Source: an uncultured Chloroflexia bacterium (lineage in GTDB: Bacteria; Chloroflexota; Limnocylindria; QHBO01). Taken from it: a stretch of 64,000 bases of DNA. The position numbers were made by a program, and so were the translations under genes. Below are positions 1 to 64,000 of the stretch, piece by piece (within the stretch, counting starts at the first letter, position 1; each line of letters starts with the position of its first letter). The stretch spans positions 104,144-168,143 of the forward strand of contig CAWEQC010000001.1 in the NCBI GenBank assembly GCA_963811145.1. Reading direction: 5' to 3'. The notes beneath the pieces are model-generated. The model worked only from the letters and a program-made list of their open reading frames with translations, ran no database searches and was not told the origin of the DNA.

Positions 1-742
1 CACCTCGGGACTGGGACGAGCCTCCGCCGAGGCGCTGGCCGCCGAGGGCTGCCGCCTCCTCATCTGGTCCCGCGACGAGGCGCGCCTGGCGACCGCAGCC
101 GGCGAGCTCCGCTCGGCGCACGGCGTCGAGGTCGCCCATGTCGCGGCGGATGCGGCCACGCCCGATGCCGCGGCGACCGTCGCGGCGGCCGCCGAGGCGT
201 TCGGGACAATCGACATCGTGGTGACCAATGCGGGTGGACCGCCGACGGTGGATCCAACCGCGACCGATGCCGCCGGATGGCAGCGCACGCTCCAGCTCCT
301 CGCCACGACGCCGATCGAGCTCACGACGCGGCTGCTGCCGGGCATGCGCGAGCGCGGCTGGGGCCGGGTCGTCTCCATCCTGTCGAGCGGCGTTCGCCAG
401 CCGATCCCCGACCTCGTCTACTCGAACGCCGGCCGGTCCGTGCTGGCCGCCTGGCTCAAGACCACGGCGCGGTCGATCGCCGGCGAGGGAGTGACCCTCA
501 ACGGCGTGCTGCCCGGCCGCCTCGCCACGCCGCGCATCCACGAGCTCGACTCGGCGCGGGCCGAGCGCGAGGGGACCTCGGAGGAGGCGGTGCGGGCCGC
601 TCACCTCGCCACCATTCCAGCCGGCCGCTACGGAAGGCCGGAGGAGCTCGGCGCGCTCGTGGCGTTCCTCGCCTCGGAACGCGCGTCCTACGTGACCGGG
701 CAGCTGGTCGCGGTCGACGGAGGGCTCATCGCCGGGTTGTGA
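1..742 (+). CDS. short-chain dehydrogenase/reductase (SDR), 5' end outside window
   Basis: Frame of ORF 218..742 stays open back to base 2 (TSGLGRASAEALAAEG...). Downstream YSNAGRS and GRYGRPEELGALVAFLAS..YVTGQLVAVDGG form a typical SDR C-terminus. Confidence 0.85.
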   Translation, partial: TSGLGRASAEALAAEGCRLLIWSRDEARLATAAGELRSAHGVEVAHVAADAATPDAAATVAAAAEAFGTIDIVVTNAGGPPTVDPTATDAAGWQRTLQLLATTPIELTTRLLPGMRERGWGRVVSILSSGVRQPIPDLVYSNAGRSVLAAWLKTTARSIAGEGVTLNGVLPGRLATPRIHELDSARAEREGTSEEAVRAAHLATIPAGRYGRPEELGALVAFLASERASYVTGQLVAVDGGLIAGL

Positions 743-748
743 GCGGCC

Positions 749-1177
749 TCAACCCACGCGGCGAGGCTCCTCCTCGATCCAGCCCACCTCGACGGCGCCG
801 GCCGCGGCGTCGGTGCTCGAGCCCGGGGCCGCGTCACGCGCGATCCATGACAGCAGCCGATCCGGCCCGACGGCGACGGCCAGGCAGAGCCCGATCATCG
901 CCAGCGGCACGAGGATCGCCTCGCCCGGCGCGCCCGGAATGAGCACGAGCCAGACGGATGCAGCGGCGTACGCCGCGAGGACGACCGACACGCCCGCAAC
1001 GAGACACACCGCCAGCGCCAGTGTTGGAACGGCAGTGAGCGGGAGCTGGCCCGATGCAAACGCGAACACGGCCGCGAACCCTCCGACGCCGGCGGTCAGG
1101 CCGAAGAGCGCACGCACCGCGGCTTCCGCGTCCTCGCCGTACGCGGTTCGCGGGTCGGCTGCCAGGGGCAGGCGCAT
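749..1177 (-). CDS. hypothetical integral membrane protein
   Basis: 142-aa ORF with 3-4 hydrophobic helices, high GC3, fills the gap between neighbours. No recognisable family. Confidence 0.5.
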   Translation of the reverse strand: MRLPLAADPRTAYGEDAEAAVRALFGLTAGVGGFAAVFAFASGQLPLTAVPTLALAVCLVAGVSVVLAAYAAASVWLVLIPGAPGEAILVPLAMIGLCLAVAVGPDRLLSWIARDAAPGSSTDAAAGAVEVGWIEEEPRRVG

Positions 1178-1260
1178 GATCGACCGAGTGTACGCCCGCG
1201 GTGCGATTGCGGCGTGTGGTGTAATCGGCGCTTCCTCGCAGATGACCGGAGCTGAAACCG

Positions 1261-2595
1261 ATGGCGATCGAGACCGAGCGCGGCAGCATGACCGGCGACG
1301 AGATGATCGCCCTCACCAAACGCCACACGCTGTACGAGTGGTCAGCACAGGGCAAGGTCGACCCGATCCCGGTCGCAGGAGCCAAGGGCTCCTACTTCTG
1401 GACCCCCGAGGGCAAGCGGTACCTGGACTTCAACAGCCAGCTGATGTGCGTGAACATCGGGCACGGGCACCCGAAGGTCATCGAGGCCATCGCTCGCCAG
1501 GCCGAGACCCTCGCCTACGCCAACCCGTTCATGGCCACCGAGCCACGCGCGCGACTGGCGGCGAAGCTGGCCGAGATCACGCCCGGCGACATCGACGTGT
1601 TCTTCTTCACCAACGGCGGCGCAGAGGCGAACGAGAACGCCATCAAGCTCGCGCGGTTCTACACCGGGCGCCACAAGATCATGGCCCGATACCGCTCGTA
1701 CCACGGCGGGACGGCCGGAGCGATCACCCTGACCGGTGACCCCCGCCGCTGGGCAGCCGAGCCCGGCATCCCCGGCGTCGTGCACGTGCTCGACCCGTAC
1801 CACGGCATCCAGCGCGGCTGGGACTCCGCCGATGACGCCCTCGCCAACCTCGAGGAGACGATCCAGCTCGAGGGGCCGAGCACCATCGCCGGCTTCATCC
1901 TCGAGACGGTGGTTGGGACCAACGGCGTGCTGGTGCCGCCGGATGGCTACCTGCAGGGCGTCCGCGAGCTCTGCGATCGGTACGGGATCCTGATGATCGC
2001 CGACGAGGTCATGGCGGGCTTCGGACGCACCGGCAAGTGGTTCGCGGTCGACCACTGGGGCGTGGTGCCCGATCTCATCACGATGGCCAAGGGCCTGACC
2101 AGCGCCTACGTCCAGCTGGGTGCCGTGGGCATGCGACGCGAGATCGCCGACAGCTTCAAGGATCGCGTCTTCTACGGCGGCCTCACCTACAACTCCCACC
2201 CGCTGGCATGCGCCACGGCGCTTGCGGCGATCGAGGTTCTCGAGGACGAGGGGCTCATCGAGCGGGCGGCGCGCATGGGCGAGCGCCTGAAGGTCCATCA
2301 CGAGCAGCTGGCGGCGAAGCACCCGAGCGTGGGCGCGACGCGCAGCATCGGCCTGTTCGGAGTGGTCGAACTGGTTCGCAACCGCGAGACGATGGAGCCG
2401 ATGGCCCCGTTCAACGGCACCTCCGACGAGATGGTCGCCCTTGGCAAGCGCTTCCGCGACGAGGGCCTCTACACGTTCACCCGCTGGAACTACTTCCACA
2501 CCAACCCGCCGCTGACAATCAGCGAGGAGGAGCTGGCCGAAGGCTTCGCGATCATCGATCGCGCCCTCGAGATCACCGATGCCGCCGTCGCCTGA
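1261..2595 (+). CDS. class-III (omega-amino acid:pyruvate type) PLP aminotransferase
   Basis: 444 aa. FFTNGGAEANENAIKLAR, DEVMAGFGRTGKWFA and MAKGLTS (PLP lysine region) are typical of the acetylornithine/GABA/omega-aminotransferase family. Confidence 0.9.
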   Translation: MAIETERGSMTGDEMIALTKRHTLYEWSAQGKVDPIPVAGAKGSYFWTPEGKRYLDFNSQLMCVNIGHGHPKVIEAIARQAETLAYANPFMATEPRARLAAKLAEITPGDIDVFFFTNGGAEANENAIKLARFYTGRHKIMARYRSYHGGTAGAITLTGDPRRWAAEPGIPGVVHVLDPYHGIQRGWDSADDALANLEETIQLEGPSTIAGFILETVVGTNGVLVPPDGYLQGVRELCDRYGILMIADEVMAGFGRTGKWFAVDHWGVVPDLITMAKGLTSAYVQLGAVGMRREIADSFKDRVFYGGLTYNSHPLACATALAAIEVLEDEGLIERAARMGERLKVHHEQLAAKHPSVGATRSIGLFGVVELVRNRETMEPMAPFNGTSDEMVALGKRFRDEGLYTFTRWNYFHTNPPLTISEEELAEGFAIIDRALEITDAAVA

Positions 2596-2613
2596 GCCGC
2601 AGGGCCCGGCGGC

Positions 2614-3543
2614 ATGACCGCCGCCGCGCCCGGACTCGCGCGGCCCAGGTTGGTGCGCCCCCGGGTGCGCGGGCTCGGTGGCGTCGCCCGATCGGTGGGT
2701 GCATTCGTGTTGGTGGTCGTTGCACTCGCGCTGGTGTGGGAGCTGGCCAAGGCGATCGGCGGCGTGCCGTGGCGCGACTTCCTGGGCTCGCCGATCGACC
2801 CCCCGTGGGACCCGCCGCTGCGGATCAAGCAGCTCAACGACCAGAACCTGCCGCACGTGTGGGACGTCGCCGCCGCGTTCTTCCAGCCCGCCACCCGCAA
2901 CAGTCCACATTCGCTCGGCGCGGTCCTCATCGATGCGGCCGTCTTCACGGGGCGGAGCGCACTCGCCGGGTTCGTCATCGGCGCCATCTTCGGCACGATC
3001 CTGGCGGTGGTCTTCGTCCACAGCCGCCTGCTCGAGCGGGCGCTGGTGCCGTACGTCATCGCCAGCCAGACCGTGCCGATCGTGGCGCTGGCGCCGATGG
3101 TCGTGCTCTGGATCGGCCGCGACTGGACGAGCGTCGCCCTCGTCAGCGCGTACCTGACCTTCTTCCCGGTCACGATCGCAGGCATCCGTGGCCTTGCCTC
3201 GCCCGATCCGCGAGCGCTGGAGCTGATGCGCAGCTACGCCGCCAGCGCGTGGCGGGTGCTCTGGAAGGTCCGCTTCCCCGCCGCGCTGCCGTACTTCTTC
3301 ACCGCCTTCAAGATCGCGGCCACGGCCAGCGTGGTCGGCGCCATCGTGGGCGAGGAGCCAACCGGCATCCGCGGAGGGCTCGGCCGAGCCATCCTGCAGT
3401 TCAACGAGCAGTACATCACCGGCCCGGAGAAGCTGTGGGCGACCGTCCTCGCCTCGGCTGCACTGGGGATCGTCTTCTTCGCCGCCGTCCGGCTCGCCGA
3501 GCTGCTCGTGCTGCGAAACCGACAGGCGGAGATCGAGGCATGA
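2614..3543 (+). CDS. ABC transporter permease (NitT/TauT-type, BPD_transp_1)
   Basis: 309 aa, 6 TM, conserved loop ELMRSYAASAWRVLWKVRFPAALPYFF. ATGA overlap with the downstream ATPase gene. Confidence 0.85.
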   Translation: MTAAAPGLARPRLVRPRVRGLGGVARSVGAFVLVVVALALVWELAKAIGGVPWRDFLGSPIDPPWDPPLRIKQLNDQNLPHVWDVAAAFFQPATRNSPHSLGAVLIDAAVFTGRSALAGFVIGAIFGTILAVVFVHSRLLERALVPYVIASQTVPIVALAPMVVLWIGRDWTSVALVSAYLTFFPVTIAGIRGLASPDPRALELMRSYAASAWRVLWKVRFPAALPYFFTAFKIAATASVVGAIVGEEPTGIRGGLGRAILQFNEQYITGPEKLWATVLASAALGIVFFAAVRLAELLVLRNRQAEIEA

Positions 3544-4378
3544 CCGATACCGCCGCGGCGATCGTCGATGTCCAGCACATCGACAAGCGATTCGAGGTGG
3601 CCGGATCCACCACCGTTGCGCTGCAGGGCATCGACCTGCGGATCGGCAACCGGCGAGTTCGTCTCCCTCATCGGTCCATCCGGGCTGCGGCAAGAGCACG
3701 CTCCTGCGGCTCATCGCCGACCTGACGTCGCCGTCCGCCGGCGAGATCACGATCAACGGCAAGCCGGCGCGCCGCGCCCGGATGGATCGCGACTACGGGA
3801 TGGTCTTCCAGGCACCGGTCCTCTTCGACTGGCGCACGATCGATGAGAACGTCCAGCTGCCGCTGGAGGTCATGGGGCTGCCGCGAGGCAAGCGGCAGGA
3901 GCGATCGGCGGAGATGCTCTCGCTCGTCGAGCTCGACGACTTTCGCCGCCATCACCCATGGCAGCTGTCGGGCGGCATGCAGCAGCGCGCGGCCATCGCC
4001 CGCGCACTGGCTTTCGAGCCGAAGCTCCTGCTGATGGATGAGCCGTTCGGCGCGCTCGACGAGATGACCCGCGAGCGAATGAACGACGAGCTGCTGCGCA
4101 TCTGGGAGCGAACCGGCACGACGGTCGTGTTCGTCACCCACTCGATCCCGGAGGCAGTCTTCCTGTCGAGCCGCGTAGTGGTCATGAGCGCCCGCCCCGG
4201 CCGGATCACCCACATGGTCGACATCGACCTGCCGCGCCCCCGCAACGAGGCGACGCGCGAGACTGAGCGCTACTTCACGCTCATCACCGAGGTCCGGGAG
4301 GCATTGCGTGCCGGCCACGAGCCGGGTCGGACCGCGGAGCCCATGCTGGAGACCGAGACGGCGGAGCCGGGATGGTGA
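3540..4378 (+). pseudogene. ABC transporter ATP-binding protein (NitT/TauT type) broken by two +1 frameshifts inside Walker A
   Basis: MTDTAAAIVDVQHIDKRFEV..LRIGN is in frame 0, GEFVSLIGPSG in frame +1 and CGKSTLLRLIADL...MVFQ in frame +2. Extra bases lie near 3651 and 3682-3684. The rest is intact: LSGGMQQR, LLLMDEPFGALD, VFVTHS. Confidence 0.8.
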
Positions 4379-5151
4379 CCGACCGACTCCGCCGCTATCT
4401 CCCGGCAATTGCCGTCTTCATTGGCGGCATCGCGCTGTGGGAGCTCATCGTGCGCGGCTTCGACATCGACCGCTTCCTGCTGCCACCGCCGACCGACATC
4501 ATCGGCACGCTCGTCGAGCAATGGCCGCGACTCAGCCAGGCAGGCATCAACACCCTCATCGAGGCCGTCGGCGGATTCGCGATCGGCCTGGCGGCGGGCA
4601 TCGTTGTCGCGCTGGCGACGGCCCGCTTCGTCTTCGCTCGCAGCGCCCTGATGCCGTTCGCCATCGCGGCGAACGCGGTGCCGATCGTCGCCTTCGCGCC
4701 GATCATGAACAACTGGTTCGGCGTCACCAGCCCGGTCTCCAAGATGATGATCGTCGCCGTTCTCGTCTTCTTCCCGGTGATGATCAACACCGTCCGCGGC
4801 CTGCTCAGCGCTGAGCCGGCGGCGCTCGAGATGATGCGCTCCTACGCGGCCAGCGAGGCCCAGACCTTCCTCAAGGTCCGCGTGCCGGCGGCCCTGCCGT
4901 TCTTCTTCACCGCCCTCAAGGTCGGCGCGACCCTGAGCCTGATCGGCGCCATCGTCGGTGAGTACTTCGGTGGGTCGAACCTCGTGCTCGGCCGCGTGAT
5001 CGTGGAGAGCGCCTCGTTCCTTCGATTCAGCGAGGCGTGGGCTGCCATCGTGATCGTCTCGGCGATGGGCATCGGCTTCTATCTCGTCATCCTCGGCATC
5101 GAACGATTGGTCATGCCGTGGCACGCATCGGTCCGCGCGAGCGCCCCCTAG
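4372..5151 (+). CDS. ABC transporter permease (second membrane subunit)
   Basis: 259 aa, paralogous loop EMMRSYAASEAQTFLKVRVPAALPFFFTALK. Overlaps the ATPase stop. Confidence 0.85.
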   Translation: MVTDRLRRYLPAIAVFIGGIALWELIVRGFDIDRFLLPPPTDIIGTLVEQWPRLSQAGINTLIEAVGGFAIGLAAGIVVALATARFVFARSALMPFAIAANAVPIVAFAPIMNNWFGVTSPVSKMMIVAVLVFFPVMINTVRGLLSAEPAALEMMRSYAASEAQTFLKVRVPAALPFFFTALKVGATLSLIGAIVGEYFGGSNLVLGRVIVESASFLRFSEAWAAIVIVSAMGIGFYLVILGIERLVMPWHASVRASAP

Positions 5152-5188
5152 AATGGCGCTTCTTGCGACCAGGCATACGGAGGAAGAA

Positions 5189-6394
5189 ATGAAGCACCCT
5201 TGGCGCGTCTCATCCCTGGTGACCATCGTCGCCCTGCTGCTGGCGGCGTGTGGAACGGGCGGGACCGATACCACTCCATCGGCGGAGGCCACGGCCAGCG
5301 AGCCTGCTGCCAGCGAGCCCGCCGCCACCGCCAGTGAGGCGACCGCCGCCGACGATTGCGGCGCCGAGGCGCTGGGCGGCACGATTCCGGTCGACTTCCA
5401 GCTCCAGTGGGTTCCGCAGGCACAGTTCGCCGGCTACTTCGCCGCCAAGGACCTGGGCTACTACGAGGACGCGGGCCTGGACGTCACGTTCCTCGACGGT
5501 GGCCCGACCATCGCGCCACAGCAAGTCGTCGCCGCAGCCGACGGACCCGAGTTCGGCGAGGGATGGGTCCCCAAGGTGCTGGTTGCACGCGAGGAGGGGG
5601 CTGACCTCGTGAACATCGCGCAGGTCTTCCAGCGCTCGGGAACACTCGAGGTCAGCTGGAAGGACTCCGGCATCACCGAGCCGGCCGACTGGGCGGGCAA
5701 GAAGGTCGGCGCCTGGGGCTTCGGGAACGAGTTCGAGGTGCTTGCCGCGGCACGGCAGGCGGGCCTCGCCGACACCGACTACGAGCGCGTGACCCAGGAC
5801 TTCAACATGGAGCTGCTGCTCAATCGGGAGATCGACGCCGCCGAGGCGATGACCTACAACGAGCTGGCGCAGCTGCTGGAGACCGAGAATCCGGAGACCG
5901 GCGAGCTGTACTCGCTCGATGACCTCAACATCATCGACTTCAACGAAGTCGGCTCCGCGATGCTGCAGGACCACATCATGGCCCGTGAGTCATGGTTGGC
6001 CAGTGACACCGACGGCACGCCCAACGAGGACATTGCCGTCTGCTTCCTGCGCGCTTCGTTCCAGGGCTGGATCCATTGCCGTGACAACCCCGACGAGTGC
6101 GTCGACATCGTCCTCGACCAGGGAACGATCCTCGGCGAGGGGCACCAGCATTGGATGATGAACGAGATCAACGCCCTGATCTGGCCGTCACCCGACGGGA
6201 TCGGAGTGCTTGATCCGGATCTCTGGCAGCAAACCGTGGACATCAGTCTCGAGTTCGACATCCTCACCGCGGAGCCGTCCGACGGTGCGTTCCGCACCGA
6301 CCTCGCGGAGGCGGCGCTGACGGGCATCGACGACGATGTGACCGGCGACGACTTCGAAAAGGACGACATCGAGGTGACGCCCGGAGGCGAATAG
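5189..6394 (+). CDS. ABC substrate-binding lipoprotein (NMT1/THI5-like)
   Basis: Start moved to ATG 5189 behind GGAGGA. Signal peptide MKHPWRVSSLVTIVALLLAAC has a lipobox, followed by a low-complexity linker. The periplasmic domain resembles the NitT/TauT SBP family. Confidence 0.8.
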   Translation: MKHPWRVSSLVTIVALLLAACGTGGTDTTPSAEATASEPAASEPAATASEATAADDCGAEALGGTIPVDFQLQWVPQAQFAGYFAAKDLGYYEDAGLDVTFLDGGPTIAPQQVVAAADGPEFGEGWVPKVLVAREEGADLVNIAQVFQRSGTLEVSWKDSGITEPADWAGKKVGAWGFGNEFEVLAAARQAGLADTDYERVTQDFNMELLLNREIDAAEAMTYNELAQLLETENPETGELYSLDDLNIIDFNEVGSAMLQDHIMARESWLASDTDGTPNEDIAVCFLRASFQGWIHCRDNPDECVDIVLDQGTILGEGHQHWMMNEINALIWPSPDGIGVLDPDLWQQTVDISLEFDILTAEPSDGAFRTDLAEAALTGIDDDVTGDDFEKDDIEVTPGGE

Positions 6395-6420
6395 ACCGAT
6401 CCGGTCCACCGCATGATCGC

Positions 6421-6450
6421 GGCCCCTCTCCGATCCGTCGGGGAGGGGCC
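6421..6450 (+). terminator. candidate terminator hairpin after the ABC importer operon
   Basis: GGCCCCTCTCC-gatccgtc-GGGGAGGGGCC, 11-bp stem with one mismatch, 27 nt after the SBP stop. No U-tract. Confidence 0.4.
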
Positions 6451-6524
6451 GTTCACGTGCCGCCCGGTATCATCGGGCTCATGCCGCCGACGACGCTCCG
6501 CGCCGCCGACTGCCGGTCGATGGA

Positions 6525-8189
6525 ATGACCGGCCTGGGGTTCACACTGCTCGTCGCCCTGGCGGCGGCGCTCGTGCTCGGCGCGCTGGCGCATCGGCTCA
6601 GGTTGCCGCCGATGCTCGGCTACATCGCGGCCGGCATGGCGGTCGGCCCGTTCACGCCCGGCTTCGTCGCCGACCGCGAGGAGGTGCTGGCGCTGGCCGA
6701 CATCGGCGTCGCGCTCCTCATGTTCAGCATCGGCCTCCAGTTCAGCCTTGGCGAGCTGCGGGCGGTCGGCGGACGCATCCTTGCCGGCGTCCCGGTCCAG
6801 GTGGCGCTCACGATGGCGATCGGCACCGCCACCGGACTGGCCCTGGGATGGGAGCTGATCGAGGCGCTGTTCATCGGCGGGGCGGTGTCGGTGGCATCGA
6901 CCGTCGTGCTGGTCAAGGTGGCCGGCGAGGCGACGCTGCACACCACGACCCACGGGAAGACCGCGCTCGGCGTGTCGATCGTCCAGGACCTGCTCACCGT
7001 GGTGCTTGTCGTCGCCCTTTCTGCGCTGGGCAGCCGCGCCGAGGAGTCGTGGGTCGCGCTGGTGGGTGCCGGCGTGGTGGCGATCGGTTTCGTGGCGTTC
7101 GTGATCGTCGCCGGCTCCCGGGTCCTTCCACCGCTCCTGGGATTCATCGCCGCGCTGCGTTCGCGAGAGCTGTTCGTGATCGCCGTGGCGGTGATCGCCA
7201 TCGGCACCGCCTTCGCGGCCGGGGCGCTCGGGGTGAGCGTGGCGCTCGGGGCATTCGTCGCCGGACTGGCGCTCGCCGACTCCGACCTGACGGCCAGCGT
7301 GCTTGGCGAGATCGTGCCGCTCCGCGAGCTGTTCAGCACGTTCTTCTTCGTGTCGGTCGGCATCCTCCTCCAGCCGACGGCCATCCTGGCCGCATGGCCG
7401 GTGGTGCTGGCCCTCCTGCTGATCATCACCTTCGGCAAGGCATTGCCGATCGCCGGCCTTGCGCTGCTCGACGGCAAATCGCCCTCGACAGCCCTTCGCG
7501 CCGGCGCGCTGATCGGCCAGAGCGGGGAGTTCAGCTTCGTGCTGGCCTCGGCGGGGCTCACGCTCGGCGCGGTCAGCCCTGACTCGTTCTCGCTGGCCAT
7601 GGGCGCCGTCGTCATCTCGATCCTCACCGCCGAGCCGCTCCACGCCGCCGCGCGCTGGATCGGTCCTCACCTGGACGCCGCCGTGCCGCGCGCGGCCCCG
7701 GCCGGCGACGAGCCGCTCAACGTCGGCCTGCGACGGCACGCCGTCATCCTCGGTTACGGGCGGGTCGGTCGGTCGGTGGCCCGGGTCCTGGATTCACGCG
7801 GCTTCGGCTGGGTGGCCATCGACAGCGACTACGGCGTCACCCGCGAGGCGCGCGCCGGCGGTGCGCCGGTCATCTACGGCGAGGCCGGCACGCCGTCGGT
7901 CCTCGATCAGGCCGCCGTGGCCGATGCGCACGCAATGGTGGTGTGCGTGCCCGATGCCCTCGCCTCGCGCCAGGCGGTCGTCTACGCGCGGGACCGGAAC
8001 CCGCGGATCGAGATCGTCGCGCGCGCCCACTCCGATGCCGAGGAGCACGATCTCCGCCGGCTCGGGGCGACGCGGGTGATCCTCGCCGAACGGGAGCTCG
8101 GCAACGAGATGATTCGGCACGCACTGCGCCGCTTCGGCGTCAGCGACCGGGAGGTCGCCGCCATCCTGGAGGCACGCCGCCGAGCGTAG
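6525..8189 (+). CDS. monovalent cation:proton antiporter with C-terminal TrkA-N domain (Kef/YbaL type)
   Basis: 554 aa. About 12 TM Na+/H+-exchanger-like region, then a Rossmann motif HAVILGYGRVGRSVARVL. Confidence 0.85.
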   Translation: MTGLGFTLLVALAAALVLGALAHRLRLPPMLGYIAAGMAVGPFTPGFVADREEVLALADIGVALLMFSIGLQFSLGELRAVGGRILAGVPVQVALTMAIGTATGLALGWELIEALFIGGAVSVASTVVLVKVAGEATLHTTTHGKTALGVSIVQDLLTVVLVVALSALGSRAEESWVALVGAGVVAIGFVAFVIVAGSRVLPPLLGFIAALRSRELFVIAVAVIAIGTAFAAGALGVSVALGAFVAGLALADSDLTASVLGEIVPLRELFSTFFFVSVGILLQPTAILAAWPVVLALLLIITFGKALPIAGLALLDGKSPSTALRAGALIGQSGEFSFVLASAGLTLGAVSPDSFSLAMGAVVISILTAEPLHAAARWIGPHLDAAVPRAAPAGDEPLNVGLRRHAVILGYGRVGRSVARVLDSRGFGWVAIDSDYGVTREARAGGAPVIYGEAGTPSVLDQAAVADAHAMVVCVPDALASRQAVVYARDRNPRIEIVARAHSDAEEHDLRRLGATRVILAERELGNEMIRHALRRFGVSDREVAAILEARRRA

Positions 8190-8204
8190 CCCGGCAGGCC
8201 GTGG

Positions 8205-8918
8205 TCAGGCGGCGGCCTGGGCCTCGTCGTCCGTGATGATCAGCCCGTCCCGCATTCGGACGATGCGGTCGCAGAACGAACCGACCTCGGCATCGTGGGT
8301 GACGAGCACGACCGTCTGCCCCCGCTCCCGGTTGAAGCGGCGCAGGAGCTCGAGGACTTCCTTCGAGTGGCCCGAGTCCAGGTTGCCGGTCGGCTCGTCG
8401 GCAAGCACGAGCGCGGGCTGGTTGACGAGGCTGCGAGCAATCGCAACCCGCTGCTGCTCGCCGCCCGAGAGCTCCATCGGCCGATGATCGGCTCGCTCGG
8501 CCAGCCCGACCCAATCGAGCGCCTCTCGCGCCGCCGTGGTGGCGCTGGAACGCGATGCCCCGGCGTACTCCTTGGCGAGCGCCACGTTCTCGAGCGCGGT
8601 CAAGGTCGGAACCAGGTTGAACGACTGGAACACGAAGCCCATCGTCTTCGCGCGCATCTGGGTGCGCTCCCGGTCGGACAGGTTGGCCACCGACTTGCCG
8701 TCGATGAGCACCTCCGGCGCCGGCCCGTTGTTGCGATCGGCGGAATGGAGCAGGCCGAGCAGGTGCATGAGGGTGCTCTTGCCGGAACCCGAGGGTCCCA
8801 TGATCGCGACCATCTCGCCGGCATCGATGCTGATGTCGACGCCGCGAAGCGCCTCCACCGTGTTGCGCCGTCCGAGACGGTAGGTCTTCCGCAGGTTGCG
8901 GCCTTCAAGAAGTGCCAT
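8205..8918 (-). CDS. ABC transporter ATP-binding protein (MacB/LolD family)
   Basis: GPSGSGKSTL, LSGGEQQRVAIARSL, LVLADEPTGNLD, VLVTHD. Confidence 0.9.
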   Translation of the reverse strand: MALLEGRNLRKTYRLGRRNTVEALRGVDISIDAGEMVAIMGPSGSGKSTLMHLLGLLHSADRNNGPAPEVLIDGKSVANLSDRERTQMRAKTMGFVFQSFNLVPTLTALENVALAKEYAGASRSSATTAAREALDWVGLAERADHRPMELSGGEQQRVAIARSLVNQPALVLADEPTGNLDSGHSKEVLELLRRFNRERGQTVVLVTHDAEVGSFCDRIVRMRDGLIITDDEAQAAA

Positions 8919-8931
8919 GGTTCGTTCGCTC

Positions 8932-10089
8932 CTACTCGTAGCGCAGCGCGGTGACCGGGTCGAGCCGGGCTGCGCTCCAGGCGGGGATCACCCCGGCGAG
9001 CATGCCGAGAATGGTGGAGAAGCCGACGGCGAAGATCGCCGTCTCGGGAGTCAGATCGAACAGCACGGTGCCGCCGGCACGTCCGGCCTCGTTGGCCAGC
9101 ACGACCACCAGCGCTCCCAGACCAAGGCCGATCAGGCCGCCGATCAATCCGATCAGGCCGGCCTCGGCGACCAGCGAGCGGATGATCCTGCCGCGTGAGC
9201 CGCCGATGGCGCGCTTGATGCCGATCTCCCTCGTGCGCTCGGCGACGCTCATGGCCATGGTGTTGATGACCGAGAGGCCACCAACCACCAGGCTGATGAT
9301 GGCGACGCCAATAATGATCGCGTTGAAGATGGCGGTGGATGCACCGATCTGCTCGTCGAACTCGGCTCCCGTCAGGGTCGCACTGTTGTCCACCGCGGTC
9401 TCGATGCCTGCGGCGACCTCATCGACGTCCGCCTCGGCATCGGGATAGACCACGATCTGGTTCACGAGCTCCTCGGGCGCGACCGCATCCGTGATCAGCG
9501 GTGGGAGCGTCTCGGCAAAGAGCTCCTGCGCGGCCGAGAGCGGCACGATGCCGGTGGTGTCGGGGGCTGTCAGCGTGGGTTGCAGGGTTCCGATCACGTC
9601 GAACGTGTGCCCGCGGATCTCGATCGTGTCGCCCGCCGCGACGTCGTACTCGCTGGCCAGGCCCGAACCCAGAACGACCAGGTTGCCCTCGTCCTCAGCG
9701 GTGAGCATCCGCCCGGTTGCGATCTGCAGCTGGAACTGCTCGTGCCCTTCGTCGGCTCCAGGAATCGCACCGATGACCATGTCCGGAATGCTGAACGAAA
9801 CGCTTGGCTCCAGGTCCCAGAGGAGCTGGATCTGCGCGTCGACGGCTGCGACGCCGTCGACCTCGCGGATCGCATCGGCCGAGTCAACGCTCATCGGTGC
9901 AACTCCGAACGTCGACCCGTCGGTGACGATGATCTTGTCGGCGAAGTATTGGCTACCGCCCTCGACGAGGGCGTTGATCTTGTTTGCCATCGAGCTGAAG
10001 ACGACGAGTGCCCAGATCCCGATCGTGATGCCCAGGATCGTGAGAGTCGTCCGCAGCTTTCGGCGCGAGAGCTCGCGCAGCAGGCGCAT
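8932..10089 (-). CDS. ABC transporter permease, FtsX/MacB type
   Basis: N-terminal TM, large extracytoplasmic domain, C-terminal FtsX bundle with ERTREIGIKRAIGGSRGRI. I prefer ATG 10089 (GAGGAA 4 nt upstream) over the TTG at 10101 used by the ORF track. Confidence 0.85.
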   Translation of the reverse strand: MRLLRELSRRKLRTTLTILGITIGIWALVVFSSMANKINALVEGGSQYFADKIIVTDGSTFGVAPMSVDSADAIREVDGVAAVDAQIQLLWDLEPSVSFSIPDMVIGAIPGADEGHEQFQLQIATGRMLTAEDEGNLVVLGSGLASEYDVAAGDTIEIRGHTFDVIGTLQPTLTAPDTTGIVPLSAAQELFAETLPPLITDAVAPEELVNQIVVYPDAEADVDEVAAGIETAVDNSATLTGAEFDEQIGASTAIFNAIIIGVAIISLVVGGLSVINTMAMSVAERTREIGIKRAIGGSRGRIIRSLVAEAGLIGLIGGLIGLGLGALVVVLANEAGRAGGTVLFDLTPETAIFAVGFSTILGMLAGVIPAWSAARLDPVTALRYE

Positions 10090-10149
10090 CGATTTCCTCA
10101 ATACATTGACGTGGTGCGGCCATCGTCGGCGGGGCGAGCCCTGGCGTCA

Positions 10150-10165
10150 TCGGCCATATGGCCGA
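10150..10165. promoter_or_regulatory. perfect 16-bp palindrome TCGGCCATATGGCCGA upstream of the FtsX/MacB operon
   Basis: Read directly. Lies 61 nt upstream of the permease start in an AT-enriched spacer. Confidence 0.35.
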
Positions 10166-10202
10166 CGCCGATTCACTGCCCACCCTACTTGATGAGGAGC
10201 GC

Positions 10203-10853
10203 TTACGCCGTCCAGGCCTCGCCGATGCGCGCCACGAGCTCGTCGAGCGAGCGAACCACCAGGCTCGCGGCGTGCCCGGTGTCCTCGTGGAGGAGGCCCC
10301 ATGGTCCGCGGCGAATCCAGACGGCGCGCATGCCGGCCGCAGCCGAGGGCACCACGTCGTTGTCGACACGATCGCCCACGTAGGCGACCTCGGCGGGGTC
10401 GGGTGAGCCGATCAGCTCCAGCGTGCGGGCGAAGAAGGCGGGATCGGGCTTCCCGACGCCCATCGCTTCGCTCATTGCCATCACCTCGACGTGAACGCCG
10501 AGGGCCTCGAGCTCCGACCGGCGCCTTGCGGGCTGGTTGGCGGTGATCGCCACGCGATAGCCGCCGGCCCGCAGCCCGTCGATGGCGCGGAGCGCGTCGG
10601 GATAGAGATCCTCGGCGCGAAAGGCGCCGTACCGCTCGTCGAAGGCCGGCTGCCGCTCGCGCCAGCCGGGCTGCTTCAGCGTGTCGAAGAAGCGACGCCA
10701 GTCGTCGGGCCGCTCACCCGTCGCGATCGAGCCGCCGAGCACGGCCATCAGGGTGAGCTCAGGCAGGCCGAAGATCTCGGCCCATGTGCTGAAGACGCGG
10801 GTCTCGTCGATCAGGGTCTCCCCGACGTCCAGGCACACCCATCGCTCGCTCAT
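10203..10853 (-). CDS. HAD-superfamily hydrolase
   Basis: Start set at MSERWVCLDVGETLIDE (motif I DxGxT). Motif IV is YVGDRVDNDV. TACGAT lies 6 nt upstream of the ATG, suggesting a leaderless mRNA. Confidence 0.8.
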   Translation of the reverse strand: MSERWVCLDVGETLIDETRVFSTWAEIFGLPELTLMAVLGGSIATGERPDDWRRFFDTLKQPGWRERQPAFDERYGAFRAEDLYPDALRAIDGLRAGGYRVAITANQPARRRSELEALGVHVEVMAMSEAMGVGKPDPAFFARTLELIGSPDPAEVAYVGDRVDNDVVPSAAAGMRAVWIRRGPWGLLHEDTGHAASLVVRSLDELVARIGEAWTA

Positions 10854-10891
10854 GCCCCGATCGTAGACGAGGCCGCGGCGACGTCGGACGA

Positions 10892-11230
10892 TTGACACGA
10901 CGCCGGTCCGGTTGCCGATCGGCCGTGCCTGTCGCTGAGGCGCAGGATCGGCTCGTGAACGCCTTTCCGCTGCCGGCATCCCCCAGACCGATCGGTCCGC
11001 GGCGGGTGCTGGGCGGCATCTTGGTGGCGGTGGTGGTCATCGTCAGCATCTGGCTGATGGTCGCGGCCGGCCTCCAGCAGGGTCAGATGGGAAGCGCACG
11101 ACCGGGACCGCTTCCCGACGCACCCTCGACGATCCAGGCCGACCTGGTCACGTCGGGACTCGATGCCGGTGCGGCGCCATTGCCTGGGCCGGAGATCGCG
11201 CCGGTGATGAGCGGCGTCGAGCCGCGATAG
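10892..11230 (+). CDS. hypothetical small membrane-anchored protein (weak call)
   Basis: 112-aa ORF with one TM (ILVAVVVIVSIWLMVAAGL). Only ORF filling this gap; no family recognised. Confidence 0.3.
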   Translation: MTRRRSGCRSAVPVAEAQDRLVNAFPLPASPRPIGPRRVLGGILVAVVVIVSIWLMVAAGLQQGQMGSARPGPLPDAPSTIQADLVTSGLDAGAAPLPGPEIAPVMSGVEPR

Positions 11231-11242
11231 GCGCCTCGGCGC

Positions 11243-12646
11243 TCAGGCCTGCTTGACGCCGGCCACCAGGTTCTCGACCGATGGCTTGGCATCGCCGAAC
11301 AGCATGGCCGTCTTCTCGTTGCTGAACAGCGGGTTCGGGATGCCGGCGAAGCCGGCGCCGCGGCCGCGCTTCAGCACGATGATGTTGTGCGCCTGGTCCA
11401 CGTTGAGGATCGGCATGCCGGAGATCGGCGAGCCCTCCTCGCGTGCCGACGGGTTGACGACGTCGTTGGCGCCGATGATCAGCGCCACGTCGGTATCGGC
11501 GAAGTCGTCGTTGATCTCGTCCATCTCCTTGAGCCGGTCGTACGGCACGTTCGCCTCCGCCAGCAGGACGTTCATGTGCCCGGGCATGCGGCCGGCGACC
11601 GGGTGAATGGCGAACTGCACGTCGACGCCCTTCGCAATGAGCAGGTCCATCAGCTCGCGAACCGGCCCCTGGGCCTGGGCGACCGCCATGCCGTACCCCG
11701 GCACGATGATGACCCGCTTGCCGTAGGCCATGAGCACGGCCGCGTCATCGGCGCTGATCTCGCGCAGCTGCTCCTCGCCCTCGGCACCGGCCACCACCGC
11801 CCCGCCGCCCGTGCCGAAGCCCGCGAACAGGACGTTGAAGATCGACCGGTTCATTGCCTTGCACATCAGCTGGGTGAGGATGGCGCCCGAGGCACCGACA
11901 AGGGTTCCGGCGATGAGCAGCGCGAAGTTGCCGAGCACGAAGCCGGTCGCGGCGACCGCGATGCCGGTGTAGCTGTTGAGCAGCGAGACGACGACCGGCA
12001 TGTCCGCACCGCCGATCGGCATCACGAGCTGGACGCCAAGCACCAGCGAGAGCACGACGAAGAGGAGGAAGAGCGGCACGCTCGGCGAGACGGCGGCGAC
12101 GTAGATGCCGATGGCCACGACCGCCAGGAACAGTGCCGCGGTCACGATCTGGGAGCCGGGATACTTGACCGGCCTCGAGGCGATCAGGCCCTGGAGCTTG
12201 CCGAAGGCGACAATCGAGCCGGTCAGGCTGACGGAGCCGATGATGGCGCCGAGCAGCGTGGCGATGACGAAGGCCAGCGGCAGCAGCTCGCCAGCATTCG
12301 CCTCGGAGTCGCGGAGGAACTCGACCACCGCGACCAGCGCGGCGGCGCCGCCGCCGGCCCCGTTGAAGATGGCCACCATCTGTGGCATGGCCGTCATCGG
12401 GACGCGCTTGGCGCCGAGCCAGCCAGCGACCGCGCCGATGGCGCCGCCGACGACGATGATCCACCAGTTGTCCAGCATGCCCTCGGTGGTGAAGAAGGTC
12501 CACGCGATCACGAGCGCCATGCCGGCGGCGCCGAGCTGATTGCCTCGTCGTGCCGTCGAGGGCGAGGCAAGGAACTTGAGGGCCAGGATGAAGGTGACGC
12601 TGGCGACCAGCCAGACGATGTAGGTCAGGACCTGGAGCGCGTCCAT
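11243..12646 (-). CDS. pntB: NAD(P) transhydrogenase subunit beta
   Basis: 467 aa. N-terminal TM domain and C-terminal NADP(H) domain (VIIVPGYGMAVAQAQ..., HPVAGRMPGHMNVLLAEA). Confidence 0.92.
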   Translation of the reverse strand: MDALQVLTYIVWLVASVTFILALKFLASPSTARRGNQLGAAGMALVIAWTFFTTEGMLDNWWIIVVGGAIGAVAGWLGAKRVPMTAMPQMVAIFNGAGGGAAALVAVVEFLRDSEANAGELLPLAFVIATLLGAIIGSVSLTGSIVAFGKLQGLIASRPVKYPGSQIVTAALFLAVVAIGIYVAAVSPSVPLFLLFVVLSLVLGVQLVMPIGGADMPVVVSLLNSYTGIAVAATGFVLGNFALLIAGTLVGASGAILTQLMCKAMNRSIFNVLFAGFGTGGGAVVAGAEGEEQLREISADDAAVLMAYGKRVIIVPGYGMAVAQAQGPVRELMDLLIAKGVDVQFAIHPVAGRMPGHMNVLLAEANVPYDRLKEMDEINDDFADTDVALIIGANDVVNPSAREEGSPISGMPILNVDQAHNIIVLKRGRGAGFAGIPNPLFSNEKTAMLFGDAKPSVENLVAGVKQA

Positions 12647-12964
12647 CTAGCCACGCTCCCGTGGCTGCTCGTTGGGCCGCTTCTTGAACATCTCGAGCAT
12701 CCGGTCGGTGACGACGAAGCCGCCGACCACGTTGATCGTGCCCAGGATGACGGCGATCAACGCGAGGATGATCCCAATCGGTCCGCCGGCGGTGGCCGCG
12801 ACGAGCATGGCACCGACCACGATCACGCCGTGGACCGCGTTCGCGCCGCTCATGAGCGGCGTGTGGAGCATGGTCGGCACCTTCGACACCACCTCGTAGC
12901 CGACGAAGGCGGCGAGCACGAGGATGAAGAGCGCGGCGATCAGCTCGAAGGCGGAGAGCTCCAT
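12647..12964 (-). CDS. pntAB: NAD(P) transhydrogenase subunit alpha part 2 (membrane)
   Basis: Start set at MELSAFELIAALFILVLAAFVGYEVVSKVP. About 105 aa, 3 TM, immediately upstream of pntB. Confidence 0.85.
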   Translation of the reverse strand: MELSAFELIAALFILVLAAFVGYEVVSKVPTMLHTPLMSGANAVHGVIVVGAMLVAATAGGPIGIILALIAVILGTINVVGGFVVTDRMLEMFKKRPNEQPRERG

Positions 12965-12968
12965 CGGG

Positions 12969-14189
12969 TTACGAGTCCTTCTTCTCGCCCGCGTCGGCGG
13001 GCGCATCGGTCCCGGCCGGGGCCTTTGCGGGCTCGGGCGCCGCGACCTCGATGCCGAGGGCCTTGGCGGTGGCCTCGTGGACAACCTTGCCCCCGTGCGT
13101 GATCGTGGCGCCGCGCGTGATCTCGTCGGCGAAGTCGAGGTTCAGCTCGCCGTCCTTGAGCAGGTGCTTGATCAGGGTCTGGAGGTTCTTGGCATACATC
13201 TGGGTGGCGCTGCCCGGCATGGTGGCCGGGAGGTTCGTCAGGCCGATGATCCGCACGCCGTGGCGCACGACCTCCTTGCCCGGCTCGGTGCCCTCCACGT
13301 TCCCGCCCATCTCCGCTGCCATGTCGACGATCACGCTGCCCGGCCTCATGCTCTTGACCATCTCGTCAGTCACCAGCTTCGGTGCGGGCCGTCCTGGGAT
13401 GAGGGCGGTGGTGATGATGAAATCGGCCTCCTTGACCCGCTCGGCGATGAGCTCGGCCTGGCGGCGCTTGTAGTCGTCGCTCATCTCGGTCGCATAGCCG
13501 CCGGCGGTCTCGGCCTTGGCCTTCTCCTCCTCGGTCATCTCGACTTCGATGAAGGTGCCGCCGAGGCTCTGGACCTGCTCCTTGACCACCGGCCGGACGT
13601 CGGTCGCCTCAACCACGGCCCCAAGCCGGCGGGCGGTGCCGATGGCCATCAGGCCCGCAACCCCGGCACCCATCACGATGCCGCGAGCCGGCCGCACCGT
13701 ACCCGCGGCGGTCGTCAGCAGCGGCATGAACTTCGGCAGCCGCTCGGCCGCGATCAGCACCGCCTTGTAGCCGCCGACCGTTGCCTGCGAGCTGAGGGTA
13801 TCCATTGACTGCGCCCGGGTGATGCGCGGGATGGCGTCCATGCTGATCGCCGTCACGCCCTGCTTGGCCAGCTTCTGTGCCAGCTCCGGCTTCGCGAGGG
13901 TCCCCAGCGTGCCGATGAGGACGGAGCCCTCGCGAAGCATCTCGACTTCCTCGTCCGAGGGACGGCCGACGCGGAGTACCAGGTCCGCCTTGCCGTACAG
14001 GGCCGGGGCATCCGGCACGATGGTCGCGCCTGCCTCCCGGTAGGCGTCGTCGGTATTCGACGATGCCTCGCCGGCGCCGGCCTGGACGAGGACCTCGACG
14101 CCATCGCCGACCAGCTGGCCGGCGATCAGCGGCGTCAGTGCGACGCGAGTCTCTCCTTCGGCGGTCTCGCGCGGAACAGCGATCTTCAT
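12969..14189 (-). CDS. pntAA: NAD(P) transhydrogenase subunit alpha part 1 (NAD(H)-binding)
   Basis: Start set at MKIAVPRETAEGETRVALTP. Alanine-dehydrogenase/PNT fold with VMGAGVAGLMAIGTARRLGA. Confidence 0.9.
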   Translation of the reverse strand: MKIAVPRETAEGETRVALTPLIAGQLVGDGVEVLVQAGAGEASSNTDDAYREAGATIVPDAPALYGKADLVLRVGRPSDEEVEMLREGSVLIGTLGTLAKPELAQKLAKQGVTAISMDAIPRITRAQSMDTLSSQATVGGYKAVLIAAERLPKFMPLLTTAAGTVRPARGIVMGAGVAGLMAIGTARRLGAVVEATDVRPVVKEQVQSLGGTFIEVEMTEEEKAKAETAGGYATEMSDDYKRRQAELIAERVKEADFIITTALIPGRPAPKLVTDEMVKSMRPGSVIVDMAAEMGGNVEGTEPGKEVVRHGVRIIGLTNLPATMPGSATQMYAKNLQTLIKHLLKDGELNLDFADEITRGATITHGGKVVHEATAKALGIEVAAPEPAKAPAGTDAPADAGEKKDS

Positions 14190-14248
14190 CGGGCCGATCT
14201 CTGCGGAGGGTTGCACACGGCGAACCGCCGTAGCTCAGTCGAGGGCAC

Positions 14249-14445
14249 ATGGCGGTTCGGATTTCGGAGTGTAGCAGGACCACACGATCGGGTACCTTGA
14301 GCGCGGCGAGTACGACCCGAGCCTCGAGCTGGCAATTCGCATCGCCGAGCACTTCGGCCTGCCGGTGGAGGCCATCTTCAGCCGAACTCCGTTCGTGCCG
14401 ATGTCCCAGCAGCTCTATCACGGATCGAGGGGAGAGGACCGATGA
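14249..14445 (+). pseudogene. small XRE-family HTH regulator, N-terminal part disrupted
   Basis: C-terminal frame reads IGYLERGEYDPSLELAIRIAEHFGLPVEAIF and ends in an ATGA overlap with the ABC gene. The helix-3 motif CSRTT is in another frame (shift near 14282-14286). No clean full-length N-terminus could be rebuilt. Confidence 0.45.
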
Positions 14446-15401
14446 GCCTCGTCGTGGACGGTCTCCGCAAGCGCTTCGGCGAGGTGGTCGCGCTCGACGG
14501 CGTGAGCTTCACCGTCGAGCCCGGGCGCATCTTCGGCCTGCTCGGCGCGAACGGAGCCGGCAAGACGACCAGCATGCGAATCGTGCTCGACATCCTCCGC
14601 GCCGATGCCGGTCAGGTGACCTGGCAGGGAGCCGAGAACACGTCGCTTCCCCGTCGGACCTGGGGCTACCTGCCAGAGGAGCGAGGGCTGTACCCGAAGA
14701 TGAAGGTCGGGGAGCAGCTGCGCTTCTTCGCGGCGCTGTACGGCGTGCCGGACGCCACCGCTCGAGCCGAGATCGACGACTGGCTCGATCGGTTCAGGAT
14801 CCCCGACTACCGCGAGCGCAAGGTCGAGGAGCTTTCCAAGGGCAACCAGCAGAAGATCCAGTTCATCGCGGCCATCCTCCACGATCCAGAGGTGCTGATC
14901 ATGGACGAGCCGTTCTCCGGGCTGGACCCCGTCAACGTGCGGCTCCTCAAGGAGGCCTTCCTCGAGATGCGCGATCGCGGCAAGACCCTCATCTTCAGCA
15001 CCCACCAGATGGAGACGGTCGAGGAGCTGTGCGAGTCGATCGCCATCATCGACGTCGGTCGCGTGGTGGTCAGCGGCGCCGTGCGCGACGTGAAGCGCGC
15101 CATGGGCCGCCGGGTGGTCCGGATGGCCACCGAGGGTGACGGCCATGGCGCCGGTTGGCTGACCCAGGTACCGGGCGTGGAGCTGACGGCCCGGCGCGAG
15201 GATTACGTCGAGCTGCACCTGCCCGCCGACGGTGACCCGGGCGCGATCCTGCGAGCGGCGCTCGAGCGCGGCGAGCGCGTGACCCGTTTCGAGATCGCCG
15301 AGCCCAGCCTCGAGGAGATCTTCGTGGAGCACGTCGGCCGTCGCGCCATCGACGAGTCCGAGGAGCACCTGGCGAGCTCGAGCCGGGAGGGTGCGGCATG
15401 A
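14442..15401 (+). CDS. ABC-2 type transporter ATP-binding protein
   Basis: GANGAGKTT, LSKGNQQK, LIMDEPFSGLD, plus a C-terminal accessory domain. Confidence 0.9.
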   Translation: MSLVVDGLRKRFGEVVALDGVSFTVEPGRIFGLLGANGAGKTTSMRIVLDILRADAGQVTWQGAENTSLPRRTWGYLPEERGLYPKMKVGEQLRFFAALYGVPDATARAEIDDWLDRFRIPDYRERKVEELSKGNQQKIQFIAAILHDPEVLIMDEPFSGLDPVNVRLLKEAFLEMRDRGKTLIFSTHQMETVEELCESIAIIDVGRVVVSGAVRDVKRAMGRRVVRMATEGDGHGAGWLTQVPGVELTARREDYVELHLPADGDPGAILRAALERGERVTRFEIAEPSLEEIFVEHVGRRAIDESEEHLASSSREGAA

Positions 15402-16711
15402 GCGGCCTTTTCCCGAATGCGCTCCACGTCGCGCGCCGCGAATACCTGGTCCGCGTGCGCGGCCGCGCGTTTGCCATCACGACCGCGCTCCTCGCCCTGG
15501 CGATCGCCGCCGTGACGATGGTGCCCACCATCCTGGCCGCGGTCGGCGTCGCGGATCCGCCACAGATCGCGGTCGACGTCCAGGCGGACGACCTGCCCAC
15601 CGACCCGGTGCTGACCATCCAGGCGGCGTTGATCGTGGCGGCCGATCCCTCCGCCGAACCTGACGATGAGCCGGGCGAGGATCGCCCGCGGGTGACCCGG
15701 GCGGAGGACCCCGAGGCAGCCGCCCAGGCGGTGCGCGACGGCGACCTCGACGGCCTTCTGACCATCAGGCGCGACGAGAGCGGTGAGCTTGCCTTCGAGT
15801 ACCTCGGCAGTGCCAGCCCGACCAACCAGACTCGCCTGCGCGTCACCCAGGCGGCGACGGCGCTTGCGATCGCCGATCGGCTCGCTCGGGCGGGGCTCGA
15901 TGACCAGCAGATCGCTCAGACGTTCGAGCCGCCGACATTCACCGCCCGGCCGATCGACCCTGACGATGCGTCCGCCGCCGAGGACTTCGGCAGTGCCTTC
16001 ATCCTGGCATACGCGGTCGTCATCCTGACCTTCATGGCGATCCTGACCTACGGCAACTGGGTGGCGCAGAGCGTTGCCGAGGAGAAGTCCGGCCGGGTCA
16101 TGGAGCTGCTCATCACGGCGGCCACGCCCCGCCAGCTGCTGATCGGCAAGGTGCTCGGGACGGGCGCCGCGGGCCTGACGCAGTACCTCGTGATCGTGGT
16201 GGCCGCCATCGTCGGCTTCGTCGCCAATGGACCGGTGGCGGACGCCCTCGGCGTCACGGGCCAGGCGCCGATCACGCTCCCGGACCTGGCGCCCGCCATG
16301 CTCCTGGCCTTCGCTGCCTTCTTCCTGCTCGGCTTCATCCTGTACTCGACCCTCTATGCGGCGGCGGGCTCGATGGTGAGCCGTATCGAGGACGTCCAGC
16401 AGGCGGTCGGCCCGCTCATCTTCCTCGCCATGGCCGGCTACTTCGCCTCGTTCACCGGCCTCAATGACCCCGATGCCGGCTGGGTCGGAGCGCTCTCGCT
16501 GATCCCCTTCTTCAGTCCGTACCTGATGCCGGCCAGGATGCTGCTGACATCGGTGGATCCCGCTGAGGTGCTGCTGGCGCTGGGGTTGCTGGCGGCCGCG
16601 CTGGTCGCCGCCCTGTGGCTGGCGTCACGGATCTACAGCGCCGGGGTGCTGCTGTACGGCCAGCGCATCGGACTGCGCAGCGTCTGGCGCGCGACCCGCG
16701 TTTCGCGTTGA
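15398..16711 (+). CDS. ABC-2 type transporter permease
   Basis: 437 aa. N-terminal TM, large extracytoplasmic loop, 5 C-terminal TM. ATGA overlap with the ATPase gene. Confidence 0.85.
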   Translation: MSGLFPNALHVARREYLVRVRGRAFAITTALLALAIAAVTMVPTILAAVGVADPPQIAVDVQADDLPTDPVLTIQAALIVAADPSAEPDDEPGEDRPRVTRAEDPEAAAQAVRDGDLDGLLTIRRDESGELAFEYLGSASPTNQTRLRVTQAATALAIADRLARAGLDDQQIAQTFEPPTFTARPIDPDDASAAEDFGSAFILAYAVVILTFMAILTYGNWVAQSVAEEKSGRVMELLITAATPRQLLIGKVLGTGAAGLTQYLVIVVAAIVGFVANGPVADALGVTGQAPITLPDLAPAMLLAFAAFFLLGFILYSTLYAAAGSMVSRIEDVQQAVGPLIFLAMAGYFASFTGLNDPDAGWVGALSLIPFFSPYLMPARMLLTSVDPAEVLLALGLLAAALVAALWLASRIYSAGVLLYGQRIGLRSVWRATRVSR

Positions 16712-16715
16712 GCTG

Positions 16716-17267
16716 ATGACGGCGGACCGCGACTTCATCCTGGTCGGCGACCGCCGGCTCGAGCTCGCGCGCGGCGACATCACCACGGAACGGGTCGAAG
16801 CGATCGCGAACGCGGCGAACGAATCGCTACGCGGCGGCGGCGGCGTTGACGGCGCCATCCATCGGGCGGCGGGACCGGGGATGCTCGAGGAGCTGAGGCG
16901 GAACCATCCGAACGGCACGCCGACCGGCACTGCCGTCGCGACCGGAGCGTACGACCTGCCGGCCCGCTGGGTCCTCCACGCCGTCGGCCCGATCTGGCGC
17001 GGCGGCGACGCGGGAGAGCCGGAGCTGCTCGCCGGCGCGTATCGGTCCTGCCTGGCGCTGGCCGACGAGCTCGGTGCGCGAAGCGTCGCATTTCCGGCGA
17101 TCAGCATGGGAATCTACGGCTATCCGCCACCGGATGGCGCCCGCGTCGCCGTGCGCACCGTGGCGGGGCACCTGGGCGGTGAGACCCGGGTGGAGCTGGT
17201 CCGCTTCGTCCTGTTCAGCGACGAGACGTATGAGCTGTTCGCCGCTGCGTTGAGCGAGCTCGCCTGA
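16716..17267 (+). CDS. macro-domain protein (O-acetyl-ADP-ribose deacetylase / ADP-ribose binding)
   Basis: ANAANESLRGGGGVDGAIHRAAG and SVAFPAISMGIYGYP are canonical macro-domain motifs. Confidence 0.9.
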   Translation: MTADRDFILVGDRRLELARGDITTERVEAIANAANESLRGGGGVDGAIHRAAGPGMLEELRRNHPNGTPTGTAVATGAYDLPARWVLHAVGPIWRGGDAGEPELLAGAYRSCLALADELGARSVAFPAISMGIYGYPPPDGARVAVRTVAGHLGGETRVELVRFVLFSDETYELFAAALSELA

Positions 17268-17270
17268 CCG

Positions 17271-18419
17271 TCACGCGCTGGCGGGAGCCTCGCCGGATGT
17301 GCGCATTCCGGGGGCCGGCGCCCGATGCCGGAGCTTGAACCGATTGTCGGGTGGCGCAAGCGCGGCAGCAGCGGCTTCGTCGCCCGTCACCAGCGCCGAC
17401 AGGTACTCCCCGACGCTGGGGGCGTGCTTGAAGCCATGACCGGAACCGCCGCCGACGATCCACGCCGAGGAGATCTGCGGATGGCGGTCGATGATGAAGT
17501 GGGTGTCGGGCGTCAGCTCGTACTGGCAGACCCGACCCTCGGCAACCGGCTGGTCGGCCAGCGCGGGGAAGCGGCGGCGCAGGTACGCGCGTGACGCCTC
17601 CACTCGCTCGTCGGAGATGCGGCGCTCCTGGCGATCGGGGTCCACGATCGGCCCGGGCCAGTCCGGTGCGACCTTGAAGCCCCGGCCCTCGATCGAGGGC
17701 AGGCCATAGAAGGCGGCCTCGTACTCGACCCAGGTTGGCACGCTGCCGGCGTCGAAGCGCGTGTCGCCGGGCGGCGTGGCGAAGTAGATGATCTCCTGCT
17801 GCGGCACGGTCAGCTCGAGCCCGGGCACGGATCCGAGCAGCTTCGGCAGCCAGGGGCCGGCTGCGAACACGAACCCATCCGCCTCGAGACGCTCGTCGCC
17901 GATGACGACATCGGTCCCGTCAACCCGGGCCAGCCCAAGCCGGAGCTGCCCGCCCTCCTCGACGAAGGCCCTCGCCGTGGCGGCAACGGCGCGACGTGCC
18001 AGCACGACCCCTGCCTCCGGCTCGTGCAGGCCAAAGGCAAGGTCGGCGCTCGCGATCTGCGGCCAGCGCTCCGCCATTGCTCCCGGAGCCAGCCGCTCCG
18101 CCGCGATTCCGAGGCGCTCGAGGACATCGGCGGATTGCGCCTCGAACCCGTCATGTCGCCGAGCCAGCCACAGGACGCCGGTGCGCACGAACAGACCCGG
18201 GTCGAGCTGCAGCCACTGGTCGAGCGCACGACGCTGCCAGAGCGGGTAGTGGGCATCGGCTCCGTGGGCGGACCGGGTGACGCGGGACTCGTCGCCTGAG
18301 CTGGCGAGCGAGTTGCCCGGGCCGTACTGGTCGACGAGCGTGACGGACGCGCCCCTCCGCCGCAGCCAGCGGGCGGTCCAGGTGCCGAAGACGCCGGCGC
18401 CGATGACGATGACATGCAT
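17271..18419 (-). CDS. FAD-dependent oxidoreductase (DAO / sarcosine-oxidase-like)
   Basis: Start set at MHVIVIGAGVFGTWTARWL (GxGxxG). C-terminal WIVGGGSGHGFKHAPSVG is typical of the DAO family. Confidence 0.85.
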   Translation of the reverse strand: MHVIVIGAGVFGTWTARWLRRRGASVTLVDQYGPGNSLASSGDESRVTRSAHGADAHYPLWQRRALDQWLQLDPGLFVRTGVLWLARRHDGFEAQSADVLERLGIAAERLAPGAMAERWPQIASADLAFGLHEPEAGVVLARRAVAATARAFVEEGGQLRLGLARVDGTDVVIGDERLEADGFVFAAGPWLPKLLGSVPGLELTVPQQEIIYFATPPGDTRFDAGSVPTWVEYEAAFYGLPSIEGRGFKVAPDWPGPIVDPDRQERRISDERVEASRAYLRRRFPALADQPVAEGRVCQYELTPDTHFIIDRHPQISSAWIVGGGSGHGFKHAPSVGEYLSALVTGDEAAAAALAPPDNRFKLRHRAPAPGMRTSGEAPASA

Positions 18420-18453
18420 CCGCCGATCGTAGCGCGGGGGTACGATCACGCCG

Positions 18454-19368
18454 ATGGAGGGCACGCCGTCGACAGCGGCCATCAGCACCCGAGCGCTGAC
18501 CAAGCACTACGGGTCGATCGACGCGCTCACCGACCTGTCGCTCGAGGTCCGACAGGGGGAGATCTTCGGATTCCTGGGGCCGAACGGCGCGGGCAAGTCG
18601 ACCACCATCCGAACCCTCCTCGGCTTCCTGCACCCCACCAGCGGCAGCGCCAGCGTGCTCGGCATGGACGTGGTGACCGAATCGGTCGAGATCCGCCGGC
18701 TGACCGGCTACCTGCCCGGGGGCATCGCGCTGTACGACTCCCTCAGCGGCGAGGAGGTGCTCGACTATCTCGTCGACCTCCAGGGCCGCGAGCCGCATCG
18801 CCGCCAGGAGCTGTGCGAACGGCTGGAGCTGCCGGCATCGGTGCTCAAGCGCAAGGTGCGCGACTACTCACGCGGCATGCGCCAGAAGATCGGCGTCGTG
18901 CAGGCGCTGCAGCACGACCCCGAGCTGGCCATCCTCGACGAGCCGACCGAGGGACTCGACCCGCTCATGCAGCACGCCTTCTACGGCATCCTCGACGACC
19001 TGCGGCGTGAGGGACGCACCGTCTTCTTCAGCTCGCACGTGCTCTCGGAGGTCGAGCGGCTGTGCGACCGGGTCGCGATCATCCGCGCCGGGCACCTGAT
19101 GGCGCTCCACGAGGTGAGCGAGCTCCTCGCCCGGCGGCGAAGGCGCGTGACGCTGCGCTGGCGGGGAGCCGCACCCGACCCGAGCTCGCTGCCCGGCCTC
19201 GAGGACGTCCAGGTCGACGGCAACCGGCTGATCGGCATGCTGTCGGGCGAGGTCGCCAGCTTCGTGCGGGCCATCGCCTCGCCGAACCTGGAGGACCTGA
19301 CGATCGAGCCGGCCAGCCTGGAGGAGGCGTTCCTCGAGTACTACGCCTCCGAGGCGACGCCCGCGTGA
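18454..19368 (+). CDS. ABC-2 type transporter ATP-binding protein
   Basis: GPNGAGKST, YSRGMRQK, AILDEPTEGLD. Confidence 0.9.
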   Translation: MEGTPSTAAISTRALTKHYGSIDALTDLSLEVRQGEIFGFLGPNGAGKSTTIRTLLGFLHPTSGSASVLGMDVVTESVEIRRLTGYLPGGIALYDSLSGEEVLDYLVDLQGREPHRRQELCERLELPASVLKRKVRDYSRGMRQKIGVVQALQHDPELAILDEPTEGLDPLMQHAFYGILDDLRREGRTVFFSSHVLSEVERLCDRVAIIRAGHLMALHEVSELLARRRRRVTLRWRGAAPDPSSLPGLEDVQVDGNRLIGMLSGEVASFVRAIASPNLEDLTIEPASLEEAFLEYYASEATPA

Positions 19369-20168
19369 GCGGCAGGCTGGTTCTCCAGACCCTGCGCTGG
19401 CAGCGGGTGCGCCTCATCATCGTGGTGCTTGCCGGCTTCGGCTGGGGACTCCTCATCCCGGTCTTCTACGGCGCCTTCAGCGACATGATGCGCGAGCTCG
19501 CCAACTCCGGCGCCTTTCCGCGCGAGCTGCTGAACTTCGGGTCCGGCTCGCTCTTCACGCTGCCCGGCGCGATCACGCTGGGGACCCAGCACCCGCTGGC
19601 GATCGCGATGGTCGCCATCTTCGCCATCGGCTCATCCGCGACCGCCATCGCTGGCGAGCGGGCGCGCGGCACGCTCGAAGTGCTGCTCGCCCGACCGATC
19701 TCGCGGCTGACCCTGTACTTCAGCATCCTGGTCGCGATGCTCGTTGCCGTGCTCATCGTCATCGGCGCGATCATCGGCGGCATGGTCGTCGGTTCGACGA
19801 TCCAGGGGCTGACGGATGAGCTCGACCTTGGGCTGGTCCCGCTCGTCCTGCTCAACGGCTTCGGCCTGTGGGCCGCCTTCACGACCTTTGGGCTGGCCGC
19901 CTCGGTCTCGTTCGACCGGCCCGGCCCGGCCATCGGCCTGTCGCTCGCCTACCTGGTGATCAACTACTTCCTGGAGATCCTCGGGTCGCTGTGGGCCGAT
20001 GCCGCCTGGACGCAGAAGTACTCGCTCTTCCACCACTTCAACCCTGGCGCCATTCTCACCGGTGACGGGGACCTGCTCGACCTCGTGATCGTGTTCGTCG
20101 CGGCGCTCGTCCCGCTGATCTACGCGCTCATCGTCTTCCCCAGGCGGGACCTCGCGGCCCCCGCCTAG
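19365..20168 (+). CDS. ABC-2 type transporter permease
   Basis: GTG 19365 overlaps the ATPase stop (GTGA). 6 TM protein VSGRLVLQTLRWQRVRLIIVVLAGF... Confidence 0.75.
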   Translation: MSGRLVLQTLRWQRVRLIIVVLAGFGWGLLIPVFYGAFSDMMRELANSGAFPRELLNFGSGSLFTLPGAITLGTQHPLAIAMVAIFAIGSSATAIAGERARGTLEVLLARPISRLTLYFSILVAMLVAVLIVIGAIIGGMVVGSTIQGLTDELDLGLVPLVLLNGFGLWAAFTTFGLAASVSFDRPGPAIGLSLAYLVINYFLEILGSLWADAAWTQKYSLFHHFNPGAILTGDGDLLDLVIVFVAALVPLIYALIVFPRRDLAAPA

Positions 20169-22846
20169 TCGGTCGTTCCGAGGGCGTAGGCAACGGCCTC
20201 GTCGGCGGTCATCGAATCACCGGCCGCCCATGCGTCCGCCAGCGCCGGATCGGCCTTGAGCTCGCCGGGGAAGAAGCCCAGCACCTCGCGGTTCCACTGG
20301 TTGAGGCCCGTCCCGCTGGTGCGCTCGAGCTTCGCGACCGCCGCTGACAGGCGCGCCGCGCGGTCACGGTCGCCCTCGCGGAGGGCCAGCAGGGCCACGG
20401 CGTCCAGGACGAGGGTGTAGCCGCTGACGTCCTGCGCCTCTGCGAAGATCTCGAGCGCACGCAGCAGCCCGCGTCGTGCCTCGACAAGTTGCTCCGGTTT
20501 ACCGCGTGCAACGGCATGCTCGCTGAGCGCCGCGAGCCCGAGGGTGTATTCCACCCAGCCGACCATGAAGCGATCGTCGACCGCCTCGAGGGCGACAAGC
20601 GCCTCCTTGGCGTGTCGCACTGAGTCCTCCAGGCGTCCGGTCCCCCAGGCCACGTTCGACAGTGCCCACTCGCAGCGCCCGACGCCGGCATTGTCGCCGA
20701 CCTCCCGGAAGATGTCCTTTGCCTCGTTGACGTATTCCTGGGCGCGTTGGGCGTTGTCGTCCTTGAGCAGGCCGCGAATCGACCAGGTGAAGGAGATGCC
20801 GTAGAGCGCCTCCGCCAGTCCCCTTCGGTCGTTCAGCGCCCGGCGCGCCTCGATCTCCTGCTGGTAAAGGTCGCGAGCGTGATCTCCGTCCCCGAGCCAG
20901 TAGGCGACGCCGGCCGTGGCGTCGAGCACATCGGCGCGCAGGGCGGGATGGTCCCGACTCTGCGGCAGCGCGAGCGTCTGCTCGAGTCGCTCGAGGCCCT
21001 CCTGCAGGTAGCCGCGCATCTGCCAGAACCGCCACAGGGCGGATCCCAGCCGCATTGCCACGTCTGCCGCGGTCGTCTCGATTGCCCATGCCATGGCCGC
21101 GCGCAGGTTGTCGTGATCCTGCTCGACCCGGTCAAGCGTCAGGCCCTTGTCGGCCGCCATCACTTGCCCGGCCCAGCCTTCGGCAAGCTTCGCGAACAGC
21201 TCCGCGTGCCGCCTGCGCAGGCCGTCGCGGCTACCGCGAGCGGTGCTCTGCTCGAGTGCGAACTCGCGGATGGTTTCGAGCATCCCGAATCGCGGCTCGC
21301 CGCCGATTCCCTCCGACTGCCGGACGAGGCTCTTCTCGACCAGCGATCCGAGCGCGTCGAGCACGTCGCCCGTCACCTCGGCGCCACAGACGTCCTCGAT
21401 GGCCTCCAACCCGGCTCCGCCGACGAACACCGACAGGCAGGCGAACAGCGACCTGTCGGCCTCATCGAGCATGTCGTGGCTCCAGGCGATGGCCCCACGC
21501 AGCGTCTGCTGGCGTTCGGGAAGGTCGTGCGCGCCGCCGGCGAGCAGTCCGAGGCGGTTCTCGAGCCTGCTCAGCATCGACTGCGGCGTGAAGATCCGAA
21601 TCCGCGCCGCCGCCAGCTCGATGGCCAGCGGCAGCCCATCGAGGCGGACGCAGATCTCGGCCACCGCCGGTGCGTTGTCGTTGGTGACGTCGAAGTCCGG
21701 CTTCACCGATCGCGCTCGCTCGATGAACAGCGCCACCGACTCGAACTGCGACAGCTGTGTCAGCGGTGGGAGGTGCGCCGGATCCGGCAGCCCAAGTGGC
21801 GGAACCGGGTACTCCTGCTCACCCGAGACCCGGAGGACGCTCCGGCTGCTCGTCATGACCGCGAGGTTCTCGCACCCCAGCAGGAGCGCATTGACCGACG
21901 GCGCCGCCGCGGTCACCTGCTCGAAGTTGTCCAGCACGAGCAGCATGCGCCGCTCGCCGATGTGGTCGATCAAGCGCTCGACCGAGCTCCGCCCGGCGCG
22001 GTTGGGAAGGCCCAGCGCCTGGCCGATGGTGGCCGCCACGAGCTCCGGTTCGGTGATCGGCGCCAGCTCGACGAAGAAGACTCCGTCGGGGAACTGCTCC
22101 AGGGAGCGCCCCGCCACCTCCAGGCTGAGCCGCGTCTTGCCAGTCCCGCCCGGGCCGGTGAGGGTGAGGAGCCGGCTCTCGGCCAGGCGTGCGGAGATCT
22201 CCGCGATCTCTCGGGCGCGGCCGAGGAAGGTCGTCAACCGCGTCGGCAGGTTGTTCGGCACCACGTCGAGCGACGCGATCGGCGCGAAGTCGCTCTGCAG
22301 GTCGGGGGCGACGACCTGCCAGAGCCGCTCGGGTCGGTCGAGATCCTTGAGCCGATGGACTCCGAGGTCGCGAAGCTCGACACCCTCGGGAAGCGCCTCG
22401 GAAACGAGCGAGCGAGTGGTGTCCGACAGGAGGATCTGGCCGCCGCGTCCGACGCTCGCGATGCGGCTGGCACGATGCACGTGCAGGCCCACGTAGCCCT
22501 CCGTGCCGAAGCTCGCTTCACCGGTGTGCATGCCCATCCGGACGCGAACCTCGGCGTCGTCCGGCCACGGCTCGCGCGCCAGCGCGCGCTGTGCCGCCAG
22601 CGCGGCCGCGACAGCGCCGGGCGCCGTGGGGAAGGCCACGAAGAACGAATCGCCCTCGGTCCCGACCTCCGCACCCCCCTCGGCCGCAAAAGCCGTCCGC
22701 AGCAGCTCCTGGTGACGCGCGAGCATCGCGGACCAGCCCTCGCGGTCCGACTGGAGGAGCCTGGTCGACCCCTCGATGTCGGTGAACAGGAAGGTGACGG
22801 TACCGGTCAGCAGCTCGGGCATCTTCGGGCTGAGTGTGCGATGCAT
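20165..22846 (-). CDS. class III adenylate/guanylate cyclase fused to STAND/NB-ARC-like P-loop ATPase and TPR repeats
   Basis: Start set at MHRTLSPKMPELLTGTVTFLFTDIEGST. Cyclase motifs are GDSFFVAF and RVRMGMHTGE, with P-loop LTGPGGTGKTRLSLEVA. The long helical-repeat C-terminus has no HTH. Confidence 0.85.
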   Translation of the reverse strand: MHRTLSPKMPELLTGTVTFLFTDIEGSTRLLQSDREGWSAMLARHQELLRTAFAAEGGAEVGTEGDSFFVAFPTAPGAVAAALAAQRALAREPWPDDAEVRVRMGMHTGEASFGTEGYVGLHVHRASRIASVGRGGQILLSDTTRSLVSEALPEGVELRDLGVHRLKDLDRPERLWQVVAPDLQSDFAPIASLDVVPNNLPTRLTTFLGRAREIAEISARLAESRLLTLTGPGGTGKTRLSLEVAGRSLEQFPDGVFFVELAPITEPELVAATIGQALGLPNRAGRSSVERLIDHIGERRMLLVLDNFEQVTAAAPSVNALLLGCENLAVMTSSRSVLRVSGEQEYPVPPLGLPDPAHLPPLTQLSQFESVALFIERARSVKPDFDVTNDNAPAVAEICVRLDGLPLAIELAAARIRIFTPQSMLSRLENRLGLLAGGAHDLPERQQTLRGAIAWSHDMLDEADRSLFACLSVFVGGAGLEAIEDVCGAEVTGDVLDALGSLVEKSLVRQSEGIGGEPRFGMLETIREFALEQSTARGSRDGLRRRHAELFAKLAEGWAGQVMAADKGLTLDRVEQDHDNLRAAMAWAIETTAADVAMRLGSALWRFWQMRGYLQEGLERLEQTLALPQSRDHPALRADVLDATAGVAYWLGDGDHARDLYQQEIEARRALNDRRGLAEALYGISFTWSIRGLLKDDNAQRAQEYVNEAKDIFREVGDNAGVGRCEWALSNVAWGTGRLEDSVRHAKEALVALEAVDDRFMVGWVEYTLGLAALSEHAVARGKPEQLVEARRGLLRALEIFAEAQDVSGYTLVLDAVALLALREGDRDRAARLSAAVAKLERTSGTGLNQWNREVLGFFPGELKADPALADAWAAGDSMTADEAVAYALGTTD

Positions 22847-22891
22847 GAGCCGTCCGGCACAAGACCCCAGCGCCTCGGCTAGGCTTCGCCG

Positions 22892-23815
22892 GTGCGCGCG
22901 CTGTTCCGCCTCCTCGCCCGGCGTCCGGTCCTGACTGCCGTCCTCGGCGCCCTGACGATTGCCGGCTCGGCCGTGCTTGTCTCGCTGGCCGACGTGCCGC
23001 CGGCTACCGCCGCCTTCTTCCGTTGTGCGTACGCCCTCCCACCGCTGGCGGTCCTCGCCTGGTTCGAGCGGCGGCGCTACGGTCCCAGGGCGGCGGGTCA
23101 GTCCCGCCTGGCGTGGATCGCCGGGGCGTTCTTCGCGGCGGATCTGATCCTGTGGCACCACGCCATCAGCCAGGTCGGAGCCGGCCTGGCCACGGTGCTC
23201 GGCAACACGCAGGTCGTGGTCGTGCCGCTCGCCGCCTGGCTCTTCCTCGGGGAGCGGCCGTCAGGGCGCGTGGCGGTCTCGGTCCCGCTCGTCCTGATGG
23301 GGGTCGTGCTGATCTCGGGAGTCATCGGCGCGGGCGCCTACGGCGCGAATCCGCTGCTCGGCGTCATCTTCGGGCTGGCCACCGGCCTCGCGTACGGCGG
23401 CTTCATCCTGATCCAGCGCGGTGCGAACGCCGACGTCCGTCGCCCCGCCGGGCCGCTGTTCGAGGCGACCGTCTCGGCTGCGGTGGTGACCCTTCTGGTT
23501 GGACTCCCGCTCGGGGAGATCGACCTCGTGCCGACCTGGCCCTCGCACCTGTGGCTCCTGATCCTGGCGCTCGGCGTCCACGTTGTCGGTTGGCTCCTGA
23601 TCAGCATCAGCCTGCCGCGGCTGCCGGCGGCGATCACCTCGGTGGTGCTCACCATCCAGCCGGTGGCATCGGTCTTCCTCGGAGTCTGGATCCTGTCGGA
23701 GGCGCCGTCGCCGCTGCAGCTGCTCGGCGTCGTCTTCATCCTGGCCGGACTGCTCCTGGCCACCGTCCGGATTCGCGTTCCGCGCGCGCGGCGGGTTCGG
23801 CTGGGCGCCGGATAG
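22892..23815 (+). CDS. DMT-superfamily (EamA) transporter
   Basis: 307 aa, 10 TM, two EamA-like halves. Divergent from the cyclase gene with a 45-bp spacer. Confidence 0.85.
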   Translation: MRALFRLLARRPVLTAVLGALTIAGSAVLVSLADVPPATAAFFRCAYALPPLAVLAWFERRRYGPRAAGQSRLAWIAGAFFAADLILWHHAISQVGAGLATVLGNTQVVVVPLAAWLFLGERPSGRVAVSVPLVLMGVVLISGVIGAGAYGANPLLGVIFGLATGLAYGGFILIQRGANADVRRPAGPLFEATVSAAVVTLLVGLPLGEIDLVPTWPSHLWLLILALGVHVVGWLLISISLPRLPAAITSVVLTIQPVASVFLGVWILSEAPSPLQLLGVVFILAGLLLATVRIRVPRARRVRLGAG

Positions 23816-23819
23816 GAGA

Positions 23820-25149
23820 TCAGGGAGCGTCGACCGGTAGGACAACGATGAAGCGGGTGCCCTCCGGTCCCGTCTCGACGTCGATCCTGCCCCCGTGCCG
23901 GATCACCACGTTGTGCGAGATGTGGAGGCCCAGCCCGGTGCCCTTGCCGGGCGGCTTGGTGGTGTAGAACGGCTCGAACAGCCGGTCCCTCACCTCGGCC
24001 GGAATGCCGGTGCCGGTGTCGCAGATCGACACGCGCACGCCGTCCCCGTCCGGGTCGCGCTCGGCCCGCAGCGTGAGGGTGCCGCCGCTCATCCATGGCG
24101 TCGATGGCGTTGTCGACCAGGTTCGTCCAGACCTGGTTCAGCTCGGAGCCATACACCTCGATCTCCGGCAGATCGTCGGCCAGCTCCTTCACCACCGTGA
24201 TCCCAGCCTCGTTGAGCCGATGGCGGAGGATGACGAGCGTCTGCTCGAGGCCGATGCGCACGTCGACGCGCTGACGAGGCGCCTGGTCCAGGTAGGCATA
24301 GCCCTTGACGGCGGTCACGATCTCGCTGATCCGATCGACCGACATGGTGAGCTCCTCCAGGAGCTGGTGCACGGCTGCCTGCGCCGCCAGCCATCTCACG
24401 ACTTCCGGCGGCTGGTCGCGCAGGAGGTCCGGCCTCCAGCCGGCGTCGATGAGCGCGGAAGCAGCATCGGGTCCGTCAGTCAGTCCGGCGACCTCGTCGA
24501 TCATGTCGGCTCGCTCCAGCGCCGAGCGCGGGGGCGCGGCATCGGGCGGCGGCTGCGGCGGCGATGCCGGTCGGGGCAATGCATCGAGGGCCGCCATCGC
24601 ATCACGGAGGGCGCGCGCGGAGCGGGCCGCGGCGGCGGCGGGATTGTTGAGCTCGTGTGCCACGCCGGCGACGAGCGTGCCGAGGGCGGCCAGCTTCTCG
24701 CGCTCGCGGAGCGTCGCCTCCATCGATCGGAGGCGCCCGACGGCGGTCCGAATGACGGACAGCGCCACGTCGGGCCCGGCGGTCAGCAGCTCGCGCATGG
24801 CGTCGATCGGGATGCGCAGGGCCTCACCCTCGGTCACCGCGCTGACGGACGCGAGGCGACGGCCTCCCCCGAGCGCCGCGATCTCTCCCTGGAGCGCTCC
24901 CGGGCCGACGCGTGACAGCGGAATCTCGGCCTTCCCGGACCGCTTGGTGACCTCGAACTCGCCATCAAGGATCACGTAGAGCGCGTCGGCCTCGTCGCCC
25001 TCGTCGATGAGCCGGTCGCCGGGCGCCAGGTCCACGATCTCGCCGCGCTCGATCAGCCTCCCCAGCCGCTCGTCGTCCAGCCCTTCGAAGAGAGGCGTCG
25101 CGCGCAGGCGCTCCGCCACGTCGGAGGTCGGGAGGTGCTGATGCGTCAC
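23820..25149 (-). pseudogene. sensor histidine kinase with N-terminal cyclic-nucleotide-binding domain; one frameshift in the ATPase domain
   Basis: GTG 25149 overlaps the upstream stop (GTGA). The cNMP domain is LFEGLDDERL...GEIAALGGGRRLASV and the H-box is VAHELNNP. N-box [10 protein letters not shown] is in one frame and [11 protein letters not shown]...DTGTGIP...GTGLGL in the +1 frame, with the junction near 24093. Confidence 0.8.
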
Positions 25150-26796
25150 AGCTCGGCCATGTACTCGTGGACGAGCTGCACCGCCATGGCGCCCTCCCCC
25201 ACCGCGCTGGCGATGCGCTTGATCGACCGATGGCGCACGTCGCCGGCGGCGAAGACGCCGGGAAGGCTGGACTCCAGCAGCCTCGGCTCGCGGTCGAGGT
25301 TCCAGCCGTGCCCTTCGGCGACGTCTGTCCCGGTCAGCACGAAGCCGCGGGCGTCGCAGGCGGCAACTCCCTCCAGCCACGCGGTCCGCGGCTGCTGGCC
25401 GATGAACACGAACACGGCGCTGAGGGGAAGGTCCAGCTCTCCATCCGGCGTGTCGAAGACGGCTCGTTCGAGGTGATCGGCGCCGTGCAGCTCGCGAATG
25501 GAGCACAGCGTGTGCAGCTCGACGTTCTCGATCTCGCCGATCTGCTCGATCAGGTAGGCGCTCATGGTCGCCTCGAGACCGGGGCCCCGCACCAGCAGGT
25601 GCACGCGCGCGGCATAACGCGACAGGTGGACCGCCGCCTGGCCGGCCGAGTTCCCACCGCCGATGACGCCCACCACGGCGTCGCGGTAGAGGACTGCCTC
25701 CGTCGTGGCCGCGCCGTAGTAGACGCCGGCCCCGGCCAGCTCCTTCGCGCCGGGAACGTCCAGCTGCCGATAGCTCACCCCGGTGGCGATCACGACCGCC
25801 TGGCAGGAGAGCTCGGTGCCGTCGTCGAGCACCACGGTGCGATACGGATCGCCACGCCGGATGGTCGAAGCCTCCTGCGACGAGACGATCTCGGTGCCGA
25901 AGCGCCGCGCCTGCGCGAGGGCACGGCGCGCCAGGTCGGCGCCGGTCAGGCCCGACGGGAAGCCGAGGTAGTTCTCGATACGGCTGGTGGTGCCGGCCTG
26001 CCCGCCCGGCGCCTCGCGCTCGATCAGCAGGGTCTTGAGGCCCTTCGCTCGAGCCGTAGACGGCGGCGGCGAGCCCGGCCGGCCCGGCTCCGACGATGAC
26101 GAGGTCGTAGAACGGGAGGGCCGCATGGGTGGAGAGCCCGACAGCCTCGGCCAGCTCCCGCACGGTCGGGTTGACGAGCACCCGTCCGTCGGGCAGGAGG
26201 ATGACCGGCTCGGACGGGTCAGCGGGAGCGTCGAGCGACTCAGCCAGGCGCCGGCCGTCGCCATCGTCATCGGCGTCCAGCCAGGTGTACGGCACCTGGT
26301 TGCGCGTCAGAAAGTCGCGGAGCTCGTGTCCTCGGGGAGCCCATCGGCCCGCCAGGAGGCGCAGTCCCTCGAAGGGCGGTCGGAATGCGGCGGTCCAGTC
26401 GGTGAGCAGGTCGTCGAGGACCGGGTACAGCCGCTCCTCCGGTGGGTCCCACGGCTTCAGCAGGTACTGGTCGAGGCGAATCTCGTTGATCGCCCGGATC
26501 GCGATGTCCGTGTCGGCGTAGGCGGTCAGCAGGACGCGCTTGGCATCGGGCTGGAGCGGAAGCGCCTCGGCGAGGAATTCGATCCCGGTCATCCCCGGCA
26601 TGCGCTGGTCGACCACGAAGAGGGCGATCGGATCGCCGCGCCTGGTCAGCTCGCGCACGATCTCGAGCGCCTCGGCACCCGAGCCGGCGGCGAGGATGCG
26701 GTAGTCGGAGCCGTACCGGGCGCGCAGGTCGCGCTCGACCGCCCGGAGGACCAGGGCGTCGTCGTCTACCGCCAGCATCGCAGGCTTTGCCGCCAT
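25146..26796 (-). pseudogene. response-regulator receiver domain fused to thioredoxin-reductase-like FAD/NAD(P) oxidoreductase (no CxxC); one frameshift
   Basis: REC domain (MLAVDDD..., FVVDQRMPGMTG, LLKPW) and a linker precede DLVIVGAGPAGLAAAVYGSSEG. After an extra base in the run at 26041-26043 the sequence continues LKTLLIE...VIGGGNSAGQAA...GVFAAGDV. The canonical CATC position reads YYGAATTEA. Confidence 0.8.
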
Positions 26797-26848
26797 TTGC
26801 GGCGAGTGTAGGGCCACCGCGCGCACTCGGACCGGCTACGCTCACCGA

Positions 26849-26995
26849 GTGCTGCGCACCATCATCATCGTCCTGCTGCTGCTGTGGCTCCTCGGCTTCC
26901 TGCTGAGGGCATTCGGCGGCCTGATCCACCTCCTGCTGATCGTGGTGCTTGTGATCGTCATCTATCGGCTCGCCACCGGTCGCCGCGTCGTCTAG
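26849..26995 (+). CDS. small hydrophobic membrane protein (48 aa, lmo0937-like)
   Basis: GTG..TAG ORF below the ORF-track cutoff: VLRTIIIVLLLLWLLGFLLRAFGGLIHLLLIVVLVIVIYRLATGRRVV. The pattern resembles the widespread tiny two-helix family, from memory. High GC3. Confidence 0.6.
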   Translation: MLRTIIIVLLLLWLLGFLLRAFGGLIHLLLIVVLVIVIYRLATGRRVV

Positions 26996-26999
26996 GCCG

Positions 27000-28159
27000 A
27001 TGCTCCTGAGCGGCACCGGCCGCCTGGCGCCGGCAGGTCTGTCGCCTTGGGCGATGCTGGTGCGCGACGGGCGCGTCGCGTGGATCGGCTCGCCGGCCGA
27101 TGCGCCGAAGGCCGAGCGGATCGACCTCGGGTCGGCACTGGTGACCCCCGGGCTGGTCGACAGCCACACCCACCCCGTCTTCGCCGGGGACCGATCCGAC
27201 GAGGCGGCTGCCCGCCTGGAGGGCGCGCCCTATACCGATGGCGGCATCCTGCGCACCGTCCGCGCCACGCGCGAGGCGGATGACGCGACGCTCGAAGGGC
27301 TCGTCGAGATGCGCCTGCGCGCTGCGCTGGCCGCAGGAACCACGACGGTCGAATGCAAGTCCGGCTACGGCCTCTCGCTCGACGAGGAGCTCCGTCACCT
27401 GCGGATCATCGGCCGGGTGGCGGATCGTCTCCCGATCAGGGTGGTCCGCACCTTCCTCGGCGCGCACGCGGTGCCGCCGGACGCCGCCTCGATGGACGAC
27501 TACGCGGCCGAGGTCGCGGACGTGATGATCCCGGCCGTCGCGCGCGAGGGCCTCGCCGAGTTCGTCGACGTCTTCGTTGACGAGGGCTTCTTCGACCTGG
27601 TCGCCGCCGAGCGCATCGGTCGGGCCGCATCCGCGGCAGGCCTCGGGCTGCGGCTCCACGCGGAGCAGCTGCGGCGGACCGGCGCGGCGGAGCTCGGTGT
27701 CCGGCTCGGCGCCGCCTCGGTCGACCACCTCGAGCAGCTCGACGCCGATGGCGTGAAGGCGCTGGCGGCGTCGGACACGGTCGCGACCCTGCTCCCCGCT
27801 CCGGCGATCGTGCTCCGCGATCGCCTGCCGCCGGCCCGCGCGCTCATGGACAGCGGCGCCGGGTCGCCCTCGCCAGCGACGCGAACGCGGGCACCTTCGG
27901 TGGCTTCGGAGCCATGCCGCTGGTGATCGGCCTCGGCGCGACGCTGCTCGGGCTGTCGGTCGCCGAGGCGCTCAACGCATCGACCGCGGGAGGCGCGGCC
28001 GCGCTACGACGCGACGACCTCGGGACGCTGCGACCCGGTGCGGCCGCCGATCTCGTCGCGTGGGACGCGGAGCACGAAGGCGCCTTCGCCCTGCGGCTCG
28101 GATCGGTCAGGCCGTCCCGGGTCTGGATCGCGGGCCAGGAGATCGCCCTCAGCGGTTGA
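27000..28159 (+). pseudogene. hutI: imidazolonepropionase-like amidohydrolase; one frameshift (1-nt deletion)
   Basis: DSHTHPVFAG, VECKSGYGL, FLGAHAVP and HAEQL..DHLE are present. The frame breaks at about 27860 (ALMDSGA | RVALASDANAGTFGGFGAMPLVIG...). No hutH/hutU nearby, so the exact specificity is uncertain. Confidence 0.7.
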
Positions 28160-28389
28160 GGCGGTTCCGCAGTGCCTCGACGAGTCGCTCGGCGTGCGCC
28201 GGTGTCGTCACGCGCCAGCTCCTGGAAGAGCTGCTTCGCCTCTCCATCGGCGTCCTCTTCGTACTTCGCGTACGCCTCGATCGCCTCGCACTTGCTGGTG
28301 AGCGCCTGGAGCAGGTCGTAGAGCTGGTCGTCGATCGGCGACCGGATGTCGCTGCCGGACCGATAGTGGTGGCTGGTCTGAACGGTCAT
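28149..28389 (-). pseudogene. small helical protein (about 79 aa), hypothetical; one frameshift
   Basis: MTVQTSHHYRSGSDIRSPIDDQLYDLLQALTSKCEAIEAYAKYEEDADGEAKQLFQELARDDT continues as AHAERLVEALRNRLNR* after an extra base near 28200. The uncorrected ORF runs antisense through hutI. Confidence 0.5.
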
Positions 28390-28472
28390 GTTGAAATCTT
28401 CCCTTGCGTGTGATTTGCTGATCGAGACAGACGCAGGTCGCGTGCCAGCCGGCGCCGCCTATCATCCCGGAC

Positions 28473-29825
28473 ATGGAACGATTCGACCTGGTCGTCATCG
28501 GTGCGGGCGTCGCCGGCGAAGCTGCAACGCACTACGCCCGCTCGAAGGGAGCCTCGGTCGCCGTCATCGACCGCGCGCTGTTCGGCGGATCGTGCCCGTT
28601 CTGGGCGTGCATGCCCTCGAAGGCGCTCCTCCATGCCGCCGCGGTCCATCATGCCGGCGGCGACTATCCGTGGAAGAAGGCCTCCGACTTCCGTGACTAC
28701 ATGATCAACCGCACGAAGACCGACGTTCCCGACGACTCGGGGCACGTGAAGTCGCTCGAGGATGCGGGCGCCACCGTCATTCGCGGGTCCGCGACCCTGG
28801 CGGGGCCGGGGCGCGTCGACATCGATGGGAGGGAGCTCGAGGCAGGTGCCATCATCCTCGCCATCGGCTCGGTGAGCCGCGTTCCTGACCTTCCCGGGCC
28901 TCGCCGAAGCGCACCCATGGACCAACGTCCAGGGCACCTCCACCCGCGAGCTGCCGCGCTCGCTGGCCATCCTCGGCGCGGGGCCGACCGGGGTCGAGCT
29001 TGCCCAGGTCTACGCGCGATACGACGTGCCGGTCACGTTGATCCATCCCCGCGACCGCGTGCACGACAAGGAGCACCGTCTGCTCGTCGGAGTTCCTGGG
29101 CGCCTCGCTCGAGCGCGATGGCGTGACGCTGCGGCTCAATTCGCGGGCGGCCAGCGTTCGCCCCGGGGAGGGCGAGGACGGCGCGCACGTCATCGAGATC
29201 GAGGATGGCCCGCCGGTCGAAGGGCACGAGATCCTGCTCGCCATCGGTCGTGACCTGCCGCTCGACGGGCTCGGCCTCGAGACCATCGGCGTGACGCCAA
29301 CGGACGGGAAGCTGTCGCCGGATGACCGCCTCCGCATCGCGGAGAACGTCTATGCCGTGGGCGACGCCGGCGGCCCCGAGCTGCACACCCACCTCGGGCA
29401 CTACACGGGGGAGGCGGCGGCGCGCATCGCCCTCGGCGACGACGCCTACCGGCCGGCTCTTCGACGCGATCCCGCGCGCGACGTACACCGACCCCGAAAC
29501 GGCCTCGGTCGGCCTGCTGCTGGAGCAGGCAAGGGAGCGCGGCATCGACGCGGTCGAGTTCACGGAGCCGATCGGCACGTCGGCCAAGGGATACACGGCG
29601 GAGGCCGACGGCCACTGCACGATCGTGGTCGACCGCGCGAAACGCCAGCTGATTGGCGCCTTCATGGCCGGACCGGCGGTCAGCGAGACGATCCACGAGT
29701 GCGTCCTTGCCATCAGAGCGGGCATTTCGCTCGCCACGCTGGCCGACACCATCCACGCCTTCCCGACCGTCGCTCGCGTCCTCGGTACGGCGCTGATCGC
29801 CGCGGATCGCGAGCTCGGGGCGTAG
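28473..29825 (+). pseudogene. class-I pyridine nucleotide-disulfide oxidoreductase (dihydrolipoamide dehydrogenase / mercuric reductase-like); three frameshifts
   Basis: DLVVIGAGVAGEAA, redox motif GGSCPFWACMPSK, AILGAGPTGVELAQ, VYAVGDAGG, dimerisation domain ATYTDPETASVGL. The frame changes near 28898, 29086 and 29455, each consistent with a 1-nt insertion. Confidence 0.8.
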
Positions 29826-29857
29826 AAGCGGGCCGATTGCGCTCTCCGGCTACGATC

Positions 29858-30415
29858 ATGGCCGTGAGCAATTTCATCGGCGAGGCGACCGACCTGCTGC
29901 GGCGAACCCCGGAGCTGCTGCGGACGATGCTGGCCGGCCTGCCGGAGTCCTGGACCGATACGACCGATGTCCCCGAGAACGGCTGGCGGCCGCACGACGT
30001 CGTCGGCCACCTGATCACCGGAGAGCTGACCGACTGGATCGATCGGACGCAGCGGATCCTCGAGCACGGCACCGAGCTGCCGTTCGAGAAGTTCGATCGG
30101 TTTGCCCACGCCGATCGCGATGCCGAAGCGACGCTCGACGAGCTGGTGGACCACTTCGCGCGGCTGCGCGCCGAGAACCTTGCGCGGCTCGAGGAGATGG
30201 TCAAGGAGGAGGACCTCGACCGACGCGGGCTGCATCCGTCGCTCGGCGAGGTGACCCTCCGGGAGCTGCTGGCCACGTGGGCGGTCCACGACCTCGACCA
30301 CGTGTCGCAGATCTTCGCCGGCATGGCCGGCTCACATGACGCCGAGGTCGGCCCGTGGAAGGCGTACCTCGGCATCCTGCTTCGTCGCGACGACCCGGCC
30401 GCCGTCGCGGGCTAG
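29858..30415 (+). CDS. DinB-family (DinB_2) metal-dependent protein
   Basis: Start at MAVSNFIGEA. Four-helix-bundle His triad context: HDVVGHL..., WAVHDLDHVSQI. Confidence 0.8.
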   Translation: MAVSNFIGEATDLLRRTPELLRTMLAGLPESWTDTTDVPENGWRPHDVVGHLITGELTDWIDRTQRILEHGTELPFEKFDRFAHADRDAEATLDELVDHFARLRAENLARLEEMVKEEDLDRRGLHPSLGEVTLRELLATWAVHDLDHVSQIFAGMAGSHDAEVGPWKAYLGILLRRDDPAAVAG

Positions 30416-30456
30416 CCTCAGCCGACACCGCGCGCGTAGTGGTGATCGTGCGTCGG

Positions 30457-31029
30457 ATGATCTGGATCGCGACCGTGACGCTTGGGCTCGCCGCCTGTGC
30501 CGCAACGCCGGGCTCGAGCTCTCGCACTGCGTCGGAGTCACCGTCGCCCAGCGTCTCGGCGTCCGCGACCGCGAGCGTCCCCTCGGCAGAGCCATCGGCC
30601 AGCGAGGTGACGCCGATCGGGGCGGTCCTCCCGAGCGAGATCGGCGGCGTCGAGCTCCACACCTTTCCTGTCGGCGAGGACATCCTCGCCCGGCTCGCCG
30701 CGCGGCTGAGTGTGGCGACTGATGAGCTGGAGGCGGCATTCGCCAGCGACCACGGCGCGCGGTTCGTCCAGATGTACGCGGTCAGGCTGCCAGGCACGAC
30801 GGCAGACGCGCTCGCGGATGCCTGGGGCGCGGTCGCCTATCCGCCGGACGTCGCCGACGTCGGCATCGCCGAGGAGACCATGAATGGACGGCCGATCATC
30901 GTGGTCGACTCGCCGAGCACGGCATCGCGCCTCGGTACCTTCTACCTCGATCGCCGCGGCGAGACCTTGATCGTCGTCCAGGCGTTCGACCTCGACGTCG
31001 CGGTCGCGGCGCTGGCGTCGATGCCCTGA
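30457..31029 (+). CDS. hypothetical lipoprotein
   Basis: Start set at MIWIATVTLGLAAC (lipobox), followed by a Ser/Pro-rich linker. No family recognised. Confidence 0.55.
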   Translation: MIWIATVTLGLAACAATPGSSSRTASESPSPSVSASATASVPSAEPSASEVTPIGAVLPSEIGGVELHTFPVGEDILARLAARLSVATDELEAAFASDHGARFVQMYAVRLPGTTADALADAWGAVAYPPDVADVGIAEETMNGRPIIVVDSPSTASRLGTFYLDRRGETLIVVQAFDLDVAVAALASMP

Positions 31030-31056
31030 GGCTCGCTCGACTCTAGGATTGCGACC

Positions 31057-31797
31057 GTGACGACCGAGGCCCTGATGCTGGCGGCGCTCTTCTTCGCCGC
31101 CGCGCTGCTCTACTCGAGCGTGGGCCACGCCGGAGCATCCGCCTACCTGGCGGCGATGGCGCTCGTCGGCGTATCGGCCTCGACCATGCGGCCAACCGCG
31201 CTGGTCCTGAACCTGTTCGTCGCGACCATCGTGATCGTGAGATTCGCACGCGCCGGTCACCTTCCGTGGCGCAGCCTGGTGCCTCTGGCGATCGGCTCGG
31301 TGCCGATGGCCTTCATCGGGGGCAGCGTCGATCTGCCGGCCGAGATTTACCGGCCGCTCGTGGCGCTCGTGCTCCTGGTGGGAGCGGCTCGCCTGGCGAC
31401 GGCCGGCGTCCCGGACGAGGAGGAGGCCGGCCGCGGCGTCCCATGGCTGCCGGGCATCGCGGCAGGCGCCGCAATCGGGCTCCTCGCCGGCCTCACCGGC
31501 ACCGGCGGCGGCATCTTCCTCACCCCGCTGCTGGTCCTGGCCGCCTGGACCGGGACGCGCGATGCGGCCGGCCTGTCCGGGGCCTTCATCCTGGTCAACT
31601 CGATCGCCGGACTCGCCGGCCTCCTGACCGGCGGCGTCTCTCTGCCGTCCGCGATTCCACTCTGGGTCGCGTCGGTGGCCGCCGGCGGGCTCATCGGTTC
31701 GTGGCTGGGCGCGGCCCGATTCAGCATCCTGAACCTGCGTCGAGCGCTCGCCCTGGTGCTGGTGCTGGCGGCGGCAAAGCTGGTGTTCCTGCCCTGA
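31057..31797 (+). CDS. sulfite-exporter TauE/SafE family membrane protein
   Basis: 246 aa, 7-8 TM, internal repeat with GAAIGLLAGLTGTGGGIFLTPLL. Confidence 0.85.
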   Translation: MTTEALMLAALFFAAALLYSSVGHAGASAYLAAMALVGVSASTMRPTALVLNLFVATIVIVRFARAGHLPWRSLVPLAIGSVPMAFIGGSVDLPAEIYRPLVALVLLVGAARLATAGVPDEEEAGRGVPWLPGIAAGAAIGLLAGLTGTGGGIFLTPLLVLAAWTGTRDAAGLSGAFILVNSIAGLAGLLTGGVSLPSAIPLWVASVAAGGLIGSWLGAARFSILNLRRALALVLVLAAAKLVFLP

Positions 31798-31809
31798 ACC
31801 GGGCGTAGG

Positions 31810-33243
31810 ATGGCGCCGATGACGGCCACCCGAGAGCCTTCGATCCACGGCAGCGAGCTCGTGCGCCTGGTCGGTGCGGACACCGAGGTGCCGCTGGTGA
31901 CGGGCGGGGTGCGGCGCTACGTCAACCTCGACTACGCCGCATCGGCGCCGGCGCTTCAGGCCGTGCATGACGCCGTGGAGGAGCTGCTCGGCTGGTACTC
32001 GAGCGTCCACCGGGGGGCGGGGTTCAAGTCGCGCGCCTCGACGGCCGCCTACGAGGGCGCCCGGGAATCGATCCGCCGCTTCGTGAATGGCCGCGACGAC
32101 GATGCGGTCATCATCACGCGCAACACCACCGACTCGATCAACCTGCTGGCGGGAACCCTGCCCGAGGGAACGCACGTCGTCGCCTTCGCCGGCGAGCACC
32201 ACGCCAACCTGCTGCCATGGAAGCGGATCGGGGTGCGCTACCTGCCGGTCCCCGAGACGCCGGCCGAGATGCTGGAGCAGCTGGAGACGACGCTGCGCGA
32301 TCTCCCCCATTGCGAGGACCCGCATCTCGTCGCCGCGACCGGAGCCTCGAACGTCACCGGCGAGATCTGGCCGGTGGCGGAGATCGCGCGCGTGGCGCAC
32401 GAGCACGGAGCGCGGCTGCTGGTGGACGCGGCACAGCTGGCGCCGCACGCCCCGATCGACATGCGGCGCGACGGGATCGACTATCTCGCGCTCTCCGGCC
32501 ACAAGCTCTACGCGCCGTACGGCGCCGGCGCGCTCATCGGCGAGCGCGACTGGCTCAGCGCCGGCGATCCCTTCCTGCGCGGCGGCGGCGCCGTCAAGCT
32601 CGTGACCGTCGAGGAGACCCTGTGGGCCGAGCTGCCCGACCGCCAGGAGGCAGGCTCACCGAACGTGATCGGCGCGGTGGCCCTCGGCGTCGCCTGCGAC
32701 ACGCTGACGACGGCCGGCATGGCCAGGATCGCCGCCGAGGAGTCGACGCTCCTCGACTACGCTCGGGAGCGCCTGGCCGGCATCGAGGCATTCGAGCATT
32801 ACCGCGTCTGGCCGGCCGAGCATCCGCGCGTCGGCCTGCTCACTTTCAACCTGCGTGGCGTCCCGTACGACCTGCTGGCGGCGGTGCTCTCGGCGGAGCA
32901 TGGGATCGGCATCCGTCACGGCTGCTTCTGCGCCCACCCGCTCATGATGCGGCTGCTCCGGGTGAGCGACGCCGAGGCGGGCCGGCTGCTCGACGAGACC
33001 CGGGCCGGGCGTCACGAGCGACTGCCGGGCGCCGCCCGCATGAGCCTCGGCCTGGGGTCCACCACGGCGGACATCGACGCGTTCGCCGATGCGCTGCGCG
33101 GCATCGCGGCCGACGGGCCGCGCTGGACCTACGCCGTCGCCGACGAGACCGACGAATACGAGCCCGATCCTGACCCGCGGTCGCTGCCGTCGCTCCGAAT
33201 GCGGATGGTCGAGCACCCGCACGGCCACGGGGAGTCCGCGTAA
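31810..33243 (+). CDS. class-V fold PLP-dependent enzyme (cysteine-desulfurase-like)
   Basis: 477 aa. NLDYAASAP, TGASNVTGE, LALSGHKLYAPYGAGAL (PLP Lys) and RHGCFCAHP. Extended C-terminus. Confidence 0.85.
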   Translation: MAPMTATREPSIHGSELVRLVGADTEVPLVTGGVRRYVNLDYAASAPALQAVHDAVEELLGWYSSVHRGAGFKSRASTAAYEGARESIRRFVNGRDDDAVIITRNTTDSINLLAGTLPEGTHVVAFAGEHHANLLPWKRIGVRYLPVPETPAEMLEQLETTLRDLPHCEDPHLVAATGASNVTGEIWPVAEIARVAHEHGARLLVDAAQLAPHAPIDMRRDGIDYLALSGHKLYAPYGAGALIGERDWLSAGDPFLRGGGAVKLVTVEETLWAELPDRQEAGSPNVIGAVALGVACDTLTTAGMARIAAEESTLLDYARERLAGIEAFEHYRVWPAEHPRVGLLTFNLRGVPYDLLAAVLSAEHGIGIRHGCFCAHPLMMRLLRVSDAEAGRLLDETRAGRHERLPGAARMSLGLGSTTADIDAFADALRGIAADGPRWTYAVADETDEYEPDPDPRSLPSLRMRMVEHPHGHGESA

Positions 33244-33249
33244 CGAGGC

Positions 33250-33945
33250 ATGCGTCCCGTGTCGGCTACCGTATGGAGTGACATGAGGAGGATCGGAGCC
33301 GCGCTGGCACGCATTCCACGGGGCGTCGCCTTCTGGGCGCTGGCGGGCGCCGCGCTGCTGATCAGCCATGACGCGATCTTCCTCGTGCAGCTCGGCCCGG
33401 GAGAGGACCTGGCTCGCGCCCTCCGCGCCGCCGGCCACGACTACTGGGGCTGGGCCAGCCTGGCCCTGGCGGTCATCGGAGCTGCGGCCGGGATCGGGGC
33501 GGGCCTCCGCCTGCGGTCGCTTCGGCACCGCGCCGAGCGGCTGCGGGTCACCCCGACCGCGGCAACGTCCGCACTGGCAGGGCGATTCGCTTCCGCGTGG
33601 GTCCGGCTGTTCGCCGTCGTCATCATCGGCTTCGCGCTCCAGGAAAACGTCGAGCACATCATCGCTCACGGGCACGCCATCGGCCCCGGGGCGCTGCTCG
33701 GGCCCGAATACCCGCTGGCGTTGCCGGTGATCGGCCTGATCACGGCGCTGGCCGGCATGCTGGCGGCGGCCGTGCAGCGGACCGAAGCCGAGCTCCTTGC
33801 CGTCATCTTCGCCGCTCGTGGACGAAAGCCGCGACGGGCTCGCCTGGTCAGCCCGCGGAGCCAGCTCGTGTTGCCGCGCCTGACGCCGCTGGCGCATGCG
33901 ATCGCTGGCCGCGCGCCGCCTCACCGGTTCGTTCTCAGCTACTAG
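33250..33945 (+). CDS. hypothetical membrane protein with His-rich loop (ENVEHIIAHGH)
   Basis: 231-aa ORF, 4 TM, directly upstream of the copper locus. No family recognised. Confidence 0.5.
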   Translation: MRPVSATVWSDMRRIGAALARIPRGVAFWALAGAALLISHDAIFLVQLGPGEDLARALRAAGHDYWGWASLALAVIGAAAGIGAGLRLRSLRHRAERLRVTPTAATSALAGRFASAWVRLFAVVIIGFALQENVEHIIAHGHAIGPGALLGPEYPLALPVIGLITALAGMLAAAVQRTEAELLAVIFAARGRKPRRARLVSPRSQLVLPRLTPLAHAIAGRAPPHRFVLSY

Positions 33946-33996
33946 ACGAACCGATTCGGGCGCCGACGCGCCCGCACACGAGGAGATTCAACGCAA

Positions 33997-34584
33997 ATGC
34001 ACACACGTGCCGGACGCATCGCCGTCTTCGGCGCCGTGCTGACGATGTTCGTCAGCATCGGCGCCACGCTCGGCCACGAGGAGCGAGACGTCGGGGAGTA
34101 CAGCGTCGAAGTCGGCTTCATCGACGAGCCCGTCTATACCGGGCAGAAGAGCGGGCTGGAGCTGGGCGTGAGCCAGGGCGAGGAGCCGGTCGAAGGTCTC
34201 GAGGAGACGCTCCAGGCCACCGTCACGTTCGGCGACGAGAGCCGTGACCTTCCGCTCGAGCCTCGCTTCGGCGAGCCGGGATGGTACGAGTCGGTCTTCT
34301 TCCCGACAGCGGCCGGGCCGTACACCTTCCGCATCTACGGCGACATCGATGGCACGGCCATCGATGAGTCGTTCACCTCGAGCCCCGAGGGCTTCAGCGA
34401 GGTGCAGGACGTGGTCGGCGGCCAGTTCCCGGTCACCCTGCCGGCCGCCGGGGACACGGCCCGCGATGCGACGGCGGGTGCCGCGGCAGCCGGAACCGCA
34501 ACCCTCGCGCTCGTCGTCGGCGGGGCCGGCCTGCTGGCCGGGCTGGTCGCCCTTGGGCTCGCCCTGGCGCGTCGCCGGACCTGA
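33997..34584 (+). CDS. secreted, C-terminally membrane-anchored protein (possible copper-binding partner of CopCD)
   Basis: Signal peptide ends ...IGATLG|HEER, so the mature protein would begin with His. C-terminal TM plus RRRT. TGATG overlap with the CopC-CopD gene. Confidence 0.6.
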   Translation: MHTRAGRIAVFGAVLTMFVSIGATLGHEERDVGEYSVEVGFIDEPVYTGQKSGLELGVSQGEEPVEGLEETLQATVTFGDESRDLPLEPRFGEPGWYESVFFPTAAGPYTFRIYGDIDGTAIDESFTSSPEGFSEVQDVVGGQFPVTLPAAGDTARDATAGAAAAGTATLALVVGGAGLLAGLVALGLALARRRT

Positions 34585-36474
34585 TGCGCCAACCAGGGCG
34601 ATTGGGACTCGCTGCCTCGATCGCCGTGCTCGCCATGCTCATCTTTCCGGCCCTGCCGGGAGCGATGGGTGGGCGGGTGCTCGCTCACGCCCAGCTGGTC
34701 GCCAGCTCGCCGGGCGCGGGGGCCACCGTCCCGGATGTGCCGGACGATATCCGCCTCGTCTTCAGCGAGCCGCTGGAGGCGGCAGGTGAGCTCCGTCGAC
34801 ATCGCCGACCTGAATGGCAACGTGATCGTGTCGCGTGCAGGGGACGTCGACCCGGATGACCCCTATGCCCTGGTCGTGACCGGGGTGCCCCTGGTCGACG
34901 GTGGCATTTACCTCGTGACCTGGCGCAACGTCTCGGCCGCCGACGGCCACGCCTCTCAGGGATTCTTCTACTTCGGGGTCGGCGACGTGCCCGGGTCACT
35001 GGCCGGTGGTCCGGGCGGCATGGTGCACGCCCCCACCCAGCCGCTCGACGTCATCGGGCGCTGGCTGACCTACCTCGGCATCCTGCTTGCGCTCGGCGTT
35101 GCCGTCTTCCATGCCGTCGTGATCCGTGGCGGACCGATCCCGCGAGCGGGCGTGCGCGCACTGGCCGCGATGCTCCTGATCTCGGCGACCGCGACACTCG
35201 CGCTGGCAGCCGCCGCCGGACTGGAGGCGGGTTCGATCTTCGACCACCTCCTGTCGGGTCGCAACGGACTCCTGCAGCTGGCGCGCGCAGGGGTCGCAGC
35301 CGTCGGCGCCGCCGCGCTGCTCTTCCTGCCCCGGCGCTGGGCCGCAGCGGTGGCGGCGGGGACCGGCGTGGCAGGGATCGTCCTGCTCGCGGCCGCGGGA
35401 CACGCGTCAGCGCTTCCCACCCCCGTGCCGATCATCGCCGCTGCCATCCACGTGGGCGCCGCCGCGATCTGGATCGGCGGCATCGTGAGCCTCCTCGTGC
35501 TCACCGTGCGACCCGGGCTGCTGGTCGACGGACCGACGCCGAACATGCGGTCGCTCCTCCCGCGCTTCTCCGCCGTGGCGCTGGGCGCAATCGGCCTCGT
35601 CGCGCTCACCGGCGTGTATCAGTCGTACTCGCAGACCGGCGTGCTGCTCGACACCGGAACCGAATACGGGCGCACGCTGCTCATGAAGTCCGCCGTTGCG
35701 CTCGGCGCGTTGAGCCTTGGCGGCCTCAACTACTTCGATGGCGGCCGGCTGATGGGCTGGCTCGGCGGGTTCCGGCGCCGGATCACCGTCGAGGTCGCGC
35801 TCGCGACCGTCGTGCTGGTGCTGACCGCTGCATTGGCCATCACGCCCCCCGTCGATACGCCGACCGGCGTGGCCATCAAACCGATCCCGGACGCCTTCGG
35901 CAAGGTCGCCCCCGGCATGAGCATGCAGGTCATCCCGGGCCGTCCCGGGATCAACCGCATCGTCGTGACGACCACCGACGCGCTGGCGGGACTGTCGGTG
36001 CTCGAGCTCGGCCTGGACGATCTCGACACGGGAACGTCGACGCGCGTGCCCCTCGTCCTGGAGTCGATGCCCGGAATGAGCCACGGCGGCAGCGGCACCG
36101 GGATGGAACACGTGACCGACGACGGCTCAGTCGACTGGACTGCCGACTCCGTCGTTCTGCCGACCGGGAGCCAATGGGACGCGAGCGTCCGCATCCTGTC
36201 GGCCTCGGGCGACACCGAGATCTCGCGCCAGCGCTTCGCATTCACGCTGTCGGACGATGGGATCGACGCAGGACGCGTCGCCAACCTTCTGAACCCGGCT
36301 TCGGCGGTGGCTGCGCTTCTCGCCCTTGGCGGCGCGCTCGCCCTGGGCCTCGGACTCGGCGGCTTCAGCCTCCCCCGCTGCGAGGCCGCGGCGTCGCGCA
36401 TCGCCCTGTTGGCCGGTGGCAGCGTCGCCGCCATCCTCGGAGCCGCCATCGGTGTGACCCAGCTGGTGACCTGA
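34584..36474 (+). pseudogene. CopC-CopD fusion copper resistance/uptake protein; one frameshift in the CopC domain
   Basis: Signal peptide, then AHAQLVASSPGAGATV...LVFSEPLEA in one frame and SSVDIADLNGN...VTWRNVSAADGHASQGFFYFGVG plus a 10-TM CopD-like region in the +1 frame. Junction about 34788. Confidence 0.8.
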
Positions 36475-36517
36475 CCCGACTTGGCAGCATCTCGCCCCGC
36501 TGCCACCATGGCTCCCG

Positions 36518-37537
36518 ATGCCGAACCCCCTCACCGTCCTCGACACGCTCGGCCGCCCGATGCGCGACCTGCGCATCAGCGTCACGGACCGATGCAACTT
36601 CCGCTGCGTGTACTGCATGCCGAAGGAGGTCTTCGGGAGCGACCACGCATTCCTGCCGCGGACGGAGATCCTCGACTTCGAGGAGATCGAACGCGTGGTC
36701 CGGGCCTCGGTGGCGCTGGGCGTGCGGAAGATTCGCCTCACCGGCGGTGAGCCGCTCGTCCGCCGCAACCTCGAGACGCTGGTGCGGATGCTCGCAGCCA
36801 TCGAGGGCATCGAGGACCTGACGCTGACCACAAACGCCTCGCTGCTGGCCGATCGCGCGCAGGTGCTCGCGGACGCGGGCCTTCACAGGGTGACCGTCAG
36901 CCTCGACGCGCTCGACGACCCGACCTTCCAGTCGATGAACGATGTCGGCTTCCCGGTCTCACGCGTGCTCGAGGGGATCGCGGCCGCCGAGGAGGCTGGC
37001 CTCGGGCCGATCAAGGTCAACGCCGTCATCCGGCGAGGGCTGAACGAGCACGCCATCGTCGACCTTGCCGAGCATTTCCGCCGCACCCCGACGACGGTCC
37101 GGTACATCGAGTACATGGACGTCGGCCACACCAATGGCTGGCGCCTGGACGACGTCGTGGCGGCCGCCGAGGTCGTGGCGGCCATCGACGCGCGCTGGCC
37201 GCTCCAGCCGGTCGAGTCGGCGTACCGTGGCGAGGTTGCGCAGCGCTATCGGTACCGTGACGGGGCCGGCGAGATCGGTGTGATCAGCAGCGTCACCCAG
37301 CCGTTCTGCGGCGACTGCACGCGGGCGCGCCTCACCGCCGACGGCCAGCTGTTCACCTGCCTGTTCGCGACCTCCGGACACGACCTGCGCGCCCTGCTCC
37401 GCTCCGGCGCCGGCGACGCCGAGCTGGCCGAGACGCTGCGCGTCATCTGGGCCGGCCGCGACGACCGCTACTCCGAGCTGCGCACGCTCGACACGGTCGA
37501 CCTGCCCAAGGTCGAGATGAGCTTCATCGGGGGCTGA
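36518..37537 (+). CDS. moaA: GTP 3',8-cyclase (molybdenum cofactor biosynthesis protein A)
   Basis: Radical-SAM CNFRCVYCMP, GGEPLVR, C-terminal cluster CGDCTRARLTADG, terminal GG. Confidence 0.92.
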   Translation: MPNPLTVLDTLGRPMRDLRISVTDRCNFRCVYCMPKEVFGSDHAFLPRTEILDFEEIERVVRASVALGVRKIRLTGGEPLVRRNLETLVRMLAAIEGIEDLTLTTNASLLADRAQVLADAGLHRVTVSLDALDDPTFQSMNDVGFPVSRVLEGIAAAEEAGLGPIKVNAVIRRGLNEHAIVDLAEHFRRTPTTVRYIEYMDVGHTNGWRLDDVVAAAEVVAAIDARWPLQPVESAYRGEVAQRYRYRDGAGEIGVISSVTQPFCGDCTRARLTADGQLFTCLFATSGHDLRALLRSGAGDAELAETLRVIWAGRDDRYSELRTLDTVDLPKVEMSFIGG

Positions 37538-37552
37538 CGGAGGACCGATCCA

Positions 37553-38701
37553 TTGAGCGTCTCGCGACTCGAGGACATCCCGGGCTTCAACATCGACCGA
37601 GTGGCCGCGGCGGCGGGCGACGACCCCGACGTCCTGCGCATGGAGAACCTCGACACCGACCTGCGGCCTCCGGCCGCTGCGATCGAGGCGACGAAGGCGG
37701 CGATCGACACGTACGACGGAAACAGCTGGCTGCCCTTCACCGGCCGAGACGACCTGAAGGAGGCCGTGGCCTCGTTCATCGAGCGACGCGGCGGGCCACG
37801 CTACGACGGGCGGCGCGAGATCGTGATCACCAGCGGCGAGGGCACGGCCATGCTCGATGCGCTGTTCTGCCTGACCAATCCCGGCGACGAGGTGATCCTC
37901 ACCGATCCGACCTACGCCGGGATGATCAACCGCGTCCGGCTCGTCGGGGCGGTGCCGCGCCTGGCACCGCTGGTCGTCGCGCACGGCGAGTGGCGCCTGG
38001 ACCTCGACGCGCTCCGCGCATCCGTCACGGAGCGGACTCGGGTGGTCTTCATCCACAACGCGTCCTTCCCGAGCGGCTGGGTGGTGAGCGACGACGAATG
38101 GGACGCGATCGCCTCCCTCTGCCGCGATCACGACCTCCGGCTCCTGTACTGGGGCGTCTACGAGAGCATCCTGTTCGACGGGCGGCCGATGCGATTGCCC
38201 AGCGCCATGGACGGAATGCGCGACCGGACCGTGACCATCGGCTCCGGCATCGAGCAGCGCATGATCGGCTGGCGCGTCGGCTGGATCGTCGCGCCCGGTG
38301 AGCTGGTCAACGACGTCTCGCGAGTTGAGATCTACAACGATCTCGTCCCGAGCAACTTCTCGCAGGTCGGGCTGCGGGCGGCCCTCGAAACGCAAGACGA
38401 GGAGCAGGCGGCGGCCACGGCGGAGTATCAGCGCCGGCGCGACGAGACGATGCGCCAGCTCGGGGGCCTGCCGGCCATCTCCGCCGCCGGCGGCTGGTCG
38501 CTGCTGCTCGATGTCGCGTCGCTCGGCCTCGACGGTGCCGAAGTCTCGAGCCGGCTCCTCGAGCACAAGGTGGCTGCCACCCAGATGCGCGGCTGGGGTG
38601 GCGAGGTCGCCGATCGTCACGTCCGCTTCGTGTTCAGTCGCGAGCCGGTGGAGCGGATCGCCCTTCTCGGTGAGCGAGTGCGGGCCGCTCTGGCCTTCTG
38701 A
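37553..38701 (+). CDS. class I/II PLP aminotransferase
   Basis: 382 aa, TTG start. LRMENLDTDLRPP, ILTDPTYAGM and FIHNASFPSG fit the aspartate/aromatic aminotransferase-like fold. Confidence 0.85.
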   Translation: MSVSRLEDIPGFNIDRVAAAAGDDPDVLRMENLDTDLRPPAAAIEATKAAIDTYDGNSWLPFTGRDDLKEAVASFIERRGGPRYDGRREIVITSGEGTAMLDALFCLTNPGDEVILTDPTYAGMINRVRLVGAVPRLAPLVVAHGEWRLDLDALRASVTERTRVVFIHNASFPSGWVVSDDEWDAIASLCRDHDLRLLYWGVYESILFDGRPMRLPSAMDGMRDRTVTIGSGIEQRMIGWRVGWIVAPGELVNDVSRVEIYNDLVPSNFSQVGLRAALETQDEEQAAATAEYQRRRDETMRQLGGLPAISAAGGWSLLLDVASLGLDGAEVSSRLLEHKVAATQMRGWGGEVADRHVRFVFSREPVERIALLGERVRAALAF

Positions 38702-38767
38702 CCAGGCGAATTTGGCCCGCCGCATGCGGTGCGGAGCGCTGGTCAACATCGAAAGGAGCAGATCACC

Positions 38768-38953
38768 ATGTGCCTGAACTGCGGCTGCATGCGCGCCCAT
38801 GACGACATGGGCAAGCCCGGAGTGAACATCACCTACGAGGACGTCAAACGCGCCGCGGAGGCCAACGGGACCACCGTCGATGAGGCGCTCGAGACGATCT
38901 CGCGCACCGCCGACAAGGATCGAGGCGACCACCCCCAGGAGTACGCCGGCTGA
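38768..38953 (+). CDS. small Cys-rich protein MCLNCGCM... (61 aa), hypothetical
   Basis: ATG 38768 lies 8 nt after AAGGAG. N-terminal CxxCxC motif, acidic C-terminus, high GC3. Confidence 0.55.
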   Translation: MCLNCGCMRAHDDMGKPGVNITYEDVKRAAEANGTTVDEALETISRTADKDRGDHPQEYAG

Positions 38954-38955
38954 CG

Positions 38956-39972
38956 TTACCCGTGGATCGGGCCGGGCCGATCGCGGAGCGGGGTTCCCGT
39001 CCGGCCGCGCAGGGTAGCGAGGATCTCGCCGACGATCGCGGTGGCGACCTCCTCGGCGCCGTCAGCGCCGACGTCCAGGCCCGCCGGAGCGTGAAGCGCC
39101 GCCAGGTCAGCGTCGGTCGGTGACGTCTCCAGCTCGGCGAGGAGCCGATCGGTTCTGTCGCGCGGCCCGAGCACCCCGAGGTAACGAACGCCGCGCCCCA
39201 GGAATCCGCCGAGGGATGCGGCATCGCGAAGATAGTCGTGGCTCATCAGGACGACGGCTGTCCACTCGCTCGCTCCGGCGGCTTCGGCCGCCTCGGCCGG
39301 CTCGACGTCATGCAGGACCGCGCCGGGGAAGCGTTCCGGGCGCAGCAGCGAGCGGCGTCGATCGATCACGCTGACGCGCCAGCCAAGACGCAGCCCGGCG
39401 GCGACCAGCGGACCAGCATCCGGACCGGCGCCGCACACCACCAGGTGCAGCGGCGGCAGGATCGGGTCGAGGACGGCCTCGCCGATGATCGTCGGTCGGC
39501 CGTGGGCGACGGCCAGCGCGGCACGCTCGCCGAGCGCATCGGCCTCCTGCTCGGTCAGGACGCGACGCTCGCCGTCGAGGCCGGTGAGCAGGTAGGTCGC
39601 ACTACCGTCGCGGGCGGCGCGGAGCGCGTCGAGCGTCTCGGCCGCCAGGGCCGGGGGCTCCGCCAGCAGGTCGATCACGCCGCGGCAGCCGAGTCCCATG
39701 CCCCACAGCTCGTCGCCCTCGGCCGAGTGGTCGACGGTCACCAGCACCGGCGCGTCGAGCCTGATCGCCTCGCGAGCCAGGCGCGCGGCCTCCTCCTCGA
39801 GGCATCCACCGGAGATGAGGCCGATCGGGGGGCTCGACGAAGGCACCAGCAGCCGGGCGCCCGGTCGTCGATACGAGGACCCGCGCACCGCCACGACGGT
39901 GGCCAGCGCCGCCGGCTCTCCATCGGCGCGGAGCCGTGCGGCGGCCTCGAGGATGGCGTCGATCTCGCTCAC
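38956..39972 (-). CDS. XdhC/CoxI-family molybdoenzyme maturation factor
   Basis: N-terminal ATVVAVRGSSYRRPGARLLV (XdhC_CoxI) and C-terminal Rossmann LVVCGAGPDAGPLV. Confidence 0.85.
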   Translation of the reverse strand: MSEIDAILEAAARLRADGEPAALATVVAVRGSSYRRPGARLLVPSSSPPIGLISGGCLEEEAARLAREAIRLDAPVLVTVDHSAEGDELWGMGLGCRGVIDLLAEPPALAAETLDALRAARDGSATYLLTGLDGERRVLTEQEADALGERAALAVAHGRPTIIGEAVLDPILPPLHLVVCGAGPDAGPLVAAGLRLGWRVSVIDRRRSLLRPERFPGAVLHDVEPAEAAEAAGASEWTAVVLMSHDYLRDAASLGGFLGRGVRYLGVLGPRDRTDRLLAELETSPTDADLAALHAPAGLDVGADGAEEVATAIVGEILATLRGRTGTPLRDRPGPIHG

Positions 39973-39995
39973 CGGGCGACTCTACCCCGGGTGGC

Positions 39996-40814
39996 CTAGG
40001 TGGTCCGGCCTGCCTCGCCGAAGTACTCCAGGAGCAGCGCATTGAAGCGGTCGGGCTGCTCGAGGTTCAGCATGTGTGCCGATCCCTCGAACACCTCGAG
40101 CCGCGCGCCGGGAACGACATCCGCGAGGTGCCGCATCGAGTCACTCGTGCCGGGGTCGTCCAGCGTGCCGAGCATCACCAGCAGCGGGGCACGCAGCTCG
40201 CCGAGCCGTCCGTCCGCAGGCGGGTCGAGTGGTTGCGGCTGGCCCTCCTCCTTCTCGGCCAGGTAGTTCGTCAGGATCCAGTCGTGCACCCGTGCACGAA
40301 TCTCCGGATCGACGCGGCCGGCTGGCTGTCCAGGCCCCTCGGCCCAATAGGCGGTCTCCCACTCGGCGACCGGAACCCAGTCGTGCGCCTCGGTCCACGC
40401 CTCGACCTGATCCCAACCTTCCGGCGCCTCGTCGCCCGCGTCGTAGCCGCCGACCCCTCCTGCAGCAACGACGAGCGAGCGCACCCGCTCAGGAAACTCG
40501 ATCGCGAAGTCGAGCGCGATCTGTCCGCCGCGCGACAGCCCGACGACATGCGCGGATCGTTCGCCGAGGTGATCCAGCAGCGCGGCGATATCGGCTCGGT
40601 TCGAGAACTCGACCGCATCGGTCTCCGTGCGTCCAATGCCACGGGTGTCGTAGCGAATCACCCGGTAGGAATCGCGAAGGGCAGCGACCTGGCCGTCCCA
40701 CATGCGGAGATCCGCGACGCCGGCGTGGATGAGCACCACCGGCTCGCCCGTTCCGTCCACCTCGTAGTAGATGCGAGCGCCGTTCGTCTCGAGTGTGCCG
40801 GTCTCGGTTGGCAT
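39996..40814 (-). CDS. alpha/beta-fold hydrolase
   Basis: VVLIHAGVAD, nucleophile elbow VGLSRGG, C-terminal GSAHMLNLEQPDRFN. Confidence 0.85.
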   Translation of the reverse strand: MPTETGTLETNGARIYYEVDGTGEPVVLIHAGVADLRMWDGQVAALRDSYRVIRYDTRGIGRTETDAVEFSNRADIAALLDHLGERSAHVVGLSRGGQIALDFAIEFPERVRSLVVAAGGVGGYDAGDEAPEGWDQVEAWTEAHDWVPVAEWETAYWAEGPGQPAGRVDPEIRARVHDWILTNYLAEKEEGQPQPLDPPADGRLGELRAPLLVMLGTLDDPGTSDSMRHLADVVPGARLEVFEGSAHMLNLEQPDRFNALLLEYFGEAGRTT

Positions 40815-40841
40815 GAGCCGATGCTAACGCGATTTCCCGAC

Positions 40842-40858
40842 GATCCGTGACACGGATC
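40842..40858. promoter_or_regulatory. 17-bp palindrome GATCCGTG-A-CACGGATC in a divergent promoter region
   Basis: Perfect 8-bp arms, read directly. Lies between the hydrolase (-) and SnoaL-like (+) starts. Confidence 0.35.
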
Positions 40859-40920
40859 CGTACGCCGACCCCGGCACGGGACATGCACCCTCGGCTGATC
40901 AGAACCTGGAGGTGTAACCG

Positions 40921-41373
40921 ATGACGACGACCATTCCCGCCACCGACGTCGATGCCAAGAAGGCGCTGGTTCGGCGGTTCATCGACGAGGTGTTTCTGAA
41001 GGGCGACTTCAGCGCCGTGGACGAGCTGATGACCGACGACTTCATCTCGCACACGTCGGGCCCCGGCGGGTCGGGCAAGGACGGGATGAAGGAGACCATC
41101 AAGCGCGTCTCCGCTGGCCTGACGGACGCGAGCATGAAGATCGAGGACATGATCGCCGAGGACGACCGGGTGGCGGTTCGGCTCACCGGGCACGCCGTTC
41201 AGACCGGCGAGTTCATGGGCATGCCGCCGAGCGGCAAGGCGTACACCATCGGCGAGATCCACATCTTCCGCATCCGGGATGGCAGGGTTGCCGAGCACTG
41301 GCACCAGGCAGACTTCCTCGGCATGATGCGCCAGCTCGGCGCGCTGCCCGAGATGGGTGGCAAGCCCTCCTAG
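40921..41373 (+). CDS. SnoaL-like ester cyclase family protein
   Basis: 150 aa. VRRFIDEVFLKGDFSAVDELMTDDF...GMPPSGK...IFRIRDGRVAEHW is the typical pattern. Confidence 0.8.
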   Translation: MTTTIPATDVDAKKALVRRFIDEVFLKGDFSAVDELMTDDFISHTSGPGGSGKDGMKETIKRVSAGLTDASMKIEDMIAEDDRVAVRLTGHAVQTGEFMGMPPSGKAYTIGEIHIFRIRDGRVAEHWHQADFLGMMRQLGALPEMGGKPS

Positions 41374-42740
41374 CGCTCGAACAGCACGCCGGGGTTGAGG
41401 ATGCCCGCCGGATCCCATGCCGCCTTGATGGCGCGCATGGCGGCCACGGTCTCCTCGCCCCGGTCACGCACCAGCCACCCAACCTTGGCGACGCCGATGC
41501 CGTGCTCGGCGCTCACGCTGCCGCCGAGCTCGAGCACGAGCTCCAGTACGGCGTCGTCGACCCGCTGATCCTCCGGGGCGGGGCCGAGCACGTTGACGTG
41601 CAGGTTCCCGTCGCCGACGTGGCCGTACACGATCGTCCGCGCGTCGACGTCGACCGCCGCCACCACTGCCGGCGCACGCTCGACCAGCTCGGCGTAGCGC
41701 GCGACCGGCACCGAGACGTCGAGCTTGTGCGGCACGCCCTCGGCGTTGATGACCTCGGTGTGCCGCTCTCGCAGCTGCCAGAGCCGGTGCCGCCCGGCCG
41801 GATCGGTCGCCACCGCCGCCGAGCCATCGGCCACGCCGATCGCCTCGAGCGCGGCGAGCAAGGCCTCGGTCGGATCGGCGTCGTCCGAGGCGGCCTCGAC
41901 CAGCAGGTAGACCGGCGTGCGATCGGCGAACGGAGCACCGGCCGAGGTATGGCGCATGACGAGGTCCAGGCCGGCATCGGTGAAGAGCTCCAGCGCAAGC
42001 ACCGATCCGAGCGTGCGACGCAGATCCGAGGCGGTGGCGACCAACGAGGACGCATCGGCAAGGCCGATGACACACACCGCCCGATGCCGAAGCGGCGGCA
42101 CCAGTCGCAGCCTGACGGCGGTGATGACGGCGAGAGTGCCCTCGGACCCTGCCAGCAGGCCGCCCAGGTCGTAGCCGGTATTGTCCTTCGGCATCCCGGG
42201 CAGCCGGCGCAGGATGGTCCCGTCAGCGCGCACCGCCTCGAAGCCGAGGAGCTGCGAGCGCATCGGCCCGTGGCGGACCACGTTGACGCCGCCGGCATTG
42301 GTGGCGACCATGCCGCCGATCGTCGCCGAGTCGCGAGCGCCGAGGTCGACCCCGACCTCCCAGCCGGCTGCCCGCGCCGCGGCCTGCACCGTGCCGAGCG
42401 TCGCACCGCCCCCGACCGTCACCTCGCCTCCCACGCGGTCCACCTGGTCGACGTGGTTCAGTCGCAGCGTGCTGAGCACGACCTCGCCGCCGCGCGGCAC
42501 CGATCCGCCAACCAAACCCGTGTTGCCGCCCTGGGGAACGACGGCGGCGCCAGCTCGCCCGCAGGCGACCAGCACGCGAGCCACCTCGTCCGTCGACGCC
42601 GGTCGAACGACCGCCAGCGCCTCGCCGTGGAAGCGGCGCGTCCAATCGGTCTCGTAGGAGGCGCGCAGGCCAGGATCAGTCAGGCAGTGGCTCTCGCCGA
42701 CGATCTCGCGGAGCGAGACGACGAGCGCGTCTGGGGTCAT
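41370..42740 (-). CDS. FAD-linked oxidase (GlcD / D-lactate dehydrogenase-like)
   Basis: 456 aa. PCMH FAD-binding domain VVPQGGNTGLVGGSVP and C-terminal SAEHGIGVAK. Confidence 0.9.
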   Translation of the reverse strand: MTPDALVVSLREIVGESHCLTDPGLRASYETDWTRRFHGEALAVVRPASTDEVARVLVACGRAGAAVVPQGGNTGLVGGSVPRGGEVVLSTLRLNHVDQVDRVGGEVTVGGGATLGTVQAAARAAGWEVGVDLGARDSATIGGMVATNAGGVNVVRHGPMRSQLLGFEAVRADGTILRRLPGMPKDNTGYDLGGLLAGSEGTLAVITAVRLRLVPPLRHRAVCVIGLADASSLVATASDLRRTLGSVLALELFTDAGLDLVMRHTSAGAPFADRTPVYLLVEAASDDADPTEALLAALEAIGVADGSAAVATDPAGRHRLWQLRERHTEVINAEGVPHKLDVSVPVARYAELVERAPAVVAAVDVDARTIVYGHVGDGNLHVNVLGPAPEDQRVDDAVLELVLELGGSVSAEHGIGVAKVGWLVRDRGEETVAAMRAIKAAWDPAGILNPGVLFER

Positions 42741-42799
42741 GGGCGCATCCTAGCGGCACGCGGCTTGCGCACGATTCGGCACGTGGAGGTGCACTGACG

Positions 42800-43225
42800 A
42801 TGGATGAACGATCGGACCGGCAGCCCCTGCCATCCGAGGACGGCGGCGACCTGGTGGATGAGCCGAGCCGCGGCGAGACCGACGACTACCTCGTCGCCAG
42901 CGCCGAGGGCGTCCCCTACGTCCCGCCGATGGAGCGCGCCATTGGCGAGGAGTCCGATGCCGAGGAGCTCGAGCGCGAGGACGACATCCAGCTGGATGAC
43001 GGCGAGCTGCCGCGCGACGGCGAGCTCCAGGCCGACGTGATCGACGCCTTGCGGGCCTCGGACGTTCCCGCCGGCGAGCGACTGCGGATCGCGGTCAGCG
43101 GCCGGCGAGTGCTCGTCCAGGGCGAGGTCGAGACGATCGAGGCGCTCGACGAGATTCTGGGTATCGTTGGCGACGTCCCGGGCGTCGACGATGTCGTTGA
43201 CGAGGTGACGGTCAGCCGCCTCTGA
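42800..43225 (+). CDS. BON-domain protein with acidic N-terminal region
   Basis: C-terminal LQADVIDALRA...RIAVSGRRVLVQGEVETIEALDEILGIVGDVPGVDDVVDEV fits the BON pattern. Confidence 0.65.
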   Translation: MDERSDRQPLPSEDGGDLVDEPSRGETDDYLVASAEGVPYVPPMERAIGEESDAEELEREDDIQLDDGELPRDGELQADVIDALRASDVPAGERLRIAVSGRRVLVQGEVETIEALDEILGIVGDVPGVDDVVDEVTVSRL

Positions 43226-43246
43226 CGCATCGGCGCATCCTGCGTT

Positions 43247-43281
43247 TGCATGATCATGCATCAGCGTGTTTGGATATGCAC
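43247..43281 (+). promoter_or_regulatory. TGCAT repeats with 10-bp phasing (includes 14-bp palindrome TGCATGATCATGCA) upstream of the GAF-kinase/OmpR operon
   Basis: TGCAT at 43247 and 43257, TGCAC at 43277. Helical phasing is typical for OmpR-family direct-repeat sites. Confidence 0.35.
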
Positions 43282-43307
43282 GTTCCGCCATCACGAGGCC
43301 GCCCACG

Positions 43308-44543
43308 ATGACCGCGAGCCATACCGCCGATCCGACGGCCGCGGGCTCGGCTGAGCTCGGGGCGCTGCGCGAGATCGTCCAGCTCGCGGCCGGCGCCTCC
43401 ACGTGGGACGAGCTGATGCAGCTCATCGTGGATCGCAGCACGGTGGCGATGGACGCCGAGGTCTGCTCGCTCTATCTCGTCGACCGGGATGGGGCCGGGT
43501 TGACGCTCGCGGCGACGAACGGAGTCGATCGGGAGCACATCGGAGTCGCGCGGCTCGAGATCGGACAGGGCATCACCGGCCTGGCCGCCAGCACGCGGGG
43601 AGCGGTGGTCAGCACCGACCTGGCCAACGACCCGCGCTGCGCCTGGATCCGAGGCGTCGATCACGAGCGCTTCACCTCCATCCTGGCAGTGCCGCTCGAG
43701 GCGGGCGACCACGTCGTCGGCGTCCTCAACGTCAAGACCGAGGCGCGTCGGGACTTCGACGAGTCCGAGATTCGGCGACTGTCGACGATCGCCTCGCTGC
43801 TCGCGGGAGTCGTGGAGCGTCGCCGCCTGCACCTCGAGACCGAGGCGCAGCTCGACGGGCTGCGCAGCGTCGACCAGGCACGGGCCGAGCTCATCGCGGT
43901 CGTCACCCATCAGCTGCGCACGCCGCTGGCCGTTGTCCGCGCCTACCTCGACCTGCTGTCGGAGACGGCGGATGCGTCGAAGGCCGATGAGGTCGCCGGC
44001 TGGCACGAGGCGGCAACCGGCCAGGTGCTTCGCCTGAATGACCTGGTCGACACCATCCTTGAGACGGTGCGCGCCGATCGGCTGCTGACCGTCGAGATCC
44101 GCCGGTTCGACGTGGGTGCGGTCATCGACGAGGTGCTGACACGCCTGGCGCCGTTGCTGCGCCGCCACCGATTGGAGCGGTACGCCACCGGCAGCCGGAT
44201 GGCGCTCGGCGATCCCGGGCGGCTGGCACAGGTGCTCGAGCTGCTGCTCGAGAATGCCGCCAAGTACGCGCCGGCCGGCGCCGAGATCGTGGTGGCCGAC
44301 TGGTCAGCCGAGGGCGAGGTGCGCGTCGCGGTCGGCGACGACGGCCCGGGCGTGCCAGCCGACATGCGCGAGAGCGTCTTCGAGCCGTTCGTTCGCCTGA
44401 ACCAGACCGATGCGCCCGGCACGGGCGTCGGCCTCTTCGCCGCGCGCCGCCTGGTCGCCGCCATGGACGGGCGCCTCTGGATCGAGGACAAGCCCGCCGG
44501 CGGCAGCCAGTTCGTCACCGCCTTGCCGGAGGCGGCCGCATGA
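43308..44543 (+). CDS. GAF-domain sensor histidine kinase
   Basis: GAF region (EVCSLYLVD...GITGLAA...VPL), H-box VTHQLRTPL, N-box LLENAAKYAP, GTGVGL. ATG 43308 is preferred to GTG 43266, which sits inside the repeat site. Confidence 0.85.
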   Translation: MTASHTADPTAAGSAELGALREIVQLAAGASTWDELMQLIVDRSTVAMDAEVCSLYLVDRDGAGLTLAATNGVDREHIGVARLEIGQGITGLAASTRGAVVSTDLANDPRCAWIRGVDHERFTSILAVPLEAGDHVVGVLNVKTEARRDFDESEIRRLSTIASLLAGVVERRRLHLETEAQLDGLRSVDQARAELIAVVTHQLRTPLAVVRAYLDLLSETADASKADEVAGWHEAATGQVLRLNDLVDTILETVRADRLLTVEIRRFDVGAVIDEVLTRLAPLLRRHRLERYATGSRMALGDPGRLAQVLELLLENAAKYAPAGAEIVVADWSAEGEVRVAVGDDGPGVPADMRESVFEPFVRLNQTDAPGTGVGLFAARRLVAAMDGRLWIEDKPAGGSQFVTALPEAAA

Positions 44544-45209
44544 GCCCCGAGACCCCGCTGCGCATCCTGGTCATCGACGACGAGCCGGCCATGATCGGTG
44601 CCGTCGCCGCGCTGGTGGGCAGCGTCGGACATCGGGTGAGCGCCGCCTACGACGGCCACGAGGCATTGCGACGCTTCGATGCCGATCGGCCGGACCTCGT
44701 GATCCTGGACCTCGCGATGCCGGGCCTCGACGGGATCGCGGTCTGCGGCGAGATCCGGAAGCGTGGTGCGACGCCGATCATCGTGCTGTCCGGCGAGGGC
44801 CAGGAGGCCGCCAAGGTGGAGGCGCTCGACGCCGGCGCCGACGACTACGTCACCAAGCCGTTTGGCAAGGACGAGCTGCTGGCCCGCATCCGGGCCGTCA
44901 GCCGCCGGCGATCCGAGCCGGCTGCGGCAAGCACGGGCGGCAGGTCGCTGCGCATCGATCGGCGGCGCCACGAGGCGTGGGCGGGCGACACGCCGCTTCC
45001 GCTGACGCCGATCGAGTTCGCACTGCTGGATGCGCTGGTCAGGGCGAACGGCGACCTCGTGACCCACGAGGAGCTGTTGCAGGTCGGCTGGCGAGGCGAG
45101 CCCGACCCCGACCCGCTGTGGATCAAGCCGCACCTTGCCCGCCTGCGCTCCAAGCTGCGCGATGCCGGTGCGCCGCTCCCCACGCCGGTGCGTTCGCTCG
45201 GTTATCGCC

Positions 45210-49585
<4,376 letters not shown>

Positions 49586-49617
49586 CGGTCGAGCTCGCCT
49601 CTGCGCGGGTGTTTCCC

Positions 49618-49646
49618 ACGCTAGGAGCGGTCGAACCGGGTGTCAG
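49618..49646 (-). promoter_or_regulatory. candidate gltB promoter CTGACA-N17-TAGCGT
   Basis: Read on the minus strand. The -10 ends 32 nt upstream of the gltB ATG. Confidence 0.35.
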
Positions 49647-49696
49647 CGCCAGCGGAGTTCCGGCTGTGTCGCGATCCGGTCACGAATCGGCGACAC

Positions 49697-49715
49697 CGTT
49701 CCGCAACGTTCCGCA
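49697..49715. promoter_or_regulatory. tandem TGCGGAACG repeats (10-bp period) upstream of gltB
   Basis: Minus strand reads aTGCGGAACGtTGCGGAACGg, about 50 nt upstream of the candidate -35. Confidence 0.3.
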
Positions 49716-49775
49716 TCCCCGCGATGTTTGCCGTGCGGGCAAGTAATGACCGAGCAACGCCGAATGCGGGCGTCC

Positions 49776-49863
49776 GGCTGGCCGTGCATTGCGCCGGTGG
49801 CTACGACCGGCCAGCAGGGAGCATCAACCTGGCTGTTAGTTGCGCCGGGCGCAAATTGCGGGC
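49776..49863. repeat. intergenic repeat element, copy A (about 90 nt)
   Basis: Shares an exact 16-mer TGGCTGTTAGTTGCGC (49830-49845) with 63212-63227. Flanks align at about 70% identity, with the same 54-56 nt spacing between a (G/T)TGGCCG box and the TGGCTGTT box. Confidence 0.6.
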
Positions 49864-49932
49864 CTCCGCCCCTCGGCCGACGAGAGTCCCCGCGTCAGAC
49901 CTGGGTGGAGAAGGAGCCCTGCGCGCGGGGCC

Positions 49933-50349
49933 TCAGAACGCCATCTCGGAGTCCAGGCGGCGCAGCCGCCGCCCAACCTCCTCCATGACTGCCCTGCGAA
50001 TGGCGGGCGATGCGTCGAGGAGCTGGCTGAATCGCTGGTGCGTCATCACGATCAGCGTCGAAGGCGACTCGGCAACGGTGGTGGCAGTCCGGGGACCTCC
50101 ATCGAGCAGGGAGATCTCGCCGAGGAAATCACCGTCGCGGAGGGTGTTGACCGTTTGCCCGCCGCGCTCGACCCGAACCGTTCCAGAGGCGATCACGAAG
50201 AAGTAGCCCTCGTGTCGGCCCTCGTGGGTCAGCTCGGTGCCGGCTGGGGCGTCCATCTCCTCCGCGATCCGGGCGACCTCCTCGAGCTCGTCGGGCTCCA
50301 ACCCGGCGAACAACGGTACGCTCCGCAGGAGCTCCAGCTTCTGGTCCAT
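49933..50349 (-). CDS. stand-alone cyclic-nucleotide-binding domain protein
   Basis: Start set at MDQKLELLRSVPLFAGLEPDELEEV (AAGGAG 8 nt upstream). FLGEISLLDGGPRTATV is the phosphate-binding cassette region. 138 aa. Confidence 0.85.
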   Translation of the reverse strand: MDQKLELLRSVPLFAGLEPDELEEVARIAEEMDAPAGTELTHEGRHEGYFFVIASGTVRVERGGQTVNTLRDGDFLGEISLLDGGPRTATTVAESPSTLIVMTHQRFSQLLDASPAIRRAVMEEVGRRLRRLDSEMAF

Positions 50350-50371
50350 GGTCCCGGCACTCCTTTGTGTT

Positions 50372-50403
50372 GGGAGAGGCCAAAACTGATGGGGAGAGGC
50401 CAA
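50372..50403. repeat. two perfect 12-nt direct repeats GGGAGAGGCCAA, 20-bp period
   Basis: 50372-50383 and 50392-50403, in the divergent spacer between the cNMP-binding gene and the APC permease gene. Confidence 0.5.
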
Positions 50404-50559
50404 GCCGGTCCGGTCCCGTGATCGGTGAGGATAGCGGCGCGAATAGCGCTGCTCAAGACCGAGCATTGGCGCTTCCCGGCGCGCGTATGCTCCGCATGGC
50501 GGTTCGCCAGGGCACGGCGTGCTGCGATTAAAGGGAGGCATCGGAGGAGGACATTTCCC

Positions 50560-52105
50560 GTGACCTCAACCGCGGAAATCTCAGGGGGAAGCCCATCGCT
50601 GGAGCGCGACGCCATCGGACTGCCCGAGGTGCTGTTCCAGTCGATCACCCACATGGCGCCGGCAGTGGCCACGGCGCTCTCCATCGGCGCCGCGACATCG
50701 TTCGCGGGCGGCATCACGCCGCTGGCAGTCCTGTTCGCGATGATCGCGGTGCTCTTCACCGCCTTCTCGATGGCCGAGCTCGCTCGCCATCTCCCATCGG
50801 CCGGGGGCATGTACACGTACGTTGGCCGTGGCCTCGGCTCGTTCTTCGGCTGGCTCGTCGCCTGGAGCTTCGCCCTCGCCGAGCCGCTCGTCATGCCGCT
50901 CCTGCTGGGCGGCTTCGGGTTCTACGGCGCCATCTTCCTGTCGTCCTACCTCAGCATCGACTTCGAGTTCGCGTGGATCGCCCTGGCCATCCTGTGCGGC
51001 CTCGTCGTCTGGTGGCTGACGTACCGGGGGGTCGGGCTCTCGACCCGGGCCGGCCTGGTGCTGGGCATCATCGAGATTGCGATCTTCCTGCTCATCTCCA
51101 CGCTCCTCATCGTCAACGCCCAGAACAACACGCTGAGCGTCTTCGTCCCGGGCGATGACGGTGTGAAGCCCGCGTTCCAGGGCATGATCTTCTGCCTGCT
51201 CGCCTTCATCGGCTTCGAGGCGGCGGCGCCGCTCGGGGAGGAGACCAGGGAGCCTCGGAGCACGATTCCGCGTGCCGTGATCTGGTCGGCGATCCTGGTC
51301 GGCCTGTTCTACGTCTTCTGCTATTACGCGGCCACCGTCTTCTTCGGGCCCGATGAGATGGTCGGGTTCTACACCTCGCATGACGGCGACCCGTGGGGCT
51401 TCATGGCCGAGCAGGTCCTGCCCGGAATCGGTGGCCTGCTGGTCGTGTTCGCGATCCTGAACAGCTCGCTGGCCAACGCAAACGCGGGTGCCACTGCGGC
51501 AACCCGATCGCTCTTCGCGATGGGACGCGCGGGCCTGCTGCCGCGATTCTTCGCTGCGGTTCATCCCGAGACGCGCGCGCCGGTCAACGCGGTCCACTTC
51601 CAGGCCGTGACCGGCCTGATCATCGCCGTCGTCCTCGGACTCGTGCTCGCCAACGACCCGTTCGAGACGCCGGAGGGCGCCAGCAGCTTCGGCGGCCTCA
51701 ACGTGTACGTCTTCCTGGGCACGATGCTCGGGCTGATCTTCGCCGGGATCTACATCCTGGTGAACCTGGCGTGCATCGGCTACTTCTGGCGGCAGCGACG
51801 CGACGAGTTCAACGCGATCAAGCACCTCCTGGTGCCGATCCTCGGCGTCATCGCCATGATCCCCGCCCTGCTCGCCGTGATCGGCGGGCGTGACGATCCC
51901 GATCCTCGACATCGAGCTGCCTCCGTACGAGACGGCCCTCCGCTGGACGGCCCCGATCGTGGGGATCTGGGTGGTGCTCGGGATCCTGGTCTACTTCGTC
52001 CTCCGCTCTCGAAGCCCGGAGGCGCTGCAACGCGTGAACGACGTCTACGGTGGCGACACGGTCACCGCGGAGACAGCACCGCCACCGGAGCGGACGACCT
52101 ACTGA
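50560..52105 (+). pseudogene. APC-superfamily amino acid/polyamine permease; one frameshift before the last helix
   Basis: GTG 50560 follows GGAGGAGG. 12 TM. ...ALLAVIGG | VTIPILDIELPPYETALRWTAPIVGIWVVLGILVYF..., with an extra base near 51888. Confidence 0.8.
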
Positions 52106-52112
52106 CCGATGC

Positions 52113-52134
52113 GGGCCGGCCTCCGGGCCGGCCC
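52113..52134. terminator. bidirectional terminator-like hairpin between convergent genes
   Basis: GGGCCGGCC-tccg-GGCCGGCCC, perfect 9-bp stem, between the permease stop (52105) and the formamidase stop (52140). Confidence 0.45.
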
Positions 52135-52139
52135 GTCGT

Positions 52140-53090
52140 CTACCCGAAGATGCCCAGCGGGCAGTGGGCGGTAACGACGAAGTTCGGCACGTCGACGATC
52201 TCGCTGATGCGCAGGTCGACCGCCACGCTGCACAGCAGGTAGGCCTGCATGGGGTCGAGCCCGTGCTCGCGGCCGAGCCACTCGATCATGCGCTTCACCG
52301 CGTCGCGGGCCGCCTGCATGAGGTCCGGCCCGATGCCATCGGTGGCGTAGCGGGCCCCGTTGCGCAGGGCGGCGTGCGGGTCTGGCGCGGCGATGAACTC
52401 GGGACCGGTCAGGTGGAGGTCCTTGCGCACCGTCAGCCGGACGAGCGCCCGCATCGGCGTCTCGATCGCCGTGCCCGATACCTCGCCGTCCCCCTGCGTG
52501 GCGTGGCCGTCGCCGATCGAGAAGAGCGCGCCGGCGTGGAATACCGGCAGGAACAGGGTGGAGCCGGCGACCAGGTGCCTGGTGTCCATGTTGCCGCCAT
52601 GCAGGTCGGGCGGGATGGTTGAGAGCGGGCCTGTCTTCGGGGCGACTCCCACCTCGCCACAGAACGGAGCGAGGGGCAGGGTGATGCCAGGCCAGAACTC
52701 GACGCGATCGGCCCCCGGGGTGAGGCGGGTGATCTTCAGGTAGCCGTCGGGAAAGTCGTCGGCCAGCAGTCCGAAGCCGGAGATCGAGGCCGTCCAGCCC
52801 CAGTCGGCGTGCGAGAAGTCGAGCAGGTCGACCTGGAGCGTGTCGCCCGGCTCGGCGCCGTCGACGGCGACCGGCCCGGTGACCTGGTCGACGCGGTCGA
52901 AGTCGAGCGTCGCGAGCGAGGCGGTCGTCGATTCGGCCGTGATCTCGCCGTTCGACGCGTCGAGGCAGTCGAACTCGACCACGTCGCCGGAGCCCACGCT
53001 GGCCACCGGCGGGATGGCGGGGTCCCAGGCAAGGTGGTTCTGCTCGCGCGCAATGAGGACGCTCGGCGTCGGGAGCGACATGGGTCGCAT
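52140..53090 (-). CDS. acetamidase/formamidase family amidohydrolase
   Basis: Start at MRPMSLPTPSV. GGNMDTRHL and GDGHATQGDGEVSGTAIE are hallmark motifs. Confidence 0.85.
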   Translation of the reverse strand: MRPMSLPTPSVLIAREQNHLAWDPAIPPVASVGSGDVVEFDCLDASNGEITAESTTASLATLDFDRVDQVTGPVAVDGAEPGDTLQVDLLDFSHADWGWTASISGFGLLADDFPDGYLKITRLTPGADRVEFWPGITLPLAPFCGEVGVAPKTGPLSTIPPDLHGGNMDTRHLVAGSTLFLPVFHAGALFSIGDGHATQGDGEVSGTAIETPMRALVRLTVRKDLHLTGPEFIAAPDPHAALRNGARYATDGIGPDLMQAARDAVKRMIEWLGREHGLDPMQAYLLCSVAVDLRISEIVDVPNFVVTAHCPLGIFG

Positions 53091-53136
53091 TGTGTCAGAC
53101 GCCGCAACCGATTCGCGAGGGCTACGATGCGGACGC

Positions 53137-54151
53137 ATGGACGCTGACCGGGTCGTCGTCGGGATCGACAACGGCGCCACCAAGAACAACGCCACGGTGC
53201 TCGACGCATCGGGCCGCTTCCTGGTGGATCGGATGTACGAGATCCCGAGCCGGGTCGGCGAGGGCCCGGAGGCCGCCATCGAGGCGATGGCCGAGACGAT
53301 GGACCTCGTGCTCCACGAGACCGGCGTCGCGTTGGAGCGGGTGGCGGCGGTCGGGCTGGACACGCCCGGGCCGGCAAGCGCCGTGGGCGTCATCAGCGCC
53401 AGGGGTGCCACGAACTTCTCGCAGCCCGCCTGGTGGGGCTTCGACGTGCGGAGCGCGCTGGAGGCGCGCATCGGGCTGCCGGTCGTCTACAACAACGACG
53501 GCAACGCCGCCGCCCTGTATGCGCACCAGGTCCACTTCGGAGCGGATGCGCCGATGCATTCCTCGGTGTCGGCCGTCGTCGGCACCGGGCTCGGCGGCGG
53601 GGTGATCGAGGCGGGCCAGGTCGTCCGCGGCGCGGCCGGCATGGCCGGCGAGCTCGGGCACGTCCAGATCTTCACGGACGGCCTGCTGGCCGATGACCAG
53701 CCGATGCCGACCTGCAACTGCGGCAACCCCGGCGACGTGGAGAGCATCGCGTCGCTGACCGGGATCGTACGCAACCTGCTCCCCTACTGGCTCACGCGAT
53801 ATCCAGACCATCCGCTGGCCTCCCTGCCCGTCGCACAGGCCGCCAAGGAGGTACGGGCCTACGGCGTCGACGGCGACGAGATGGCGCTCAAGCTGTTCGA
53901 CCAGCAGGCCGGCGCGGTCGGGCGCCTCTTCACGATTGCCGCGAACTACAGCGACCCGAGCGTCTACTTCGTCGGCGGCGGCGTGGTCGAGGCGGCACCG
54001 CATTTCCGCGACTGGTTCCTGCGAGAGGGTCAAGGCGCACACGAGCCTGCGCGAGGAGCAGGCAGAGCTGGAGACCTTCGCCCTCGTTCCCGACCGGGAC
54101 ATGGCCGGCGCCCGTGGATCCGCGTTGGCCGCCCTCGCCCTGGCGGACTGA
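53137..54151 (+). pseudogene. ROK-family sugar kinase/regulator; one frameshift near the C-terminus
   Basis: VVVGIDNGATK, GTGLGGGVI and Zn motif HVQ...CNCGNPGDVE. HFRDWFL | ERVKAHTSLREEQ..., with an extra base near 54022. Confidence 0.8.
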
Positions 54152-54237
54152 TCCCGTCCGTCTGCCGCGAACGGTACAGATTCACACCAGGTGACCATTA
54201 CGCGCCAAATTGGCGGGTTGGAGCGTCCTCCTGCACG

Positions 54238-54307
54238 CCTCGCGTGAATCTGGACGCCTCGACGCGGGGGTGTTGCACCTCACGCTCACCTCGCGTGAAT
54301 CTGGACG
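54238..54307 (+). repeat. two perfect 19-nt direct repeats CCTCGCGTGAATCTGGACG (51-bp period) upstream of bioY
   Basis: 54238-54256 and 54289-54307, read directly. AT-enriched 215-bp spacer. Confidence 0.55.
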
Positions 54308-54350
54308 TTTCGTTGGTTGCGAGCGGACCTACCGAGCTCAATCGTGGCGG

Positions 54351-54359
54351 TGCTAATGT
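54351..54359 (+). promoter_or_regulatory. extended -10 TGcTAATGT positioned for a leaderless bioY mRNA
   Basis: TAATGT ends 7 nt before the bioY ATG (54367). No Shine-Dalgarno is possible at that spacing. Confidence 0.35.
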
Positions 54360-54366
54360 GCGCGCC

Positions 54367-54952
54367 ATGACTGCACAGGTGGCGCCTCGGCCTCGCGTTC
54401 TGGCCGACCTCGTCCCCGGCGCGCTGGTGCGCGACGTCGTGCTGGTGGTGGGTGCGGCGGTGCTCACCGGGATCGCCGCGCAGATCTCGATTCCCGCTGC
54501 CGTTCACCCCCGTGCCGATCACCCTGCAGACGTTCACCGTCCTGATGGCAGGCGCCGCGCTCGGCCCGATCCGCGGCGGCCTGAGCATGGTGCTCTACCT
54601 CGTGGTCGGGGTGGCCGGCGTGCCGTGGTTCAGCGAGCAGCGATCAGGCTGGGAGTTCGCGTCGTTCGGCTACCTCATCGGCTTCCTCGTGGCGGCCACC
54701 CTGGTGGGCGCACTCGCCCGACGCGGCGCGGATCGGACCGTCCTCGGCGCCGTGTGGCTGATGGTCGTCGGCAACCTGGTGATCTACGTCATTGGCGTGG
54801 CGTGGCTGGCCAACTTCCTCGCCGTCGACCTTCCGACGGCCCTGGAATTCGGGGCGTGGCCGTTCCTGATCGGCGACGCGCTGAAGATCGCGCTGGCAGC
54901 GGGCCTGCTGCCCGCGGCATGGAAGCTCGCCGGGGATCGACCGCCGGCCTAG
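54367..54952 (+). pseudogene. bioY: biotin transporter BioY; one frameshift
   Basis: MTAQVAP...AAQISIP | LPFTPVPITLQTFTVLMAGAALGP... (BioY signature). Extra base near 54496. Confidence 0.8.
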
Positions 54953-55471
54953 CCGCCCGTCCAGCCCAGCCAGCCGAGGATGTGGCCTGGCAATCGCGTT
55001 GACCGGCCGATCGTTGGCCAGCGTCAGGTCCTCGAGGCCGATACCGTCTTCGGCCGCCAGCCACGCCTTCGAACGTTCGAGGTCATCCGCGCGGCCGGTG
55101 GTCGTGTCGGACGCCGCCCGGCGCCGGATCTCCTCCATCGGCACGGTCAGGCGGACGACGCGCAGCGGCATCGGCAAAGCGGCTCGCAGGGTCGCCATCT
55201 GCTCCGCCGTCCGAATCGCATGCGCCAGCAGGAATCGGTCGTTGCCCCTGCGCAGGTAGTTGTCGACGATCAGCCTCAGGTTCTCCACCATCAGCGCGAA
55301 CTCGGCCATCTCGCTCTCGTCATCGCCCGGCCAGCCCCACGCCAGCCAGTCGAGGTCGAGAGCCGCATAGTGAAATCCCTGCCGCTCGATGAGCTCCGCC
55401 ATCTCCGCGACCACGGTCGTCTTGCCGGTGCCGAAGGCGCCGGTGACGAGGACAGCCTCCGGGGTGGACAT
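54949..55471 (-). pseudogene. P-loop NTPase (small kinase-like); frameshift in the last about 15 codons
   Basis: VLVTGAFGTGKTT Walker A. The corrected tail ...GHILGWLGWTGG* ends at a CTAG stop/stop overlap with bioY. The uncorrected ORF runs 300 nt antisense into bioY. Confidence 0.6.
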
Positions 55472-55474
55472 CGG

Positions 55475-56167
55475 TCAGGCGAGGCCGAGCGACGGCGCTA
55501 GCTCGATCGGTCTCAGCAGCTCCGGCCCGTCAGCGGCGACCTTGTTGACGGCCGTGCCGACCGGCCACATCCGCAGGGACTCGACCGGCGCCGGCCGAAG
55601 GAGCGACTGAACGTGGCCCAGGTCGGCCTCCGGATCCAGCCAGACCTCGAGCGAATCGCGATCGAGGATCACCGGCATCCGGTTGTGGACCGGATGCGAC
55701 CAGCTCGTTCGGTGACGTGGTCATGATCGCGGCGGTCGGCACCTCGCCGTGGATCGGGCTCCAGATGCCGGCCAAGCGCCAGCATCTCGCCCGTCGGCCG
55801 CCGGGACCGATGGCGTACGGCTGACGCGGCGACGCCGACCGATCCCACTCGTAGAAGGCGTCGGCCGGGATCAGGCATCGGCGCATGCGGAGCGACCGAC
55901 CGAAGGCCGGCGAGTCCCAGGCCGTCTCGGCACGGGCGTTGATCCAGGTCTGGGCGCTGCGCTTGGCCTCGTCGTCGGCCCAGAACGGGCGGAAGCCCCA
56001 GCGCGCGGCGATCAGCCGCCGCTCGATCCTCGCGCTGGACGACCATCCGGATCGTCTCGGTGGGCGGCACGTTGAAGAGGCCATCGGGCAGGTCGTCGTC
56101 CGGGATAGGCGCCGAAGTAGTCGCTGATCCGGTGGGAGGGCTCGCCCTGGCTGAATCGGCCGCACAT
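55475..56167 (-). pseudogene. SOS-response-associated peptidase (SRAP/YedK family), about five frameshifts
   Basis: MCGRFSQGEPSHRISDYFGA | IPDDDLPDGLFNVPPTETIRMVVQRE | ERRLIAARWGFRPFWA...CLIPADAFYEW... | GEMLAL | AGIWSP... | VHNRMPVILDRD..., scattered over all three frames. Junctions near 56107, 56025, 55798, 55771 and 55694. Confidence 0.75.
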
Positions 56168-56202
56168 GTCACGCCGATCGTAGCCGCGTCGCCCGGATTA
56201 GC

Positions 56203-56346
56203 TCGCTGGTGGTTGTAACGGCCACTGATTGGCCGATGCGCCCAGCAGCGGACCAGGAACAGCCAAGATCGGGCCCCTTGCCTGGCTGTTGTAACCAGCG
56301 GCGAGCCAATTCGGCCACTGATTGGCCGATACGCCCACCAGCGGAC
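56203..56346. repeat. tandem 93-nt duplication of the intergenic repeat element (copy C)
   Basis: GGCCACTGATTGGCCGAT(G/A)CGCCCA(G/C)CAGCGGA at 56220-56252 and 56313-56345 (31/33 identical). CTGG(T/C)(G/T)GTTGTAAC boxes at 56207 and 56283. Related to copies A and D. Confidence 0.65.
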
Positions 56347-56368
56347 TAACGCAGGCGCGGCCGGCGGA

Positions 56369-57027
56369 TCAGTAGCGGCGGCCGCGCTGGCGGGCGAGGT
56401 CGAACTGCGCGGTATCGGCGATGGCCATGACGGCCATGGTGCCGGCCTGGACCGGGTCGGAGACGACGAGGTCGACGGCGTCGGTCACCGATCCCGCCAT
56501 GTTGAGGGCGATGACCGGGACCCCGTGCTCGCGCAGCTCGCGGACCGCGGCGGTGATGTCGCCGCCCATGATCGAGCCGGCCAGCACGAGGCAGCGGGCG
56601 CGGGGCAGGTCGGCCACGGCTCGCACCGCCGCCGCGATGTTCTCCTCGCCGACCAACGCGATGGTGTCGACGCTGATCCGCTCGCCGCGCAGGTTGTGCC
56701 GATCCGCCTCGGAGACCGCGCCGAGCGCCACCTGGGCGACCTGCGCTCCGCCGCCGACCACGATCACCCGCTTGCCGAACACTCCCTCGAGGGTGCGGGT
56801 GGCCTCGTGCGCCTGGATCGCCGGCACGTTGGCGAGCGCTTCGGCCAGCGCCAGCGCATCCAGGCCGGCGACCTCGAGCTCCGCCTCGGCGAGGTCGTCC
56901 ACCACCCGCGGCGTCGAGAGGGTCCGCAGCGTCCCCCCGGCGTCGGCGATGGCGGCGACGATGTCGGCCAGGGCCGCGGGCGCATCGGCGAAGCGAAGGC
57001 GGATGGCGGTGGTCGTGGGCTCGGGCA

Positions 57028-57028
<1 letters not shown>
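56369..57028 (-). CDS. conserved hypothetical: ACT-like N-terminal domain plus Rossmann-like domain, last gene of the trpE-trpG operon
   Basis: 219 aa, intact. The N-terminal about 75 aa has a beta-alpha-beta pattern, followed by [19 protein letters not shown]... TGATG overlap with the corrected trpG stop. Confidence 0.7.
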
Positions 57029-57610
<582 letters not shown>

Positions 57611-57614
<4 letters not shown>

Positions 57615-58970
57615 GCCTCGCCTCCGATGGCGGCAAGCATGGAGGCCGCCTTGGCCGCCACCTCGGCCGCCTCGCGCTCGGGGACCGAGTCGGCGACGAT
57701 CCCCGCACCGGCATGCACGGTGGCCATGCCGTCGCGAATGAGCGCGCTGCGAATGGTGATGGCGCACTCGACGTCGGACGGCGAGAAGTAGCCGACCGCA
57801 CCGCCATACGGTCCCCGGCGCTCGCCCTCCAGCTCCGCGATGGCCTGCATGGCACGCACCTTCGGGGCGCCGCTCACCGTCCCCGCGGGGAAGACGGCGC
57901 GAACCGCATCGAAGGCGTCCAGCCCGTCCGCCAGGCGGCCGTGGACCTCGGAGACGAGGTGCATGACGTGGGCGTAGCGCTCGACGTCGCGGAGGGTGGT
58001 GACCTCGACGCGTGGCGGGCGCCGCGACCCGGCCGACGTCGTTGCGCGCAAGGTCGACCAGCATGGCGTGCTCCGCGAGCTCCTTGGGATCCGCCCGCAG
58101 CTCCGCCTCCAGCGCTGCGTCCTGCACCGGGTCCTCGTGGCGGGGACGCGTGCCGGCGATCGGCCGCGTGACGACCTCGCCGTCGCGGACGCGGACGAGC
58201 AGCTCCGGCGACGCGCCGACCACCGCCGCGCCCGGCGACACCGCCGCGAGGTCCAGGTAGTACAGGTACGGCGACGGGTTGATGCGCCGCAGTGACCGAT
58301 AGATCTCGATCGCGCTTCTCCGCGTTGGCACGCTGAAGCGTCGCGCCAGGACGGTCTGCAGCATCTCTCCGGCGTGGATCTCCTCGACCAGGCGAGCGAC
58401 GCAGGCCTCGTATCGGGAGCGGCCTTCCGGATCGATCTCGTCGGGCACGACAGCGGCGTCGAAGGTCGCCGGCACCTCGCCCTTCGCCGGCGTCTGCAGC
58501 GTCCGCACGACATCGGCCAGACGGTCTCGCGCGCCGATGCCGTCGAGCGTGGCCACGCGCGCCACCTGTGCCAGGTGGTCGAACACGACCACCGACGACG
58601 GGAGGTGGAAGACGGCATTCGGCATGGCGAGCGGATCCGCATGAGGAACCGGCACGCTCTCCCATCGGGCCGTGGCCTCGTAGGCCAGGTAGCCGACGCC
58701 GGAGGCGAGTGGGAACGCGGGATCGCCGCCCATCGGCTCGACGGCGGGAAGGGCCGCGCGAAGCACCTCGAGCGGATCGTCGCGGCCCTGCATGACGAGC
58801 GTCCGGCCCTTGACGCCGGCGATCGAATAGCGACCGTATCGGGCCCCGCCCTCGACGCTCTCGAGCAGGAATGCGCATCGTCCTCCGAGCCGAAGGGCGG
58901 CCGCAACCGGCGTGAGCGTGTCGGCCGCCAGCTCGATGCTGGTGACGCGGGTCGGTGTCGCGGTCGTCAT
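57611..58970 (-). pseudogene. trpE: anthranilate synthase component I; one frameshift
   Basis: Start at [26 protein letters not shown] and [17 protein letters not shown] | [20 protein letters not shown]...GAPK...GGAVGY. Extra base near 58010. Confidence 0.9.
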
Positions 58971-58985
58971 CGGTGCTGCTCCGGG

Positions 58986-59213
58986 ATACAACAAAGCCTC
59001 CATCCGGTCAGGGACGGAGGCTCGATTCCGCGGTGCCACCCTTGGTTCGGACCCGATCTGGTCCGCGCTCATTTCAAGGCCGATGTAACGGTGGCCAACC
59101 ATGGCTCGCGGGTCCATTCACCGATGCCGTACCACGCCGGCTTGCACCATCCCGGCTCGCTGATGTGGCCGTGCGACCGACTACTCGTCCCGGTCGACGC
59201 CGTCTTGAGTTGG
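58986..59213 (-). promoter_or_regulatory. T-box riboswitch leader, Trp-specific (specifier UGG)
   Basis: Minus-strand RNA carries the T-box core AAGGGUGGCACCGCG (59028-59047) with 7-nt bulge UGGCACC. The antiterminator helices are GGG/CCC and CGGA/UCCG. The competing terminator is GCCUCCGUCC-cugacc-GGAUGGAGGC plus UUUGUUGUAU (58986-59021). The specifier loop is GAA-UGG-A (UGG at 59114-59116), and Stem I has AGCGA bulge-like and GGUGCAA distal-loop-like elements. Confidence 0.8.
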
Positions 59214-59219
59214 AGCCGC

Positions 59220-59248
59220 ATGCTAGGTTCGCGACGTGTGGCCGTCAA
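59220..59248 (-). promoter_or_regulatory. candidate promoter TTGACG-N17-TAGCAT driving the T-box/trpE leader
   Basis: Read on the minus strand, immediately upstream of Stem I. Confidence 0.45.
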
Positions 59249-59300
59249 GGAGGCCGCGAGATCACAACCATGCCGCAACCCAACCTGAACCGATGCGGCG

Positions 59301-59329
59301 CTGACCGCGCCGAGGGCCGCGCGTACGCT
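59301..59329 (+). promoter_or_regulatory. candidate promoter CTGACC-N17-TACGCT, leaderless for the small ORF upstream of ppc
   Basis: The -10 ends 7 nt before ATG 59337. Confidence 0.4.
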
Positions 59330-59336
59330 CGCGAGC

Positions 59337-59573
59337 ATGGAGCTCATCGAACCAACCACCACGCCTCGCCGCGACTTCTCGCTGTACTCGGTGCGCGAGG
59401 GGCGGCTGGTGCCCGTGACCTGCGTGTCATGCGGCTGCCGCCTCGAGATGCACGCCGATGGCAGCTGGTGGCACTTCGCCGGACGAGGAAATCGGGATGC
59501 GCGAGGCTGCATCGTGGATTGCGCCGAGCGGCCGCACTACGCGCCCGGAGGCATCGCCGAAGCCCTCGCCTGA
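59337..59573 (+). CDS. small Cys-rich protein (78 aa), hypothetical
   Basis: MELIEPTT...VTCVSCGCRLEMHADGSWWHFAGRG..GCIVDCAERPHY. CxxC plus CxxxC suggests a zinc ribbon. High GC3 and a leaderless promoter geometry. 17 nt upstream of ppc. Confidence 0.55.
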   Translation: MELIEPTTTPRRDFSLYSVREGRLVPVTCVSCGCRLEMHADGSWWHFAGRGNRDARGCIVDCAERPHYAPGGIAEALA

Positions 59574-59589
59574 TTCGGGCGGGCGGCCC

Positions 59590-62343
59590 GTGACCCGGCA
59601 ACGGGACGCGGGCGAGGCAGCGCGACGCGCCGAGCCGAGAGGCATCGGCAGCGCCGGCGCACGTGATCCGCTTGCCCGCGAGGTCAAGCTGCTCGGCGCC
59701 CTGCTGGGACAGGTGATCGTCGAGCAGGAGGGCCCCGAGCTCTTCGAGCTGGTCGAGCAGCTGCGCCGGGCGGCCATCCGCGGCCGTCGCGCCGGTCCGG
59801 AGGAGACGATCGAAGGGGCGCTCCACGCGCTCGACGGCCGCTCCGCCACCGAGCTCCTGGCTGTGGCCCGGGCCTTCACCGCCTACTTCCTGCTGATCAA
59901 CCTGGCCGAGGAGAAGCATCGGCTGCGGACGCTGCGGAAGCGCGAGCGGTCGAGCCGGCGGGCGCCATTGGCCGATGGCATCGGCGACGCCATCCTTCGC
60001 CTACGCCGGGACGGCATGTCGCGCGAGGACGTGCGCGCGCTGGCGCATCGCATGCGCCTGATGCCCGTGCTGACGGCCCACCCCACCGAGGCCCGACGCC
60101 GCACGGTGCTGGTGGCGCAGCGGCGGCTGTACCGGCTCCTCGATCGGTTCGACGATCCGCGCCTGACCCGCTCGGAGGACCGCGAGCTGCGGCGGCGCCT
60201 TCGCGAGGAGATCAGCCTGCTCTGGCAGACGAGCGCCGTGCGCGCCCAGCGGCCGACGCCGCTCGACGAGGTGCGGGCCGCGATGGTCTTCTTCGACGAG
60301 ACGCTCTTCGCCGTCACGCCGCGGCTGTATCGGGCCCTGCAGGACACCATCGGCGGAACCGACACCGATGCGGTCGCGGAGCCGTACCTGCGCTGGGGCT
60401 CCTGGATCGGGAGCGATCGCGATGGCCATCCCGGCGTGACCGCCGAGGTCACCCGCCGGACGATCCGGATCCAGGCCGACCACATCCTGCGCGGCTACCA
60501 CAACGTGCTCGAGCGCCTGCAGCAGGCGATCGCCATCTCGGATGAGCAGGCAGGCGTGCCGGACGACTACCGGCGCGAGGTCGCTCAGATGGGCAGGCTC
60601 TTCCCCCGGGTTCGCGCCGACCTCGAGCGGCGCTTCGGCGGCCAGAGCTATCGGCAGGCGCTGGGGATCATCGGCGAGCGGATCGACCGCACGCGGGCCC
60701 GGCTGGTCGGAGGCTCCGGCATCCGTCGGGGTGGATACGAGTCGCCTGCGGAGCTGCTGACCGACCTGCGCCGGATGCAGGACTCGCTCCGCCGCCACGG
60801 AGCCGATCGCGTGGCGGCCGGCGAGGTCCAGGATCTCCTGTGGCAGGTCGAGACGTTCGGATTCCACCTCGCCTCGCTGGAGGTTCGGCAGCACGCCGAC
60901 GTGCACACGGCCGCGCTGGAGCGCCTGCGTTCGGGCCGATCGGCGGACGAGCCGGTCGATGCGTCGGGGGTGACACTCAACGAGGTCCTCGCCACGTTGC
61001 GGACGCAGCGTGAGATCGGCCTCGCTCTTCGGCCCGGAGGCTTCACGCCGCTACATCATCAGCTTCACGCGCGCATCCGACGGACGCGACCGGCCTGCTC
61101 GAGCTGGCTCGCCGCGGCGGTGCCCGACGTCCGCCTTCGGAATGGCTCGACGTCGTGCCACTGCTCGAGACCCGCGAGGAGCTGGAGAGCGCCAGCCGGT
61201 TCCTCGAGGAGCCTGTTCGCGCGACCCGGCGCTATCGGTCCCATCTCGACGGGTCGGGGCATGCGCCAGGAGGTGATGCTCGGCTACTCGGACTCGAACA
61301 AGGAGTCGGGCTACCTGTCGGCAGCCTGGAACCTGCATCGGGCCCAGGAGGGCCTGGTCGGCGGCGGCGCGCAAGCACGGCGTCGAGCTGACCCTGTTCC
61401 ATGGGCGTGGCGGCACCATCGGTCGCGGGGGCGGGCCGGCCAACCGGGCGGTCCTGGCGCAGGCGGCCGGATCGGTCGACGGCAGGCTCAAGCTGACCGA
61501 GCAGGGCGAGGTGATCGCCGAGCGCTACCCGAGCCCGCAGATCGCGCAGCGGCACCTGGAGCAGATGACGAACGCGCTGCTGCTGAGCTCGCGGCCCGGC
61601 CATGACGAATCGACCGCCGACCAGCTCGACCGATGGCGGCCGATGATGACCGAGCTGGTCGCGCTGGCCGAGGACGCCTACCGGCGCCTCGTCTGGGAGG
61701 ATCCCGACTTCGAGGCCTTCTTCGTCGGGGCCACGCCGATCGCGGAGATCAGCCGCATGGAGCTCGGCTCGCGGCCCGGCCCGACGGGCGGCCGCCGCGC
61801 CGTCGCTGGCCTCCCTGCGCGCGATCCCGTGGACCTTCGCCTGGGCGCAGAGCCGCACCAACCTGCCGGCGTGGTACGGCGTCGGAGCGGCGCTGGCCGG
61901 GTATCTCGAGCGTCACGGCGCCGCATGGTCGCGATCAGCTGGCGACGGCGTACCGCGAGTGGGCCTTCTTCAGCTCGATCATCGACAACGTCGAGCTCGG
62001 GCTGGCCATCGCCGACCCGGTCGTGGCGGCGCGCTACGCCGGCCTGGCCGGCACCGATGAGCCGATGCGCCGCATCGCCGAGACCCTGCGCGCGGAGCGG
62101 GCACGGACGGAGGACGAGGTGCTGCGCCTGACCGGCAGCGCGCGGCTGCTCGACCGCAGCCCGCGCCTCCAACGCAGCGTCGAGCTTCGGACGCCGTACG
62201 TGGATGTCCTCTCCGAGCTCCAGGTGCGCGGGCTCTCGCGCCTGCGCGGCTCTACGCTCGCCGCCGATGAGCGCGCCGCCACCGAGCGCCTCCTGCAGCT
62301 GACGGTCAGCGGCCTGGCGGCCGGACTCCAGCACACCGGTTGA
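59590..62343 (+). pseudogene. ppc: phosphoenolpyruvate carboxylase, about eight frameshifts in the 3' third
   Basis: VLTAHPTEARRRT is in one frame up to about 61020. [100 protein letters not shown] and the C-terminal ...GLQHTG* alternate between frames. Junctions lie near 61022, 61081, 61212, 61228, 61259, 61352, 61778 and 61919. Confidence 0.85.
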
Positions 62344-62368
62344 CCCGATCCGTCACCATGGCGCGGCC

Positions 62369-63089
62369 ATGACCGACGCGCCGCAGAAGACCGCCATCGT
62401 CACCGGCGCCGCCGCCGGCATCGGCCGCGCGACCGTCGAACGGCTGCTTGCCGATCGGCTGGCGGGTGGTCGGCATCGACCGAAACGCGGCGAGCGTCGA
62501 CGGTGCCGAGATGCTGGTGGGCGACGCGGGCGACGAGCCGATGCTGGTCGCCGCGCTCAAGATCTGCGGCGGCTCCCTGGACGCGCTGGTCTGCTCGGCC
62601 GGCATCCCGCCCTCGGGTCCATGGGAGAGCCGCGAGCACTGGGACGAGGTCGTCGCCGTCGACCTCACGGCTCCCTACGAGGCGCTGCGTGTCTGCATGG
62701 CCCGCGCTCGGTCGCCGCCGGCGGCTCCGCGGTGCTGGTCGGCAGCATCGTCGGTGCGGTTGAGGGCTCGCTCCGTTCGCCCGCCTATGCCGCCGCCAAG
62801 GCCGGGCTCGAGGGGCTGGCGCGCTCGATGGCCGTCATCGGCGGACCGGATGGCGTGCGCGTCAACGTCGTCGCGCCCGGCGCCATCGCCACCGACTTCG
62901 ACGAGCGGCTGCTGCCCGCGGACCACCGGACCGACGTGCCGCTCGGCCGCATGGGGACCGCCGATGAGGTCGCCGCCGTCATCGGCTTCCTCATCGGTCC
63001 GGATGCTTCGTACGTCACGGGCGCCGTGTGGACCGTCGACGGCGGAAGGATCGCCTCTCGACCGCCGATGCAGAACGATGCGGCGATAG
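62369..63089 (+). pseudogene. short-chain dehydrogenase/reductase, two or three frameshifts, 3' end uncertain
   Basis: TAIVTGAAAGIGRATVERLLAD | GWRVVGIDRN... | ...GGSAVLVGSIVG..YAAAKAGLEGL..VTGAVWTVDGG. Junctions near 62456 and 62709. The nominal ORF continues to 63316 only by reading through AT-enriched non-coding DNA. Confidence 0.7.
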
Positions 63090-63157
63090 ACCGTTTCAGG
63101 AAGTTCGAGTTGCGGCGCTGGCAACTATCGGCCATTGAAGCGCCAAAGCCAGGCTCA

Positions 63158-63245
63158 GATTGGCCGGCGCTTGCGCCGGCAACAACATGCGGGCAGGTTG
63201 AGCACCTTGATTGGCTGTTAGTTGCGCTTCGGGCAAAGGTGCCGG
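63158..63245. repeat. intergenic repeat element, copy D
   Basis: GATTGGCCGG box, palindrome GCCGGCGC-TT-GCGCCGGC and exact 16-mer TGGCTGTTAGTTGCGC (63212-63227). Aligns with 49776-49863 and 56227-56313. Confidence 0.6.
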
Positions 63246-63250
63246 TACCG

Positions 63251-63279
63251 TTGACATCGGTCCATGCGGGGGATAGGCT
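63251..63279 (+). promoter_or_regulatory. candidate promoter TTGACA-N17-TAGGCT for the aroF leader
   Basis: Perfect -35, 17-nt spacer, TANNNT -10. The -10 ends 10 nt before the leader-peptide ATG. Confidence 0.5.
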
Positions 63280-63289
63280 CCGCAATCCA

Positions 63290-63316
63290 ATGTCACAGAT
63301 GTGGTTTTACGGCTAG
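63290..63316 (+). CDS. leader peptide MSQMWFYG (aromatic amino acid attenuator)
   Basis: ATG TCA CAG ATG TGG TTT TAC GGC TAG. Consecutive Trp-Phe-Tyr codons, with promoter and terminator flanking. Confidence 0.6.
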   Translation: MSQMWFYG

Positions 63317-63370
63317 CGGGTACGAGGCAGGCGAGTAGATCTCGCCGGCGCAGGCACTCGTGCCCGCAGA

Positions 63371-63403
63371 CGCAGGAAGCGAAAGCTCCTGCGTTTTTTG
63401 TTT
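63371..63403 (+). terminator. intrinsic terminator of the aroF leader (attenuator)
   Basis: CGCAGGAAGC-GAAA-GCTCCTGCG (9 bp, one bulged A, GNRA loop) followed by TTTTTTGTTT. Lies 46 nt upstream of the aroF ATG. Confidence 0.65.
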
Positions 63404-63449
63404 CCCCGATGCGGATCGGGGCAGGGAGCGAAAGGCGCGGCAGGAATCG

Positions 63450-64000
63450 ATGATCGTGGTGATGCGTCCGACGGCGACGCAGGAAGAGGTCGACGGGGTC
63501 AGGCGCACCGTCGAGGAGCACGGGCTCGAGGCGTTCTTGAGCGTGGGCGAGGAGCGGACCGTGATCGGCGTCGTCGGCAGCGACATCGATCGGGTCTCGC
63601 ACCTCGGGACGCTGCCGGGCGTCGAGCAGGTGATCCGCATCAGCTCGCCCTACAAGCTGGCCAGCGCCGCGCACCAGCCCGAACGGACAAGGGTGCGCGC
63701 CAACGGCGTCGAGCTGGGGATGGGCCAGGAGCTGGTCGTCATGGCCGGACCATGCGCGGTCGAGTCGCGCGAGCAGCTGATGGAGACGGCCCGATGCGTC
63801 AAGCGCGAGGGTGCCCGCGTCCTTCGCGGCGGCGCCTTCAAGCCGCGCACCTCGCCCTACTCGTTCCAGGGGCTCGGGCTGCCTGCCCTGCGGCTCCTGC
63901 ACGAGGCGCATGACACCTACGGCCTGCCCGTCATCAGCGAGGTCGTCGATCCTGCCGACGTCCCGGCCTTCGAGGAGCACATCGACATCATCCAGGTCGG
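63450..64000 (+). CDS. aroF: 3-deoxy-7-phosphoheptulonate (DAHP) synthase, type I-beta with N-terminal ferredoxin-like regulatory domain; 3' end outside window
   Basis: MIVVMRPTATQEEVDGV...ERTVIGVVG (regulatory domain), then VVMAGPCAVESREQLMETA...LRGGAFKPRTSPYSFQGLG...IIQVG. Colinear with Thermotoga/Bacillus-type DAHPS. Not in the ORF track because there is no stop codon in the window. Confidence 0.9.
   Translation, partial: MIVVMRPTATQEEVDGVRRTVEEHGLEAFLSVGEERTVIGVVGSDIDRVSHLGTLPGVEQVIRISSPYKLASAAHQPERTRVRANGVELGMGQELVVMAGPCAVESREQLMETARCVKREGARVLRGGAFKPRTSPYSFQGLGLPALRLLHEAHDTYGLPVISEVVDPADVPAFEEHIDIIQV

Follow-up and report, generated by a model that had tools for sequence, protein, structure and literature searches.

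What does a two-component system switch when its response regulator ends in a thioredoxin reductase (TrxR)-like flavoprotein that lacks the redox-active CxxC? The question is raised by a gene in the window analysed here, a stretch of 64,000 nucleotides from an uncultured Chloroflexia bacterium. Response regulators of the TrxB type have already been listed in the P2CS/P2RP classification and the Galperin census (PMC5847659; PMC9739842). The window gene falls within that class, sharing the receiver (REC) domain, the TrxB-like C-terminus and the order of regulator gene followed by kinase gene, and it is a typical representative of a family that is known and very widespread in bacteria but little studied. 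The censuses of these regulators treat architecture only; loss of the CxxC, a cysteine-less glutaredoxin (Grx) fold and a CAP/cNMP sensor on the kinase are unmentioned. A search of the literature on REC-TrxB fusions and on cNMP-domain fusions to TrxR returned nothing functional beyond the papers cited here. The reading preferred below, with a probability of about 0.6, is that the gene encodes a TrxB-type response regulator, co-transcribed and translationally coupled with a CAP/cNMP-domain kinase, that it gates a cysteine-less flavoprotein, and that the frameshift interrupting it is an assembly indel.

Domain organization of the regulator

The gene and its parts are as follows:
25146..26796, minus strand: response-regulator gene of 549 codons and a stop once a single extra base is skipped; REC, Grx-like and TrxR-like domains
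26440..26775, minus strand: REC domain, residues 8-119 (Pfam PF00072, E 2.8e-15)
26119..26367, minus strand: Grx-fold domain without cysteines; W-A-P-R-G at the position of the Grx C-P-x-C
26040..26046, minus strand: frameshift site, a surplus single G/C in GAAGGGCCTC that leaves the gene in two frames, A and B
25149..26115, minus strand: TrxR-like FAD/NAD(P)H module with GxGxxG, GGGNSAGQAA, MSxYL and GDVR
25695..25733, minus strand: former CxxC loop GAGVYYGAATTEA; C-A-T-C-D in TrxR, with AATT (25701-25712) in place of the CxxC

The gene runs from an ATG at 26796 to a TGA at 25148-25146 and its product of 549 aa shows 92% identity to unbroken orthologues of 548 aa. Homology searches were queried with read-through residues 1-493 or with an unbroken orthologue. 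The receiver, recognized earlier from its motifs, is a fully equipped REC domain: the acidic residues D11/D12/D13, the phospho-acceptor D63 (FVVDQRMPG), T91 and K114-P115 (LLKPW) are invariant among 21 orthologues. The TrxB/Pyr_redox_2 module follows on the same polypeptide, in one open reading frame in the orthologues and with a one-base split here, and a cognate histidine kinase is encoded next door.

Between receiver and flavoprotein the sequence-only reading had placed a linker of about 100 aa. The segment exists; it is a folded Grx-like domain and not a linker. It matches the mycoredoxin model NCBIfam TIGR02200 with E 1e-5, under the cutoff, and its AF2 model has the beta-alpha-beta-alpha-beta-beta-alpha fold with pLDDT > 95. 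The CxxC or CxxS site that a glutaredoxin or mycoredoxin carries on this fold is replaced by W-A-P-R-G, and the active-site column across the family reads W-[S/D/A]-P-R-[T/S], with the consensus W-S-P-R-T/S. This cysteine-less domain is part of the conserved core.

The interrupted reading frame

As first noted from the sequence, the assembly holds a frameshift at a G-run, seen on the plus strand as CCC at 26041-26043. A single extra base, in GAA-G-GGC-CTC, separates frame A (26796-26044) from frame B (26042-25149). All 12 aligned orthologous loci lack this base and read GAG GGN CTN AAG. In 16 of 24 same-genus genomes the regulator is a single full-length open frame, intact at 74-99% identity, and the split copies among the 24 are confined to few-contig, low-completeness assemblies. 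Furthermore, at least six well-supported frame switches occur in four adjacent genes of the window, as compared with two or more relatives from which they are absent. The source genome is itself a MAG of 2.69 Mb in 5 contigs with 86% completeness. Because of the 12 intact loci, the six frame switches nearby and the state of this MAG, the extra base is most likely an assembly indel and not biology.

A genuine frameshift would make this copy a pseudogene, or would yield the receiver, the Grx-like domain and roughly 25 FAD-domain residues before an out-of-frame tail; the sequence-only reading had entertained a product of this kind, limited to receiver and linker. The extra base does stand in the given assembly, and the run of only 2-3 bases is not a classic long homopolymer. 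Against this, frame A would extend for 1165 codons across the kinase gene without a stop, and the intact same-genus relatives, the distribution of split copies and the switches in adjoining genes fit an assembly error better, so that a real frameshift is improbable. Programmed frameshifting was ruled out, as each orthologue is encoded in one uninterrupted frame.

A TrxR-like module without its dithiol

The C-terminal module is matched by Pfam PF07992 (E 5e-27), and every motif quoted for it in the sequence-only reading (VIVGAGPAGLAAAVYG, VIGGGNSAGQAA, GVFAAGDV, GAGVYYGAATTEAVLY) was found in the protein. It shares with low-Mr TrxB (TIGR01292; 7aaw, 1tde, 5mh4) the two-Rossmann FAD/NAD(P)H fold, the GxGxxG and GGGxxA motifs and the GD motif, VGAGPAG and GGGNSA being at least 90% conserved. 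Low-Mr TrxB also gives the best PDB sequence match (E 4e-47) and TMt values up to 0.94. However, where low-Mr TrxB has CxxC and HRRxxxR, the window protein has AATT and VRGxxxE (VRGPGLE), so that of the site for the 2'-phosphate of NADPH the first Arg alone is kept (R402, numbered as in the 548-aa orthologue P0009). The score against TIGR01292 is 196.8 bits (E 3.5e-58), under the curated NCBIfam cutoff of 343.45, and the query fragment lacked its first ~25 residues, too few to close the gap. The genome's own TrxB, at G000:C3:27950-28828, keeps CATC and VRRGEFR.

In alignments with TrxR structures (7aaw, 4gcm, 1tdf) the second Cys of the CxxC corresponds to the second Thr of AATT and Asp139 to a Glu, while the first Cys aligns to Ala or Gly, varying with the TrxR structure used. 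These alignments bear out the absence of the CxxC from its expected site. A displaced CxxC, which had been named as the possible oversight, was ruled out as well, since the whole protein contains three Cys, none of them forming a CxxC. With the CxxC truly absent the protein is therefore not a classical thioredoxin reductase, as had been concluded before, and annotations of the kind "thioredoxin reductase (NADPH)" in databases are mistaken in the case of the window gene. The earlier description of the output as an enzyme and not a transcription factor holds in so far as a flavoprotein module derived from TrxR, and not a DNA-binding domain, forms the output; its activity as an enzyme is presumptive.

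The AF2 model of the Grx-like and TrxR-like core of an orthologue reached pLDDT 96.7 and pTM 0.93. Foldseek placed it closest to TrxRs in the flavin-reducing conformation (5mh4, 3r9u, 3cty; TMt 0.92-0.94, rmsd 2.2 A). A full-length AF2 run built on 21 close sequences reached pLDDT 66 and left the loop equivalent to the CxxC disordered. AhpF resembles the core in having a thioredoxin-fold domain ahead of a TrxR-like module (TIGR03140, E 3e-39), and the Foldseek alignment with AhpF covers 429 columns including the N-terminal Trx fold. Whereas AhpF combines a pair of Trx folds with two CxxC centres, one in the N-terminal domain and one in the TrxR-like module, the window protein has one Grx-like fold and neither centre, nor any redox Cys.

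The sequence-only reading had suggested a ferredoxin/flavodoxin-NADP reductase-like activity. In such a case the regulator would be a phosphorylation-gated ferredoxin/flavodoxin-NAD(P)+ reductase (FNR) of the TRLF/YumC kind. Like the TRLF FNRs it lacks a CxxC, and it gives weak PDB sequence matches to 3lzw, 5xhu and 3ab1. This reading is not favoured and appears rather remote, because true TrxR is by far the nearer match (PDB E 4e-47, against ~1e-11 to 1e-13 for the FNRs); AhpF too is far closer. Query residues 228-545 align to residues 7-314 of the 332 of 3lzw and stop at the TrxR C-terminus. The extra C-terminal segment of TRLF FNRs caps the flavin; since the window protein ends where TrxR ends, it does not have these residues. 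Furthermore, its Grx-like domain is without a counterpart in FNRs.

Conservation across the family

The cysteine loss was first described as a feature of this one protein. The loss is real, but it is not local. The 120 nearest homologues are all unbroken, 548-549 aa long, carry G[AR]GVYYGAATTE and are without CxxC. None of 138 aligned diverse family members has a Cys at either CxxC position, while GxGxxG, GGGNSAGQAA, R402, MSxYL and GDVR are at least 90% conserved in the same set. As judged from these alignments the cysteine loss is family-wide, across many phyla. The N-terminal input domains are exchangeable: among 150 representative clusters 62 have REC, 53 a CAP/cNMP-like domain and 22 none, and in a tree of the core the REC and cNMP forms are separated by only 2 label changes. 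What is conserved is thus a unit of cysteine-less Grx-fold and TrxR-fold domains behind exchangeable REC or CAP-like inputs, and such swappable signal domains fit a regulated effector.

The partner kinase and a neighbouring cyclase

Two further genes of the window bear on the input side:
23820..25149, minus strand: soluble cognate histidine kinase with CAP/cNMP-binding domain, HELNNP H-box and HATPase_c
20165..22846, minus strand: class III nucleotide cyclase-STAND ATPase-TPR protein (PF00211, E 2e-11, plus AAA/NB-ARC/TPR)

The kinase is matched by PF00027 (E 3e-18) and PF02518 (E 6e-21), and its GTG start overlaps the TGA of the regulator as GTGA. It carries a frame switch of its own near 24083-24094, where its orthologues are intact. 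Of 80 loci, 63 have a HELNNP kinase with CAP/cNMP domain next to the regulator and in the same orientation; they span Cyanobacteria, Acidobacteriota, Bacteroidota, Actinomycetota, Chloroflexota and Gemmatimonadota. Among these 80 loci no other conserved neighbour gene hints at a substrate.

The phosphate-binding cassette of the kinase is canonical in the Chloroflexota lineage studied here (GEIAAL-GGGRR-LASV), whereas the CAP-like domain of the kinases from most other phyla is without the phosphate-binding Arg. Since this Arg is missing in most phyla, a cyclic nucleotide is not the general ligand of these kinases and may not be the ligand here either; the canonical cassette is restricted to some lineages, that of the window included. 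The cyclase lies ~1 kb from the kinase and is syntenic in same-genus relatives, and it is possibly a local source of cyclic nucleotide. As a conserved partner it was ruled out beyond the genus, as it does not recur across the 80 loci.

A probable relative with biochemical data and the proposed activity

A biochemical precedent may be available under another name. ATII-TrxR, described by Badiea et al. 2019 (PMC6544261) from the Atlantis II brine pool, is a protein of 552 aa with a cNMP domain, presented as a 'thioredoxin reductase'. The native enzyme contained 1.87 FAD, had Km values of 5.2 uM for NADPH and 4.2 uM for NADH, and reduced DTNB; Cys206/223/376/467 were reported, and the authors took it as a normal high-Mr TrxR (PMC6544261). 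RefSeq labels such proteins 'cyclic nucleotide-binding domain-containing thioredoxin-disulfide reductase'. A Ralstonia relative has Cys at 206, 223, 376 and 467, exactly the positions reported for ATII-TrxR, and shares 43% core identity, GGGNSAGQA and MSRYL, without a CxxC. On the basis of the Cys positions and the domain layout, by way of this Ralstonia relative, ATII-TrxR very probably belongs to the sister clade. A C. metallidurans chromid paralogue, WP_011519316.1, was rejected as its counterpart, the Cys positions not matching; WP_011516654.1 is the closest relative of ATII-TrxR.

ATII-TrxR would then share the Grx-like domain and the CxxC-less TrxR-like core, and its use of both NADPH and NADH agrees with the degraded HRRxxxR of the window protein. 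It differs in its N-terminus, which is CAP/cNMP-like and not REC, and on the core tree it would fall in the opposite clade from the window protein. The Cys residues reported for it are not kept in the window protein, where a Tyr occupies the place of Cys376. If the assignment is right, FAD content and NADPH/NADH kinetics for this family already exist, read under the wrong mechanism. Thioredoxin-dependent insulin reduction by ATII-TrxR, followed only as NADPH consumption (PMC6544261), is hard to square with a CxxC-less enzyme.

By analogy with this sister-clade enzyme, from which we infer FAD binding and NAD(P)H turnover, the window product probably acts as an NAD(P)H flavoenzyme under signal control rather than as a thioredoxin reductase. 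The kinase would bind a small ligand, a cyclic nucleotide being plausible in this Chloroflexota lineage, would autophosphorylate at the His of HELNNP and pass the phosphate to Asp63 of the receiver. The receiver would in turn gate the fused cysteine-less Grx-fold and TrxR-fold FAD/NAD(P)H module, in which the flavin would oxidize NADH or NADPH and most likely hand the electrons straight to some acceptor. Disulfide exchange could not carry these electrons, because SPxT-type and AATT sites stand where the two dithiol centres used to be. The gating role of phosphorylation and the nature of the ligand are presumed in this scheme.

It is also conceivable, if rather unlikely, that the Grx-like and TrxR-like module serves as a sensor or scaffold without catalysis. 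Such a pseudoenzyme would bind FAD, NAD(P)H or both, read the redox state of the cell in this way and act by TrxR-type rotation and protein contacts, with no turnover. The family-wide loss of both catalytic dithiol centres would suit it, as would the single TrxR-like conformation given by AF2, the flavin-reducing one, and a neighbourhood in which the kinase is the sole conserved gene and nothing points to a substrate. However, the cofactor and family motifs (GNSAGQAA, MSxYL, YY..E) are conserved at enzyme-like levels, REC or CAP-like domains precede the module, which stands at the output position, and the sister-clade protein is reported to turn over NAD(P)H (PMC6544261).

Returning to the signal-gated flavoenzyme, a broader version may be put forward tentatively, at somewhat less than even odds: the core, stripped of all thiol chemistry, would form a class of its own among NAD(P)H flavoenzymes, gated by signals, turned on by phosphorylation in REC forms or by ligand in CAP-like forms and using an acceptor that is not a protein disulfide, for which O2, a quinone, a metal chelate and sulfur species are candidates. 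In this Chloroflexota lineage it would form the endpoint of a route from cyclase via cAMP and kinase to receiver. If true, this would amount to a widespread, unrecognized link from second-messenger signalling to the cellular redox state. The family is present in at least 597 species representatives, and its hosts include Streptomyces, Nostoc, Deinococcus, Ralstonia and Cupriavidus; because of this number of species and these tractable organisms its function is open to direct experiment.

Domain architecture and loss of the redox-active cysteines

The sequence-only reading described the regulator as a receiver (REC) fused to a thioredoxin reductase (TrxR)-like protein without CxxC, and domain matches and alignments showed that this observation was right. 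The gene is divided over two frames:

ATG at 26796 to TGA at 25148-25146, minus strand: response-regulator gene
26796-26044, minus strand: frame A, 251 residues comprising the receiver, a domain of ~85 residues and the first part of a Rossmann fold (..PFYDLVIVGAGPAGLAAAVYGSSE)
26042-25149, minus strand: frame B, the remaining 298 residues, forming the TrxR-like module

Pfam searches with the two frame pieces yielded matches to Response_reg (E 2.8e-15, residues 8-119) and Pyr_redox_2 (E 5e-27). Of the NCBIfam models, TIGR01292 (thioredoxin-disulfide reductase) scored 196.8 bits, well under its cutoff of 343, AhpF-type models also matched, and residues 150-219 gave a sub-threshold mycoredoxin match (E 1e-5). 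The region previously taken for a linker of about 100 aa is in fact a folded glutaredoxin (Grx)-like domain. In an AlphaFold2 model of the 409-residue core, based on a deep family alignment (pLDDT 96.7, pTM 0.93), the first 88 residues adopt the glutaredoxin fold (beta-alpha-beta-alpha-beta-beta-alpha). The top Foldseek matches of this model were TrxRs, with the best superpositions on 5mh4, 3r9u and 3cty in the flavin-reducing conformation (TMt 0.92-0.94, rmsd 2.2 A); AhpF was aligned over 429 columns, N-terminal fold included.

Alignment to solved TrxRs placed the second Cys of CxxC at the second Thr of A-A-T-T, Asp139 at a Glu, and the first Cys at Ala or Gly, varying by TrxR structure. The NADPH 2'-phosphate motif HRRxxxR reads VRGPGLE. 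CxxC is absent from the whole window protein, which has three Cys in total, and from all 120 close homologues examined, each of which has G[AR]GVYYGAATTE or something very similar. When the Grx-like and TrxR-like core of P0125, an intact orthologue, was used as query in an exhaustive search, 3412 clusters matched at E<1e-30. None of the 138 members in a family alignment (41-58% identical to the query, with a few closer sequences besides) has a Cys at either CxxC position. Their consensus at the former loop is G-x-G-V-[YF]-Y-[GA]-A-[AT]-x-[TS]-E-A, and GxGxxG, GGGNSAGQAA, R402, M410-S411-x-Y413-L414 and GDVR (548-aa orthologue numbering) are at least 90% conserved. About one third of the family has a Cys four residues past the loop Glu; in the window protein this residue is Tyr. 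The solved structures and the homologues bear out the proposed loss of CxxC. The C-P-x-C site of the Grx fold is likewise replaced, by W-[S/D/A]-P-R-[T/S] in the family and W-A-P-R-G in the window, so both dithiol centres of the Grx + TrxR (AhpF-like) ancestor are gone.

The source genome encodes a real TrxB on another contig, so the housekeeping role does not fall to the REC-fused protein:

G000:C3:27950-28828 (locus L003, 1438-2505), minus strand: genuine TrxB, keeping CATC and VRRGEFR

The earlier interpretation of an enzyme-like output other than a classical thioredoxin reductase was right in outline: the regulator is most likely a predicted kinase-controlled, thiol-independent NAD(P)H flavoenzyme.

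Origin of the frameshift

A single extra base in GAA-G-GGC-CTC (CCC at 26041-26043 on the plus strand) separates frame A from frame B; it was confirmed in the assembly sequence at the position first named. All 12 orthologous loci have GAG GGN CTN AAG at this site, without the extra base. The nearest 120 database proteins, from Chloroflexota ("Ca. Limnocylindria") metagenome bins, are 76-92% identical, nearly all 548-549 aa, and all unbroken. The regulator is a single full-length open frame in 16 of 24 same-genus genomes, and the split copies are all from assemblies with few contigs and low completeness (G003, G014). Comparison of the ORFs of five relatives with the window by tblastn, keeping switches supported by at least two relatives, revealed six indels across four adjoining genes:

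26041-48, minus strand: regulator gene (at least two relatives)
24083-24094, minus strand: kinase gene 23820-25149, HATPase_c being in another frame than the upstream part
~27860, plus strand: gene 26967-28156 (three or four relatives)
~28891-28934, 29079-29084 and 29457-29473, plus strand: gene 28302-29822 (three or four relatives)

The latter two genes lie upstream of the regulator on the opposite strand; kinase orthologues are intact, with open frames of 445-511 aa. Because the six indels are spread over four neighbouring genes, an indel-prone assembly would fit much better than decay of a single gene. A genuine frameshift is improbable: frame A, if unshifted, would continue across the kinase gene for 1165 codons, and such a run-on product is not credible. 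The source genome measures 2.69 Mb in 5 contigs (estimated completeness 86%), and the data point to assembly-wide indel errors affecting any ORF-based reading of it. Weaker signals, from a single relative, occur at about 30850 and 34782. With frame A open across both genes and a genomic G+C of 69.5%, an ORF caller may also report a spurious giant protein at 23338-26835 (minus strand).

Partner kinase and its sensor domain

In 80 loci retained from a GTDB scan, all neighbouring ORFs were clustered. A ~470-aa protein adjoins the regulator on the same strand in 63 loci, and no other conserved neighbour emerged. This protein has a CAP/cNMP-like domain in 62 of 65 cases and an HELNNP H-box in 56 of 65. 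The window kinase is of the same kind (PF00027, E 3e-18; HATPase_c, E 6e-21), and its GTG start overlaps the regulator TGA; a Deinococcus plasmid has the identical 4-nt overlap.

The phosphate-binding cassette was aligned across 50 family kinases. The window kinase (GEIAAL-GGGRR-LASV) and those of three other Chloroflexota loci retain the canonical G-E-x-A...R-x-A, and a cyclase is encoded near the window kinase, which makes cyclic-nucleotide sensing plausible in this lineage:

20165-22846, minus strand: class III cyclase-STAND-TPR gene, synteny confined to the genus

The cassette Arg is missing in most Acidobacteriota, Bacteroidota, cyanobacterial and actinobacterial kinases (e.g. G-x-L-P-F-S-R-M in the first two). 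As a family-wide property such sensing appears doubtful, and loss of the Arg in most phyla but not in Chloroflexota (kinase genes of loci L024-L103) suggests that sensor ligands may differ between lineages.

Family distribution and a probable assayed relative

Relatives are encoded in at least 597 stretches among the first 600 candidates listed (GTDB species representatives). The 80 loci cover Chloroflexota, Cyanobacteria, Acidobacteriota, Gemmatimonadota, Bacteroidota, Actinomycetota, Planctomycetota and Burkholderiales. The nearest 150 representative clusters include 62 REC-Grx-TrxR-like, 53 CAP/cNMP-like-Grx-TrxR-like and 22 Grx-TrxR-like proteins. REC and CAP-like forms would essentially represent two clades, since the tree of the TrxR-like core needs just two label changes (FastTree, local supports only). 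The REC + TrxB-like architecture had already been catalogued (Galperin et al.), and "TrxB" is a response-regulator type in P2CS/P2RP, e.g. SCO7297/SCO7298 (PMC9739842), with one member in a cyanobacterial census (PMC9953108). Expression of sco7298 ("trxB3"), TrxB-type by classification, is induced by polysulfide and acid shock (PMC9952706, PMC2631018). The window gene is an ordinary, assembly-damaged copy of this widespread, catalogued family.

The main rival to the flavoenzyme reading is that the module is a non-catalytic redox sensor. A sister-clade member has apparently already been assayed, in one paper: ATII-TrxR from the Atlantis II brine pool (552 aa, cNMP domain 13-146, TrxB 234-522) contained 1.87 FAD per native enzyme, showed Km values of 5.2 uM for NADPH and 4.2 uM for NADH, reduced DTNB at 5.6 s-1 and gave thioredoxin-dependent reduction of insulin, followed as NADPH consumption (PMC6544261). 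Its dual NADH/NADPH use is consistent with the degraded HRRxxxR motif. The four Cys named by its authors (206, 223, 376, 467) all coincide exactly with Cys of the 550-aa R. solanacearum megaplasmid protein (206, 223, 314, 376, 467), and a Ralstonia sequence was included among its relatives (PMC6544261). The Ralstonia protein, which shares 43% identity with the core, has GFGVSYWASPIE, GGGNSAGQAI and MSRYL and no CxxC. Judged through these reported Cys positions, ATII-TrxR is very likely a sister-clade family member, and its thioredoxin activity needs re-examination.

RefSeq labels some relatives "FAD-dependent oxidoreductase". Cupriavidus and Ralstonia have CAP-like-Grx-TrxR-like proteins without CxxC that are labelled either so or 'thioredoxin reductase':

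L106, 2425-4206: gene on the C. metallidurans CH34 chromid
L107, 2024-3676: gene on the R. solanacearum megaplasmid

At least two paralogues occur in C. metallidurans: WP_011519316.1 and, according to PMC6544261, WP_011516654.1.

Follow-up and report, generated by a model that had tools for sequence, protein, structure and literature searches.

The DAHP synthase gene of an uncultured Limnocylindria bacterium, which encodes the first step of aromatic amino acid synthesis, is preceded by a mini-ORF (MSQMWFYG), a hairpin and a terminator, and we propose that this leader is very probably a ribosome-mediated transcription attenuator of the aromatic (aro) operon. This reading is based on the sequence of a 64,000-nt stretch of DNA (hereafter the window), on RNA folding and on comparison with relatives. 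The leader has a short 5′ ORF in which codons for the pathway's end products are enriched, and a predicted intrinsic terminator between this ORF and the first structural gene; no antiterminator helix was found to form on stalling. What our analysis establishes is which parts make up the element, that these are conserved and spaced at fixed distances, and that they are linked exclusively to DAHP synthase.

Layout of the leader and its promoter

Direct reading of the sequence located every part named in a first-pass annotation of this DNA (Table 1), and its central claim, that of a leader-peptide element that has its own promoter together with a terminator and controls DAHP synthase, is supported. 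These parts include a TTGACA-N17-TAGGCT promoter (63251-63279), the boxes and spacing of which are conserved across 113 sequences, a GGCGAG/CTCGCC hairpin (63330-63346), three CGCAG copies (found at 63349, 63365 and 63371) and the terminator CGCAGGAAGC-GAAA-GCTCCTGCG-TTTTTTGTTT (63371-63403). The 125-nt leader folds with a free energy of -55.3 kcal/mol (z = -4.46 against 200 shuffles), and no second copy of it was found in the 64-kb window. There are frameshift errors nearby in the assembly, and homopolymer lengths close to the leader may therefore be slightly wrong. The upstream SDR ORF (62369..63316) runs on in frame with the leader peptide; this run-on is incidental, and a meaningful in-frame link between the two was rejected, since relatives do not keep it.

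Table 1 Features of the leader region, with window coordinates, strand and basis or remarks
Feature	Position	Strand	Basis or remarks
-35 box TTGACA	63251..63256	+	sequence reading; alignment
-10 box TAGGCT, TAnnnT type	63274..63279	+	sequence reading; alignment
Leader ORF ATG TCA CAG ATG TGG TTT TAC GGC TAG (MSQMWFYG)	63290..63316	+	sequence reading
Sensor codons TGG (Trp), TTT (Phe), TAC (Tyr), codons 5-7	63302..63310	+	
P1 5′ arm, GCGGGTACGAG plus GC	63316..63328	+	pairs with 63348-63349 and 63357-63367
P2 hairpin, GGCGAG, loop TAGAT, CTCGCC	63330..63346	+	folding
Internal loop GCAGGCA	63350..63356	+	contains most of the first CGCAG copy of the first-pass annotation
P1 3′ arm, CTCGTGCCCGC	63357..63367	+	folding, covariation
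Predicted intrinsic terminator, stem AGACGCAGGA-AGC / GCT-CCTGCGTTT, loop GAAA, tail TTTTTTGTTT	63368..63403	+	
aroF 5′ UTR	63404..63449	+	variable small GC hairpin (63404-63421), then purine-rich ribosome-binding region
DAHP synthase, 5′ part (type I-beta, N-terminal ferredoxin-like domain)	63450..64000	+	truncated by window end

In an alignment (A4) of 113 sequences, the -35 box reads TTGACA in 91 and TTGAC[GT] in 20 further sequences, and 110 of the 113 have 17-18 nt between it and the -10 box (17 nt in the window). The -10 box of the window matches TATAAT at three of six positions; across the alignment its A and its final T are invariant and the middle bases vary. The leader start codon follows the -10 box by 9-14 nt (10 nt in the window), so the leader 5′ UTR is probably just ~2-7 nt long. 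Upstream of the ORF, a Shine-Dalgarno-like tetramer is absent in 100 of the 113 sequences, and with no ribosome-binding site translation would have to be, and probably is, leaderless-like. Because a simple promoter/terminator scanner reported nothing for the leader region, conservation was used for the promoter and folding for the terminator; we take the bulged stem to be the reason why the scanner missed the terminator.

Sensor codons

The leader ORF is in frame with its stop codon in all 113 family members, and the first ATG is kept in its column in 106, the remainder having a nearby GTG start, while the second ATG is not conserved and reads CAG in relatives L193, L098, L121 and L208. The three sensor codons of the window begin 14, 11 and 8 nt upstream of the hairpin P1, and codons at these positions are aromatic in 96%, 81% and 100% of the 113 leaders, compared with 0-3% for the next two codons and an aromatic codon background of 5.6% in the window. 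In 107/113 sequences, 8 nt separate the start of the last aromatic codon from P1. At the sensor positions TGG, TTC, TTT, TAC and TAT swap freely across the family, which comprises 88 distinct leader peptides, each of ~8-13 codons. Judged from this comparison, the aromatic class of the codon is the selected feature, held at fixed positions across all 88 peptides.

The first-pass annotation had argued that the Trp, Phe and Tyr codons matter, and this agrees with an aromatic class that is kept in place while the codons themselves interchange. Its narrower reading of one Trp, one Phe and one Tyr codon fits the subtype of the window but fails for many relatives, which have Phe-Tyr-Phe without Trp, the triplet of the commonest type B relatives. 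The rarity of TTT that it had pointed out is real, with 7 TTT against 336 TTC codons in high-GC3 reading frames of the window (TTT = 2%), and this rare codon is preferred in the leaders of the family. The stop codon starts at -2 relative to P1 in 30 sequences, including the window, and at +7 in 75 (together 105/113), placements at which an unstalled ribosome at the stop codon would invade P1.

Hairpins, terminator and downstream region

P1, which the first-pass annotation had missed, is an 11-bp stem (63316-63326 with 63357-63367) that encloses the small hairpin P2 and starts with the final base of the stop codon; by themselves, P1 and P2 fold with -32.8 kcal/mol. The sequence of P1 is very conserved within each subtype, and two of its pairs are G-C in the type of the window (32 sequences) and C-G in type B (80-81). 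The stem of P2 reads GGCGGG/CCCGCC in L088 and GGTGGG/CCCACC in L091 and occurs in 67 distinct versions in the family, which identifies P2 as a hairpin of free sequence. The internal loop likewise varies (GCAGAGGCA, GCAAGAUGA, GGGGCAC and others). An extension of P1 through pairing of the last codons with the linker was rejected, since linkers differ in both length and sequence.

The terminator hairpin has a predicted free energy of -17.8 kcal/mol, and the T-run at 63394-63399 is the sole run of at least five T on either strand of the 64-kb window. Its stem begins 0-3 nt past P1 in 111/113 sequences, and the two structures have no bases in common. Terminator stems covary, with compensatory changes within the family. 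Across P1 and the terminator, 95.7% of alignment cells are paired, whereas shuffles give 83.1 ± 0.5% and slid partners 36-45%; ten pairs have changes on both sides. Within these figures, much of the P1 covariation reflects one split between the two subtypes, and the search pattern itself had fixed parts of P1 and of the terminator. The motif TCGTGCC in the P1 3′ arm was itself fixed by that pattern, and its invariance across the family is therefore uninformative.

The aroF 5′ UTR is 29-55 nt long, with a mean identity of 68% and a conserved GAGCGRARAGGC motif, and the aroF ATG of the window lies at 63450, 46 nt past the T-rich tail. Positions 63421-63435 are a near repeat of the 5′ arm and loop of the terminator.

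A leader family in Limnocylindria

Using an RNA-only search pattern from which the mini-ORF was left out, we recovered 114 distinct copies in more than 100 genomes, nearly all of them uncultured Candidatus Limnocylindria (Chloroflexota). DAHP synthase follows on the same strand, 25-142 nt past the T-run, in 109/114 copies; the other 5 loci end before that point, and all 109 loci with enough downstream sequence carry the gene. The search of relatives for aromatic mini-ORFs before aroF that the first-pass annotation had suggested thus found both the mini-ORF and the terminator conserved. Among 13 genomes, the leader RNA is 97.9% identical, with 85% identity for aroF coding DNA, 70% for the promoter spacer region and 68% for the aroF 5′ UTR. 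The diverged type B form was recovered independently by a covariance model, upstream of DAHPS genes with 51% identity at the protein level.

Matches to the AroF fragment carry the domains PF18152 and PF00793, and in relatives, L091 among them, the operon order is FXD-DAHPS-CM_2, aroA, aroC, aroK-aroB and pheA. The matches listed in the AroF-fragment protein search are relatives of 44-55% identity, which served as outgroups and classical controls. At least five other phyla have aromatic-rich leader ORFs and terminators upstream of the same type of DAHPS. In no part of the window did an Rfam family attain its gathering score, and a search with E up to 10 gave only Atu_C8; the family described here therefore fills a missing annotation. 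No T-box match was obtained for positions 62900-63700, even at E up to 10, and we judged the 125-nt element too small for a T-box.

Alternative explanations

In a classical three-hairpin attenuator, as envisaged by the first-pass annotation, stalling would free a strand, for example the upstream CGCAGG to pair with CCUGCG, and an RNA antiterminator would replace the terminator. Pairing of this kind is available in the window, where GGCGCAGGC (63347-63355) can pair with UCCUGCGUU (-12.4 kcal/mol), and classical aromatic leaders precede the same enzyme in Acidobacteriota and Desulfobacterota. However, the competing CGCAG hairpin would still end at the U-run and falls short of the terminator by ~9 kcal/mol, most relatives do not keep the upstream CGCAGG copy and have GCAGAGGCA or another sequence there, and a scan for helices shared by 85% or more of the sequences turned up none involving the terminator 5′ arm, leaving no conserved helix to compete with the terminator. 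Instead of exchanging with an antiterminator, the terminator remains folded at every ribosome position imposed on the fold, both in the window and in all 113 members; the mean probability of its central pair is 0.97-0.99 with a free ORF as well as with one blocked up to or into P1, equilibrium values of limited power that missed some leaders of other phyla which we take as classical. A nascent-transcript test was added for this reason, and it separates the controls from the Limnocylindria family: with a stalled ribosome, upstream pairing of the terminator 5′ arm is 0.01 in all 113 members, compared with 0.8-1.0 in the classical controls from other phyla, which have 0.04-0.25 at the stop codon. 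From the sequence data, we regard the classical arrangement as very improbable and largely refuted.

Two further candidate helices were rejected. One joins the P1 5′ arm (GCGGG) and the terminator 3′ arm (CCUGC); it comprises 5 bp, occurs in type A only and is absent in type B. Pairing of the aromatic codons with the terminator 5′ arm (P0) needs ribosome-free RNA if it is to act as an antiterminator, is weak here and shows no covariation. No pairing other than P0 touches the terminator 5′ arm, and P0 alone would give the wrong logic.

P0 would be central to a translation-sensing switch, in which ribosome-free U-rich codons pair with the purine-rich terminator 5′ arm, stacked on P1, and block termination; any ribosome on the ORF would restore termination, and the aromatic codons would be a by-product of the need for a U-rich strand. 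Nascent RNA without a ribosome does show upstream pairing of the 5′ arm (mean 0.64, with 87/113 above 0.5), and P0 reaches about -12 kcal/mol in subfamily B1 (22 sequences, 8-nt linker). Set against this, P0 has only -3.6 kcal/mol in the window and -4.5 in type A, compared with about -17.5 for the terminator, it is no stronger than with shuffled ORF bases (-6.6 vs -6.7), and it does not covary, the 5′ arm remaining GCAGAGG for any codons. U-richness also leaves unexplained the codon-phased aromatic class, which includes the G-rich TGG, and the conservation of the start and stop codons, and P0 alone would confer no amino acid specificity. Such a switch has a slim chance of being the main device, although P0 may coexist as a branch through which the absence of a ribosome leads to read-through.

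If P1-P2 were instead a binding site, whether as a metabolite riboswitch, for a TRAP- or PyrR-like protein, or as a put-like antiterminator RNA that binds the polymerase itself, the ORF would be secondary. High conservation of P1 within subtypes would fit a binding site, and a polymerase-modifying RNA would explain read-through without a competing helix. Yet the invariance of the P1 3′ arm is due to the search pattern, the P2 loop and the internal loop, which are the unpaired parts available to a ligand or protein, vary freely while P2 itself exists in 67 versions, and P1-P2 contains no repeated motif. We found no conserved, ORF-independent unpaired ligand pocket, no Rfam family at threshold and no Rfam riboswitch match, and a binding site would account for neither the codon-phased aromatic signature nor the fixed 8-nt register, which makes this explanation highly improbable. 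An independent trans-acting sRNA gene that just happens to adjoin aroF is extremely improbable. Its attraction is that Rfam files Atu_C8 (RF02502), the closest likeness to the leader, as an sRNA, with a full-length match of 29.7 bits (E = 8.7e-4), a value below the gathering score of 50 and hence short of membership. As the consensus of Atu_C8 itself opens with a reading frame rich in Ile/Leu/Val, it too is probably an attenuator. The link to DAHP synthase is moreover exclusive, on the same strand and at 25-142 nt, and past the terminator there is neither room for nor sign of a separate aroF promoter. Since an attenuator-derived leader RNA can act in trans, as does rnTrpL of Sinorhizobium (PMC6614838), a trans role could exist alongside attenuation, not in its place.

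Proposed mechanism of attenuation

For attenuation by a ribosome on the leader ORF, we infer the direction of control and a block of termination by P1 as follows. The promoter would start the transcript a few bases before the 8-codon ORF. When charged aromatic tRNAs are plentiful, the ribosome would reach the stop codon, which abuts P1 in the window and sits inside P1 in most relatives, P1 would be unwound, and the terminator would act, releasing a leader RNA of ~110 nt. Scarcity of Trp-, Phe- or Tyr-tRNA would leave the ribosome waiting with one of the sensor codons in its A site; its front edge would just meet the foot of the intact P1, and the polymerase would read through into the operon.

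As P1 and the terminator have no bases in common, we tentatively propose that their coupling is steric, an idea based on geometry and on analogy with E. coli, and one that we hold as possible, at somewhat less than even chances. While P1 is folded, a free path of 8-14 nt plus 0-3 nt remains. The intact P1 and the stalled ribosome would then lie too near the first pair of the terminator for its last pairs to close in the exit channel of the polymerase, whereas unwinding of P1 would free ~50 nt of single strand and lift the block. In the E. coli terminator tR2, moving a stop codon that stood 28 nt before the terminator to 5 nt before it lowered termination from ~90% to <10%, and the authors estimated that 10-15 nt of free RNA are required between the A site and the hairpin (PMC4824070). 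The fixed geometry of the family suggests P1's state as the signal and a steric mode of action for it.

Taken as a whole, the leader could be a two-hairpin attenuator that dispenses with an RNA antiterminator, in which P1-P2 is a delay line adding time but not distance and termination is blocked sterically; we put this complete model forward as a possibility about which we are more doubtful than confident. The delay of P1-P2 would give a ribosome time to load on the near-leaderless 8-codon ORF, and P1-P2, while folded, would keep a stalled ribosome at a distance of 8-14 nt plus 0-3 nt from the terminator's foot.

Relation to known systems

To our knowledge, leader-peptide attenuation of DAHP synthase is known from few cases only. 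The classical enterobacterial trpL, pheL and hisL leaders have a promoter-proximal ORF rich in codons for the pathway product, a terminator and overlapping 1:2, 2:3 and 3:4 hairpins. The Limnocylindria leader shares with them the ORF with product codons, the terminator before the first gene and a stop codon that reaches the next RNA segment. Unlike them, it has a P1 without bases in common with the terminator, no antiterminator in the stalled state, and a much shorter ORF, not preceded by a Shine-Dalgarno sequence, with a single codon for each amino acid rather than runs. The leaders of other phyla (L044 and L061 of Acidobacteriota; L013, L034 and L048 of Desulfobacterota; L043 of Methylomirabilota) resemble the Limnocylindria leader in the enzyme (type I-beta DAHP synthase), the amino acids sensed and the short distance from -10 box to ATG, but they have ~20-30 codons, many of them aromatic, and an antiterminator of -10 to -23 kcal/mol when stalled that is lost at the stop codon. 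In the pyrBI and pyrE attenuators, a nearby ribosome represses the terminator and the signal is UTP. Both of these and tR2 are like the proposed mechanism in that a ribosome near the foot of the terminator stops termination without a competing helix; there the ribosome is near in linear sequence, whereas the Limnocylindria leader would use a folded 52-nt hairpin and an amino acid signal.

The first-pass annotation had named a precedent from Corynebacterium, and such a leader does exist in C. glutamicum, where aroR, a Phe-Tyr-Phe leader before aroF, is described as raising operon transcription through stalling, in response to Phe but not Tyr limitation (PMC11802643, citing Neshat 2014). Both aroR and the window have a leader peptide with consecutive aromatic residues before a DAHP synthase operon, and the aroR triplet is that of the commonest type B relatives; aroR is from another phylum, the peptide of the window has only 8 codons and includes Trp, and the likeness is one of description only. 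The uORFC-13-1 motif of Acholeplasma is reported as a predicted short uORF that has promoter boxes, a minimum of one Phe codon and a terminator next to it, and that occurs only before aroF (PMC8632094). According to that account it is likewise known from comparative analysis only and belongs to AT-rich Mollicutes, with a U-run coding for Phe in place of the Trp/Phe/Tyr triplet of the window; the part of the report drawn on here describes neither a fixed register nor a two-hairpin layout. Mycobacterial leaderless polycysteine ORFs are reported to sense one amino acid by ribosome pausing (bioRxiv 10.1101/834739; Canestrari et al. 2020). As there described, they are like the Limnocylindria leader in that a very short ORF at the start of the transcript or close to it controls the downstream operon, but they act on structures that hide the ribosome-binding site of the next gene, whereas the conserved output of the Limnocylindria leader is an intrinsic terminator.

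The closest likeness in layout is Atu_C8, an sRNA of Rhizobiales that aligns over its full length with 63285-63409 and has the same succession of a short reading frame, a long hairpin enclosing a small hairpin, and a terminator. Its reading frame is rich in Ile/Leu/Val where that of the window is aromatic, and the resemblance is one of architecture, which does not count as evidence of homology. If the two-hairpin model is true, Atu_C8 may be a second example, and the layout may be a general minimal attenuator.

Significance

Its strict sensor register, the adjacency of P1 and terminator and the lack of a competing helix make the leader a clean natural test case, and the family allows one to test whether a stalled ribosome or a neighbouring helix can disable an intrinsic terminator by position alone. 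With its promoter the whole element is only ~150 bp long and, if it works in a host, it could be a compact sensor of three aromatic aminoacyl-tRNA pools. Limnocylindria are an abundant, uncultured class of soil and freshwater, and this large, well-sampled family (114 copies, 88 peptides) provides a first handle on their gene regulation.

Architecture of the aroF leader

The aromatic leader-peptide region preceding aroF, the gene for DAHP synthase (DAHPS), was described in the first-pass annotation as a promoter, a mini-ORF, a small hairpin, CGCAG copies and a terminator, all of which, like the aroF start codon, were recovered in place. The remark that TTT is a rare Phe codon here also held, with 7 TTT vs 336 TTC in a codon count of the window. 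Overlooked was P1, a long stem after the leader ORF that encloses the small hairpin (P2). The 125-nt leader has a folding energy of −55.3 kcal/mol (z = −4.46), and P1-P2 on its own and the terminator hairpin reach −32.8 and −17.8 kcal/mol, respectively.

Features of the aroF leader region in window coordinates
Feature	Position	Strand	Remarks
−35 box TTGACA	63251-63256	+	Read from sequence; 17-nt spacer to −10 box
−10 box TAGGCT	63274-63279	+	Read from sequence; TAnnnT type; 10 nt to ATG
Leader ORF ATG TCA CAG ATG TGG TTT TAC GGC TAG	63290-63316	+	Read from sequence
P1, 11-bp stem	63316-63326 with 63357-63367	+	Encloses P2; begins at last base of stop codon
P2 hairpin GGCGAG/CTCGCC	63330-63346	+	Read from sequence
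CGCAG copies	63349, 63365, 63371	+	Read from sequence
Terminator CGCAGGAAGC-GAAA-GCTCCTGCG-TTTTTTGTTT	63371-63403	+	Read from sequence
aroF start ATG	63450	+	Read from sequence

The terminator T-run (63394-63399) is the sole run of at least 5 T on either strand of the whole 64-kb window, and U-tract terminators at gene ends therefore seem to be very rare in this genome. A simple promoter/terminator scanner reported neither a promoter nor a terminator for the leader; we take a bulge in the terminator stem to be the reason for the missed terminator. Within the aroF 5′ UTR, 63421-63435 (GCAGGGAGCGAAAGG) is a near copy of the terminator 5′ arm and loop at 63372-63386 (GCAGGAAGCGAAAGC), and an GAGCGRARAGGC motif is conserved in relatives. 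The terminator 3′ arm and U-run can pair with a purine-rich region of this UTR (−15.8 kcal/mol) that probably holds the ribosome-binding site, which hints at a second, translational layer of control in the read-through RNA.

Conservation across genomes

The element is real and strongly conserved. It was found in 4 of 4 ENA contigs and, by a 22-nt pattern, in 8 species-representative genomes; across 13 copies the leader RNA outside the pattern-fixed bases has a mean identity of 97.9%, the first 450 nt of aroF 85.0%, the promoter spacer region 70% and the aroF 5′ UTR 68%, with compensatory P2 changes in two relatives (L088, L091). A covariance model built from these first copies picked up a diverged form, type B, at loci L033 and L075, where DAHPS is just 51% identical at the protein level. 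Its layout is the same as that of the window's form (type A), and its peptide reads M-x-x-x-Phe-Tyr-Phe-Arg-Cys-Pro-Ala, with the stop codon inside the P1 5′ arm. A search pattern comprising the P1 3′ arm and terminator only, and thus blind to the ORF, returned at least 119 loci (10 chance matches were discarded). Pooling with the earlier copies brought the total to at least 114 distinct leaders, almost all of them Limnocylindria sequences; among the matches listed, DAHP synthase begins 25-142 nt after the T-run in 109/114, and in the remaining five the sequence ends before any gene is visible. Three members (L134, L159, L164) come from bins that bear the labels Eisenbacteria, Verrucomicrobiia and Dormibacterota, which suggests mis-binning or else joint lateral transfer of the leader and the aro operon.

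Among the matches listed, 113 leaders were aligned (A4). At the −35 box, 91 of these carry TTGACA and another 20 TTGAC(G/T); 110 have a spacer of 17-18 nt, and the −10 box follows (T/C)AnnnT with invariant A and last T. No Shine-Dalgarno-like tetramer precedes the leader ORF in 100/113. Transcription usually starts 6-8 nt after the −10 box and the start codon lies 9-14 nt after it, so the leader 5′ UTR would be ~2-7 nt long, implying leaderless-like initiation of translation.

The leader ORF as a probable aromatic sensor

With codons counted from the first base of P1, the codon starting at −8 is aromatic in 100% of the A4 leaders (TTT 70, TAC 30, TAT 13), that at −14 in 96% (TTC 50, TGG 34, TAT 15, TAC 9, TTT 1), and those at −11 and −17 in 81% and 48%; at −5 and −2 the proportion is 0-3%, against an aromatic codon background of 5.6%. 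At least 88 different peptides are encoded, type A including MSQMWFYG, MT[YFQ]QWFYG, MTRYWYFS, MTRNFWFYA, MKSFFWFYA and MTNFFWYYV, in which the aromatic class is constant and order and codons vary. Selection on Trp/Phe/Tyr decoding, and not on mere U-richness, would predict such a codon pattern. The first ATG is kept and several relatives have CAG in place of the second, therefore the window peptide has 8 residues, not 5. The stop codon starts at −2 relative to P1 in type A and at +7 in type B.

RNA structure and the search for an antiterminator

RNAalifold recovered P1 and the terminator from A4, with 95.7% paired cells vs 83.1 ± 0.5% in column shuffles, falling to 36-45% when partners were slid by 1-3 columns, and with both-sided changes at 10 pairs. 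TCGTGCC.G, GCAG and CTGC.TTTTT were set by the search pattern, so their constancy in the family was imposed. The covariation in P1 is mostly one split between types A and B; P2 and the inner stems of the terminator have changed repeatedly and independently, P2 occurring in 67 versions among the matches listed.

The first-pass reading of the region as an attenuator stands, but the switch it proposed, in which CGCAG copies pair alternatively with the CCUGCG arm, fails: the upstream copy is not conserved among relatives, and no conserved competing helix was found. When the window RNA was blocked up to any ribosome position, the terminator stayed in the minimum-energy structure. No helix shared by 85% or more of the A4 sequences engages the terminator 5′ arm, and the mean probability of the central terminator pair over the 113 members is 0.97-0.99, be the ORF left free or blocked as far as P1 or into it. 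Because equilibrium probabilities can overlook kinetic switches, and missed some presumed-classical aromatic leaders of other phyla, we also folded nascent RNA ending just before the terminator 3′ arm. In six leaders of other phyla (L044, L061, L013, L034, L048, L043) the 5′ arm was then paired upstream at 0.8-1.0 with a stalled ribosome and at 0.04-0.25 with one at the stop codon, vs 0.01 for a stalled ribosome in the window's family; the antiterminator in these controls is worth −10 to −23 kcal/mol.

Upstream pairing of the 5′ arm in the window's family was confined to a ribosome-free ORF (mean 0.64), the partner being the aromatic codons (P0; −3.6 kcal/mol in the window, −4.5 in type A, about −12 in one longer-linker subfamily). 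As the antiterminator P0 was rejected, being no better than shuffled ORF bases and showing no covariation; it may add a branch in which the lack of a ribosome leads to read-through. By function we class the element among leader-peptide attenuators, no conserved antiterminator having been found in its family.

Gene neighbourhood

In a protein database search the closest AroF fragments belonged to Chloroflexota, class Candidatus Limnocylindria. Four long ENA contigs share the order PEP carboxylase, short-chain dehydrogenase, DAHP synthase, EPSP synthase and chorismate synthase. Downstream of the leader in L091, a cleaner relative, come a FXD-DAHPS-chorismate mutase gene, aroA, aroC, an aroK-aroB fusion and pheA (717-7769), and the element thus heads a large aromatic operon. 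The relatives' DAHP synthase is a three-domain protein in which an N-terminal ferredoxin-like domain precedes the catalytic barrel and a type II chorismate mutase forms the C terminus.

The upstream PEP carboxylase (59458-62343) and dehydrogenase (62369-63089) genes are each broken by apparent frameshifts, likely long-read indel errors and not pseudogenes; genes of the ENA relatives L081-L084 are fragmented likewise, DAHPS included. Just upstream of the type B leaders of L095 and L033, the place of the dehydrogenase gene seen in the window is taken by two tRNA genes on the opposite strand (L095 1426-1620 and L033 845-1040; minus strand). At eight loci belonging to Dormibacterota or to Chloroflexota of other classes (L002, L011, L015, L026, L031, L053, L066, L073), neither a leader ORF nor a terminator was seen in the 260 nt before DAHPS, and the attenuator therefore accompanies DAHPS as the first gene of an operon. 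At several of these the sequence as far as the start of DAHPS reads as the 3′ end of an upstream gene which, on visual inspection, we take for an aroH-type chorismate mutase.

Comparison with known systems

In Corynebacterium glutamicum, aroF is known to be under leader-peptide control, with a Phe-Tyr-Phe aroR peptide (PMC11802643), and such control is predicted in Acholeplasma (uORFC-13-1; PMC8632094). In Actinobacteria, a 2005 survey turned up no RNA element linked to Phe or Tyr genes, and aro genes go unmentioned in a 2010 attenuator survey. Aromatic-rich leader ORFs of ~20-30 codons followed by terminators (such as MFGTDASSFWYFTYRYWGFAPSR and MGIFFYYYYYWYFGQVCPWLEREVR) lie 150-320 nt upstream of the same DAHP synthase type in Acidobacteriota, Desulfobacterota, Methylomirabilota, Calditrichota and Verrucomicrobiota (L001, L013, L014, L019, L021, L034, L039, L043, L044, L048, L058, L061); most have a classical antiterminator, and 0 of 10 searched match an Rfam family.

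No Rfam family covers the window's element. Its sole resemblance is a full-length, sub-threshold match of 63285-63409 to RF02502, the Rhizobiales sRNA Atu_C8 (29.7 vs 50 bits). The consensus of that family opens with AUG AUU AUU CUU GUG GUG, ~5 nt after which come a long hairpin enclosing a smaller one and then a terminator; the codons are for Ile/Leu/Val instead of Trp/Phe/Tyr. Atu_C8 therefore looks, from its sequence, like an Ile/Leu/Val leader-peptide attenuator of the same layout and not a plain sRNA.

Proposed mechanism

What the family keeps in place of a competing helix is spacing. Among the matches listed, the last aromatic codon begins at −8 relative to P1 in 107/113 leaders, and the terminator stem, counted with its A/G extension (paired to the U-run), begins 0-3 nt past P1 in 111/113. 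Established ribosome footprints indicate that mRNA can remain base-paired from ~8 nt beyond the first nucleotide of the codon in the A site, a distance that equals the spacing between slippery sites and frameshift-stimulating structures. A ribosome awaiting Tyr-tRNA at TAC would thus be in contact with an intact P1, and one waiting at TTT or TGG would sit 3 or 6 nt further back; at the stop codon, a ribosome would have unwound at least half of P1 or, in type B, all of P1 and part of P2. Given this footprint and the fixed codon register, the state of P1 would report ribosome passage over the aromatic codons.

As P1 and the terminator have no bases in common, any coupling between them has to be spatial. 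When P1 is folded, 8-14 nt plus 0-3 nt of free RNA separate the A site from the first base pair of the terminator. At E. coli tR2, moving a stop codon from 28 to 5 nt upstream lowered termination from ~90% to <10%, and the authors estimated that 10-15 free nt are required (PMC4824070). We propose that a ribosome stalled at the foot of folded P1-P2 would block closure of the last terminator pairs, and that unwinding of P1 would give ~50 nt of slack, allowing the terminator to act; the P1-P2 hairpin could also gain time for ribosome loading on so short an ORF. This steric coupling would fit every conserved feature and the expected logic, and we advance it tentatively, at somewhat below an even chance of being correct. 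If it is true, the element would be the more interesting for it.
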